This document shows, piece after piece, positions 1 to 64,000 of a DNA stretch of 64,000 nt. The stretch covers positions 1-64,000 of the forward strand of contig CBFDEM010000032.1 of assembly GCA_965603825.1 (NCBI GenBank), given 5' to 3'. The DNA comes from Blepharisma stoltei ATCC 30299 (lineage: Eukaryota; Protista; Ciliophora). A program made the translations under genes and the position numbers. Each line of letters starts with the position of its first letter. Positions within the stretch are counted from its first letter, which is position 1. The notes beneath the pieces are model-generated. The model had not been told where the DNA came from. It worked only from the letters and a program-made list of their open reading frames with translations, and did no database searches.

Positions 1-3000
1 CTAACACCCTAACACCCTATACACCCTAACACCCTAACACCCTAACAACCCTAACACCCTAACACACCCTAACACTACACCCTAACACCCTAACACCCTA
101 ACACCCTAAACAACCCTAACACCCTAACACCCTAACAACCCTAACACCCTAACACCCTAACACCCTAACACCCTAACACCCTAACACCCTAACACACCTA
201 ACACCCTAACACCCTAACACCCTAACACCCTAACACCCTAACACCCTAACACCCTAACACCCTAACACCCTAACACCCTAACACCCTAACACCCTAACAC
301 CCTAACACCCTAACACCCTAACACCCTAACACCCTAACACCCTAACACCCTAACACCCTAACACCCTAACACCCTAACACCCTAACACCCTAACACCCCT
401 AACACCCCTAACACCCTAACACAGCCCTAACACCCTAACACCCTACACCCTAACACCCTAACACCCTAACACCCCAACACCCTAACACCCTAACACCCTA
501 ACACCCTAACACCCTAACACCCTAACACCCTAACACCCTAACACCCTAACACCCTAACACCCTAACACCCTAACACCCTAACACCCTAACACCCTAACAC
601 CCCTAACACCCTAACACCCTAACACCCTAACACCCTACACCCTAACACCCTAACACCCTAACACCCTAACACCCTAACCACCCTAACACCCTAACACCCT
701 AACACCCTAACACCCTAACACCCTAACACCCTAACACCCTAACACCCTAACACCCAAACACCCTAACACCCTAACACCCTAACACCCTAACACCCTAACA
801 CCCTAACACCCTAACACCCTAACACCCTAACACCCTAACACCCAACACCCTAACACCCTAACACCCTAACACCCTAACACCCTAACACCCTAACACCCTA
901 ACACCCTAACACCCTAACACCCTAACACCCTAACACCCTAACACCCTAACACCCTAACACCCTAACACCCTAACACCCTAACACCCTAACACCCTAACAC
1001 CCTAACACCCTAACCCTAACACCCTAACACCCTAACACCCTAACACCCTAACACCCTAACACCCTAACACCCTAACACACCCCTAACACCCTAACACCCT
1101 AACACCCTAACACCCTAACACCCTAACACCCTAACACCCTAACACCCTAACACCCCTAACACCCTAACACCCTAACACCCTAACACCCTAACACCCTAAC
1201 ACCCTAACACCCTAACACCCTAACACACCCTAACACCCTAACACCCTAACACCCTAACACCCTAACACACCCTAACACCCTAACACCCTAACACCCTAAC
1301 ACCCTAACACCCTAACACCCTAACACCCTAACACCCTAACACCCTAACACCCTAACACCCCTAACACCCTAACACCCTAACACCCTAACACCCTAACACC
1401 CTAACACCACTAACACCCTAACACCCTAACACCCTAACACCCTAACACCCTAACACCCTAACACCCAAACACCCTAACACCCTAACACCCTAACACACCC
1501 TAACACCCTAACACCCTAACACCCTAACAACCCTAACACCCTAACACCCTAACACCCTAACACCCTAACACCCTAACACCCTAACACCCTAACACCCTAA
1601 CACCCTAACACCCTAACACCACCCTAACACCCTAACACCCTAACACCCCTAACACCCTAACACCCTAACACCCTAACACCCTAACACACCCTAACACCCT
1701 AACACCCTAACACCTAACACCCTAACACCCTAACACCCTAACACCCTAACACCCTAACACCCTAACACCCTAACACCCTAACACCCTAACACCCTAACAC
1801 CCTAACACCCTAACACCCTAACACCCTAACACCCTAACACCCTAACACCCTAACACCCTAACACCCTAACACCCTAACACCCTAACACCCTAACACCCTA
1901 ACACCCTAACACCCTAACACCCTAACACCCTAACACCCTAACACCCTACCAACACCCTAACACCCTAACACCCTAACACCCTAACACCCTAACACCCTAA
2001 CACCCTAACACCCTAACACCCTAACACCCTAACACCCTAACACCCTAACACCCTAACACCCTAACACCCTAACACCCTAACACCCAACACCCTAACACCC
2101 CTAACACCCTAACACCCTAACACCCTAACACCCTAACACCCTAACACCCTAACACCCTAACACCCTAACACCCTAACACCCTAACACACCCTAACACCTA
2201 ACACCCTAACACCCTAACACCCTAACACCCTAACACCCTAACACCCTAACACCCTAACACCCTAACACCCTAACACCCTAACACCCTAACACCCTAACAC
2301 CCTAACACCCTAACACCCTAACACCCTAACACCCCTAACACACCCTAACACCCCTAACACACCCTAACACCCTAACACCCTAACACCCTAACACCCTAAC
2401 ACCTACCCTAACACCCTAACACCTAACACCCTAACACCCTAACACCCTAACACCCTAACACCCTAACACCCTAACACCCCTAACACCCTAACACCCTAAC
2501 ACCCTAACACCCTAACACCCTAACACCCTAACACCCTAACACCCTAACACCCTAACACCCTACACCCTAACACCCTAACACCCTAACACCCTAACACCCT
2601 AACACCCTAAACACCCTAACACCCTAACACCCTAACACCCTAACACCCTAACACCCTAACACCCTAACACCCTAACACCTAACACCCTAACACCCTAACA
2701 CCCTAACACCCTAACACCCTAACACCCTAACACCCTAACAACCCCTAACACCCTAACACCCTAACACCCTAACACCCTAACACCCTAACACCCTAACACC
2801 CCTAACACCCTAACACCCTAACACCCTAACACCCTAACACCCTAACACCCTAACACCCTAACACCACCCTAACACCCTAACACCCTAACACCCTAACACC
2901 CTAACACCCTAACACCCTAACACCCTAACACCCTAACACCCTAACACCCTAACACCCCTAACACCCTAACACCCTAACACCCTAACACACCCTAACACCC

Positions 3001-3127
3001 TAACACCCTAACACCCTAACACCCTAACACCCCTAACACCCTAACACCCTAACACCCTAACACCCTAACACCCTAACACCCTAACACCCTAACACCCTAA
3101 CCCTAACACCCTAACACCCTAACACCC
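1..3127 (+). repeat. Telomere, (CCCTAACA)n C-rich strand (TGTTAGGG on the G strand), about 390 units
   Basis: Continuous 8-mer tandem array from base 1 with scattered 1-2 nt indel variants. CCCTAACA is the known telomere repeat of heterotrich ciliates (Blepharisma, Stentor). Confidence 0.98.
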
Positions 3128-3128
3128 A

Positions 3129-5027
3129 ACTTGCTCAGCAATTCAGACCAATTCTTTTGATCCACCACTAATGCAAGCTTACCAAGATTATCTTAATGCT
3201 TATCAACAAAAGACATCTCTTTATAATATTACAAAAGATGAAGAAAACAGAACTAATTTAATTATTTATAACACTGAAACTGACACCCAAGAAGTCAAAA
3301 TATTTCAGACTCCAAAATCAATAGACGTAGGCACTTGCATAACTCAACTTCCAAATGGCAAGCTATTCTGCTTTGGTAATTATGAACTTTCTCGAACTAC
3401 AGGACTAATTGATGTGAACGGTGGAATCGAAGTGCTGCCATCTGGAACTTGTAGCAACTGCCCAACATGTATCTATTTTAACAACAGCGTCTATTCCTTT
3501 GGAGGAGATAATGAAAAGGGATTAACTCTATCTAGTAGATTTGATTTTGATCGAAATCGATGAATTCAATTAGCTCCAATGCCAAGAGCTGATTATCGGT
3601 GCAATAGTATAATATTTAATAGAAATATTTTGATTTCTGGATGATATAATACAAATCTTTTGCTATACTCAATTGATATTGATTCTTTCTCGACAATACC
3701 TTATGAGTTTAAAGTATATACAAGAAAGATCTTGATAAATGCAGAGAGACTATATTTGATAGAATGTATGCAAGGATCAATCTATGAAAGCGAAATAGGA
3801 AGTTATTCGAATTGGAGAAGAATAGGAAAATCAAAAATCGATTGCAATCCTGATCAAGTATATTGTTCATATAATAAAGGAGGAATATACATCTCAAATA
3901 TTCAAGGAACATGCAAATCATATTATTACTTTAATTTAGATAAAAAAATCATTATTGATGTTGCTTACTATAATACACATGTTTCACTTAGAAGAGCAGG
4001 TAAAAAGATTGAGGCAATAAAATGAAATAACCAGATCTTTAAGCTCGATCCTTATTATCTGGATGAATGAAGTGCAAAAGATATTAGTCTAAAGTATGTA
4101 GGAGAAAATCTAAAAGAAATCGAATCCTATGACGAAGCAATCAAACTCAATCCAAAAAAAGCTTATTTTTATGATAAAAAAGGCGACGCTTTTTATAATT
4201 TAGAAAGATATCTAGAAGCTATCAAATGTTATGACAAAGCAATCAAACTCAATCCAAATGATCCTTATTTTTACTATAATAAAGGTAACGCTTTTTTAAG
4301 TTGACAAAGATACCTAGAAGCGATCGAATGTTATGAAAAAGCAATCAAACTCAACCCAAAAGATGGTAATTTTTACAATAATAAAGGAAGAGTTTTTTAT
4401 AATTTACAAAGATATCTTGAAGCAATCGAATGTTATGACGAAGCAATCAAGTACCTTCCATTGAAGGCTTATATTTATAATAATAATAAAGGCACAGCTC
4501 TTTTTGATTTAGAAAGATATCTTGAAGCAATCGAATGCTTTGACAAAGCAATCGAATGCTTTGACAAAGCAATTGAATGCTTTGACAAAGCAATCAAGCT
4601 CAATCAAACTGATGCTGATTCTTACTATAAGAAAGGATGCTCTTTAAATAAATTAGGAAGATATCCAGAAGCAGTAAAAAGCTATGATGAAGCAATCAGA
4701 TGCAATCGATATAATGTCAAGTATTATAATATAAAAGGCAATACTCTTTATATTTTAGAGAGATGTCAAGAAGCAATACAATGCTATGATGAGGCAATTA
4801 AACTTGAACCCAATAATCCTTTGCATTTCTGCTGCCGAGCTAGAGTATTTAATAATCTTAGACAAGAAGAAGCAGCTTTAGAGGATTTTAATACTGCTTA
4901 TCATTTGAAGCAAGTAAGTGGTATTTTCACTGGAAATGAATGGAAACTTTCTGAAGAGGATATCAATTTTATTAACGACGTATTAGACCGAGACCGTATT
5001 GAACTACTCCTAAAAATGCAGATTTAA
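3129..5027 (+). CDS. 5'-truncated beta-propeller (Kelch-like) + 7-TPR protein, paralog of 5480..8293
   Basis: One frame from ACT at 3129 to TAA at 5027 when UGA=Trp; joins ORFs 3171, 3660 and 4461. Propeller motifs LPNGKLFCFG and VYSFGG, TPRs of type EAIECYDKAIKLNP. The N-terminal ~289 codons present in the paralog are replaced by telomere. Confidence 0.85.
4527..4595 (+). repeat. In-frame 21-nt tandem triplication inside a TPR (AIECFDK x3)
   Basis: GCAATCGAATGCTTTGACAAA repeated three times (third copy GCAATTGAA...). The paralog has one copy. Confidence 0.92.
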
Positions 5028-5142
5028 ATAAAATTTGATTATTATATTAGAGTTAATAACTAGTTCTAACTTATAGAGAGAGTAATTGCATTATTATTTT
5101 GTTTGAATGTATAAGTGTTATTAAAATTCTAAAATCTTTATT

Positions 5143-5446
5143 TTAAACGGTTCCTACATCAGATAATTGCTTAGAAGCAAGATCAAATTTCCACAGAGCA
5201 TTATTATACAGAACGAAATAAAGGCAGCTCTTATAACGAACAATACTTGACTGATTAATACTTCCAGGCATGCTATTCGTCTCTTTTTGAGCACAACTAA
5301 AAATATTGCTTTCAGCACTTTCAAAAATCCTTCCCCCTTTCTCAAGTGCGTAAACTCTTTCATTTCCTCTCAGCATAAATTTAAGATAATTAGTATTTAA
5401 AGCCAGATTCGGGATATCTTGATATATAATTGTTATAATGATGGCT
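5143..5446 (-). pseudogene. C-terminal remnant of a distant beta-propeller family member
   Basis: YQDIPNLALNTNYLKFMLRGNERVYALEKGGRIFES...LWKFDLASKQLSDV aligns by eye with FSTIPLELARERRKILINAERLYLIECCLGSIYES...YCFNLDQKIMIDV of the flanking genes. The 5' part is absent. Confidence 0.6.
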
Positions 5447-5479
5447 TATTATAATCAAATTTTATTTAAATCTGCATTT

Positions 5480-8293
5480 TTAGGAGTAGTTCAATACGGT
5501 CTCGCCTAATGAGTCATTAATAAAATTGATATCCTCTTCAGAAAGTTTCCATTCATCCCAAGTAAAAACACCACTTACTTGCTTCAAATGATAAGCAGTA
5601 TTAAAGTCCTGTAAAGCTGCTTCTTCTTGTCTGAGATAATTAAATAATCTAGCTCGGCAGCAGAAATGTAAAGGATTATTGGGTTCAAGTTTGATTGCCT
5701 CATCATAGCATTGTATTGCTTCTTGACATCTCTCTAAAATATAAAGAGTATAGCCTTTTATATTATAATATTTGGCATTATTTGGGCTGGTTATGATTGC
5801 TTCATCATAGCTTTTTACTGCTTCTGGATATCTTCCTAATTTATTTAAAGAGCATCCTTTCTTAAAGTAAAAATCAGCATTGTTTGGATTGAGTTTGATT
5901 GATTTGTCAAAGCATTCTATCGCTTCTAGATATCTTTGTAAATCAAAAAAAGCTGTGCCTTTATTATTATTATAAATATCAGCATTGTATGGATTGCACT
6001 TGATTGCTTTGTCATAGCATTCGATTGCTTCAAGATATCTTTGTAAATTATAAAAAACTCTTCCTTTATTATTGTAAAAATCTGCATGGTATGGATTGAG
6101 TTTGATTGCTTTGTCATAGCATTCGATTGCTTCTAGATATTTTTTTAATTTATCTAAAGCGTTGCCTTTGCTATTGTAAAAATTAGCATCTTTTGGTTTG
6201 AGTTTGATTGCTTTGTCATAACATTGGATTGCTTCAAGATATCTTTCTAAATCAAAAAAAGCGTTGCCTTTATAAATGTAAAGATAATCATTGTTTGGAT
6301 TGAGTTTGATTGCTTCGTCATAGCATTCGATTGCTTCTAGATATCTTTCTAACACTTTAAAAGCATCACCTTTTTTTTTGTAAAAATCAATATTGTTTGG
6401 GATGAGCTTGATTGCTTCGTCATAGCATTCGATATTTTCTAGATTTTCTCCTAAATATTTTAGAGTAATATCTTTTACACTTCATTCATCCAGATAATAA
6501 GGATCGAGCTTAAAATTCTGGCTATTTCATTTTATTGCTTCAATCTTTTTACCTGCTCTTCTAAGTGAAACATGCGTATTATAGTAAGCAACATCAATCA
6601 TGATTTTTTGATCTAAATTAAAACAATAATATTCTTTACCTGTTCTTTCAAGATTTGAGATGCATATTCTTCCTTTATTATATGAACAATAAACTTGGGA
6701 AGAAACGCAATTGATTTTTGATTTTCCTATTCGTCTCCAATTCGAGTAAATTCCAACTTCGCTTTCATAGATTGATCCTAGGCAGCATTCTATCAAATAT
6801 AGTCTCTCTGCATTTATCAGAATCTTTCTTCTTTCTCTTGCCAACTCAAGAGGAATTGTCGAGAAAGAATCAATTTCAATTGAGTATAACAAAAGATTTC
6901 TATTTTCATATCCAGAAATCAAAATATTTCCATTAAATATTATACTATTGCACTGATAATCAGCTTTTGGCATTGGAGGTAATTGAATTCATCGATTTTG
7001 ATCCAAATCGAATCTACTAGATAGATTTAAAACTATTCCATTTTCTCCTCCAAAGCAATAGACGCTGCTATTAAAATAAATACATGATGAGTATCCGCAA
7101 GGAGTTCCAGATGGCAGCACTTCGAATCCACCATTCACATCAATTAGCACTGTAATTCCAGAATGTCGATAATAATTGCCAAAACAGAATAGCTTGCCAT
7201 TTGGAAGTTGAGTTATGCAAGTGCCTACGTCTAGTGATTCTGGAGTCTGAAATATTTTAACTTCTTCTGTTTCAGTTTCAGTGTTATAAATAATTAAATT
7301 AGTTTTGTTGTATTTATCAATTGTAGTATTATAAAGAGATGTCTTTTGTTGATAAGCATTAAGATAATCTTGGTAAGCTTGCATTAGTGGTGGATCAAAA
7401 GAATTGGTATGAATTGCTGAGCAAGTTATTCTGAAATCTATTTCTAATTCTGGATTGTTTGGTCTACTAAAAATCTCAGCTGTTTTATTCCTTAAGGTGC
7501 CTATGACGTCTGAAGCGCTGTCTGTTTCATTGTTGATATTATTAGAAACAATGCTCATTTGAAAATTAAGCAAGTTTGTCTCATTATCTGGGGGTTTTTT
7601 TATTGGCTTGTTTTCATTTTTAGGTCCTTTTAAACACTCACTGTTCTCATTTATTATCAAAGAAACTGAATCCTTAACGTTTGCTGACTCTATACTTGCG
7701 GGCTTGTTAGTTTTATTATGCATTTCAGGAGTAATTTGGATACCCCTTTTTTCTAGATATGCTCCGCATATTTCTGTAAAGAAGGATCTATTTAGATTCT
7801 CTAACTTTTGATTGAATATATAATACAACTTTGCACCGTTGTATCAATTTCTGCTGGCTATAGTCATCAATTTTACTTTTTCAATAGCTTCTTGAGGCTG
7901 TAAACTCAATAATCCTAAAATTGGATCTTGTTCTGACTTTAATAATTTTGAAGATTGAGAAATCTTTTCAATGGAATCATTTATTTCATCTAAGTAGCAA
8001 TCCAACTTGCTTGTGAAGTCACCTAAATCTTTTTCTGAATTGGAAAAGGAATCTCTAATTTTTCTTCTCAACTCGCTATATTTTGAATTTTCTTTTGCAA
8101 GTAATATAAGAATTGCTTTTTTTGTCCCTTCACAAGGCTGCATAAAAATCGATTCAAGATTATGAGCTCTATTAGGCAAGTTTGCATGCTCTCCAATATG
8201 CTCTCCGCACAATAAAGTCTCAGGAGAAGAGCATTTGCATGCACACCCAACCTCGTTCATACACCCTGGCAGGGAGCATTTCTTTGCCATCAT
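5480..8293 (-). CDS. B-box-like zinc finger + coiled coil + beta-propeller (Kelch-like) + 8-TPR protein, 937 aa
   Basis: ORFs 7844..8293, 6989..7828, 6527..6973 and 5480..6355 share a frame and are separated only by UGA. N-terminus CSLPGC..CACKC..LCGEHIGEH..H. The last ~8 codons are frameshifted relative to the paralog. Confidence 0.9.
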
Positions 8294-8329
8294 ATAATAA
8301 TTATTAGATATCTAATTCTTAAAGATTCA

Positions 8330-8891
8330 GTAACTCTAAAGCAGTAAGATTAAAATTTGCATCATAGGAAATTCTGGAACGGAAAATCGTCAATTTTCCT
8401 CAAATACTTCGATGGCATTTTCAGCGATACTTATATTCCCACCACCACTATAGATTTTGTATTTTTTACTATAGAAAATCTTAAATATAGGTAAAAACGA
8501 TATGAGCAATCGAGATGGTTCGTGCACAATGATCGTATCAGACACAAGTGGCGATATGAGATATAGAACTAGCATTCTTGCTTATTATCCATATGCTTTA
8601 GAATTTCTCCTTATATATAGTGTAAATGATAGAAGTTTATTTGATGATGTAAAGCGTTTTATAAACGATATTAAAAATTGCAACACAAAACGTCCTTTGA
8701 TAATGCTTGCTGGGAATAAATGCGATTTAAAAGATCAAAGAGAAGTCTCATATGAAGGAGCTAAAAATGTCGCTAATGAATTTGATATTTTTTATATAGA
8801 AGTGTCTGCGAAAACTGGTTTTAATACAGAATGCATTTTTCTGCTATTATGCCAAGCTATTCTAAAAGATTTAAATTCAAGGGTTAAATAG
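8330..8891 (+). pseudogene. Rab-like GTPase copy 1, probable pseudogene
   Basis: KIKICIIGNSGT, then a 1-nt deletion in the P-loop (GGAACGGAAAA), no ATG before intron 1. Introns 8330..8344 and 8459..8474. Motifs DTSGD, GNKCDL, EVSAKTG. Confidence 0.8.
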
Positions 8892-9199
8892 ATAAATAGG
8901 GTGAAAATAAGCATCTAACATAATTAAAAACTTTGGCTGAAATTGTTTAGCTTTAATATAGATTTGTATAATTTAATATATTATTTGTTTACGTTTTCGA
9001 ATAATATCTTCTTGATGTTTTTTACATCGTAGAATCAGATCTCTAAAGAAATATAAACTTGAAATATCCTGTTAATTACTGTTCTTTTATTTTTATAGAT
9101 TAAAAACAGTGTAAATTTTAGTAATCTTATTAGATTGATTCTTTTATATTGCAAGAGTATGCTATTCTCTCCTTTTCTCTAATAAAAATAATCACTTTA

Positions 9200-10210
9200 A
9201 TGGCCATTTGGGTTATCCTTTTTAGCTTGATCATTTTTGACTTATTTTATGCTTTGAAATTCTTATCTCCTTCTTGAAATGATGAAAAACTCATATATAA
9301 TTGCTTTTTCTTATTTTTTATCAACTATATCCCTTTAGAGCTTTTTGAAGCCTATAAAAACGAAATTTATATCTTTGAAGAAAATACATTTGTCATTAAT
9401 ATCAATCCTAAGGACTATTTACTAATTTCATGGAACTGATTTCTCAGTTTTCTCAAATATTCAAGCATAATTTATTGATATGGATTTTGGGTTACAGGAT
9501 TTATGGCTCTAGTTGTAGTATATAAACATTCTGAAATAAAGCCAGCATATAGATCATCCTTATTTGCAGTAATTAATTCTATTTTTTACTTGCTTTATTT
9601 TATGTTAGCTATTTTACGCAGCAATGAATACTTAACATTGTATGTAATATCTATCGGAATATCTATATTAACACTTATTAAGCTTATTCACTATAACTTG
9701 AATAAACAATATTTATTTATTCTTATGATAGTTGCAACAATTTTAACACTAAAGCGCACTTTTTACAATAACTTTGATATATTTGATATTTCATGATCAT
9801 TGCTTATTTTTTGTTTTTCCGCTTTATTAGTGTATACACTGAGTTTTTATTTTCTTATGTCTTATGCATGTGCCTTTGCTTTTCTTGCATGAACTTGAGC
9901 TGAAGTTCAAGAAAAACGCAAAACACTCATTCATATCGAACAGAGTTTATTGAAAATATCCAAAATAAAGGCTCTAATTGTATTTTTTACATATGCCATG
10001 TATCTAACTTATAATTTAGTGACAAACTTATGAGGAGAACTTTGGGTTTTAAAAGAAATAATGTTTATTATTGCCGCAGATGGGATTGCAGGAGGCTTAA
10101 TTTATCCAGAAGATGGAAACTCCAGTCGCACTTCTCAGGACTTCTTAAATTTTTGCTCAGTTTATTGCCAAGTTTTAACATTTAGGGCTATTTTTAGAGT
10201 GATTATTTAA
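9200..10210 (+). CDS. Multipass membrane protein of unknown family, paralog A, 336 aa, ~9-11 hydrophobic segments
   Basis: Open from ATG 9200 to TAA 10210 with UGA=Trp. Colinear with 11092..12117 (NYIPL, YSSIxYW, LTLKR, QEKR, WVLxE, LIYP, YCQ). Confidence 0.85.
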
Positions 10211-11091
10211 GGTAATTTAATTAAAAAATTGAATAATATTCATTCTTGGGTAAATAATACTCTATTTTTATTATTTCTTTAAATTATATTTGCATACGAA
10301 TTATATGGAGAAATTAAGAGTGATAATAGCTAATTAAAATTAATAAATAAATAATAATTCTAATAATGAAATAAAAGTAACTTAAATCTTAAACTATTAA
10401 TACTAATTTTCGAATCTGTCTCTTATTTTGATTTAAATTATATTTACTTATAAATGATAGAAACTTAAATTAATTTATAATTTATATTTCACATAGTTTG
10501 ATGTCCACTGCTGCATCATCTATATGGAGTTCCGCTCCTATTTTGGATACTTTACCGATCCTGCGTCGTACATCACCTATTCTTGATCTTAATGGCACCT
10601 CAAGAAGTTTAGATTTCGATTGCTTTCCTACCAGCACTCGGGTTAACTTTTTTTCTTGAGCATTTTTTTCTGAGATACTCAGCTAATCAAATCTCTCCGC
10701 ATTTATTCATTTCCTATTCATCGTTGGTTAGATAGTCCCTCTCCTTCATTAATTTTATAAGAAATTATATACTCCCTTAAGAATTTTTAGTGTTAATGCT
10801 AATCTGACTTTTCTTGATTATCTTTTATTTGTTAATACTTCTGCCACCCCTGCTATTTTTTCAGCATTTATGCTTTGCTGCTATAAATACAATATCATTA
10901 GCATAGAATTGCTTTCCAACCTTAATCATACTTTTTAAGCTAAAAGATCTTAAATGATAGGCTTAACTTTCAATAAACTTGATTTCATTTTTCGGCCACC
11001 GATCTTTTAGCCTTGACTGAAAATCCTCTGTTTCAATTACAATAGCCTAACTGGCTGACCCAATGATATTATCACAATAAAATCTTATAAA

Positions 11092-12117
11092 ATGGTTTTC
11101 TGAATTTTCATTTTCAGCTTGGCAATTTTTGATAGTTTTTACTGCGAAAAATATTTAAGTCCAACTGTGAAGGGTGAAAAAGCTTTATTTGGCTACCTTT
11201 GACTTTTCTTTGCCAACTATATTCCTTTAGCACTTTTAGACTCTTATCAGAGCGAAATTTCCCTTTTCCTAAATACCTCAGGGCTTTCTTGATTAGAAAA
11301 TGCCAGCCTTAGTGACCTTTTAAGATCTTTGTCAACATGAATTCTCAATTTTCTTCAATATTCAAGCATCCTCTATTGAATCAGCTTTTGAGCATCAGGC
11401 ATCTTATCTTTACTGCTTATGACCTGGTATCAATTCAAACCTAAAAAAGCAAAAATTTCTGCCCTTCTCGGAATGCTAAATTCTTTTTTCTTTTTATTTT
11501 ACAGTTTTTCAGCAGAAAAATCTGAAAATTATATCTTGTTTCCAATAATGCTTGGGATTTATTTATTGACATTTATCAAAATCAAATATGAGTATTTTTC
11601 TAGGCATGAGTTTTATGATATCATAGAAAAATATAATATTTTTATTTTTATCAATGCAGTTCTCACACTGAAACGAATTTTTTACCCCAATCTTTTTTTT
11701 GATGTTTTTTATTATTTTATTCCTTTATATTTTTCAAATATAATTTGTTATTATTTTGTCACTTCTTATGAGACAACTTTTATATATTTTGCAGATATTT
11801 GAAAGGAATTTCAGGAAAAGCGAAGAGCATCTCTTAATTTTGAAGAAAGTGACTGAAAGATATGTAAGATATATGGATTTCTTGTGATTTTTACATATTT
11901 TATGTATATTTCATATGAATTATTTGGAAGCTTGTGAGAAAATTTTTGAGTTTTAAGAGAAGCTTTGTTTATTATAGGATCTGGGAGCGTAGGATACATT
12001 TTAATATACCCAGATGGTGATGACTCTTTCACCTTCCTTTATCAAAATAAATCAAGCACAATCTCTATTTATTGTCAAATTTTGGCTATTAGAACAATTA
12101 TTAGCATAATAGTTTAA
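11092..12117 (+). CDS. Multipass membrane protein of unknown family, paralog B, 341 aa
   Basis: Open from ATG 11092 to TAA 12117 with UGA=Trp. TGA aligns with TGG of paralog A at three positions. Confidence 0.85.
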
Positions 12118-12283
12118 TTTTAAATGATGCCCATAATAAATAATATATATTTTTCAAATTAAATTGAGAATAAGAAGCTGCTTTATTCAATTTTATTGGC
12201 TTTAAACTTTTGCTTAAGCTCAAATTTCTAGTTCTTTGAGAATTGCTATAAGAAAATGGACTTTTTATGCAAAATTATTTAAA

Positions 12284-12918
12284 ATGAATGAGTAACTCTT
12301 AAGCAGAGGTATGACAAAACTTGGCATTGTAGAGAATACTGGAACTGGCAAAACCTCGATTCTTATTAAATACTATGATGTCTTTTGGTGGCATGTATAC
12401 ACCTGCAAGAGATGCAATTTATGTATTTTTTACTATAGAAATGCAAATATATGAGCAAATCTGATATCAAAAAATACTCTTCCTTTGCATTGAAAGTATG
12501 ATACGCTAGTGGCAATATGCCTGATTGCAGTATTTTATTTTAAAAATTGACTTGGAACTGTAAGAAACATAATTTATTGGAATTAGGAATGTGGGATATT
12601 GAAATGTAACTCTCACTTGCTATCATCATACTATAAGTTTTTTTCTGATATTTATTGTATCTGATAGAAGTTCATTTGAGGATGTGAAGCGATTTATGAG
12701 CGAAATTAAAAGCTTAGCAGACAAACTCCTTCAATAATGCTTGTTGGGAATAAATCTGATCTAGCTAATCAAAGAGAAGTCTCATATGAAGAAGCTAAAA
12801 TCTAGCTGATGAATTAAATATTTTATATATAGAAATTTCTGCGAAAACAGGATATAATATTGGATGCGGTATTCGGCTATTATATGAAGCTGTTAATAAC
12901 AATTATTATCCGAGATAA
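12284..12918 (+). pseudogene. Rab-like GTPase copy 2, pseudogene
   Basis: MNEGMTKLGIVENTGTGKTS, GNKSDL, EISAKTG. Introns 12292..12306 and 12423..12438 at the same sites as copy 3. Several frameshifts and a 74 bp insertion. Confidence 0.85.
12520..12593. mobile_element. 74 bp insertion with imperfect terminal inverted repeats and a 6 bp near-direct repeat (IES/MITE-like relic)
   Basis: Absent from Rab copies 1 and 3. Flanked by AATATG (12514..12519) and AATGTG (12588..12593). Ends CCTGATTGCAGTA and TATTGGAATTAGG are 10/13 inverted matches. Confidence 0.55.
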
Positions 12919-13710
12919 AAAAATAAAGATACTTAATTTTGATAGCATGAATTTAATACCAGATCCTAACCTGATTTATTATAAATTTAGCTTATCTTGC
13001 TGTTTAAGTAATAAGTTGTAAAAATATCTAGATAGTAATTTAAAATCTATAAAATGACAACATAGCTAGCAAAATCTATGAAGAATAGTACGTAGAATAG
13101 TTACAGCTAACTCTGTAAAAATTATATATAAAATTGCAAATGACCAATTTATTAAATAAACAATTATCTTTTTATGAAATTATTGGTGGAAAGTCTCAAA
13201 AAAACTTATGCTTAGTAATTATATTAAATTCTTCTCTATAAGTTTTATATTTCAATTGGAGGTAATAGTTTAACTGAAAGAAATATTCAATATAATGATA
13301 TCAAGCGAAAGTTGGAAGAAAAAAGTAAAAACAGTAATAAAAATGAGAATTTATGGGATGGTGAAGGAGAAAACGAGTCTTTTATAAATGATGGTCTCAT
13401 AAAGGAGGCGATAACCGCTAAATATATAAATAAATTATCCTATAATTAAATCAAATAAAATCTATAATGATCATGTTCAAATATCCAAGACTTTTTTTAA
13501 AGCAATACGCCCTTTTTTACTAATTAAATAGCAATTATGCTATAGAATAATAAATATTGAAAACATATATAGCTTGCTAATTATTATTAGGAGAATTTTA
13601 AGCTAATTTTTAAATTTTAATTGCTTTTATTCTTATAGGAGGTTAAATTTTTTATTCAAACTAATTATAATTATTATGAACAAATAGATTTTATTGCAAA
13701 AATATATAAA

Positions 13711-14269
13711 ATGGATGAGTAATTTTCAAGCAGCACCTTGGTTAAATTTTGCATAGTCGGGAATTCTGGTACTGGAAAAACCTCATTTCTTCTTAGATAC
13801 TGTGATGGCATTTTCAGTGAGGCATATACTCCTACTATAGGCGTAGACTTTGTATTTTTTATTATAGAGATATAAACATATAAGCAAATCTGATTTATAC
13901 AATGATTCTTCATTTATATTGCAAATATGAGACACAGGAGGGGATATGAGATGAAGAAATATGACTCTCAATTATTATCATAACACATTAGGTTTTCTTC
14001 TTGTATTTAGCATAATTGATAGAAATTCGTTTGAGAATGTAAAGCTATTTATGGGATATATCAAAAATTCTGGCTTAAGAAGAAGTTGAACAATGCTGAT
14101 TGGAAATAAATGTGATCTAAAAGACCAAAGAGAAGTTTCGTATGAAGAAGCTAAAAAAATAGCTGATGAATGAGATATTTTATATATAGAAGTGTCTGCT
14201 AAAACAGGCCATAATATAGGGCGTCCTGCTAAGTTATTATGTGAAATTATTGAGAAGCTTGACAATTAA
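13711..14269 (+). CDS. Rab-like small GTPase copy 3, intact, 175 aa, no catalytic Gln, no C-terminal prenylation motif
   Basis: Not in the ORF track. Splicing 13719..13733 (15 nt) and 13852..13867 (16 nt) with UGA=Trp gives MDDTLVKFCIVGNSGTGKTS..YTPTIGVDF..LQIWDTGGD..GNKCDL..EVSAKTG..EKLDN*. Confidence 0.92.
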
Positions 14270-14383
14270 AGAACCAAAATAAGATTAACTAAACTAGAAG
14301 TGAATTATATTGAAATAATTTAATAAATTTCATATATGTTTATGGAAAAATCGATTTTTAATAATTGAAATTATCAGTATTAA

Positions 14384-14849
14384 ATGGATCAAGGCAAGTT
14401 TAAATTTAAAATTAGAGGAAGCCCAAAAACTGTCAAACAACAATTCTCCATACGTGCTTTTAATGCTTTCCTGTGATGCAAGCAACCGCAGCATATATGC
14501 TTTTACACCCTAAATAAAAATAAGAACACTTAACATTAGAAAACGCTAGCGATAATATTATAAGGAGAAAGGTCTTGCATGATTATTTTCGCTATACTTC
14601 AGGAATCTTTATTATATTAGTGTAAATGACAGATTTTCATTTTTCGATGTGGATGGATTCATAGGAGATATTAAAAATTCAAGGAAAGAAACTCCTTTTA
14701 TAGTTTTAATTGGAAATAAATGTGATTTAAGAGAACAAAGAGAAGTCTCATATGAAATAGCTAAGAACTTAGCTGATAGATGCAATATTTTATATGCGGA
14801 AGTGTCTACGAAAACTGGTTATAATATATAATGCATAATTCAGCTATAG
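14384..14849 (+). pseudogene. Rab-like GTPase copy 4, heavily decayed
   Basis: MDQGKFKFKIRGSPKTVK (degenerate P-loop), frameshifts and stops, recognisable GNKCDLREQREVSYE..EVSTKTGYNI. Confidence 0.8.
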
Positions 14850-15054
14850 CATTTTGATATATTATTATGCCGCTGCATTTTCATTGTTTTATGCGTGATT
14901 TATTTTAGATATTCATTGCTGTAACTAATCGCAGCCTTTAGCAAAAATAAAAGCTGAATATTTTAAAATCAGTTAAATATCATAAGAATTGTAAGAAGAT
15001 TTTTTAAAATTAATTTTTAGTTTATTTTCTATTGAGCATTTTTGATATATTTTA

Positions 15055-17055
15055 CTATCGTCTACCACTTTTCAGTCTAGTAGCTTCATAAAGGCATTCC
15101 AAAGATTCTGTATCTTTGCCTACAACCTTAAGAGCTTTTCCTTTTGCCTCATAATATTCTGGATTAATAGCATTATTTCTAATTGCTATATCAAAGTGGT
15201 TTATTGAGTCTCAATGCTGGCCTTCATCATATAAAATTTTTCCCAGCTGGAAATGCGCAAAATGATTATTTGAATCGAGGCTTATAGCTATGAATAAACA
15301 ATCCTTAGCGTCTTCAATTTTGTTTTCAAGTTTTAGCACAAGTCCTTTATTCGCATAAGCATTTGCATTTTTTGGATCAATTTTTATGGCTTTATCATAA
15401 TATCTTTTAGATGACTTATAATTTTTTTCCTCAAAGTAAATATTTCCGATTTTTAAGCAAACATCAGCTAATTTATGGTCTATTAGCAAGGCTTCTTTAT
15501 AAGCTTTAAGAGCTTCACTTTTGTTATTACTTCTAAATAGAGCATTTCCTTTGCCAACATATGCAGATGCAAGAGTTGGCTTGAATTTAATTGATTTGTT
15601 GAAGTATTCTATTGACTCTGAAAATTTATTGTGCTTTAAAAGAAGCTCTCCAATATGATTGTAGACTCAATCGCTAGCAGGATCTATTTCAATTATTTTT
15701 TCTAAACAATTTATTGCTTCTTTTATATTGTTAATTTTTTCATGTATTTCTCCTTTTTTGTGATAATATTGCTTTTCATAAGGCGAAATACGAATAGCTA
15801 TGTCAAGATAAGGCAAAGCATCTTCGATTGATTCTTGTTCTAGCAAAATACATGCAAATTGAAAATATTCAGGATGATAATTTTGATCCATTTGGATGGC
15901 TTTATCATAGCATTTCCAAGCTTCATTTCCGTCACCGAGTCTATTAAGAGCTGAACCTCTGTGGCCGTAAGCAAAGCTAAACATTGGACAATCTTCAATT
16001 ATTTTATTTGATAGACTCAAAGCTTTCTTATATGATTTTTTTTCAAGTAAAGCATCAAGCTTTAAAAATCTTAAAATATTATTTTCCAACCCTATATTTA
16101 ATAATTGATTATAGGACTCAATGCTTTCTTGAAATCTATTTTGACTCTGTTTTTCTAAAGCTTTCATAACATAGGGAATTGAAAAAGATGGATCTATTTT
16201 AATAAGACTGTCCCAGCATTCTATTGCAGACCCGCTTTTTTGTAATTTTGCTAGAGATAAACCTCTGTAAAAAATGGCATCCAAATAATCTGGCTGCAAT
16301 TTTATAGCAAGACTAAAAGAGCTAAGAGCCTCATTTCATTTTCCACAATGATATTTAAGCATCCCCTGCTTAAAATACCAAAAACTATTAAAGGCTTCAT
16401 AATTTTCAGTGTCTCAATTTCACGATTCTATAAATTTATTCCATTTTTCTAATTCTTCAGTAGATTTACCTTGCTCATCGCTCTTATGTCCTCTTATTTT
16501 ATTAATTTCTCTCTGCAAACCTGAACTTATTTCATTTATTTGCAAATCATCAAAATTTATATTTTCGATAAATTTGCCAACACAATCCAAAAGTTTGCAA
16601 AAGCCTTCGAGTTTGTCTAGTTTTTCATTGGTAGATATGCAGCATCGTTCTATTTTGTCAGCTGACATACGATGCTTAGAATGTCTATCAGAAACGCTGT
16701 TATCCGCTGAAAGTTGAGAAAGATGGTCATCTAAAGAATCTAATTGAGAGTCTGAGGATGAAAGATAATATTTTAAGGCTTTTTCTAGTTTTATGATGAT
16801 CCCACTAGTTGCATTGATTGATTTTTGCTTGGCTGATTGAATGCTAGACTTTGCATTATTGAGAAGACTTATGTGATTTTGGTTTGCAATTCAATCGTCT
16901 GAGGCGCTAAAGGGAACAATACGGTGACCACCTCCAGGAAGCTGTATATGATCAGGGGCATGTTGCTCACATAAAAATGTAGGAGAGGAAGTGCATATGC
17001 ACTTAAGTTCAGCGTTTCTTAAACAGTATTGGAAAGAGCACTTTCTTGAATTCAT
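15055..17055 (-). CDS. B-box-like zinc finger + coiled coil + TPR array protein, 666 aa
   Basis: One frame from ATG 17055 to TAG 15055 with UGA=Trp; joins ORFs 16420, 15667 and 15211. N-terminus KCSFQYC..LKCIC..FLCEQHAPDH..GH has the same Cys/His pattern as 5480..8293. Confidence 0.9.
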
Positions 17056-17630
17056 ATAATTAATATAAATGAGATAAATTTCAGAGATTAGGAAAATTTA
17101 TTTAAGTTTTTTTTGATATTTGATTTCTCTCTGGAGTTTATTGCGAGAAAGTAGCTTGCTTTATTATTTTGGGGTTGAAAAATTGCAGGTGCTTCTAGCT
17201 TACTTCCCAACTTGCAACAAAATTTTCTGCTAATCTTTTTTAAGATTTATTAATATACTCATAGAAATTAAGAGTTTAAAGAAATTAATAATTAACTCTT
17301 ATTAGACATTGAATCTAAAAATTTAATATATAATTTTTTAATAGATTTTCAATAATAAAATCAAGCTATTTCATTTGAGTTCGCTAAAGTAAACAATTAT
17401 CGAATAATTATTTAGTAATTAAATATTAAATTAGTTTTCTCTATACAGTTAAATAAAATTATTTTGATGATCAAATAATACGAAGATATAATAAATTATA
17501 AGAAATTTAAGAAGTTAAATTCTATATATTTTTAATAAATATGCTAATTTAATTTCATCTAAATCTATTTAAATTAAAATAATTTATTCGAATATTATTT
17601 TTTTGTTGAAAAGGAAAAAAGATAATAAGT

Positions 17631-17879
17631 TATCAAGATTTACTATTGGTCGCTAAGTTTACCCAGGCTTCTCCAGGCTTAGCAGTTATAAAAGTGCAGC
17701 CTGGTAGTCCAGCTGAAAAAGCAGGAATCAGAGTTGGCGATATTATGGTGTCGGCTGATGGAAAAGAACTAAATAGTGCTGAAGATTTTTATAAAGTTGT
17801 CAGATTTAAAATAGGAATTGTTTTACACTTAGATATTTTGAGGGGAAAAGAAAAACTTAGTTTTACTATAACAGCATAA
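17631..17879 (+). pseudogene. Isolated PDZ domain fragment of the HtrA/DegP C-terminal type
   Basis: GLAVIKVQPGSPAEKAGIRVGDIMVSADGKELNSAEDF..LHLDILRG. No upstream ATG or protease domain; upstream DNA is AT-rich non-coding. Confidence 0.75.
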
Positions 17880-18829
17880 TAATTATATAAAATATTAGTC
17901 TCTAATATACTGAGGAATGCAGCTTTTTGTTAAATTATTTTTAAATATCGTAATTTAGATTTTATAGACATAAAGTGCGAATCTGTTAAGGTAATTATTT
18001 ATAGACATGAAAGATATCTAATATATTATTTTCGCCTTACTCCAATCATTAGCATTCGTTAATAATCTAATGAATAATATCTTTGAATCACAGTTTAAAG
18101 TAGAAATTTCATTTAAAGATAATAATTTCCTTGAAAAGACCCAGTGAGAAAAAATTTTTACTTGTTGATGTCCTTAGCCAATATAACAGTCTTATTAGAA
18201 TTAGTGGAGCGTTAAGAATCCAGGGTGACTAGAGAGTTATTTTCAGCGAATAATATTTTATTTATTTGAAATTATTTTCTCAATATTTATAGACCAGCTA
18301 TATTTAACTAAATTTTCTATAATTTTGCCAGCATCAACTATGTCACAAAGCCTAGCTTGAGGTGCTAATTATATGATCCCACATTGCAAGACATCTATAT
18401 ATTATCTTTAAAAGAAATTCTATTTTTCAGAGAAGTGTTAGAGCATAGTAAATAATAAATTTATTTTAAATAATTTGAGCCTGATATTATACATCGAAAT
18501 GAAATTCCTTAGGGTTTTTACTAATAAATTAATATTCGTGGCTTCTCCGATGAACAATCAACTGATTTCTTTGCTTAAATTTAGATCTTCATATTAGATA
18601 CAAATAAAGGATATCATCGAAATTAGTTTTACAATTAGAGATAAAACTCATCCCATGAAGTGTGGTGGATAGATGGCGCGGTCTAGGCCACTATATAGAA
18701 AGATTCATGATTTCCGAACTCAGAGCAACAAGCGAAATTTTTGTGACATCACCAACTTAGAGCTAATAGTTCAAATTAATTATACATTCAGTGCGTCAAA
18801 TACTTTTAAACATTAATTAGCTAATAATT

Positions 18830-19020
18830 AAGTATACTTAAGAAGCAAAGGGTTTAATCCTTGAGGTTTATGAACTCCTTCAATTTTTGGCTGCTTTTGA
18901 AGTATCTGAAGTACTTTTAGCGTGCCCTTTCTATAAGTCAGATGAATAATATTGAGATGCCTTCTGAGGTAAACCTGGTGATGCAATTTTTGCTGTATTA
19001 TAACTACATGCAATATTTTC
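18830..19020 (-). pseudogene. Decayed copy of the C2H2 zinc finger gene 20756..21058
   Basis: Retains YLRRHLNIIHLT (vs FNLRRHVNIVHLT) and the DNA for GIKPF, with frameshifts. Confidence 0.8.
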
Positions 19021-19789
19021 CAAAATATAATTATTTATTTAGGATTAGAACTAAATTCAATAATCAAAGGATTGATAAAAATTATAGGAGTGCATCACCA
19101 TTGTGCTTTCTCTGGTATCTTCCTAGTAAAGTTATTTGATAAATAATGAAGATTATTGAAATCATAGCTTCGCAATGAATGGTAGATTTTTTCAAAAATC
19201 ACTAGAAATTAATCTAATTAAACCTGGAACTTTTTTATGATAAAAGATGGAAAAATAAAATTTGAATTAGAATAAAATGGATATTCAAGAGCGGTTAAAT
19301 CAAAAAGACCAATAGATATTGATAGTTTGTCTAGATAGATAGTTTAGCAATACAAAGGTGAGATTATCTGTATGTTTAAAGTCCCCGTTTCATTATTTAA
19401 CTGGCTTTTAACTGAAAATCAAGAAATATACACAGATATAGTTGCGATTTGTGAAGGTTCTTTGATCGGTATGTCGAAATTTTTTATTTGAATTAAGTTA
19501 ACTAGTCTGAAGAAATTAAGCATCCCTATATAAACCATTTTTTTACCTTTAATTCAGAAAGATACAAAAAATGCGTATTGAAAGAAGAAAATATATTTAT
19601 CTAAAATTCTTAAATTAGCACTTTTATTTTCTCTCCTCCTCCTTAAAGCTAATAAAATTAATTTATTGAGCTAATTGATTGAGTCCAAATAACTTAAATC
19701 AATTTTAGCATTAAATTGAAGGAAAATTACCCCTATTAACCTTGTAAACACATTATATAGCAAATAGAAATTTTAGGATAAGTCGATAT

Positions 19790-19987
19790 ATATTATTAAG
19801 CTTTACCTAAGTTTCTCTAGATTTAGCAGTTATAAAAGTTTAGTCAGTAGTTCAGCTAAAATCAGATCTGGTGGTTAATGGAAAAGAATGTCGAAGATTT
19901 TTATAGAATTGCCGATTTAAAAGAAAAATTTTTACATGCAGATATATTGAGGCGAAAAGATAAGCTTTATATTTTATTGCAACATAA
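19790..19987 (+). pseudogene. Second, more decayed PDZ fragment
   Basis: TTAGCAGTTATAAAAGT, ATGGAAAAGAA and GAAGATTTTTATA match 17680..17793, with deletions. Confidence 0.75.
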
Positions 19988-20755
19988 TAATTAAAGCATT
20001 TTTATCGAAATATTTTTGGTATTGTGATTATATAAAATATTTTTTAATTTTATTGGAATTTTAAATTGATTTTTAAATATATTGAGAAAAGCAGAAAAAA
20101 TAAAAACATTTTATTGTAATAATTTAGATTTTACAGACATAAAGTGCGAATCTGTTGTGAGCATTTCATTAGGATCAGTAAAATAAAGTTAATATTATTA
20201 TAGACATTAGGATGACTATTGTTAATTAGCATTTAGCCTATTTCTACCGCTCTTTATCAAGTTCCGGAGCTCTCAATCAATCACGTGGAATCGCTTGCCC
20301 GATCAGCAGACGGATTATTTTCTTCACTTTATATTTTAGTCCTATTAGGGTTGATTGTGTTTCTATTTATAAAATATTTAATTTCTAAATATTTATTTAA
20401 ACTCAACTCTTTTGCGCCAAGTTCTCTTTTTCCAATTCCCAAAATTCTCTTTTTCCAATTTCCCAAAATTAATTTCTGCTTTTCATCTAGCATATTTTTC
20501 ATGAGTTTCTAAAACTTCTACATCTATTAGTATATTTTTAGGTCATAAAGCCCTTCTTCTTATATTTTTTTCTTCTTTTATTTATTAGCCCCATTCGCAT
20601 AACTAGCTCATCAATTAATTTAAGCAACATATTTTAAAGAAGTCGGAGAATGATTGCTTACAAGCTCTATTATTAGTGTAGTTAAATATCTAAATCCTTA
20701 TAAACGTTAGATAAATGCTGATCTTATATGAAAGATTATTATACGACCTTTTACC

Positions 20756-21058
20756 TTAGTCCTCAAGAAACTCATCTTGGTGGCTTCTTCGATGAACAGT
20801 CAGCTGACTTGTTTGCCTAAATTTAGTCCTGCATATTGGACACACAAAGGGCTTAATCCCTGAGTGGATATGCATATGCTCCTTCAAGTTTTGACTACTT
20901 GCGAAGCATCTTAAGCACTTTTGGCAGGCGTGCTTTTTATTAGTCAGATGAACGATATTTACGTGTCTTCTGAGGTTAAACTTGGTGCTGTAATTTTTGT
21001 TGCATCCTGGGTACATGCAGCAGTACATTGTCACAACGTTTTCTGTGATCCCTTCCAT
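20756..21058 (-). CDS. Small protein with three C2H2 zinc fingers, 100 aa
   Basis: CMYPGC..HVNIVH, CQKC..HMHIH, SGIKPF linker, CPIC..HRRSH. Confidence 0.92.
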   Translation of the reverse strand: MEGITENVVTMYCCMYPGCNKNYSTKFNLRRHVNIVHLTNKKHACQKCLRCFASSQNLKEHMHIHSGIKPFVCPICRTKFRQTSQLTVHRRSHQDEFLED

Positions 21059-23008
21059 AGTAAAATTATATTGCGATTAATGAATATAAATAATTGATAG
21101 ACTATTGAAATTATTGTTTTCATGATGGGTGAATAAATTATTTTCTGGTGGGTTTTTCAGAAATTTAAATTACTGATTCACTTGAAAATTAATATAATTT
21201 GGCTTGGCTCGAAAATGGACTGTTTTTTTTTGGTGGTTAGATAAAGATGAAGAATTTAAATTTTGACTCGGAATGGATTGGATATTCAAGAATGGCTAAA
21301 TCAAAAAATACTAAAGAACTTTGATAAATTGGTTTTCAGAGAGAAATTGAGTGGAGCTTATTAATATAAAAGATATTTAAAAATTTGTCTGATGAAGGAT
21401 TATTGACTTCTAAAGGGATAAAAAAACATTATGAAAAAACTATAATTACTTTTGATGCCGCAAAGGAAAACATTCATATAGAAGGCTAACCCTTTTATCT
21501 CCTTAGATTTTTGAATTAATTCTTTCAAGCTCTTATATAGGCTTTTGAAACTGAATTAAATTTGGCTATAAAAACAAAGAAATTACACAGATATGATCAT
21601 TAATTGAAAAGACTCTTTTAGCAGTATTGTCAAAATTTTTATTGAGCTTGGCATTCAGCTAGGCCGAGAAAATTATGCATCCCTATATAAACCATTTTTT
21701 TATTTGCCTTTAAGGATTGAGAAGGAGATATTAAAATGTCTAATAGTAAAGACCAGCTTACAGTTATTTTGCTTTATATTACTCAAAAATTGCAAAGATA
21801 AATTTGGTTTAAAACTTAGCAGATGATTAAATGTACTCTAAACTTTTTGCAGCAAATTTTAGTTACTTGATTTACTAATTGTATATCATAAGACCTAAAT
21901 TTCAGGAGTTTTCCTGAAATATCTAACAAGATTGTAAAGATTCCTTGAAAGTATTGAAATTATAAATTAACTGAGCAAAATCTATTTATCTATCTGTATG
22001 CTTTATGTTTGTGATAACTATTAAGCTTTATTTTTCCTTCTCATCAGAGCCTCTTCAAGTTAGCCTTAAATAAGAGTAGATTGAAAAAATTGCGGCATGA
22101 GAAAAAGATTTAAAAACTTAAGAAACTCGAAATCTTAATAACTAGCATTGAAGACATACACTAATTACAGTCAGGGTATCTTTTTGAGACTTTTTCCTAA
22201 GTTTCGATTTTTTTCTCATTGTTATCAACTCAGAAATTTTTAAAATTTTTTATTAAGTAATATTTTGAAGGTTTTGTGTGAAACACATAAAAAGCATTAA
22301 TTTAATATAGATGAATTGAAAATATATCACAGTTGGCATATAAAAAATTCCTTGTTACATCTAAAATTATCTTACTCTTACTATTATTCAATTATTGATA
22401 CTTTTAGCTGATTATGATAAATAAGATTGGATCTTTCTCCAATGCCTTAAGAAACTCAAAGCATTTAACTTATATATTGATTTGGCTATAAAATATCTAC
22501 CCTACTCATCCATTGGTGTATTCATGCTATGCTTTTACCGAGAGAAATTTTATTAATTTATTAGGTTATTTTAATTAAGCTATTGCATTAGTTAGTTGCT
22601 TATTTAAAATCATTCAAAATATACAGTCAAAGTTTAAATATCATATAAAAATTAAGTTCATCGTTGAGCAGGAAAAAATCTCTTATTTTTAAATTATTTA
22701 ACTTCCGTTAATCTAGATTCTTTATATGCAATAAGAAATAAAATATTAAAATCCAAATGAATAGGGTGTTTAATAGCTTTTTTATGCCAAAAAATAATTT
22801 AGTTTATAATTTAGCACATATATATACTCGCGAGCTGAAATAAATTTTGATTTGTCCATATGCTACTAAGCATTTATTTAGCACTAATATCTAAATTCAC
22901 TTACTAAATATGAATTATTCAATAAGTGCCTTAATCTCTAAATTTTCAGAATATTTACATTTTTCTTATGCTATAAATTTAAAAAACTATAAATATGAAG
23001 AAATTTAA

Positions 23009-23440
23009 TTATAATTCATTTCCAAGCCTCTGCAGTTTATTAGTAAAGGATGGCCCTGAAAAATCTTGTGCAAAGTGAAAAGGGTTAGAAATTGTCCTTG
23101 TATACAGCACTTCAATTTTTTGCATAAACCCTTTTATTTTCTCATCATTTCTTTGCTCGTAATTTTCTTTAAGAACAGCAATAAATTTAACCCCTGTGTA
23201 ACTTATCCAGCCATATAATGCATAATCTCCTTCTCCTAAAAGCGCAGGACCTAAGTAGCCTAAGTAATTTTTATTGTATTCTCCACTTTCTTTAATTTCG
23301 TTGATTTTTCTATCAATTATGTCCAAAGAAGAATGAACTACAAAGTGCATTGTAATTTCTTTATTATTGCGAAAATCTTGAAGAACTATTGGCCTATTAT
23401 CCTTTCCAATTACTGCAACAAATGCCAATAGTTTGTTCAT
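23009..23440 (-). CDS. TRAPPC2L: Sedlin-family TRAPP subunit (TRAPPC2-like)
   Basis: AVIGKDNRP, HSSLDIID, YLGYL, YGWISYTGVKF, SNPF motifs; 143 aa. Confidence 0.88.
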   Translation of the reverse strand: MNKLLAFVAVIGKDNRPIVLQDFRNNKEITMHFVVHSSLDIIDRKINEIKESGEYNKNYLGYLGPALLGEGDYALYGWISYTGVKFIAVLKENYEQRNDEKIKGFMQKIEVLYTRTISNPFHFAQDFSGPSFTNKLQRLGNEL

Positions 23441-23684
23441 TTTTCTATTATAATTTCTTTACGAATTTATTTGGAAAAGATCATTGATAATTTAAGGTCT
23501 AATTAATATAAAGATTATGTCTTAAAAATTTATCTTGTATTTCTTGCTATAAATTATATTTTTAAAAAATGTGAGGACTAGAGCATATAGATATTGTTTT
23601 ATTTAAGAAGATTATTATTACCTAAAATTCGCAAATAAATTATTCAGATTTATAATTTGCAGATTTTCCTTATTCAATTAAATA

Positions 23685-24713
23685 TTACAACTCATCATTA
23701 TCTGACATCATATCAAAAGGATCTTCACCTTTTGCAATTGGCACTCTTGGTGAGGTGCTATCAAAATTTCATATTGGAACTTTTAAATTTCTTGGATGCT
23801 TCTGCTCTTCTGCATTGCCCTCAGAACTTGATTCTCTAGAAGATGCTATTACTGAGCTCATTAGAATATCCCTTACATACTCAACTCCTTTTGAATTAAA
23901 AAAAAACTTTTTCTTCAATAAATCATCAGCATTAGGTCTTCTTTGCGAATCCAATGCTAAGCACAAATTGACCACTTCTTTTAATAACTGATCACAGTTT
24001 GTTTTTTTATCTAAAATTGGAGGGGTTTTATGAGTAATCATCATCATAACCTTTAAAGGAGGATAATCTCTATAAGGTGGCTTTCCTTTAATAATCTCCA
24101 AAGCAAGAATTCCAAAGCTTCATATATCGGATTTAATAGTGCTCGGAGCATTATTAATCACTTCTGGTGCAGTCCAGCAAGGGCTTCCATAATTCCCAGT
24201 TAACGTCACAATTTCTTTTATCCTCGAAACTATCCCATAATCTGACAAAATTACTTTTCCTTCTTGATTTATAAAAATATTGCTGGATTTTATATCTCTA
24301 TGCACTTTATTATGCTGATGAAAATACATCAAAGTGATAAGGATATCTCTTAATATTGAAGCAATAAGAATTTCATCTGAAAATCCTGTAGGCGCTTGAG
24401 TTTTTAAGAGGCTTTCTAAATTTCATTGAAGTAATGGCATAATTATTCATAGGATTTTGTCTGTGAGAAAGCAGTTGTGATAGCTTGCAATGGAAGGATG
24501 ATAAATTGGCCGCATTGTTTGGATTTCTTTACGGATGTCTTCTATATTGAGATTGGAGTATTGGTCAAGATTTACCACTTTTATTGCAACCTTGGAGCCG
24601 ATATTTAAACCTTCTGTGACTGTGGCTGAGTAGACTATTCCTAAAGAGCCTGCGCCTATAGTGGATTCGATTCTATAGCCTAATTCTGAGCTTGGCCACT
24701 CTTCTGTGTGCAT
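23685..24713 (-). CDS. STE20-family Ser/Thr kinase, OSR1/SPAK(Fray)-like, 342 aa
   Basis: One frame with UGA=Trp. IGAG, VAIK, HRDIKSSN, DYG, GSPCWTAPE, SDIW(UGA)SFGI, PPYRDYPPLKV. Confidence 0.9.
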
Positions 24714-24790
24714 TTTAGATTTAAAAAAATAATCAGAAAATTAATAAAAAATACGAATTACTATTCAAAAATGTAATTAATTACCAAAAT

Positions 24791-25486
24791 TTAAAAAATT
24801 GAACACTCTAGACAAGTAGGATTCATATTTATTGTGTTGTTTTTCCTTGTCTTCATTAATTCAACTTCATTTTTTACATTTACTATGTCAAGTTCTTGCT
24901 CCTTTAATTTCTTCAATAATTCATTTATCACAACTCTATCAGACACCTTACTAGCATTCCCATTATTTCTCGTATTAGCCTTCTCAGCAAAAATCTTTGA
25001 ATGCAAATTTTTATATTCCCTTTTTAATTGTTCAATATTTTCTTTACAGTTTTTAATTTCCTCAATTATTTTTTCTTTTTCTTGGGTAATTTCCTTTCTT
25101 TTCTGGCTTTCTTCGTTAATTATTCCTTCGATCTCGTTTTTATATTGTGATTTGATATTTTTCCGTAGAAAATATCAGTAGCATTTCACACAAATTCGTT
25201 GCAAATCATGAGTTTCAGGATGAAGTGCTATTAAGCAGGAGCACGCAGAGCAAAAGGCATTAAAGCAAAATCGACTAAATAAAGCTTACCAAACGTGAAG
25301 TTTTTCAATTAATGCGGCATTTCTTCGTATATGTGTTTTACAGTGATTGCATTTACTTTGAGATTTCCATGCATTTTCATTCAAATTTGGTAATAGCTCT
25401 TTTACTCGAAGAATTTCTACCGAAGGGGCTGTAAAAGAAGCGACACCTTTATGCAGATAATCATAATCAGATAAAGAATTATCCAT
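24791..25486 (-). CDS. FYVE-type zinc finger + coiled coil protein with C-terminal CaaX (CSIF)
   Basis: Intron 25275..25289 (GTAAGCTTTATTTAG) removes a stop and restores W..CNHC..KLHVCRFCFNAFCSACS..RICVKCY. Confidence 0.85.
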
Positions 25487-25503
25487 AGTTATTATAAAAT
25501 TAG

Positions 25504-26650
25504 CTATTCAAAAAAGCCTTCTTGGTTTTCTAGCATTTCGATTTGTTGGATACAGGCTTCAAGAGTTATTACATAATAACCCATAGAACCATTTTGCATT
25601 TCTTTTCTGCCAAAATCGTAAATCATTTTTACGTGGCCTCTTAAATTTTTAATTTTCGCTTTTAAAACCACATACATGAAAATGCTTAAAATTTGGTCTG
25701 AGTCAATAATTAAGTCATCTTGAGTTGTTTCGTCGTTTTCTTTTCATATAAAGTCTATACAATTGCAGATTTCTACAGCTGCTTTTGTAATGACATTGAG
25801 TTTTTCTATTGGGGAGTTCACTTTTTCTATGTCTCGCAGTTTGTCTATAGAAGCTCCATAAGCATTTTCTAAGTGTAAATCCAATTGAAATAGCTCTTTA
25901 ATTCCAAAATCCTTGCACTTCAAATATTGGAATTTTTCAATGTTTTGTTGGTATTTGGATTCCTCACATTTATACATTTCTAAATAAGTGTTCAATGCAG
26001 TCTCATGAATTTTATTAGAAATTGTGTAGGTAAGAATTAAATCTGAAATGTCACCATCTTTTTTTTTGATTAAATCTCTCACGATTCCTCCGTAGTAATT
26101 AAGCAGAGTTTGGAGAGCTAATTGTACAAAATCATTAATTTCGTCTATGATTGGCTTTATATCATATTTTGGAAAATCTTGCTTATCAAAAGAGTCAGTA
26201 AATTTAAAAATCATTGCTGAGATAAAATGGTCTTCTGTATGTGACAAGTGGGTTTTTATAAAATCCAACAGTGAATCTACTTGAAAAGTGCTTGGCAAAG
26301 GAAGTTTAAAATTAGTCACAGTTTTGTCAGGAAGAGGTATATTAGACTTATAGCTGTGTAGATAATTGTATCAAATTACGTTTGATCTCCATTTGAGATC
26401 AGCTCTTTTTCAAGATTTACAAAGATAAACCAGTTCTTGAGGCCATAAAGCTTCTGGAAATTTTTCTTGTAGACTTTTTAATTCACGGATCATATGTTTG
26501 AGCCAGTTCTAAATAGAAATTTACTTTAAAATTATAAGTATTGATGGCTAATTGGTGCTTTTTTAAATAAAGTTCTTTCTGCTTCCTAATAATTTTGAAA
26601 TACCGTCGTCTTGTTTTTTCTTTTCTATCTATGCTGCATTGGGCTCCCAT
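25504..26650 (-). CDS. VPS9-domain Rab5-type GEF with N-terminal MGAQCS acylation motif
   Basis: 16-nt intron 26509..26524, UGA=Trp. SPIEKLNVI, DSDQILSIFMYVV, GYYVITLEAC. Confidence 0.85.
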
Positions 26651-26902
26651 ATTCAGTTCTTTTTATAATAAACTCCACAAATAGTAATAATTAAACCATT
26701 TTAACAAATAGAAAAATTAAAAACAGGAGAAAATTTTAACCTATTTTTAGTAGAAATTAGTATCTTATATATATAATTAAATAATTCTATATTTTTATTT
26801 ATATAGAAATCTCAAAAATGCAAATATAATTTATCCATATTTGATGATTTATTTTCTATTTATAAATTTCCCTTATTAATTTAAATTTTCTTTCAAAGCA
26901 TT

Positions 26903-28264
26903 TTATATTGTTAATCTTGGAGTTAAAGCTGCAACTGCATCTGGAGGCAGCGATATTTCAGCTAAAATATCAGAAAACCTTTGAAGAGGACTCTTATCAG
27001 TATGATGCTTCAGCGCTGACTGATAATTCCCTATTATATTATCAATTTTATCAAACGCTTCCAAAAATTTTTCAGCTTCACAATTATATTTGCTATACCA
27101 ATGCAAATATGCCCCAGCACGAAATTTTGACTTTGCATTATAAATTGTCCTCCTAAGAGCTGTCAAAATTCCAGTCGTATTCGCTGCAATCGTAACACTC
27201 CTATCAATTTTATAAATCGGATTCGCAGCTCTCCCCTCCAAAAATGAGAAATTCAGATAAGATTTATCGACTCACGACACAGGCCTAAAATGTGAAGAAA
27301 TTTTATTGTAAAATTGCTTAATTTGCCTTTCGACACCATTATGTAAGTCTTCTCCTCTCATATAGCATTTAACAGAAATTGACTGATGGCTTGATTGGCC
27401 ATTTTCTTCATATTTAGGGAAATTTTTTAGCCCACTTTCGACGATATTCATTCAGCTAACTTCTCTTGATAGCGAGGCTTGTTTATCAATAATAAATGGA
27501 TAGCTGTGAGCTCCTATAAATTTATAGTCTTCTGAAGGCACTAAATCTTGCATTATCGAAGGCCAGTCAAAGTCGTTACTCCTGTCTGGATAAAATAAAT
27601 TGGCAAGGGCATAAGCTATACATTCATTAATATTGTGTGTACTTGCGTTGGAGCCACGCTTGTTTGAATATAAAACTTGTCGTAAAACTTCATCATTTTC
27701 AAAGAAAATAATTCCATCAGTGTAATCTTGCATATAAGAAAGCGATAGGCAAGAGTTATAGTCCTGTAAAGGGGTGTCTGCAGATTCTGAAGGTATAACT
27801 GCTGCACTTAAAAGGAAAGAGATAGGATATTCATCACGAATTTTTTCAAGTAATTTGCTGCCTAGCCCTGAGCCTGTACCTCCAGCTAAGCTGTGTATTA
27901 AAACTGTCCCTCGATAGTAATCACAATCCTCAGCTTCTTTCCGAAGCATTTCCATTGTAGCATGAGACAATTTTGTCCCATTTTCTGGAGCATCTAAGTA
28001 GCCAAGGGCTCAGTTATTTCCTCTTCCTGATGAAGTACTTATAGAGCGGTCTCGATTTAAAACTGAATTCAGAGGATGAGATGATTTATTAAAAGGCTTT
28101 TCAATAACTCGAGGCTCAGAATCAATAGCAATACATCTAGCTAGCCCTGTGTAACGATTAAAAGCTGTATTATTGTTTATCTCAATCTCATCTTTTAATA
28201 TTTTCCAAAATTGATGCCCAATTTGATTTCCACACTGGCCTACATGTAAGAACACAGTACTCAT
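26903..28264 (-). CDS. Centriolar tubulin of the delta/zeta class, best match zeta (ciliate eta) tubulin, 453 aa
   Basis: VGQCGNQIG, IDSEPRVI, GRGNNW(UGA)ALGY, LRKEAE..GTVLIHSLAGGTGSGLGS, PLQDYN, AGAYLHWY. DSEP and GRGNNW favour zeta over delta (DMEP, GSGNNW), from recalled family sequences. Confidence 0.8.
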
Positions 28265-28280
28265 AAATTTTATTTAATTT

Positions 28281-29879
28281 TTAACTAAATATAAAATCTG
28301 AAGGATACTGATTTTGATGGCCTAAATCATTGATTTCCTCTACTTCGTAATGCTCCTTTAAAATTTGGACTGCTTTGTCATAGATTCTTTGATTTGGATG
28401 TGACTGGAGTTTTTCTAGAGCTTCAAGCCCTTCAAGGTCTTGGAAATTTTTTGCTATATCATTATATCCGAAACCCCGGCCTGCTCTAAGGATGTTATTG
28501 ATGGCTTCTAAAGTAACTATAAGAATATCAGGATCTTGATGGGTCAAAATATTGATTAATTGAGGTAAAACATTTAAATCAAATAATCTTCTTACTACAT
28601 TTACATTTTTTGAGCGAGTTGTATTGCCTATAGCATACGCCGCTTCTTTTTTTAAATCAAAATCATTGTCATTTAACTCTGAAATAACTAGATATACACA
28701 AGGGTGACCCAAAACCTCAACAGCTTGTGAATCAGAGCCTGCTGTGATATTGCTGATGCCCCATAGAGCTTCTTTTTTTATTTGCCTTTTCCCAGTCGAT
28801 AATAAAATTTGATATTTTTCTAAGATTCCTGAATTTAGCACCATTTGGGCTTGTTCATCAGTTCCCGATAAAATATTTCCTATTGAACGAAGGGCTGGGA
28901 CTTGGATTTTTATATTATGATGAGTCGTTAAATCAATAAGTTTCTGAATTATATTCAACTCTATAAGCAAATTTACGCATTCTGGGCTAATTTCTGAAAC
29001 ATAAGAAATTATTCAGCATATATCAATTAAAATATCTTCATAAATTTGATCAATCATAGCCGGCACAATTTTTAAGACTTCTTTAACTAATGATAATGGA
29101 GGACTTGGGTATCCTTTACATAAATTGCTTAAAACCCAAACAAGTATTGCAATATCTTTATAATCCATTCTCGGATTTTTTAAAATAATTTCAATTATTT
29201 GATTTGCTGCTTTTGATTCAATCGCCTTGTCTCGGCTGCCTATTGAGTCTCCAGCCAAATTTCCTATTGTCCATGCACAATAAACAAGAATTTCTGTGGG
29301 CGATTTTGTTCGAAGCATCTGCACAAGAATACTAATAGTGTCTTCTGCTGCAAATAATGCTGAGATATCACTTTTCCCTGACGTCAAATTAATTAGACAT
29401 CAGGAAACTTCACTTTGAATAGGGACATTTTTTGTCGTCAGCATTCTCAGGAGTTTTACGACTGGGTTTAATTCAGAAATCAAGCTAGCAGGTGGTGAAT
29501 CTTTGCCATTAAGAAGTTTTCTAAAAGTTTGTATTATATGAAGCAGGATTCCTTGGTCTTCACAAGTATTTAAATTTGAAATTAAGCAGGATATTCTCGT
29601 AGATGGGGTAAGTTCTAAATCTACCAATCTTCTGTCAAAATTTGCTAGTTCTTGGGATATATACTCGTATGGGAAAACAATGTGACTTTCTTCAGTTTGT
29701 GGGGTATCAAATACAGGATCTCTTCCAAATGCGCGCTTTTTATTGATGTGCTCAATTCTTTTCTTTTTTCTTAACTCTGCAAGACCTTCTTGGTGTTTTC
29801 TTTTAAGATCGTCAGGGTTTAGACTTTTTTGGTAATTTTTCAGTCGATCTTCGATCCTTTGATTTAATTGATTTTCCAT
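28281..29879 (-). CDS. KPNA: Importin subunit alpha, 532 aa
   Basis: IBB domain (ELRKKKR..INKKR) and ARM repeats; conserved ARM Trp encoded by UGA in EVSW and DICW. Confidence 0.95.
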
Positions 29880-30173
29880 ATGATTTTTATAGGAACCTAA
29901 TATAAAAATCTCATTGAAAAACTATTTTTTAGCTTCTATGAGTCATTAAAACCAGAAAATTTCTAATTAAATGAGAATTTTAAATATTAATATAATTTCC
30001 ACGGCTCCAGAGATTCTGACAGATATGATAAATATAAAAAATTTACCCAGCCAATCAATAAGTACTTTCTAAAACTCACTTAATTTTTACTGATTTTATT
30101 CATAAATCTGTAGCAAAATCTTATTAAAACAATAAATAAATCCCTAGATAAAATACGAAATCTAGCAAAATTA

Positions 30174-31058
30174 CTAATTAAATGAGACCTCCCTAACTTC
30201 TCGGACTCTTCCTTTGCAGAGAGGGCATGGTTCTGATCCAGCTCTACTATTTATTATCTTGTTTAGAGTCAGCTTCATTTTCTCCACAACGCAGTCTTTA
30301 CAGGCAAAAACATGCCCGCATGGTAAAAATACAATACTTTTTGGAGAGCTTCTGCAAATTAAGCATTCTAAGTCCTGGTCCTGAAGCTCCGCTGTGTGTT
30401 TTTTCTTCCTCTCTACTTTAATTTGGAGGGTTTTTATCATCTCTTCACTGCTTTCCTGCAGCTTTTGCGCGGCATCTGCCCTTTGGGTGAGTTTTTGGAC
30501 GTAATTTGCGTAGAGTTGGCTGTCTTTTTGCTTCTTATTCAGTGCATCTTTTATGTAGTAGTATTGAGCAATTATTTCTGTTCGAGAGTTCTTTAAAGCT
30601 TTAATATAACCTAGCATCCCACTAATAGTGCTCCCGTACAGCTCTTCATAAGAAAATTTGAAAATCCCAACCTTTGCGCCTGTAAAATAGCAGCCAAGAC
30701 CAGTGATGTCTTGGCAGTGAACTAATAAATAAATAAAATCCGTCTGGGAGTTCATGTCTGAACATTCTGCCATAAATATTCGTGCATCAGTATGCAATGC
30801 AAACAAAAGCATTTGTTCAAGTAAAATCGACGAGTTTGGGTAGTGATTTGCAGCTTGACAGTCATAAAAGAGTCCACATAAATGAGCAGCAATATCTGGG
30901 ACCCCACAAGAAGAAAGGCATGGATAATCCTGAAGACTAGTTAACCTTTCAAAAATAATGGTGGATATTGGAGGCGATGCAGCTTGCAAGCATTGGAAGG
31001 CAAGTACTCCATCAAAAAAAGCTAGATTTACAGGCGTTAAACCCTGTGCAGTTTGCAT
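30174..31058 (-). CDS. Protein with coiled coil and C-terminal C3HC4 RING finger
   Basis: CLIC..VFLPCGHVFACKDC..CPLCKG; 294 aa open frame. Confidence 0.85.
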   Translation of the reverse strand: MQTAQGLTPVNLAFFDGVLAFQCLQAASPPISTIIFERLTSLQDYPCLSSCGVPDIAAHLCGLFYDCQAANHYPNSSILLEQMLLFALHTDARIFMAECSDMNSQTDFIYLLVHCQDITGLGCYFTGAKVGIFKFSYEELYGSTISGMLGYIKALKNSRTEIIAQYYYIKDALNKKQKDSQLYANYVQKLTQRADAAQKLQESSEEMIKTLQIKVERKKKHTAELQDQDLECLICRSSPKSIVFLPCGHVFACKDCVVEKMKLTLNKIINSRAGSEPCPLCKGRVREVREVSFN

Positions 31059-31617
31059 ATGTATAAAATTATTAGCATTTAAGAACTTTCGAACCAGTGG
31101 TCATTGTAAGCCAATAAAAAAACAGTGATACTGAAAGCGAAAATAAAGTGCTGATTTCTTAATTATTCAACAATTTCATATAGGTAACGTGAAAAAATTC
31201 ATATTTATTATTTTCGGGAGATTTAATTTTTCATTGTGAGTTATGAATTGAAATTCAGTGAATATAAAGATATTCGTTTTAAAAATATAAGATTTTAAAT
31301 CTTTTATCATTAGAAACATTTCTGATCAGGGTTAACTCTGGAGAACATTTAATAATACACAGAAAAATTCAGGAGCTGCAGCGGTTGGCAAAGAAAATTT
31401 CCAAAAAAAAATTAGGTGTTTTGTAAAAATGATTCAATGATAAGCCATTTACCATTTTGGACAAGAAGAAATTGGCAAAGCTGGGCAAGCTCAGACTGCC
31501 CAAATAGGAATATATTATTTCATTAATTTAATTAATATAAAAAAATTCTTTTCTCTATAAACTATCAGTAGAAACTCTAAGTTATTTAATTATAAAGAGA
31601 AATCATAATTAGGCTTA

Positions 31618-33294
31618 ATGTCAAAAAATTTTACCTCTTCATCATTTCCAACGACAAGTTTAACCTCTTCCCCCTCACAAAAAAGTCTCAATACAAAAGA
31701 TGAGCTACTTTTAAGATGCAGAGAAACGATAGAAAGTCTAAATGACGAAATTGAAAATCAAAAACAACAAAGACGAGAAGTTGAGCTCTATTGCAAAGAA
31801 ATTGAGCTAAAAAACCAATCTTTAGAGACAAAAATAAAAGAATTAAATTTTCGAACAAATTCTTTAAGTGAAGAAAACGAAAAAATTTTAAATCAAAAAA
31901 ATAATTTGGAGCAGGAGCTTGGGTATATAAAGAGAAATGATGGAAAATATTCACAGAAAATTGGAGAGGTTCAAAGTGAGCTGGAAAAGGAAAAGACAGA
32001 AAATATTAGCTTAAAGCAGCAATTAAATGAAAAAGTTGAAGCATTGAGAGAGACAAGTGGAATCTTGCAAGGATTTGAGATGAAAATTAAGAAGCTTGAA
32101 GAACAAATTGATTTGGCTACACAAGAAGCTGAAGAGTGGCGCCAAAAATATGAGGATGCTGAATTTAAATGTGATAGGCTGACTTCGCAGGTAAAAATAG
32201 CTGAAGCTGTTATACAGAATCTAAAAAAAGCTCAAGAAGATTGTCAAAGTAGCTTACAGCAAGAAAAACAAGTGCTTCAACAAAGAGAAAAAGAAATGAA
32301 AGAAAAATACCAAAATTATGAACAAAAAATAAAGAAAATGTATATGACGAGAGAAAATGAATTAAAACAAGAACTTAAGAAAACAATTGAAGAAATTCAA
32401 CAAGGAGTAGAGCTAAGTAGTGCTGAATACCAAAAAACTCGAAATGAAAATTTAAATTTAAAAGAAATCATCAAAAAATATCAAGATAAAGAATTTGAGT
32501 ACCAAAATGTGTTAAAGGACACAAGCGCCTTTGAAGCTGAAATTGCAAATTTGCAAAAAATTATTGAAGAATTAAATGAAAAATTGATAAGTGGACAACA
32601 AAAGTATCAAAAGCATATGGACTCTTATAACGAGACCGAAAAAACATTATATGAAAAGCTGGAAATTAAAGAAAAAGAAATTGAAAGCCTTAAAAAAGAG
32701 CTTAATAATTGTGTCGTGAATTTAGAAGAAAATTTAAGTTTGAAATTACTGTTGGAAGAGCAAGCAAAGCAATTAAAAATAAGGGATATAGAAATCCAAA
32801 GGTTTTTATCCCAAGAAAAAGAATATGAGTATAACATAGCAAAAATGAAAGAAAACCATCTACAAGAGCTGAAAAAACTAAGCTACACATATGAAGATAA
32901 AATAGATGCTTTAAAATCTACAATAAAACAAAAATTAAGAAAAGAATTTGAAGATTTGGTGGATAAGAGTTCCAAAGCAAGTAAAAAATTAGAAATTGAA
33001 TTAAATGAACTGAAAACTAAAGTAAAATCCCAAGAAAATGTTATAGAAGAACTGGAAAAAGAAAAAGAAGAAAACGAGATATACAGAAGCAGCGGAAACT
33101 TTGTTGAAGAATTAGAAAACGCAAGGAAGACTATAGGGAATTTAGAGCTAGAAATTAAATATTATGAGGATGAAAATAATCTTTTGAATGAAAAAATCAA
33201 GCAAGACAGCTCGCTCTATAAGCGTGAAATGTCAAGAAAAGATGATGAAATACTAAAAATGAAGAGAAAGATTGAGGCTTGGTCAAATATTTAA
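31618..33294 (+). CDS. Long coiled-coil protein, 558 aa
   Basis: Uninterrupted E/K/Q/L-rich heptad frame. Confidence 0.85.
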   Translation: MSKNFTSSSFPTTSLTSSPSQKSLNTKDELLLRCRETIESLNDEIENQKQQRREVELYCKEIELKNQSLETKIKELNFRTNSLSEENEKILNQKNNLEQELGYIKRNDGKYSQKIGEVQSELEKEKTENISLKQQLNEKVEALRETSGILQGFEMKIKKLEEQIDLATQEAEEWRQKYEDAEFKCDRLTSQVKIAEAVIQNLKKAQEDCQSSLQQEKQVLQQREKEMKEKYQNYEQKIKKMYMTRENELKQELKKTIEEIQQGVELSSAEYQKTRNENLNLKEIIKKYQDKEFEYQNVLKDTSAFEAEIANLQKIIEELNEKLISGQQKYQKHMDSYNETEKTLYEKLEIKEKEIESLKKELNNCVVNLEENLSLKLLLEEQAKQLKIRDIEIQRFLSQEKEYEYNIAKMKENHLQELKKLSYTYEDKIDALKSTIKQKLRKEFEDLVDKSSKASKKLEIELNELKTKVKSQENVIEELEKEKEENEIYRSSGNFVEELENARKTIGNLELEIKYYEDENNLLNEKIKQDSSLYKREMSRKDDEILKMKRKIEAWSNI

Positions 33295-33913
33295 ATTAAT
33301 TTTATATTTATTAGGAATAATGACTATAGAAAATACTTTCATTATAAAGAAAATAATTATAGTATGCCTTTATGTTAAACCTAAAAAAAGTGTTATCAAT
33401 AAGGCTATAAATTATAATAAAAGGAGATTATTAAAAATAATATTTAATAAGTTTAGCCTTGATTAGGACTTTAATCAAATTCCAAACTTAATTTGCCTAG
33501 CTAAAGGTCTTTGATGGCCAGCGCTAGCTTATATATAGTTGGATAATATTCAGGGCGTATAATGAAATTGAAAAATTATTAAATTAAAATAAACCATATA
33601 TTCTTAGACTTTAAAATTCATAAATTAAACAAATAGCTACTAATTCTAAATTTCATTGCATTTTACTTTGTTTCTCTAAGCATATTTTATCAAGCCTAGT
33701 AGGTTTCAATAACCAGTAATTTTTTCAGTATTAAAAAGTTATTAAAAATGGTCCAAGTTTTAAATGATCCAAACTCCTTTTCTATATAGATCAATTTTTA
33801 CCCTCAAACACATTATATTTTTCAAATTTTTTTATAAAACCCTCCCTAAAATTCATACCTAGCCTTTTCTCCATTTTTCAGCTCATTTTCCGCTCTTTTT
33901 ATAATAAATATAT

Positions 33914-35716
33914 ATGAAATTTTCAAGGCAATTAGAGTATTATAAAATTCCTGAATGATCAGCCTATTACATTGAATACCGAAAGCTTACCAAGCTTATC
34001 TACAGAATGAGACGCTCAGACTCCATTTCCTCTGAAAATGCTCTATCTGATCCTTTACTAGATCATAGCAGCCTTGAAAAGAAATTTAGAGCTGAATTTA
34101 AATCTCAAATAAACAGATTAAATGCATTTTATGCGGAAAAGAAAATGCAAATTTATGATGAACGCAAAACTATTTTCAGCTATTTCAAAAGTTTATCAAG
34201 AATTAATTCGACAATAGACCAAGAGGAAGCTAAAAGACTTTTAGCTTTAGATGAAAGGGACGATGCACAAAATAGAGCAACAAGTATGAAAAGGGCATTT
34301 TCTGATGTCCATAAACAGATGTGATGACTTGAAGCTTTCTGTGAAATTAATTATATGGCATGTTTAAGACTGTTGGAAAAACTTGAAAATTCAATCGACT
34401 TGAGGGATGAGCTGGAACATCAGCCGTTTAGACAATGGGAAAGCGAAATAGGAGGGCTGAGGCTAAAATTGTATAATAAAGTTGCAAAAGAATGCCTTGA
34501 TGGAAATGTGGAAGAAGCCAAATTGTTATTGACGAGAGGCTCAAAACAGTATAGAGCAAAAGATATTGCAGGAATTTTTTTTTGTTTAGGAATTGTAATA
34601 ACTTGTCTGATTGTGATTTTATATATAGCAATCAGATTTGGGAATATAACTTTATGTCCTTCTTATCCAATATTTAGGCTTACTTTAGCAGTAAATCTTT
34701 CTTTATTATCAATAGCCTACATTATATACACTTTGGAAGGCTATTCTATAAACTGAGTCTATATTTTTGAAATAGATCCTTCAAATAAAATATCCAGTAT
34801 AAAACTTGTATCGTATTCTATGTTTTTAAGCGCTATTTGAATTATTTGCTTTTTATTTACTATTGGTGACAAGTTATATCTAGCTTTCTCTCATCATCAT
34901 GTAAAGCTATGCATTACACTCTTTATTTTTTATTTCATTTTATGGCTGTGGCCTTTCAATAAGTGCTATAGAACTTCCAGATTTGCCTTTTTAAAACTAT
35001 TTTTTGAATTATTGATATCGCCCCTTAGTTATGTGCGTTTTAAAAATTATATGCTTGGGAGTTGGCTAACGTCTTTTGCTATCCCTTTAAGAGATTTATA
35101 TTTATCATTTTGCTTTTTTATAGAGGTTAACCCATCGCTAAATGCCTTAAGCCCAGAATGCTATACAAATTTTTTTGTGATATTTTTGCCAGCATTTCCT
35201 TTATTTTTGAGATTTATGCAAAATTTGAACTCTATGATAAGAAAACCTTCTTTATATAGGATGCAGCTAATAAATATAACAAGGTATTTTTTACCTATTT
35301 TACTTGTAGTGATGTCTTATTTCAAGCTCTATGAAGCGCCTTATACATCAGAATGACTCTCAGTGTTCACAATAATGACGACATATCATGCATTTTTAGA
35401 TATGTATGCAGACTGAGGACTATTAAGAAATTCAAATAATGGGCCGTTTTTGAGAGGAAAAATCTGTTTTCCAAGGAATTATTATTATAAGATTATGCTG
35501 ATTAATTTTTTCTTGAGATTCAATTGAACATTAACATTAGTACCATATGCTGCTTTCAATAATGCTTATGTGAATCCTGAAATGCTGTACACAGTTATAT
35601 TGGTTTTAGAAATTTTTAGACGAACTCTGTGGACAATTCTTAGGGTGGAAAGAGAAAATACAGGCAATGTTGAAAAATATCGGAAGATAGATTATCTTCC
35701 AAAGCCACTTTCTTAG
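33914..35716 (+). CDS. SPX-EXS phosphate exporter (XPR1/SYG1/PHO1 family), 600 aa
   Basis: MKFSRQL..IPEW(UGA)..YIEYRKL (SPX), DW(UGA)GLL, LRFNW(UGA), EIFRRTLWTILRVERE (EXS). Single frame with UGA=Trp. Confidence 0.93.
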
Positions 35717-35835
35717 CTTTTAAAGCTTTCTAAATATGAGTTTTAATTAATTAACTTAAAATATAACCTTTGGGAATTAAGTATTATATCTGATTGAAAT
35801 TTTATAATTTCCTATTAAATTATATTAATATCTAT

Positions 35836-36093
35836 ATGAAGATCACTTTGGAACCAGGAGCAGACACACTTGATTTCCCTCCATGCACAATTGAGATTGG
35901 CCCAAATAACGAAGTTGAGCACCTATTATCTTTACTAACTACTCGATACAATACATTAGACCCTACAACCTTAGTTCTATACCTTGGAGATCATCCATTG
36001 AGAGAAAGTCTTACTGTAATCCAAGCTGGAATAAAAGACAATGAAAAAATTAGTGTCAAGCCAAAGAGAACTAAATGTTGTGTGTTATTATAA
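35836..36093 (+). CDS. Membrane-anchored ubiquitin-fold protein (MUB/UBL3-like) with CaaX CCVLL
   Basis: 85 aa from ATG 35836. Ubiquitin-like pattern LVLYLGDHPL..LTVIQAGIKDNEKISV, polybasic tail KPKRTKCCVLL, no diglycine. Confidence 0.75.
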   Translation: MKITLEPGADTLDFPPCTIEIGPNNEVEHLLSLLTTRYNTLDPTTLVLYLGDHPLRESLTVIQAGIKDNEKISVKPKRTKCCVLL

Positions 36094-36230
36094 CTAATTT
36101 TTATGATAGACCATTGCAATTTTTAAGTCCTTATGCTAAACAAATTTTACATGCTGAGATCTATGCCATAAGGTCAGAAATTTTGATAAATAGACCTCCT
36201 AAGTTTATAAAATGCATTAACTATAATAAT

Positions 36231-38633
36231 TTAGCTTACAGATAATAAATTTTTCATATCTTCCAATGCTTGTTTTTCATATATGAGTTTCCCTGCAATT
36301 TCGCTAAATGAAGGCACAGAAATAGTCCTATTGATTATTCCTTGGCATTGAGGACAATCTTCCTCATTTGGCGGCTTGCATTTTCCACAGCTTACGTGTC
36401 CACATGGGAGGCACATTAATGCATCTTCCAATAAATTAAAGCAAGAATGGCAGCTTAAATTGGTTTCCATCGAGTGTAAAGCGTGCTCCATTCTTTCTAG
36501 TCCTTTTCCGAGCTGCCTTTCTCTTTCTTGCAATGATTTTATAGCCCTTTGTGTGTCTAATTCAGAAGGTCTGTATTTTTCTAGTTCGGATCTCAGCTGT
36601 TCTATTCTTTGTAAGAGGGCTATGTTGCTTTCTCCAGTACTTTTGGCGTTGTTTTGTTCTTCTGAAATCTGTTTTTTTAATCTGCTGATTTCTGAGACCC
36701 TTTGAAGGAGCTCAGTTTCTAGTAGAGATTTGGCTTTGTTTATTGAATCTTTTTCAGATGTGATTGATAATAGTTGGGATTGAAGGATTTGGATTTGTGA
36801 CATTGACTTGTCGTTAATTGCTAAGCTTTTCTCAGCTTTGGAAACAAGTTCTTGAAGATTAAAATTTGAGACTTCTAGCCCAGAAACCTGCTTTTTATAG
36901 TTTTTTATTTCTTGCTGAAGAGTTTCAACCTCACTGCAGAGGTTTTCTACCCTCGAGTTTTGCTTTTGCATTTCTTTTTGAGTGAGGTCTATTTCAAGTT
37001 TAAATTGGTTGTTTTCTGTGTTTAATTTTCTATTGAGATCCATGATGGTATCTAGCTCTTCTTGCAAAGAAATTGCCAATTTGCGTTTTTCATCTAATTC
37101 TACAGCTTGCTTTGATTTTTCTATGAGCTGGGATTCAATATCTTTGGTGTATTGGGATTGATTTGATAATAAATTTTGATACTGTGACCTTTGGGTATCA
37201 ATTAAATTTAAATCTTCTTGCAACTTTAATATTGAAGCTTCCAAAGCTTTTTTCGAGGAGGATAAAAGACTGTTTTCTTTAGACAATCCTTCAATAATTT
37301 GCTTAAAGTTTGTTGATTCTTTAGTAAGTTTGCTGATTTCTATAGATTTCGCGATTAGCTCATCCTTTAAAAGCTGCTCTGCCTTTTTAGCATCGCTAGT
37401 TAGGCTTCTTTCTCTTATTTCTTTATCATTTCTTGTTAAATTGAGTTCTTTTTCTAAAGCATAACTTTTATTTTTGAATTCTTCTATTCCCTCAGCTAAT
37501 TTTTTGATTTCATTTTTTAGATCTTTTTCTTTTTGCTCAGAGGTACTAATTGCGGCATTTAATAAATTTTTTGTAATTTCTAAGTCTCTTTCTGTATTAT
37601 TTATTTTGATATTGTTCTCAGCTAAGCTTTGGGTAAGATTTTCTCTGTCATTTTTCAATTTTTCTATTTCTATCTCTTTTTCAGTTAACGTTTCTTGCAG
37701 AGAAGTCAGCTTTACATTTAAATCTATTTCCGAATTAAATGTAGCTTTTAGCAAAGTTTCTTTAGAATCATGCTGCTTTTTAAGCTCTTGAAAATGCTGA
37801 TATAACTCTCTCATTTTGTTTCTTGTAGATAAAAGCTCAGACTTTTCATCACTCAGCTCTTTTCTTAGATTTGCAATAATTTGGCTGTTCGTAATCTCTT
37901 TTTCGTTAAAATTTGTAATTTCAAATCTAAACTTTTGCAGTAGATTTTCTTTCTCAAAAGTTTCAGAGCTTAATCTTTCTACTTGTTCTTTAAGAACTCT
38001 AGAGTCATCAGCTAAAATTTCTTTATCTCTATTTACTGTATCAAAATCTGCTTTAACTTTTTTAAAATTTGCTTCAATTTCTGCTTTAGTTTTCCTTAAG
38101 ACTTCATTTTCGTTTTTTAATATTTCAAGCTTATAATTGCTTTCGTCAACTTCCTTTTTCTAAATAAATTTTACCCTTTTTTCTAACAGCTGTTTAAGTC
38201 CTAAATTTTCTGCTTTAAACCCTTTCGATTCTTCATAAAATTTCAAAACTTTCGCCAGCTCTTCTTGAGTTTTTTCGAGTTCCTGTGCGATTTTTTGCTT
38301 TTGGCTTTCAAAAGTTTGGATCCTGGCTTTCAATGCAGTGTTTTCTTTTTCTAAGTTTCCGATTTTTTCAGACCATTCTCCTGCCTTTCCTTTTTCTTCT
38401 TTAAAAACTCTGCTAATTCCTTCATAATTCCTTTGCAGAGCTGCTATGGTAATATCTTTTTGCTGATTATCATAAATAAGCTCTTCAATTCTCAACTGTA
38501 GATCTGGCTGCCTTCTATATCCCTCTGAAGAAGAGTTTTCTCTTAAATTTGTGCTGTTAGTAAGAATCTGCTGAGCTGCATTACCCAGCCTATTTTTTGA
38601 GTCTGATTTTTCCCCACTTCTACCTCTGAGCAT
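36231..38633 (-). CDS. Long coiled-coil protein with C-terminal RING finger, 795 aa
   Basis: Intron 38160..38174 (GTAAAATTTATTTAG) joins the two ORFs in frame. CHSC..CLPCGHVSCGKC..CPQC. Confidence 0.88.
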
Positions 38634-38659
38634 ATTTTTAAAATTATGAATTAATATAA

Positions 38660-41600
38660 TTAATATCTTGCCAAGTCTTTTTCTAACTGCTGCTCCATAT
38701 ATCCATTGAAATCTAGTCTTAGAAACAGCTCTGGGTAGTTTCCCTTGCTTGAAATTGTTTTGGTCATTTTATATAAAAATCTGTGAATCCTATTGAAATC
38801 TTGTTCGACTGATTTTAATTTCTGGATGACTTCTTCGTCAATTCCAGTTTCACTGTCAATTTGCTTCATTATTCCTTGAAACCTCATTACTAAGCCAAAA
38901 ATAATCCTCAATTGCTCCATCACTACGTTTCCTTTGAGATCTAAAAAGCATTTTAATAAGACACGCTCTAAATATTGCTTGTGTAAGTCTATTAATTCAT
39001 CCAAATTTTTACACTTTTGTATTGAAGATTTTAAAAATTTCCAAGCTGTCCCGTGTACTTCTGAAGCAATATACCCTTGGAAAATATCTAAAAAATGCTG
39101 CATTTTTTGACGAAGTAGCTGGAGACGGCGCAAATGAACCTTCAGCCTTTCTGAAATTTCTGTTGATGCTGTATGGAAGAAAAATTTGAAATCGCTTAAT
39201 ATCATTGTAATATACTTTACCCTTAAAAGAGTAATAAATACTAACGAATAACTTTTAATAGATTCCTCATTTACAATTAACTGTAAAATTCCATCCACAC
39301 TATATTTAATTGATAAGTAGTCTAAATCATCCACATTTCGATACCCCATCCCAAGCCACCCATCTTTATTATCAATAATTTTAAACCTTTCAGCAAGTGG
39401 GTCATCTTTGCATGAAGACATTTTTATTGAATTTTCCCATATTGACGAAGTATTTCCTCTATATTCATCAGTAAATAATGACCTTAAAAACTGATCTATA
39501 GAGTCTCCAGCTTCTAATAAAGCATATCTTTTTAAAGCCTTTAAATGGTCCATTAATTTCAGTTTTCTTAAAATCAAATGTAAAGTCGCTTTATTTACAA
39601 ATTCTGACTGAAGCTTTATAGGCTGAATTATCAGCTTGTTTATAATAAGAGATAAAGGATAAGACCGTGAGGAATCATCTGGGAGATCCCCTAAAATGTC
39701 TTTAAAAATATCAGAGCTTTCATTACGAGCTGCAATTGCCCATTTTTTCCTAGGGGTGATTTTTCTGAAAACTTTTTTAATTATTTCTTCAAATAGAAGA
39801 GATGCACAAATTTCAAATTTTTCTAAATCTTCGCGATAGCCAATGCGAGGCTGGTCAATATTTTGGACTTTTTTAGCTTTGTCTGGGACAAGATGATAGT
39901 TAAATATGTCTTTCATAGAAGAAAACCCACCTGGGGGCTGAAGCACTCTTTTAGGGAAAAATGATATTTCTTCTTGCCTATTAGCATTTTCTATTGGTTC
40001 AATATCCATTTTTAATTCCTCATTTTGATTTTCCATTTCTGCTATATTTCCTTCTCTATTTTCTCCATTTTCTTCCACAATTTCCATCTTATCCGCAATC
40101 TCAATTTTCCATTTTTCCTCTTCCTTTGCTAAAAATTCATTTCTTTTCTTTACCAGGGCAAACCTCTTTGTTTTCCATTCATTTAGCCCATATTTCGAGT
40201 ACATTTCCTCAAGCATTTTTTTATGTTGCTCAATCAAAAATTGTTTTCCTTTCTCAATCAGTTCTTTTTGTTCTTCTTTTAATTTCGCTTGCCTTTCTTT
40301 TTCCTTTTGCGCTTCCATCTCTTTTTCAATTCTCTTTAAATTGCGGTTTTCATTAATTTGATTATTAAGTGACTGAAAATAATTCCATTGTTTTCGCTTT
40401 TTGGCTTCATTTTTTTCTTCTTCCTGCTGATATGCAATGTTTGCTACATTTTTTCTGTCTTTAAGCTTATCTAATTTCTCTTTAAGCTGGGCTTCTTTTT
40501 TTCGTTCTTCTTCTAATAAGAGTTTCCTTTCTAATTCTAATAAAGCTTTAGTCTGTTGACCTTGGAATGCTAAAAATAAGTCTTCAAGAGACTTGATTTT
40601 TTCTGGGCTGAAACTTAGTTTGAAATTAGGTGTTTTTATATCAGATTCGTCAAGAGAAGAAATTAATCCAGTTGCACAGATATGGTAATAGGAAAAACAG
40701 TCGTCTATAAGTAGCTTTAAAACTGATAAATTTTTTCCGATGTTTTTTAGGTCTTCTATAGCTTCTTTTAATAAAATATTTTCTTGAGCGGAAAATCTGT
40801 TATAGTATTTTTCTACAGAAAATTCTGGCTTGCTAGAATAAGCTTTATTGATTTGGATAATAAATTCATTATAATTGTCTTCAATTTCTCCGAAAAATAC
40901 AAATTTAGTTAAAATTTCGAAAAAAGGCTTTGAGACGTCTTTAAAAATCATTTTTAAAAGCTGGGAATTTTCGAAATCTCCTTCATTTGCCCAGGTGACT
41001 TCGTATAAATAATCAATTAGCTGCCCGCCTCTTGGAAATTCTCGATTCAAGCACAAAATATTAAGAGAATCCAGTTGCTCCCTCAAGCTATTTGTTTCTG
41101 TAATTAATTGAATCATGGTTTTGGTATCAGGAATATTAGAAATAAAGCTTTGATAGAAAAGCAAAAATTTTTCTATTGCAGAAGCCACTGCAGGACTCAT
41201 TAATTCATTTTTTCTCTTTAAAGCTTCTACAAAGTTGACTAAATTTATTCATTGCTTTCCTGATCTTACTAAACACTCAATAGAATTGTATGTAAGCTTA
41301 TGATTTAAACAGTCCAGCCTAAAAGGAGTCTTTAATGAAAATTCTGAGCCCATTTCAAATAACCCATTAGGTATTCCTAATAATAAATATTTTAAGCCAA
41401 TCACAAGTTTTTCTTCACTTATTAATGTGCCTTGGTAGTCAAATATTTCATCAGTGGATTTAATGAAATCTTGGTCTGATTTCTTGGTGGTAAGCGAAAT
41501 TAGGGCTTGAGAAATTTTATAAGTTTCAGCTTTTTCCCACATTTTTCGAGTATCTGGGGTATCCATGCTGTATTTAAAATTATTTTCATTGGAATTCAGC

Positions 41601-42496
41601 TCTTCGGTTACCATATCCCATTGGTTTATTTTGCTGGGTAATTTTTTCTTAATTATTTCTTTGCTTCTTTTGAGTTTTATTGATGCTGGAAACGGAAATT
41701 TGTTGTCAGATTGGCTTTGCTGAGGAAGCGGAGGCAGCTTTAAATTGATTCCAAAAGGATTTTCAGGCTTTTCTGATTGCAGCTGTTGGAAAGCTCCTAG
41801 CAAATCTTTTTGATTTTGTTCCTCAACAAATCATTTATTATCCTCTACAGTAATCTGAGTGGTATAGCTACCAAGATCACAAAGATTCATAGCATCAAAA
41901 TCAAATACTGGGTATTTTCGGTCAATTCCCCCAAATCTTGTACTGTGTATACTTTTATCTGCAGGAGTCAGCGCGCCTTTGTCTAGCGAAAAAAGATTTA
42001 ATCCCGGCTTTTTAGAATCAGAAAAATTAAATATTTTTGGAGTTCCAAACTCAAAAATATCATTTGGAGCTTGCAATTTTAGACTACTTGTTTTTTTATG
42101 CAAAAGATCCAAGCTTTTTCAAGAGATTTCTGTTAGGTTTCCTCCGTTTTGAGCATCTTCTAAATTAAAAAGCAAATTAAGAATGCTAAAATGCTCATCA
42201 AATTTTGTGACAATAAAATTTTGCTGTGGGTATTTTTTTTTGGAAAGAAAAGCTTCTATAAGAAGTTCTAAACTTGCCGCTTTATCGTATTGCTTTTTGC
42301 TTCTCAAGTTATAAGTGATATTTACAACTTTAGAAATCAATCATTTTTCTCCTGATTCTGGTGTGTGATAATTTCTAAATGTTTATTACTGTAAAAGTAA
42401 GTCAAAAACCCGGGTGTTTATTTTTTTCCTATCTACTTTTGGTCCAATAAAAATTTCTTCAAGATCTTTTAGTAATCCTATAATACTTTGCGCCAT
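38660..42496 (-). CDS. TUBGCP6: Gamma-tubulin complex component, GCP6-like
   Basis: Intron 42375..42389 plus UGA=Trp joins four ORFs. GRIP1 (RGGQLIDYLY, PFFEIL..G.IED.YNEF) and GRIP2 (HLKALKRYALLEAGD, LDELIDLHKQYL..CFL, LRLDFNGY) separated by a long charged coiled-coil insert typical of GCP6. Confidence 0.8.
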
Positions 42497-42665
42497 ATCA
42501 ATTTATATAAATTAATAGAGCTATTAGAAATACCTAAGTAAATATTTAGCTTTATTTAGAATGCTGCACGCCCCTCACACATAACAAATAATTATTAATT
42601 TTTACAGAGCATTGCAGATCTGAATTCCATTTTCTAATTGAAGATATGATTAGATGTTTTAAACC

Positions 42666-43781
42666 TTAAAGTTTAAGAGAAAAAGAATGAAGATCTGCAT
42701 GAAGCTTCTTTAATGCCTCTTTATAAGCTTGATTCGACAAATCTTTATACGTTTTCGCAGCCTGAGTTTGCACTGGGGAATCATAATTTTTAGTGAAACT
42801 TGTTTCTAATTCACTCTGCTCTTGTTTTATCTTTCTAGCCATATTTTGCCTATGTAAATGGTCTTTAACGTCTTTTTTCTCTTTCCATTTCCTATCAGGA
42901 GAATATCTCATTTCTGAAATACTTGGCGTAAAAGAGCATTCTTTGAGTTCCTGATGCAATTTTATTATAGATTTTTCTTTTTTCATTGATTTCACATTTT
43001 TTCCTCACTGAACCAGTCTTTTTATTGTGTCTTCTGCTTTTACATTTGTGGCTGGGTTATCAATTTTTGGCCGAAAAGTGCATTCCTTCTCAATTTCTGC
43101 ACTTTCGTCATTTTCATTGATTATAGGAACTTCTTTGCATGAGTGATATAAGCTTTCCCATATATCTTGGCCATTGGATTTTGACCGTGATTTTGCAAGC
43201 TTTTCAGAGACTTTGTTAAGTTTTGGCCTGTAGCTATACGTTTCGAATTTATGGTCAATATCTTTGGATGGCTTAAGTAGCCTGTCTATTACTTTTCCTT
43301 GATTTTTGGCTAGTTTTGAAGACTTAGCGCTGATTTTGGGCTGAAATGAAAATTCATTTATGGAGCAGAGAGATCTTGAGCGATATCTGCTGTGACAGAA
43401 GGATATTTCTGGAATATCAGAAATAAAAGAACTGTTGTGGCTTCTTTTGGTCATGCTTCTTTGTTCTTCTTCAGTATTTAAGGTTAAATTTTCAGATTTT
43501 TCAGAAGCGCTTTTAAGGTTTTGAGAGTTGATTAAATTTTTTTGTAATTTTTCCATAAAATTTAGAGTATTTGAATTTATATTGAATTTTTTTTCATTGG
43601 TTTCTGCTGTCCCAGCATCATTTCTAAAGTTATCAAGCCTCATTTTGATTTTATTTAAATAATTCTTATGGTTTCCATAATTTTGCTTTTCTGGGCTTGG
43701 CGATTCAGTTTTTATGCTCTCATAATTCTTGTCTATATCTAGAAATGGCTCTGAAGAGCTTGCTCTGTTATTAACAGACAT
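42666..43781 (-). CDS. Basic low-complexity protein with repeated (EC)xFxPxI motifs, possibly microtubule-associated
   Basis: One frame across UGA 43005. Motifs FSFQPKIS, YSYRPKLN, ECTFRPKID, ECSFTPSIS. ATG 43781 chosen because upstream codons look like AT-rich UTR. Confidence 0.75.
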
Positions 43782-43936
43782 AATTTTTATTATTCTCTTT
43801 TTTAACTTGCATGAAAATTTATTTTTATTTAAATTTATTGCTAATTTATGTCTTTTCATTAGAGTTGATATTTTTAACTATATTAAAACATTTATTTTGT
43901 GATAAAAAATTCTATTATAACTAAAAAATTGCTTAA

Positions 43937-44839
43937 TTATGACCTTTTCTTGCTCTTTCTGAGCGGCTCATTCGGGTTTCTCCTGTCAGGGCCATACTTA
44001 TGAGGATTCTTTACTTGCAAATTGTACCCAAAAGCTTCAATTGACTCAGGATCATACACATCAGGCTTTTTCCAATTCCATTTATTCTGTCTTCCTCCCA
44101 TCATAAGCAGCTGATCCTCTCTCAGTATAAGATCACTATTATTTTTCCCTCCTTTAGGTGTCGGGACAGGATACACCTGCCCTCTCAAATTATTTTTCGT
44201 CTTCCTCGGCTCATGGTACTGTGTTTTTCCTTCTGCATCAATAGAATAACTTATTTTATAAAGCGTGTGATTTCCACAAGCCTCACAAAACTCTTTTTCT
44301 GGGTCTTCACAAATTTCGTGGCAGGACCTGCATTTTTGTACCCATCTTTTGAGGTATTTTATTTCCAGTCCTCCTAATGACAATAATCTTAACCCCATTT
44401 GTATGGCGACGTTTTGTATGGCATAATCAAGGGTAAGAACACAGACGCGTGAGTCTGGAGTTGATTTAAAGTTTTCTGGGGTGATCCATTCATTGTCCAT
44501 TCTATGGACTTGGTTTTCATTACTTCTGATTTCGCCTGGCTCGGATTTTAATAATCCCCCACGTTCTCGCTCTAAACGGCAGGCTAAAGCAATTACTTTG
44601 ATATCTGTGGCGCTTAGGCTGCGAATGTCACCTGTTTTTCTGGCGAATTCTAATGTGTATGAGAGGTCTTCTTCGGTGGGCTCTGTTGTTTTTATTTCTT
44701 CCAGATGAAGAGATAAAAGGGCTCGTGCATGTTTATCACGGACTTCTTGGATTACTTGTGGAACTGTGTAAAAATCTTGGCCGAGGGATCGGATGTCTTT
44801 TCCTTTTATTAGAGGTCCTGTATCAACGACCACGGCCAT
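43937..44839 (-). CDS. NOB1: NOB1 20S pre-rRNA PIN endonuclease
   Basis: VVVDTG, EVRD, TGD..SLSATDIKVIAL, WITPEN, DYAIQNV..QMGL, CRSC..FCEACGNHTL, EDQ. Confidence 0.95.
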   Translation of the reverse strand: MAVVVDTGPLIKGKDIRSLGQDFYTVPQVIQEVRDKHARALLSLHLEEIKTTEPTEEDLSYTLEFARKTGDIRSLSATDIKVIALACRLERERGGLLKSEPGEIRSNENQVHRMDNEWITPENFKSTPDSRVCVLTLDYAIQNVAIQMGLRLLSLGGLEIKYLKRWVQKCRSCHEICEDPEKEFCEACGNHTLYKISYSIDAEGKTQYHEPRKTKNNLRGQVYPVPTPKGGKNNSDLILREDQLLMMGGRQNKWNWKKPDVYDPESIEAFGYNLQVKNPHKYGPDRRNPNEPLRKSKKRS

Positions 44840-45440
44840 TTTAAGTATTAATGAAATTAAATTAATTTTGCAATTGTTTTTATATATATTGAATTCCTGC
44901 ATGGTTAATATTATTGATATTAAAATTTTATAAGGCATTAATTACTGATGTCTAAAGATTTTACCATCAATAAGAGGATATCACTTTTTGTTAATTAGTA
45001 AATATTTCATGTGCGATTTAAATTTTCAGGTATAGATCATACAGTTTGCCATTTTGATATGAGTTGCTTGTAAGCTTATTATAATACCAGCACTATTCAG
45101 TACCTTTTATTAATTATAGCTTTTTGATATTTTCAATATGATTTTCCATGAAAAATTTCTGTATTTCTAATTCTTCTAATCATTATCATCATAATAATTT
45201 CAGATTTATTGAGATTTCTTTAATATGCTACTAATCTCTATTCATCAATATTTATGGGTCATTCATCTTATATTTCAAAAATTATCCATATCTAGACTTT
45301 CCCAAGAAGAAAGAAATTTCTCAGTTCTAATTTCATCATAGGCAATTATTAATATCTATTAATTAATAATTTATTTTTCTTATTAATAAATCTAATCTGA
45401 TATCAATTTTTAATTTTATTTTTCCTTAATTACATTATAA

Positions 45441-46166
45441 TTAAAACTCCGTCATTACCGCTTGAAAGTCAATTTCATTAAGAAATTTTATACTGTCTAA
45501 TTCTTCATCAAGAATTAAGTCTCTATCAGAAAAAGATTCGACCCTATCAGGTGAATATTTTTCTTTGTTTTTTGGCTCAGGCATGAGGTGGTCCACCAAC
45601 CTCTCATAGTCAACAGTTCCGTTTTGCAAGCTTTTATTTGCCATTTCATTGTAGCGCCTATTCAGCTCTTGTATTGATACTTCTGAATCGTCTGAAACAA
45701 TATTCAGATAGAACCTGAAGCTGGCCGCAAAATTTGGGATGAAACTATTAAGCAAGTATGAAAATGGCTCATACTCATCATTCAAACTAATTTTGGATTT
45801 TAACCCTGCTATGGCAATCATCAAAAAAGGGTTGGCCAAAAGTTTTTCTTTTTGCATATTTTCAATGATCATTGACCAAAGAACTATTTCCACCTCGCTC
45901 ATCATAAGAACCTTGGCCAAAAAGTTGAATACTTCGTGGATTTGGAACAAGGTGCCTTTAATACAAGGAAGAGCTGAAAGTTGATAAAGAAAGCTCTGCC
46001 GCAAGGAAGAAACAAATGAAGACTGATATTCAATCATCAGCTTGCGGTATGCCCCTATTTGAGTCTTAGACCACGTTTTGCATTCACTTAATGGTTCTTC
46101 GCGACTTTCTAGAATCGCTCCTGCTACAGAAACATCCATATAGTAATTCATAATAATCTTATCCAT
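45441..46166 (-). CDS. Hypothetical protein, divergent cyclin-fold-like family (relative of 59061..60077)
   Basis: 241 aa open frame sharing E..LW, A...K..LND..PF/Y, N.R..E and DY...VD motifs with 59061..60077. Confidence 0.75.
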   Translation of the reverse strand: MDKIIMNYYMDVSVAGAILESREEPLSECKTWSKTQIGAYRKLMIEYQSSFVSSLRQSFLYQLSALPCIKGTLFQIHEVFNFLAKVLMMSEVEIVLWSMIIENMQKEKLLANPFLMIAIAGLKSKISLNDEYEPFSYLLNSFIPNFAASFRFYLNIVSDDSEVSIQELNRRYNEMANKSLQNGTVDYERLVDHLMPEPKNKEKYSPDRVESFSDRDLILDEELDSIKFLNEIDFQAVMTEF

Positions 46167-47719
46167 TAATATTTTTATATCACCATAAATTAATCAATAA
46201 GGCAGTGTTGCTAATTTGTAACTAATTCAAAGGAATTTTAATTTTGAAAATAACCATTGAGATTTAAGGACATTTCTTGGCAGGTAAAAACTAGCTTTTG
46301 CGCAGCAAATTCTATTTAGCAACTTAATAATATCGAATATATTTTAAGACGCATAAGCTTGCCCTTGAAATACTTGATAAATAAATATTACCACTAAACT
46401 AACTATTATAAATTAAGATGAGTCTTAAACTTTTAGTTAATTTAAAGTTTATCTTAGAAATTGTATATAAATAGCCTAGACTACCAAATTAAAGATTTAA
46501 AGAAGCTAGAGATATTGTTTTTAAGCTGTGATTTCCCAATTGTCTATTTCCCCTCTTGCTTATGAATTTAATGCTTTATCAAAAATTAAAACAGCCTTCA
46601 GTATAAGCATTTCATCTCAATTTCCCTAATGGTTAGCAAATTATTTTTATATTTTCCTTATAATTAATATGAATCATGCAAATTTATTCATAAATTGAAT
46701 TGAACATTTTAATAAAAAATTATGCAATTATTTTATTCTAATTAAGGGCATTAAATATAGCCAAGCTATTATAAATTAAATATAAAAAACCTTTAGACAA
46801 TTAAAATTTAAATTAAATGACAATAATTCATATGCTAACAGATAGCTTTTTATATTTTTAGTTTATTTTTGACGAACAATTTTTTACGAAATTTTACCAA
46901 ATAAAATTATTTAAAATTCTGACCAATGTATAAATTCAATTCATTCAAACATAAGGTTTTTTGCTTTCTAAATCCAATAAATTTGAAAATCAATACACCC
47001 TCCTCAATGCAGTTCTTACTATATGTTGCCCTTTTTAATTATAAGCCGTCAGAAAGTGTAAATAACAAAGTTTAGAGTCTATAATCCATATGAGCTTCTA
47101 TGTAACCTCAATTTTTAAAATTTAAATTAACTATATAAACTTTTATTGGTAAATCTATTTAAGATAATTTCATAAATATCAATTTTATTTTAATATTAAA
47201 TAAAAGAACCTTAGGAAATCATAAATCTTCAAATTTTTTTCTAATATAGAAATTGCATTGCTTGCATTCTCACATTTTATTGAATCTAAAAACTTTCATA
47301 ACAAAAAGAAAAATTAAATATAGAGTACTGAAAGAGCAAATTATTGATCAAAGCTTGCGAATTTTGCATACAAAAACCAACTAGACTAAAATAAAGTATA
47401 ATTTAATTTCGGGAAATTATTCACTCAAAAATCATATTTACACTATCTTTCACTCAAAGATCAATTTTTCAAAATGCTCCATAATAAGCATCACTTTATA
47501 TAAAATGCCACTCTCACATAATTAACGAACTTTTCATAACTAACTGACAAATTTTTAAAAAAATAGAATTTAACAAACAAACACAACAAAAATCAATCCT
47601 CAGCTTTCCCCTGCTAATTTCCAATTGTACTCCTTCAATCTTCTCTAACGGCTTTTTTTATTGTCCTTTAAAATCAATAAATTGAAAATCAGATGTTCCT
47701 TTTGATTATATAATTAAAA

Positions 47720-50700
47720 ATGTCTTGGCAGCACTACAAAGCCCTAATGTACAAAGACTGAATCCTTTGACGACGCAGAATATTTGGCTCAGTATGCGAA
47801 GTACTATTCCCTATAATTGTATTTCTTCTGCTTGCCTTAATCCGTGCTTCTTTAGGTTCTGAGGAAGTCGATGCCGAATCCTATCTCAGTTATGCAGAAT
47901 ACGTGAAGCCTTCTGTCTCAAATGCCGTTACCTATCCTTTTCCTGAGGGCAACTCATTTAAATGATGCCATGAATACGTCGAAGAAGGAGAATCCTGAAT
48001 GATTGCCCTAGCTCCAAAAAATGATATAAACGGATACCTTGAAGAAACATTTGCAGCCCATCCCAATCTCCAAAATGTAGAGATCCGTTACTTCGAAGAT
48101 GACGATGAAATTGATGATTATATACAGGACGATGACTACGAAGACGGCCCCAAACTCTGTTTTGCTGTAGTTTTTAAGGAAGCCGAAGATAACTATTATG
48201 AATATCATATTAGGTTTAATCAGTCATATTCTCAGCCTGATGGTGGGGAGCCTATAGGAGAAGACTTTGAAATCTTTCAGTTCCACAGATTTGATGCAAC
48301 AGATGAGCTTCTAAGAGAGCCAAAGCCAGATTTCCAGATAGATTTTATACATTCAGGGTTCGTTCAAATTCAGAACTATGTTGATAATTATTTGCTAAAA
48401 GAAGCCACAGGGGATGACAACGCTTATATAGCGGCTGGATTTGTCCCGATGTATTATGACGATTATGTAGATGATGATTTTATTGAAAATATTCAGGATA
48501 TTTTGCCTTTCTTTTTTATAATTTCGTTTTTGATACCTGTATGCAGAAATATTGCTCAGATTGTGATGGAAAAGGAGTATAGGATAAAGGAAATTATGTG
48601 TATTATGGGACTGTCAAATAAAGCGTACTGGCTATCATGGATTACTTATTATTTTTTGGTTTATTTATTGATATCAATTTTAGCCACTATTATTTTGGGA
48701 TTGCAGATATTTACGTACAGCAATAAGTTTATATTGTTTATTACTTTTTTGTTATTAGGAGTCTCATCTATTAGTTTTGCTGTATTGATATCAGTTTTCT
48801 TTTCACGTGCAAAGGCAGCACTTGCATTAGGACTGATGGTCTTTTTAGGCCTTTTTTTTGTGTTTTTTGCTGTTGATGACCCTTATCTTGACCATACACA
48901 AAAATTTTTGGCTTCATTTATCCCAACTGTAGCCTTTGGCCTAAGCACTGGAATTCTTTGTGAGCTTGAAAAAGGGCAGGCGGGGGTCCAATTTGATAAC
49001 ATAAACCAAGATATTTACAATTACACGTACTCTACAGCTTTAATCATGATAGCTCTAGACACAGTAATTTTCTTCTTTCTAGCCTTATATTTTGAACAAG
49101 TCTGGCCTTCGGAATGAGGCACTAAGCGGCCATGATATTTTATTTTCCAAAAAGACACATGAATAACCAGAAAAGAAGAAGAAGAGCAAGATGACGATTT
49201 TCCTAGAGATATTGACTATGACGACAATGTAGAGCCTGTCGACCCACTTTTATCTAACCAAAAAACATCAGGAAGAGCTATGCTGGTAAGAAATCTTACC
49301 AAAATATTTAACGGAACTACAGCTGTGGACAACTTGAATCTCGACATATATGAAGGCCAAATTTTCGCACTATTAGGACACAATGGAGCAGGAAAAACAA
49401 CCACGATTTCTATGCTCACTGGGCTTATCCCCACCACTACTGGAGATATGAAAGTTCGAGGACTTCGCCTTTCCAAAGACTTAGACAAGCTACGAAAGCT
49501 CTTTGGAGTCTGCCCACAGCAGAACGTGCTTTATGGAGAACTGACAGCTACAGAGCACTTATACCTTTTTTCGGTCTTTAAAGGTATGAATAACAAAGCT
49601 CTGATAAACCAAAAAATCGACGAAAAATTACAAGAAGTCGATTTGGTGCCTCATAAAGACAAATATTCAAGTTTTTTGTCAGGCGGACAAAAGAGAAAGC
49701 TTAGTCTTGCAATTGCGCTGATTGCTGATTCCCCAATTGTGCTATTAGATGAGCCTACATCAGGAATGGACTTGACAGCAAGACGTAATATGTGAGATAT
49801 GCTTAAGAAAAATAAATCGTCAAGAATTGTGATTTTAACGACTCATTATATGCAAGAAGCTGACATTCTTGCTGATAGAATCGCTATTTTGTCAAATGGC
49901 AAGCTGAGGTGCTGTGGATCGTCATTATTTTTAAAAGGCAGATATGGAGTCGGCTACTATCTGACCCTTGTAAAAGAAGTGGACGCTGCAAGTGTTGAGC
50001 ACAGCCAAATGGTCACAGATTTCGTAAAATCATATATTCCAACTGCTATTAAAGCAAGCGATGTCCATGCAGAAATTGCGTTTAGGCTGCCTATTGGCAG
50101 TGCAACCAAATTCGAAGACTTTTTCCAGTCACTTGATAATAGAAAAAGTGAGCTTAAAATTAGATCATACGGAGTATCAGTCACAACACTAGAAGAAGTA
50201 TTCATAAGAGTAGCTAGAGGGGACAATGAGCTAAAAGAAGGAAGCTCTAATTGAAGCCAAAGAGAAGAGGCTAAAGAAGAAGGAGAAGATATAGTAGGAG
50301 ATGAGCAGCAACTTATTGAAACTGAAAGGGAGACTAAAGGACTGTTCACAAGACATATTAAATGCCTCTTAAGGAAAAGATATCTGTGGACCAAGCGAGA
50401 TTGGAGAATTTTTGTATTTGAATTATTTGTCCCTGCACTTCTGGTACTTTTTGGACTTATTTTTATGCTAATTGCTGAAAGATTTATAGATCAAGACCCT
50501 TATGAGTTAGTTATTGATCAATACGAAACACCACAGAGCATCATGTACCCAGAGTCTTCTGGAGTGACTGAACAAATAATGCAGCTTATTGACGAGTCTG
50601 ACGATGTTGAGCTAAAAGCTGTAGAAGTTGAGAATATTCAGCAATTTGACAATGAAGTCTTTGAAGATAGAGACAGAGACCCATATAGAATGGGCGCCTA

Positions 50701-52927
50701 TTACTTTTACTTGATGAACCAAAATGGCAGCCAATATGAGCCCGTCATTTTCCACAACCAAAGTGCGTTTCAGTCATTAGCCACCTATTATCAGCTGATG
50801 TCTAACACAATTTTGCAGACTGTAAATCCTGACATACAGGTAGTGGCTTATAATGCTCCTTTTGACTGGACCAAAAAAGTCAGAGAAAATGCTTCGGCAG
50901 GGGATGGAGTCCTTTCCTGTTTGATTTTTGGCTTAGCTTTTGCGTTTGTTCCTGCAGGGATTGCAACTTATGTGGTGAGAGAAAGGGAAACGAGCGTGAA
51001 ACACCAACATATGATAACTGGGATTTCTCTCTGGGCCTATTGGATTTCTAATTACATTTGGGATATCGTTAAATACTCAGCTGTTTATGCAGTAGCACTA
51101 TTTCTTATTTATATTTTCCAAGTCGATATTTTTACTGATGAAACTGATGATTTTGCTTGTATCGCTTTACTGCTTGGCCTATTTGGGATTTCTGTTATTT
51201 TATTTACATATGCGACTAGTTTTATATTTGATGACTATTCGTCAGCGCAGCTTACAAATATAGTTTTTCACTTTTTGACGGGCAGTTTGTTCCCTATTCT
51301 TGTATTTGTGTTATATCTTTTTGAAGAAACCAAAGATATTTCAAAAATCCTTGTATGAGTTTTTCGGCTTTTTCCAAATTTCTGTTTGGGAAATGGGTTT
51401 TTGTATTTAGGAACAGCACAAATAAGGTCAAGTATAGATGGGAAAAAAGACAGGTATGAGCCTTTTTCATGGGATAACGCTTTTGCAGACTGCGTAATGC
51501 TGATGGCTGATACATTTCTTTATTTATTAGTATTAATTATAGCAGAAGCATTTGAGTCAAATCCGTCCTTACGAAAACTAATAACAATGATAGACAAAGG
51601 CACCCCAGGAGAATACGAAAAAGATGAGGACGTTGAAGCTGAAAAAGAAGCTGCATTAAGCACAGATCCAAGAGAAGTGCAAGTCAACGTAAGAAAATTG
51701 AGAAAAGTTTACAAAGGAACTAAAGGGAAACGAGTTGTGGCTGTCGAAGACGTTAGCTTTAACGTCCCCAAGCGCCAATGCTTTGCACTGCTAGGTGTAA
51801 ACGGCGCTGGCAAAACCACCACTTTTAAAATGCTGACTGGAGAAATAGCTCCAACTGACGGTGAAGCGTTTTTAAGTAGTTTTAGTGTGCTAAGCAATTT
51901 AGATCAAGCCAGAGAAAACATAGGATATTGCCCACAATTTGACGCTTTAAGTGAATTATTAACATGCATGGAACATATAAGATTTTATGCGGAAGTAAAA
52001 GGCATCAATAAAAACAAGATTGATAAACTTGCAAAAGATTTATTAAGAGAGCTCGACCTTGTAAAATATACTGATTATACAGCTGGAACACTCAGTGGAG
52101 GTAATAAACGAAAACTGCAGGTCGCGATCGCGTTAATAGGGAACCCTACAGTTGTATTTTTAGATGAGCCTTCAGCAGGAATGGACCCTGAGACACGTAA
52201 AAAGCTATGGAGCGTTTTAGGAGATATCAAAAAACGTGACTCAGCCGTTGTTTTGACTACTCACTCTATGGAAGAAGCTGAAGCGCTTAGTGATAGGCTT
52301 GCCATTATGGTTGGAGGAAGACTTAGATGTATTGGAACTTCAACTTATCTGAGAAATAAATTCGGCCAAGGCTATGAACTTGAAGTAAAACTGTCAATTC
52401 CTAAGCCAAAACATGTACAAAAACGCAGTGCTGATTTAAATCCGGTACTAGGAGATGAGATAATTATAAAAGAAGATAAGGTTAAAGCTTGCCTAGAAGA
52501 GCTAGGAAGCGATGAATTATATGAAGAAATTTCTGAAAAAGGTTCGGGATCTGGACTATTTCAACAGATGTCGACTGATGGATATATATCAAGAGAAGCA
52601 TTAGTGTCTTGGATTATTGTAGAAAACAGAGGTGATAATATAATGAAATGACTAAAATCAGAATTTTCAGATGTGTCAATGATTGAGCATTATATGACGC
52701 TGTATAAGTTTAAGATAGGTAAGCAAGAAGATAAAACTATTGGATATCTGTTTAGCTCTGTGGAGAAGAAAAAGAAAGAACTTAAGATATCAGAATATGC
52801 ACTGAGTCAGACTTCTCTTGATCAGATATTTACTAATTTTGCAATGATGGGGGAAATTGAAAAAGCAGGACTAAAAAAGAGAAGGACGGCTATCCCATTT
52901 ACTGAGGAGGAAATTGAAAGACCTTAA
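47720..52927 (+). CDS. ABCA: Full-length ABCA-subfamily transporter, 1735 aa
   Basis: Single frame with UGA=Trp joins six ORFs. MEKEYRIKEIMCIMGL, GHNGAGKTT, LSGGQKRKL, LDEPTSGMD, GVNGAGKTT, LSGGNKRKL, LTTHSMEEAE. Confidence 0.96.
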
Positions 52928-53030
52928 TTAATCATGTTTTAAGATATAATCAAATTGTATTTTCCTATAATAAGCTAAAATTTTATAATAATTTTAGGCT
53001 ATTTTAAAACTTAATTTATTTTAAATAAAT

Positions 53031-53639
53031 TTACACACTTCTACTCCTACTCCTACTCCTCTTGTGATGATGCTTCCTTTTATGCTTATGTTTCCTATGC
53101 TTTTTCTTTTCCTTCGAAACACTATACTCCCCGCAATTTACAATGGTAACCGGAATCAAAGGTTTATCATACGCATCAGTCTGCATTCTTTCGATTTCTC
53201 TACAAATCTCCATCCCTTCAATAACTTGTCCAAAAACCACATGTCTACCATCTAGATGTCTGCATTCTTTTAATGTAATAAAAAATTGTGACCCATTCGT
53301 GTTTCTTCCCATATTTGCCATAGACAAAATTCCAGGCTTGTTGTGTTTTAATCGGAAATTTTCGTCTTCAAACTTAGGTCCATAAATAGAGAGTCCACCA
53401 GTCCCATCACTTTTTGTGAAATCGCCGCCTTGGAGCATAAAGTTTCGAATTACTCTATGAAAGATGCTTCCTTTATAAGAAAGATTTACACCTTTAGGAC
53501 TTCTTTTGTCGCCTATGCAGAGCTGTCTGAAGTTTTCACATGTTTTAGGAACGTCTTCGTAGAAGAGCTCAATTATAAGTTTGCCTGCATCTCTTTCGCC
53601 GATTCTTAAGTCTAAAAATACCTTTGGGAATTCTTCCAT
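53031..53639 (-). CDS. Cyclophilin-type PPIase with short K/H-rich and RS tail (SR-cyclophilin-like)
   Basis: [47 protein letters not shown], tail RSRSRSRS. Confidence 0.95.
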
Positions 53640-54105
53640 TTATTAGCTTTACGTTTTTTAATATGAAAGCTCATTGATATGAAAAACAGTTGATGATAAT
53701 TATATAAAATTAGCAAAAATTTTCTCTATATATAATTTTCAGCAGTTTTGTCACGAATTCTTGTGGTTATATGCATTTATATTGCTTATAGACAGAAGCT
53801 TTAATCACATAAATAAGGCATTAAGAATATAAACCTAATAGTATAAAACATTAATACTTCTGCAATTTTCTTTGAATTCCATTTATATCAGCATGGCTTC
53901 TCTTGGGTGTTTTCGAAAACTGTCTTACCTATTGTTTCTTACTTTTTAAGTTCTTAAACCAATTGATACATCTAATTCAGAATAATCTAGTCAGTGGCCT
54001 ATATATCAGCCGCTATTAGGCGAATTCATTTAATCTTAACTCTTGTTTGCTAATTATTAAAATAATTTTTATATATTAGTTACTTATTTAACTTTAAGTT
54101 TTCGA

Positions 54106-54489
54106 CTAAAATAAGATACAGCAGCAGCCTTTTTCTTGATTTGTTTCATTGCTATTTTTGCTATCAGGCTGGGCTATAGACATTTTCAACGGAGCTTTAT
54201 AGTGCTCTGCTTCTGGCTTGTTGTCTCTTTCTGTTGGCTCCGTTACTTCAGTGGCCTCATTTGCTTCTTTTTCATCAACAATTGGAGTCGCGTTTGGCTG
54301 GACAAGAATTTTTTCGCTAATGTTAGGTAAAAACAGTTCTTTGTCTGCACGAGAATCATGCTCTTCGATGTTTTTCTTTTCGTTCTCTATTTCTCAGTAA
54401 GGAAACGAAGAAATGGCTTGTTTTATTTTATCTTGGAGAGAAAAGATTGTTTGACTGTGTGTTCTTAGAGCAATTTCAGGCTCTTCCAT
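54106..54489 (-). CDS. Small acidic protein with C-terminal CCCILF lipid-anchor motif, 127 aa
   Basis: Not in the ORF track. ATG 54489 to TAG 54106 with one UGA; ends QEKGCCCILF*; coding-like composition between AT-rich flanks. Confidence 0.75.
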
Positions 54490-55193
54490 TTAATCCAACA
54501 ACAATTAATCGAAATTACTTTAACATTAGAAATGGTTAAAACACGCAAAATTATAGTCAAATGAAATTTTCTTTATTGAAATAGATTGTCCTAATCTTGG
54601 ATTTAGTCTTTATTCTTAAATGAAGCTTTTTAAAATTATGATTTATTTAATCGATTATTCAATGCTGAACGTTACTGAAAATTCACACCCCATAGTTCAA
54701 CTAGATTAAATTTTTAAGTTTTAATTTTAAACGATTGAAAGAATAAAATCTAAAAAATTCTATAGGTGAAATTTAGATGCTTTTGAGAAGTATAAATGCG
54801 CGGCTTCTAATTTATCTTTGCTTATCATCTAATTGTTTTATCTTCAACAATAAACCTACATATTACTTTTAAGATTCACTTATCTTAGACTTTTGATGTT
54901 AAATTAGATTAAACATATATAATTTCATTATAAGCTATTTAAACTTTTACCTTAATATCTCTTTTAATAAATTATTTCTATATTTAATTTCGAGTATCTT
55001 TAACCTACATCCATATTCAAATTTTATTTATTTCAAAAATCATCATTGCATTTCGCAGAATAAACTTAAAATAATTTAAGCAATTATCCTTAATAATGCT
55101 AATCTTTATGGTACCTAATAAATATCAATTTTCACTTATCTTAAAAATAAGGCATATTTATCTTAAAGATCTTGAATAGTTAATATTAATTCC

Positions 55194-56675
55194 ATGAAAC
55201 TGGTTACTAGGCTTATTAACAAGTTCAAAGTGAACAACTCTATTCTTCTAGAAGAGCCATCAGCCCCCCTAATGAGTACCTCTATCCCTGGGCCTAAAGC
55301 CAAAGAACTCCTCTGCACCCAAAGTACATTTTCCCAAGATTTTCGCACTGTAATCCATAATCAGATAAAATTCATCGTAGACCTCAGCAAGTCAATAGGA
55401 AATTACGCAGTCGACGTCGACGGAAATATTATTCTTGACACTTACTGCCACATAGCTTCCCTTCCTCTCGGCTACAATCATCCAGACATGATTTATGTAA
55501 TTTTCATTCAGAACATTCAGTCAGGAGAGTACCAAAAATACTTAGCCCAAAGACAGTCAGCAGACCTCCCAGACATCCACTGGCCTAGAATGGTCAGAGA
55601 TATTTTATTGCCAATTGCCCCAAAAAATCTTAATGAAGTCATCGTAAACTGTGGGTGCGGGTCGAATTCCAATGAAGAAGCCTATAAGATTGCCTTTAGT
55701 TATTATATGAAAAACAAGCGAGGAGGCGCTCAGCCAAGTGAAAAAGAGATTGAGCTGGCTATGAATAATCAAGGAGAGCAATTGACAATCCTTTCTTTTG
55801 CCAGCGCATTCCATGGAAGGAATTTGGCATCACAGTCAACTACTCATAGCAAGCCAATTAACAAAATAGGACAGCCAAGATTGGACTGGCCTAAAGCTCC
55901 TTTTCCAGAAATTAAGCACCCTTATCATTTAAATGAAAGCCACAATATTAGAGAAGAGAAAAGATGTCTGGCTGAGGTAGAAAAAGTATTTAAAGCAGCT
56001 AAAAATCCGATTGCAGGAGTAATTATTGAGCCAATTCTGGCAGAAGGAGGCGATAAGTCAGCATCTCCTAACTTTTATATAGGTGTACAAGAAATTGCGC
56101 ATAAATATGGAGCTTTGTTTATTGTTGATGAAGTCCAGACTGGTGGAGGACCGACCGGAAGATTTTGGGGCCATGAACATTGGGGTGGAAGAGCTGATCC
56201 TGACATCGTCACTTTTGCAAAGAAATTGCAGGTTTCTGGACTATTTTATAAGCAACATTTAAGACCTGGACGAGCTTATGCATTATACAACTCAACCAGA
56301 GGAGACCCAGTCAGATTGCTCAATTTAAGAAAAATTAGAGAAGTCATGGACAATGATAATTTGTTAAGACAAACAGAACGCACTGGAATGCTACTAAAGA
56401 ACTCCCTTTCAGCTTTGTCTCAAAAGTACCCAATTTCTAATATTAGAGGCTATGGGACCTTTTTAGCTTACGATTTCATATCTCCTGAATGGGCGAATGC
56501 ATTTGTAAAAGAAATGCTAGAGCTTGGAGTCGCTGTTGGCACCTGTGGCACCCATAGCATAAGAGTAAGACCGAGTTTAATCTTCAAGCCAAAGCACGCA
56601 GAGATTTACTTAGACCGAGCAGAGTTTGCAATAAACCAGATCCTGTCTAAAGGATTTAAGTTAGCTAAAGTTTAG
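55194..56675 (+). CDS. ABAT: 4-aminobutyrate aminotransferase (mitochondrial-type GABA-T)
   Basis: TSIPGPK, GNYAVDVDGN, LPLGYNHP, AFHGR, STTHSK, EPILAEGGD, VDEVQTGGG, FAKK. Two probable in-frame 15-nt introns at 55350..55364 and 55497..55511. Confidence 0.93.
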   Translation: MKLVTRLINKFKVNNSILLEEPSAPLMSTSIPGPKAKELLCTQSTFSQDFRTVIHNQIKFIVDLSKSIGNYAVDVDGNIILDTYCHIASLPLGYNHPDMIYVIFIQNIQSGEYQKYLAQRQSADLPDIHWPRMVRDILLPIAPKNLNEVIVNCGCGSNSNEEAYKIAFSYYMKNKRGGAQPSEKEIELAMNNQGEQLTILSFASAFHGRNLASQSTTHSKPINKIGQPRLDWPKAPFPEIKHPYHLNESHNIREEKRCLAEVEKVFKAAKNPIAGVIIEPILAEGGDKSASPNFYIGVQEIAHKYGALFIVDEVQTGGGPTGRFWGHEHWGGRADPDIVTFAKKLQVSGLFYKQHLRPGRAYALYNSTRGDPVRLLNLRKIREVMDNDNLLRQTERTGMLLKNSLSALSQKYPISNIRGYGTFLAYDFISPEWANAFVKEMLELGVAVGTCGTHSIRVRPSLIFKPKHAEIYLDRAEFAINQILSKGFKLAKV

Positions 56676-56690
56676 CATATTTGATTAAAA

Positions 56691-58040
56691 ATGAGGCTGT
56701 TAATTTTAATCGTTAGTGTATGTTTTGCAGAATTCACTGACACATTAACCAAGGAAAACCAAAATTTACTAGAATCCAATCGATATTTACATTCTCAGCT
56801 TATCCAGCTAGCCCAAAAGGTGAATTTTACTACGCAAATCCAAGATGACTATTTTTATAACAAACAAATGATGCTGTCTTTAATAGGAGAATATGAAATG
56901 GAAGCTGACGAAATCGTTAGGACTGCTATTGCTGAACAAATGCTTGTATATACTCAAGGGTTATTTGAAGATGCCAATTTATTAGGAGGACATATAGAGG
57001 GTGTTTCCAGCAAAGAATTAATTGAAATCCACCATTTCCTGAAAACAAGCATAGAGAATATTAAAAAAATCCAAAGGGCTCAAAAATTCGGGACTGTTTA
57101 TAATGAGTTAAAAAGCATTGTTTTGGAAAAAGATATAAATGTCAGAGATTTACAAACTGAAAATGCTCAAATCAATGCAGAAATACAAAAGAAAAATGGA
57201 GAACTAGAAGAAGTGAAAAGTCTTTACAGCCATAATAAACAAAGAATTGGTCTGCTAAGGGAAGAGCTAGAAATGACGAAAAAAGACCATGAAGATTGGC
57301 TAAATTCGCTTAAATCGATATCACAAAGTGAGCAGCAGCAATCCCGAGCTAAAGAGCGCAAAAAATTTAAGTTGTATCAAGAATTACAAGATAAAATCAT
57401 TTCCAGCTTACAAACTAAAATTGCTGAACAAAGCATCAAAATCCAAGAGCTTTCCTCTGAAAAAGCAGCAATGACTTCTCGATCTCGTTTACTAAGCAAC
57501 ACAGTAGATCGGCTTCATTCTGACCTAGAACTAAAATCTTCTCAGTTGCAATCTGCTCAGCTGAAATTTGACGAATTTCGTGAACAAGTTTCTTTAGACA
57601 GTGACATTGAAATAGCAAGCATTGAAGAAAATGAGCGACAAGTGAAATCTCAGCTGAGAGAACTGAAGTCTAAACATACTGAGCTCTTAGTAACTTTAAC
57701 GTCTCTTCAGAAAGAAAAAGAATCAACTGTCTTTTTAATTGGCCAGTTTGATAACTATATTAGTGAGCTTGAACTTGAAGTAGCAGAATCAGCAAATAGA
57801 GAAGATTTAGCAGTGAAATTCAGAGATTTAGAAATAAAGCAAGAGGAAAATAAAGTTCAGGACTCATTTTTGATAAGAGATGAGGTGGGGAAAGAACTAC
57901 AGATTTTGCTTCAAAAAATTGATTCTGAAGCGAAATCAATACAGGAAATACAAGATAAGCTGCATGCTTTTGGGTATAGAGAGGAGGCTCCAAGTAAAAC
58001 AGTGACGACGTTTTCCAAAAAATTTCTTTTTTCAGATTAG
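56691..58040 (+). CDS. Signal-peptide-bearing coiled-coil protein, 449 aa
   Basis: MRLLILIVSVCFA followed by heptad-rich sequence. Confidence 0.8.
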   Translation: MRLLILIVSVCFAEFTDTLTKENQNLLESNRYLHSQLIQLAQKVNFTTQIQDDYFYNKQMMLSLIGEYEMEADEIVRTAIAEQMLVYTQGLFEDANLLGGHIEGVSSKELIEIHHFLKTSIENIKKIQRAQKFGTVYNELKSIVLEKDINVRDLQTENAQINAEIQKKNGELEEVKSLYSHNKQRIGLLREELEMTKKDHEDWLNSLKSISQSEQQQSRAKERKKFKLYQELQDKIISSLQTKIAEQSIKIQELSSEKAAMTSRSRLLSNTVDRLHSDLELKSSQLQSAQLKFDEFREQVSLDSDIEIASIEENERQVKSQLRELKSKHTELLVTLTSLQKEKESTVFLIGQFDNYISELELEVAESANREDLAVKFRDLEIKQEENKVQDSFLIRDEVGKELQILLQKIDSEAKSIQEIQDKLHAFGYREEAPSKTVTTFSKKFLFSD

Positions 58041-58055
58041 TGTAAATTAAGCATT

Positions 58056-58859
58056 TTAAGTATCTTTAGAAAGTGATTTAAGCTTGCTGTCAATTATAAT
58101 TGGAAAAGTTGGAGTTGCTAAGCTGAGCATCTGCAAATTATTTGGGGAAAAATGAGAAGCTAATAGGTTTTCAGGCAAAGATTCATTTTTAAAATATTGA
58201 GGATAATCGGAAATCACTATATAGAAAATACGTTGGATTATATTTTGTTTGCTATAAGAATATTGCATGGATAAGTTGTTTGCCTCTTCACAATCAAACA
58301 TAGGAATTTCCAATGATATTTCCATTTCAGAATTCAGAGTAGAGATCTTCGATAAATCCCTTTTGACAGGTAGGCCTCTTTTATTTAATAAAATTGTTTT
58401 AAGCCCTACAAGTGCGCCTAAAGAAAAAGCGTCTCCTTTGGCAAGCTGTGATATCATTTCGTGGGAAATTTTATCTCTTTTGGAGATTTCGATAAGCAAG
58501 TTTGCAGTTTTTATGTCGATATTTATGTTGATTTTTTTAGAGTTTTGTGTGAAATAGAGTGTGTATAATACATATAAAGCTTTTATTTCGAAATCTGGAT
58601 GCTTCATATAATCTAAATATATTTTACTGAATAAAATTCCTCAAATAATTTGGTAGAATTCTGATTTATTTTCTTTTGGATTCAAAGAGTGATGAATTAG
58701 ACTCAAATTGTTTGCTTTTCAATATTCTTTGAAGTTTTGAAATGAACTAAAGTCACCTTGATTTAAAATTATCTGTAAATCTTCAACTAATGCTAGTTCC
58801 CTATCTTGAAGAAGGCAACATGGAGAATGCTCAGATTCAAGAATATCTGAAAATTCCAT
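58056..58859 (-). CDS. SNAPC1: snRNA-activating protein complex subunit 1 (SNAP43)-like
   Basis: Extends to ATG 58859 with UGA=Trp: FQNFKEYW(UGA)K, KALYVLYTLYFTQ (cf. GALYLLYGLYNTQ), DAF. Probable in-frame introns 58613..58627 and 58217..58231. Confidence 0.78.
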
Positions 58860-59060
58860 TTATTTATATCTAATTATTTCCAAAATCCCACCAAAGTCTA
58901 AATTAAAGAAGTAAAGAAATTAAAAGTATCATTGCTCATCAAAATAATTTAACTAAAAGATATAAAAAATAATTAATAATATTAAATTTGAGTAATATTT
59001 CAGCCTAATTTATTACTCAGCAAGCTATATATTTAATTTCTTAATATCAAAATTTGTATG

Positions 59061-60077
59061 CTAAGCATTTGATAATCTATTTAATAACGAATTTCTCTTG
59101 AGCAGCAGAGGAGGTGAACTTATTGGAGTAAACTCATTATTTGCATAATCATTACAAAGAGAATCAATTCTATGGAAAAGAATTGGACTCACATAAACAG
59201 TAGAATCTTTTTTATTCTCTGCACCTTCACTTTCACTTCTAATTGGCTCTTCAATTATGGTGGAAAGCACTGAGTCTAGTTTCTCTAAAACTGGAATTTC
59301 AGGTAAAGGCTTGGTTTTACATTTTCTCGCTTTCTTTACGATAATCTTTTCTTTATTTTTATATGCTTTATATACACGCATAATTTCTTTATTTTCAGTA
59401 AGTTCCTTGATAAGTTTTGAGCTATCTGAATGATAAGGCGGTGACAATGATAAAATATCGTCTACATAAAAATTGTAGTCGATGATTGAGGGACTTTTGG
59501 AAGCTAAAATTGGTCTACTTAGCTCTCTAAATCTTTTATTTATGTCTTTTGAGACCACTTCTAAGGTGACATTGTATTTATTTACAAACTTTTCGTAATT
59601 TTTTTGGAAATTGTCTATTTTCCCACTTAAGAAGGCTTCGTATGGCCTTATATCATCATTCAGATATGATTTGGCTGCAAAAGCAGCATAGCATATCAGA
59701 AAGTGGAGCGAAGGCTCATTGTCAGCCCATCCTATTTTTTCAAGATAAATCGCCCATAGGGCTGTTTCAATTTCGTTGAGATCAAGATCTTGCATGGTCC
59801 CCAGCAAAAGTCTAAGAAGCGGCTGACATCTTCTGTCTGATGGGACTGCAGGATGCTGAACAATTCTTCTTAGAATTAATTGACTTGTCTGAGACATACC
59901 AAACTGGATAAACTCCCTGTGCATATCATCATATTGATTAATGTTAGTTTTTGCATCTTCCACTTCTTCTGTGTTAGAACACACGTCATCTTCTCTCTTT
60001 ATTTTTTTCACTGGACCTTTAGGTGGACGGCCTCTGTTACGTTTTGATGGATCATTACTAAATTCTGCTGGAAACAT
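59061..60077 (-). CDS. AT-hook protein with a divergent cyclin-fold-like domain, 338 aa
   Basis: KRNRGRPPK AT-hook; ETALWAIYLEKI..LHFLICYAAFAAKSYLNDD resembles the Pho80/PCL cyclin box pattern. Confidence 0.78.
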   Translation of the reverse strand: MFPAEFSNDPSKRNRGRPPKGPVKKIKREDDVCSNTEEVEDAKTNINQYDDMHREFIQFGMSQTSQLILRRIVQHPAVPSDRRCQPLLRLLLGTMQDLDLNEIETALWAIYLEKIGWADNEPSLHFLICYAAFAAKSYLNDDIRPYEAFLSGKIDNFQKNYEKFVNKYNVTLEVVSKDINKRFRELSRPILASKSPSIIDYNFYVDDILSLSPPYHSDSSKLIKELTENKEIMRVYKAYKNKEKIIVKKARKCKTKPLPEIPVLEKLDSVLSTIIEEPIRSESEGAENKKDSTVYVSPILFHRIDSLCNDYANNEFTPISSPPLLLKRNSLLNRLSNA

Positions 60078-60185
60078 TTATTAGAGATCTGACTAAATCT
60101 AAACTTATAAACTCAAGAGAAAATATAAGAGAAATACAATTGAAAAATTATATAAATTTCTTTATATATCTAATAATCAAATATA

Positions 60186-63100
60186 ATGGAAATCGATAAT
60201 CTATTAACCTCAATTTCTCAAGCTCGTCGAAAGTTTGAAAGAAATAAACGAGTTAGAGATTGCTCTGCATGTTCTACCCCTGTAGACCAGCTAATTCCTC
60301 CATCTCCCACTATTTCTCGCCATGATTCCTCAGTCTACTCAACTTACACCCCAAAAAGACCTGATTCGGAGTCAAAAAATTTAAAACTTCCTCAAAATTG
60401 TGAGGAATTGATAAAGGAATTCAGCACATGAAAGCACCCATTGCCCAAGCCCAAAGCCAAAGTAAGAAGCTACAAACTTGATGCAGCTTCCCTAATAGCT
60501 AACTGAATTAAAAGAAATATTAGTAAAAGACTGTGGCTATTCAAAAGAATTTGTGATGGAGATCTGACAGTAGAAATTGAAGAAAAAGGCGAATGAAAAG
60601 ACGTGTACAGGTTTTATAATAAGCATTATAAGCCAAAAAGAGAGGATATTGAAGAGAGAGGATTTTATTTCCCAAGAGACCGAAAGCTGCTTCATAGGAA
60701 AAACAGCTCATTTAGCACAGGAAGATCGAGAAGCCCTTACTTGCAAAATCAAATTAATCATGAAATATACATAAGGAAAGTAGATGCTGTGTTTAAGCTT
60801 GTAAATTGTATGTCAGCAAATTTAATTACACAAGTAATTCATCCTGTTGTGCAGCATATACAAGTAGCTACAATTATTCAAAATGCAGTTGATGTAATGA
60901 ATAAGCATTATTTATCAAAAGCAGAAAAATTCTTTAATCTTGCCAAAATGAAGGCTTATATGCTAAAACTAATTGAAGATAAATTAAAAGCAGAAGAACT
61001 CGCTAGCGCAAAGCCAAAAATTGTAGAAGTTACTGATAGCGAAACGTCACCAGTCAGCATTAAAGAAAATGATATCAAGTCTGTACTTGATAGCATACAA
61101 AATGTAAGAAATAGATTAAAAAGCAAAAAGAAAGAAACTGAGCCTGTGGATTTGAGAAGAAAATATAGTATTGATAATGTAAAACCAATTGTTCACAGTA
61201 AAACAAGCAGTACTACAGTAAAAACCGCCATGAATTTTGCAGAAGGAAATGAGGGAAAAATAATAGAAGAAGCAAAAGAAAATAAGAAAAGGAGATTTAC
61301 TGTTGAAAATGAAAAAATAGGGGAAAAGAAAAGAGATGGCCTTAATTTTGAAAAAGATTGGTTTTTAAAGAAATCGAAATGTGCTGAAAAACTTTTTTCA
61401 AAAAATTACTCTGAGGGAAGAGTGGTGTCAGAAGATCTCTCAAACCCAGGAAAATCAGAAGATTCTCCTACTGATGTTTTGGCGAATGAAAAAAATGTGG
61501 TTAATTATCAGCTAGGTGATAGAGATGAGATTATTCCTTCTGAAGCACAAAAAGTCTTAATTTATGATGAATTTCCAAGTTTTTCTGAAAAATACCCTTA
61601 TGATGATAAGCTAAATAAAATTGAAAAAGAAAGCCAAGAAAAAGAAATAGAAAATAAAGATAGAAAAGAGCCTAAGATGTTTGATATGAAAAACATAAAA
61701 GAAAGTTTAATAAATGCCAATGAAAAGCCAAGCATTAATAAATTGCCAGAGAGCTTCCAAAACAAAATTGAAAATGAAAAAGACTTTATAATTGGTAGGC
61801 CAAGCCAAAATAAAAGTACTAAAGCAAGCTATTTTCCTCAAAAATTTCCACCATCATTATATGCTAAAAATGCAGAAGGGGAAGAAATTCCGAAGCCTAC
61901 AGAGCCAAAATCTAATGATTTACAATCTGTAAAGCCTAAATCTAGAGTTTCAAGCGATTTTGAAGAGTTAAAGGAACAAAATAAAGTAAAACTAAATGAA
62001 AAATCTGAGCTTTCTGAAGAAATTAATGAAGATCCTAAAAATAGGCAAGCGGATTATAGACCCGAAAGACAAAAATATTTTGATCCAAAGACAAAAGATG
62101 AGCAAGATATTATCAGCAAATATTTAAACAAAAGAATAAAAAAAAGTAATGAGGATGATCCTATTGAAGAAAATATAATTGAAGGGATTGATTTAAAGAA
62201 AGAAAAGCCAGTAGTGTCTGTAAAATACCAGCAAGAAGCATTAAACAAAAAAATAAAAATTGAGCCTGAAGAAAACTTTGAAGATAGACCGAAAATATCC
62301 AAATTGAGGACAAATCTAGAAAAAGGACAAGCAAAAACCAATTTGACGAGCAATGAAGATGAAATTGGAAAGCAAACTTTGAAATTTACCTTAGAGCCAA
62401 TAAAATCTGCGGAGGTTGAAATTGGAAAGCAGACGTCAAAAACTGATGCAATGCCAGCGAAATTGACAGATAGAATATCATACCGCCTACCTGATAAAAA
62501 TAAATCAGAATTTGAAATAAAAAGAGACGATCCTTTGTTGATACCCCGTGGGCCAAAATCATCTAGCATAAGTGAAGTAAAGGAAGAAGACATCAGGAAA
62601 GATTCTCCTGTTATTCCACAGGAGCAATCAAGCAGTCAAAATTTACGATCTCATTCTTCAAAATCAAACATTGAAATTAAAGAGGATTCGAACAAATTTA
62701 ATAATCAAGCAATAAAAAGTAAAGTAGATGAAAGTGAATCCAATATAAGAAAGGCCGCTCCTTTTTCAGGTATATCTGACAGTAAAAATAAGGATACTGA
62801 GAAAATTGAGATGGAGCCTTATAAATTGAAAGAATCTTCGATCAAACCGGCTTGGATTGAATCAGATAGAGAGAAATTTAATCCAAATAAAAAAGAAGTC
62901 GAAGAAAAAAATAAGCTGCCTATTCGACAAAAAAATACTTTTGGGTTAGAAAGTTACAGGGAAGAGGAGATATACAAATCCACCCCAATTAGTCAAAAAC
63001 AGATGTTAAATACACAGGCTGAAGAATCAAGGATAAATAAAGATATGCCAAAAGAAATATTTTCTCAAAACAATTTACTTGAAGAATATGTACCTGGCGC

Positions 63101-64000
63101 AAATTTGACAAAAGAAATAATAGGCTCCTCAAATGAATTAGATGCAGAAAGCAGACATTTCTTGGGAGATCCTAAAAATCAAGCAATTGAAGAAGAAATT
63201 CAAGAGCCAGAGTCTACTTATTCAGGAAAGCCTCTGATTAAAAAACAGCTAAAAGCTCAAAGAACATCAAAACAATCTTCACAGTTAAATGATCAAATTC
63301 AAGAAGAAGCAAAATTATTACCAAAAAAAGAAGAGTCATTCAAAGGTGACAGTGAGCCTGCTCTTACTAAAGAAGATAAAATCAAAATTCAAGAAAAATC
63401 ATTAGAGAAAGCCTCTGAAATACCAAGCAAAACCGCTTTAAATCCATCCAAAGGCAAATCTCTAGGAAAAGAAGCATTGTTTTATCCTTTAAAACCAAGC
63501 AGCTCAAATATCACAACTGTAAAAGACAAAAGAGGAGAAGAAGAGCCAGACCAAATCATATTGAAACGTTCAGAGAGCAAAAAATTGTCTAATTCTTCAA
63601 AGTCAAGTGGCTCCTATAAAACTAATGAAGATCTAAGTAATGTACGAGAGAAGTTGAATAGAGAAAAAATAAATGAAAAGATGACTGATGAGAGAAAAGA
63701 ATCCCCTATCTTTCAAAAAGATAATTTTGAGTATCAAAGTTATAGTGATGAGCTGCTACAGGCAGCTCAAAAAGAAGCACAAAATAAAAATAGTGAGAGG
63801 CTAAATCAATATGAGGATAACCCAAAAATGAAATTTACTCCAAAAAATATTCTTCAGCAAAATATTGATCCAGCCTATACGAATGCGCTAACAGAAACTC
63901 CTGGTTATTTTATTTATGAAAATTTAGAAACGCCTGAAAAGCAAACATTAGAAGAAATTAAAGAACCAGAACTTATTCATTCTGAAAAAAATATAACTCA
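60186..64000 (+). CDS. Large E/K/S/N-rich, probably disordered protein; runs off the window end (>1270 aa)
   Basis: Frame from ATG 60186 continues through UGA codons and is still open in the same phase at 64000 (..KEPELIHSEKNIT). Confidence 0.85.

Follow-up and report, generated by a model that had tools for sequence, protein, structure and literature searches.

A tail-to-tail pair of Kelch/TPR paralogs with variable propeller loops beside a telomere of Blepharisma stoltei: candidate members of a repertoire of variable binding proteins

Two paralogous genes, here called copy A (3129-5027, forward strand) and copy B (8293-5480, reverse strand), are arranged tail to tail in macronuclear DNA of Blepharisma stoltei. 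The window, i.e., the whole stretch of DNA that was analyzed, comprises 64,000 nucleotides. UGA is read as tryptophan, at codons 145, 172, 299, 314, and 392 of copy A and at codons 150, 435, 589, and 604 of copy B. The copies form inverted repeats with a nucleotide identity of 85-94%, and the locus raises the question which kind of protein they encode and what causes the short patches of differences between them. They are probably (at a rough probability of 0.65) a local duplicate pair of one family, which provides a germline-encoded repertoire of variable binding proteins, with the full architecture in copy B and copy A cut by telomere addition.

Layout of the locus and architecture of the two copies

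The following features were assigned to the locus.

1..3127, no strand: telomere, (CCCTAACA)n with few variant units, directly abutting copy A
3129..5027, forward: copy A, open frame of 632 codons, beginning inside the gene at the telomere
3216..4025, forward: copy A Kelch propeller, six blades (AlphaFold2, Foldseek, Pfam)
4108..4940, forward: copy A TPR array (Pfam TPR_1, E 5.5e-40 on 4305-5024; tandem period 102 nt)
4525..4595, forward: 21-nt tandem repeat, 3.4 copies at 96% (AIECFDK three times), copy A only
5028..5479, no strand: spacer separating both 3′ ends (four sequencing runs and inverted-repeat comparison)
5480..8293, reverse: copy B, full-length gene, 937 codons plus stop
5594..6469, reverse: copy B TPR array, about 8 units (Pfam TPR_1, E 6e-59, 8 stretches; period 102 nt, 7.4 copies)
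6569..7381, reverse: copy B Kelch propeller (alignment to copy A; structure as for copy A)
7424..7849, reverse: low-complexity linker, aa ~149-290, missing from copy A
7850..8131, reverse: helical coiled-coil region, aa 55-148 (AlphaFold2 helices 55-85, 90-118, 133-148)
8144..8293, reverse: putative N-terminal zinc module, C6-x4-C11-x7-C19-x-C21-x7-C29-x2-H32-x3-H36-x7-H44 (ligand conservation)

The repeat unit CCCTAACA has already been reported for the telomeres of B. stoltei (PMC9942806). In the window the telomere repeat ends at 3127/3128, and copy A is truncated there at its 5′ end. It lacks the zinc module, the coiled coil, and the linker, and in the public annotation it is represented by a 618-aa product starting at the ATG at 3171 (P0044). 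A sequence-only reading of this DNA had treated the two copies as equivalent, which has to be revised, as copy A is a fragment that was cut at the telomere and has no head. The order of copy B from the N- to the C-terminus is a Cys/His zinc module with eight ligands, a coiled coil, a linker, a six-bladed Kelch propeller, and about eight TPRs. A 1-nt deletion near 5505-5508 shifts the frame of its last dozen residues relative to copy A and to the family consensus. The slipped 21-nt repeat of copy A takes the place of an entire TPR unit of copy B.

Copies A and B are sisters in a maximum-likelihood tree. The longest exact run that they have in common is 82 nt long (3147-3228 versus 7408-7327) and covers the stretch near 3163-3227 for which an identity over more than 60 nt had been noted. 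The duplication extends about 20 nt beyond the stop codon of each copy, with arms (4989-5046 and 5447-5504) that are 98% identical. Within the spacer, the contig depth in four runs was zero at 5065-5240, and at 5241-5416 a single run gave a trace (1.5). Both genes are covered by these runs, which are RNA only by guess.

The N-terminal head and its relation to TRIM proteins

The eight ligands of the zinc module are kept in 13 close paralogs as well as in 58-93 distant representatives, and across the family the module is always N-terminal. The coiled coil, which had been proposed from the sequence, was recovered as predicted helices 55-85 and 90-118 behind the zinc module, and profile and fold searches with this region returned coiled-coil proteins only. 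No Pfam family was matched by the linker.

The head had also been called a B-box, and the family TRIM-like. This part of the reading was not supported, as neither zf-B_box nor RING was found by Pfam and no B-box by PDB profiles. The scans comprised the heads of copy B and its paralogs, 93 members (the 25 commonest families listed), and 20 further heads; in these more than 100 family heads no Pfam hit to zf-B_box (PF00643) or RING was obtained, the RING search in the heads of copy B and the paralogs extending to E values of 0.1-1. Family profiles built from 13 and from 58 heads were run against 177,635 PDB sequences, and no B-box was returned at E values up to 10. The remark that neither a RING nor an NTPase is visible agrees with the Pfam scans, which contain no RING, NACHT, or NB-ARC; for the NTPases NACHT and NB-ARC this comprises both copies and the paralogs.

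It is nevertheless conceivable that this is a true family of TRIM-type E3 ligases, in which the zinc module would be a divergent B-box serving ligase activity or assembly, and in which the Kelch and TPR tails would pick substrates for ubiquitination, as in TRIM-NHL and BTB-Kelch proteins. The ligand order of the module, CC-CC-CH-HH, is the one of the B-box1 consensus, a coiled coil follows, an ESM-feature search led to clusters carrying PF00643 at 0.83-0.85 (weak leads), and a UCH/USP domain is attached to one head of the family. However, the spacings are x4, x1, and x7, whereas those of B-box1 are x2, x2, and x4, and Foldseek and VIA return nothing for the zinc part, the model of the N-terminal head being of low confidence (pLDDT 66.8). 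Together with the negative profile searches described above, this makes such a ligase family very unlikely.

What the family does have in common with TRIM proteins, especially with TRIM-NHL (RING, B-box, coiled coil, six-bladed NHL propeller), is the module order from a zinc head via a coil to a C-terminal beta-propeller. It differs from them by the lack of a RING and of a detectable B-box, by a Kelch propeller instead of NHL or SPRY, and by an additional TPR array. The TRIM-NHL propeller binds targets, and positive selection is known for some TRIM tails in animals.

Variable loops and diversifying selection on the Kelch propeller

A propeller had been recognized from the sequence, and AlphaFold2 and Foldseek identify it as a six-bladed Kelch domain. 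The model of copy A (pLDDT 87.7, pTM 0.87) shows 25 strands in six blades, and its best Foldseek matches are the kelch domains of KLHL20, Keap1, KLHL3, and KLHL2 (TM about 0.69, E 1e-11 to 1e-13). The Pfam signal on P0044:1-300 is marginal and concerns one blade (Kelch_4 26.9 with a gathering threshold of 21.6, Kelch_2 22.7 with 21.3, and Kelch_1 20.6 with 20.1); in paralogs it is stronger.

The propellers of copies A and B differ in 62 amino acids, 38 of which lie within the B-C and D-A loops, i.e., 38 of the 82 codons in these loops are changed, versus 24 of the 185 remaining ones (Fisher p 1e-8). Neighboring differences are commoner than in shuffles (p 0.036). This is in line with the earlier statement that the changes cluster in patches between the strands, and all seven quoted patch pairs were found in the protein alignment. 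An eighth loop was added. The hypervariable loops are given below with their positively selected sites and P(omega>1), all on the forward strand of copy A.

3234..3251, forward: blade I B-C loop (ITKDEENR), site 22, P 1.0
3375..3398, forward: blade II B-C loop (YELSRTTG), sites 71-73, P >0.99
3438..3464, forward: blade II-III D-A loop (CSNCPT), sites 96-97, P 1.0; 13 of 18 central bases differ from copy B
3501..3530, forward: blade III B-C loop (DNEKGLT), sites 113 and 115-117, P >0.99
3639..3656, forward: blade IV B-C loop (WYNT), sites 158-159, P 1.0
3699..3725, forward: blade IV-V D-A loop (YEFKVYT), sites 182-183, P 1.0
3831..3854, forward: blade V-VI D-A loop (IDCNPD), absent from the sequence-only reading, sites 225, 226, and 228, P >0.95
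3897..3914, forward: blade VI B-C hairpin tip (IQGTCKS), sites 245, 246, and 248, P >0.98

The face formed by the B-C and D-A loops is where Kelch domains of the Keap1/KLHL type (Keap1, KLHL3) bind their substrate peptides. BTB-Kelch proteins (KLHL, Keap1) and plant F-box-Kelch proteins have the same six-bladed propeller, in which the variable residues of the Blepharisma family occupy these loops, and F-box-Kelch genes, too, have undergone large expansions in particular lineages, as found here. Unlike them, the Blepharisma family has no cullin-docking domain (neither BTB/BACK nor F-box was seen in Pfam scans of both copies and the paralogs), its head consists of an unassigned zinc module and a coiled coil, and its propeller is followed by a TPR array.

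Selection was analyzed on 20 independent paralog pairs, using intact propeller frames only. NG86 omega was 1.46 in B-C loops and 1.28 in D-A loops, and 0.47 in strands, 0.50 in A-B loops, and 0.56 in C-D loops, at a pS of about 0.2 in every structural class (0.20-0.22 in loops and strands). In a maximum-likelihood model of the same 20 pairs, M2a was superior to M1a with 2ΔlnL of 439; the value was 222 when the top loops were taken alone and given a separate clock, and 387 when indel-flanking codons were masked. These pair-based models are home-made code, in which synonymous-rate variation and recombination are not included. Sites with P >0.9 lie in B-C and D-A loops in 23 of 27 cases, and none occurs among the 43 sites of A-B and C-D loops (p 9e-10 and 2e-5), the face being assigned by the strand order of the AlphaFold2 model, not by coordinates. 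Taken as a class, the top loops average a maximum-likelihood omega of only about 1.0 (0.95 in the whole tree, 1.02 in pairs), so that the evidence for values above 1 comes from the mixture model and from cross-validation. When sites were picked on one half of the pairs, omega in the held-out half was 3.7-5.0 with a domain-wide clock and 2.1 with an own clock, the latter at moderate significance (2ΔlnL 5.5 and 9.3; p about 0.02 and 0.002). One-base codon differences at the held-out selected sites were nonsynonymous in 125 and synonymous in 13 cases, against an expected nonsynonymous share of 79% (p 3e-4), and the remaining sites have an omega of 0.60. Thus, the scaffold of the propeller is under purifying selection, whereas diversifying selection acts on part of the codons in the B-C and D-A loops. 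Both the sites with dN/dS above 1 and their location on a single face of the propeller and in the groove of the TPRs had been anticipated from the sequence.

The loop average near 1 might instead indicate neutral turnover, or genomic drift as proposed for large F-box families (PMC3030570). The long loops would then be unconstrained and the patches functionless in a subtelomeric, junk-prone family, whose copies come and go by duplication, telomere truncation, and frameshift. The stops or frameshifts in many copies, the truncation and slipped repeat of copy A, and the frameshifted tail of copy B are what such turnover would leave behind. But the omega of 2.1-5.0 at held-out sites speaks against neutral loops, since neutrality cannot yield values above 1, and the 125 to 13 excess of one-base changes points the same way. 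Moreover, strands of the intact frames stay at 0.47, and the loops of the opposite face remain at 0.50-0.56 without a selected site. Neutral turnover is therefore considered unlikely.

Alternatively, the patches could stem from gene conversion of short tracts among paralogs or from a local mutational hot spot, with no selection at the protein level. The nearest paralog does shift along the propeller (codons 61-100 of copy B are 95-97% identical to a copy on chromosome 5 and 85% to copy A), most codon pairs at selected sites differ by two or three bases, and the drop of omega from about 4-5 to 2.1 with an own clock implies an about twofold local synonymous rate. However, pS is equal in loops and strands, and the signals of sharing in the max-chi-square test reflect one sister retaining the family consensus and the other having diverged. 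The most rewritten loops (3450-3469 in copy A, 6830-6850 in copy B) have no second copy within two mismatches in the macronuclear genome. As conversion brings silent changes too, and omega stays above 2 in the own-clock and single-base tests, such a patchwork is a highly improbable explanation.

TPR array, gene family, and possible function

In the TPR array, the variation had been placed in helix A with the conserved part spared, and the protein alignment and the omega per position likewise show a conserved helix B (0.1-0.6). Omega exceeds 1 at positions 1, 2, 3, 6, and 13, with values of 2.84 (position 2) and 1.98 (position 13). Values of at least 0.96 were obtained at positions 2, 5, 9, 12, 13, 33, and 34, the excess over 1 being significant only for 2 and 13; these seven are the variable ligand positions of the concave face in TPRs generally (PMC1261162). 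Groove positions of helix A thus seem to be under diversifying selection as well; this is less securely shown than for the propeller, and the result is possibly inflated by repeat-register exchange.

The units of 102 nt have an identity of 76-79%, and their number varies between paralogs. They correspond to the canonical 34-residue unit of consensus TPR domains (HOP TPR1/TPR2A type), from which they differ in that omega is above 1 at positions 2 and 13 among close paralogs, beyond the low conservation seen across distant proteins. Closely similar tandem repeats, a varying repeat number, and variation on the ligand face are also properties of fungal and algal NLR-like receptors with hypervariable TPR, WD, or ANK repeats. 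In contrast to these, the Blepharisma family shows neither NACHT nor NB-ARC in the Pfam scans, and its strongest signal lies in the Kelch loops, not in the repeats. Candidate receptors bearing TPRs have been proposed in brown algae (PMC3341825).

The genome searched (41.46 Mb, 64 contigs) contains at least 140 matches to the family, in agreement with its presumed large size. Within 20 kb of a contig start, 28 matches are located (3.1% expected, about sixfold enrichment, p 4e-15). Paralogs with the order kinase, coil, and Kelch exist, and in one paralog the zinc module is joined to a UCH/USP domain. Many copies are broken by TAA or TAG stops and frameshifts; as both copies in the window are damaged too (copy A headless, copy B with a frameshifted tail), part of the family appears to be decaying. 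No published description of the family was found in the literature searched.

The preferred reading of A and B as members of a repertoire of variable binding proteins can be put together as follows. The family would be specific to B. stoltei, and the pair sits at the very end of a macronuclear chromosome. A full-length protein would consist of a two-zinc Cys4-Cys/His3-His module, a coiled coil, a disordered linker, the six-bladed Kelch propeller, and the TPR array, of which telomere addition may have left only the propeller and the TPRs in copy A. Each paralog might bind a different target via its loop face and TPR groove, and the constant zinc/coiled-coil head, which seems to be replaced by a kinase or joined to a USP in some paralogs, could provide oligomerization or output. 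New copies would arise by local subtelomeric duplication, and telomere addition would also truncate copies there. The proteins are taken as intracellular, as their sequence shows neither a signal peptide nor a membrane segment. Candidate targets are molecules of pathogens, symbionts, or prey, or the cell's own proteins.

A more far-reaching and considerably less likely interpretation is an intracellular, germline-encoded repertoire of more than 100 variable receptors in a heterotrich, with the Kelch loops acting like CDRs together with the TPR groove to set specificity and the heads (zinc/coiled-coil, protein kinase, USP) acting as output modules. It would be a protist counterpart of innate immunity of the TRIM/NLR type against bacteria, symbionts, viruses, or prey, renewed in the subtelomeres by duplication and telomere-mediated truncation. 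To our knowledge, no innate recognition system built from variable receptors has been described in ciliates. The genomic signature of this family comprises a constant Kelch/TPR scaffold whose contact surfaces are positively selected, many copies, a subtelomeric bias, and swappable heads, and a comparable signature led to the biology of TRIM5, NLR, F-box, and MATH-BTB proteins elsewhere. The family is thus a concrete candidate set for target discrimination by a large, free-living predatory cell, and copy A illustrates that macronuclear telomere addition can cut such genes, leaving fragments without a head.

The chromosome end and the inverted gene pair

The first 3127 bases of the window consist of (CCCTAACA)n, followed by AT-rich DNA. 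The repeat unit is the same as the telomere unit published for the macronuclear genome of B. stoltei ATCC 30299 (PMC9942806). Within the telomere tract (window 1-3128, 3.1 kb), scattered variant units were observed. The telomere is joined to the coding sequence of copy A, with an AAC common to repeat and gene at the junction, and thus the macronuclear chromosome ends inside a gene. A full-length paralog, copy B, was found on the opposite strand.

Features of the gene pair
Copy A: 3129-5027, plus strand, open frame of 632 codons beginning at the telomere
Copy B: 8293-5480, minus strand, gene of 937 codons

Both copies were read as uninterrupted frames. In-frame TGA codons at conserved tryptophan positions indicate that UGA encodes tryptophan. 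The copies are inverted repeats in tail-to-tail orientation with 85-94% identity, the longest identical run being 82 nt (3147-3228). The duplicated segment stops about 20 nt past either stop codon, and the spacer separating the genes, about 400 nt long, is unique. The conserved Kelch tryptophan in the motif NRW (residue 435 of copy B, window 6989-6991) is encoded by TGA in most of the paralogous loci (L002-L030), and the table-11 open frame stops at residue 434 in most loci where this could be traced. Beyond copy B, the adjacent gene (8400-8890) resembles a small Ras/Rab-type GTPase.

The homology between the copies begins at residue 290 of copy B, immediately after the telomere, so that copy A lacks the head (the N-terminal zinc module and coiled coil) and the linker. 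The ATG annotated for copy A, whose public product P0044 has 618 aa, follows the telomere at a distance of only 42 nt. Furthermore, copy A alone contains a 21-nt tandem repeat (4525-4595, 3.4 copies, 96%) encoding AIECFDK three times, at a position where copy B has a whole TPR unit; this repeat looks like a product of replication slippage. Copy B shows a 1-nt deletion near 5505-5508 (window 5500-5512), reading GGCGA where copy A and the consensus of the family have GGCCGA; as a result, its last dozen residues are out of frame and the stop is moved. Its tail reads ...SLGETVLNYS, whereas copy A and nearly all complete paralogs terminate with ...RDRIELL.K... With one copy headless and carrying a slipped repeat, and the other frameshifted in its tail, both are somewhat damaged. 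That copy A is a faster-evolving pseudogene was considered and rejected, as the relative-rate counts (44-48 unique bases in A versus 31-37 in B) are not significant.

Domain architecture and the paralogous family

Domain searches were performed with the segments between UGA codons and with P0044. Pfam TPR_1 was detected in copy B (E 6e-59) and in copy A (5.5e-40). Cut at UGA codons, the propeller gives a weak Pfam score; as P0044, one blade exceeds the gathering scores of Kelch_4/2/1. The AlphaFold2 model of the propeller, based on 41 paralogs, has six four-stranded blades (pLDDT 87.7, pTM 0.87), and its top Foldseek matches are exclusively kelch domains (TM ~0.69, E 1e-11 to 1e-13), among them KLHL20, Keap1, KLHL3, KLHL2 and designed SAKe propellers.

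The head of copy B contains eight conserved ligands (C6, C11, C19, C21, C29, H32, H36, H44), followed by long helices. When 1.84 billion proteins were searched with a profile of its first 66 residues, 112 cluster representatives were matched. The match is almost always N-terminal, and the eight ligands are conserved in these representatives. The origin of 20 matches was looked up: 10 belong to B. stoltei, nine come from environmental assemblies (mostly a group of ~405 aa), and one further metagenomic match is probably unrelated. Among 93 members, the head is combined with Kelch in 26, with TPR in 8 and with UCH/USP in one. The B. stoltei protein P0136 (534 aa) has the N-terminal zinc module fused to UCH/USP, Kelch being absent. 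Eight proteins of ~400-425 aa (P0087, P0097, P0104, P0105, P0110, P0117, P0139, P0176) consist of zinc module, helices and Kelch propeller without TPR. Seven of these were traced to ENA/Logan environmental assemblies, which indicates that the head-plus-Kelch layout exists outside B. stoltei. In the locus L023 (G000:C20:934410-938090) and the proteins P0020, P0040, P0041 and P0043, a Ser/Thr protein kinase (Pkinase E 4e-43) replaces the zinc head; the common linker and propeller are kept, and TPRs are missing. Further propeller paralogs are Kelch-only.

The ligand order of the head resembles that of B-box1, and the sequence-only reading had labeled the head a B-box and the family TRIM-like. This label was not borne out. 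Neither zf-B_box nor RING was found in Pfam scans of copy B and the paralog heads (for the 93-member scan, among the 25 commonest families listed), and searches of the PDB sequences with profiles of 13 and 58 heads, up to an E of 10, did not recover a B-box. The head model, with a pLDDT of 66.8 too low to call a fold, matched only helices in Foldseek and VIA and gave no match for the zinc part. Leads from ESM features pointed toward a B-box at 0.83-0.85. For these reasons, the head is called an unassigned zinc module here. The family resembles TRIM proteins in layout, which is a likeness and not a shown membership, and differs from them in that no zf-B_box or RING was detected by Pfam.

In the searched genome (41.46 Mb, 64 contigs), the linker-propeller piece of copy B has at least 140 matches, several with TAA/TAG stops. 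Of these, 28 fall in the first 20 kb of a contig, compared to 3.1% expected (p 4e-15), and additional ones are located at right-hand ends of contigs with known length. All 48 relatives recovered by word search are labeled B. stoltei in their sources. A second cluster on the same chromosome (G000:C32:739000-755000) comprises at least five members (L007, L012, L013, L020, L024), and several members of this cluster are frameshift-broken. No description of the Kelch-TPR family of B. stoltei was found in the searchable literature.

Selection on the propeller loops

The propellers of copies A and B differ by 62 amino acids, 38 within 82 loop codons and 24 within the other 185 (p 1e-8). All patch pairs quoted in the sequence-only reading were found in the two copies, and an eighth variable patch (IDCNPD, 3831-3854) was missing from its list. 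The B-C loops of a four-stranded blade come out on the same face as the D-A loops (together, the top loops), and with this face Keap1 and KLHL3 hold peptides.

For the analysis of selection, 43 distinct intact propeller frames were used with a codon alignment and an ML tree. Twenty edge-disjoint sister pairs, including A/B, were compared, and the assignment of codons to structural classes was based solely on how the strands follow one another in the model. NG86 omega was 1.46 for B-C loops and 1.28 for D-A loops, compared to 0.47 for strands, 0.50 for A-B loops and 0.56 for C-D loops, with pS ~0.2 in every class. The loop values of 1.3-1.5 are overstated due to AT-rich, transition-biased DNA: maximum likelihood with kappa and F3X4 (GY94-F3X4) gives ~1.0 for the top loops (0.95 on the whole tree, 1.02 on the pairs) and ~0.5 for the rest. 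As a mean of 1 includes invariant Gly and Pro positions, it points to a faster-changing subset of sites, and the case for selection is built on the site mixture, the held-out pairs and the single-base changes.

In the pair-based site model, M2a was favored over M1a by a 2dlnL of 439 and placed 12.7% of sites in a class with omega 4.9. The 2dlnL was 222 when only the top loops were analyzed, with branch lengths estimated for them separately, and 387 with three codons masked on each side of indels. When sites were chosen on ten pairs and measured in the other ten, omega was 5.0 and 3.7 with a domain-wide clock, and 2.15 and 2.07 (2dlnL 5.5 and 9.3) with a clock from the selected codons only. Codon pairs differing by a single base at held-out selected sites showed 125 nonsynonymous and 13 synonymous changes, compared to a neutral expectation of 79% (p 3e-4); for all remaining sites omega was 0.60. 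A P above 0.9 was reached by 27 sites, of which 23 are located in B-C/D-A loops and four at strand ends; none of the 43 sites in A-B/C-D loops was selected. Each of the seven patches noted earlier contains at least one selected site. The earlier proposal of a propeller and TPR layout with diversifying receptors holds in its structural and evolutionary parts; the immune role that it suggested is as yet only a conjecture.

Which paralog is nearest varies along the gene, so recombination probably occurs; this mosaic pattern is only suggestive of conversion. An origin of the patches by gene conversion was rejected. The max-chi-square signals reflect one sister that kept the consensus and another that was rewritten, as in the loop 3450-3467, where 13 of 18 bases differ, and for the two most rewritten loops no donor was found, neither having a second copy within 2 mismatches in the macronuclear genome.

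For the TPRs, eleven pairs were alignable in register. Omega was 2.84 at position 2 (2dlnL 17.7) and 1.98 at position 13 (2dlnL 12.1); positions 1, 3 and 6 gave 1.6-1.75, and helix B gave 0.1-0.6. In TPRs generally, the concave face for ligands comprises positions 2, 5, 9, 12, 13, 33 and 34 (PMC1261162). As repeat number varies from 0 to ~10 among paralogs, register errors may inflate these values, and an omega above 1 in the TPRs of the family is suggestive.

Contig coverage of the pair

In four runs of one study, contigs identical to loop-specific parts of copy A (3354-3449, 3733-3836) and copy B (6118-6225, 7430-7570) were found. Depth in the spacer was zero over 5065-5240, and a trace (1.5, one run) was present over 5241-5416. 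Covered genes with a nearly empty spacer fit RNA; since the RNA label of the runs is a guess and paralogs cross-map, no firm claim of expression is made. At window position 6522, most contig depth of all four runs carries T where the window has C, which may be an allele or due to paralog cross-mapping.
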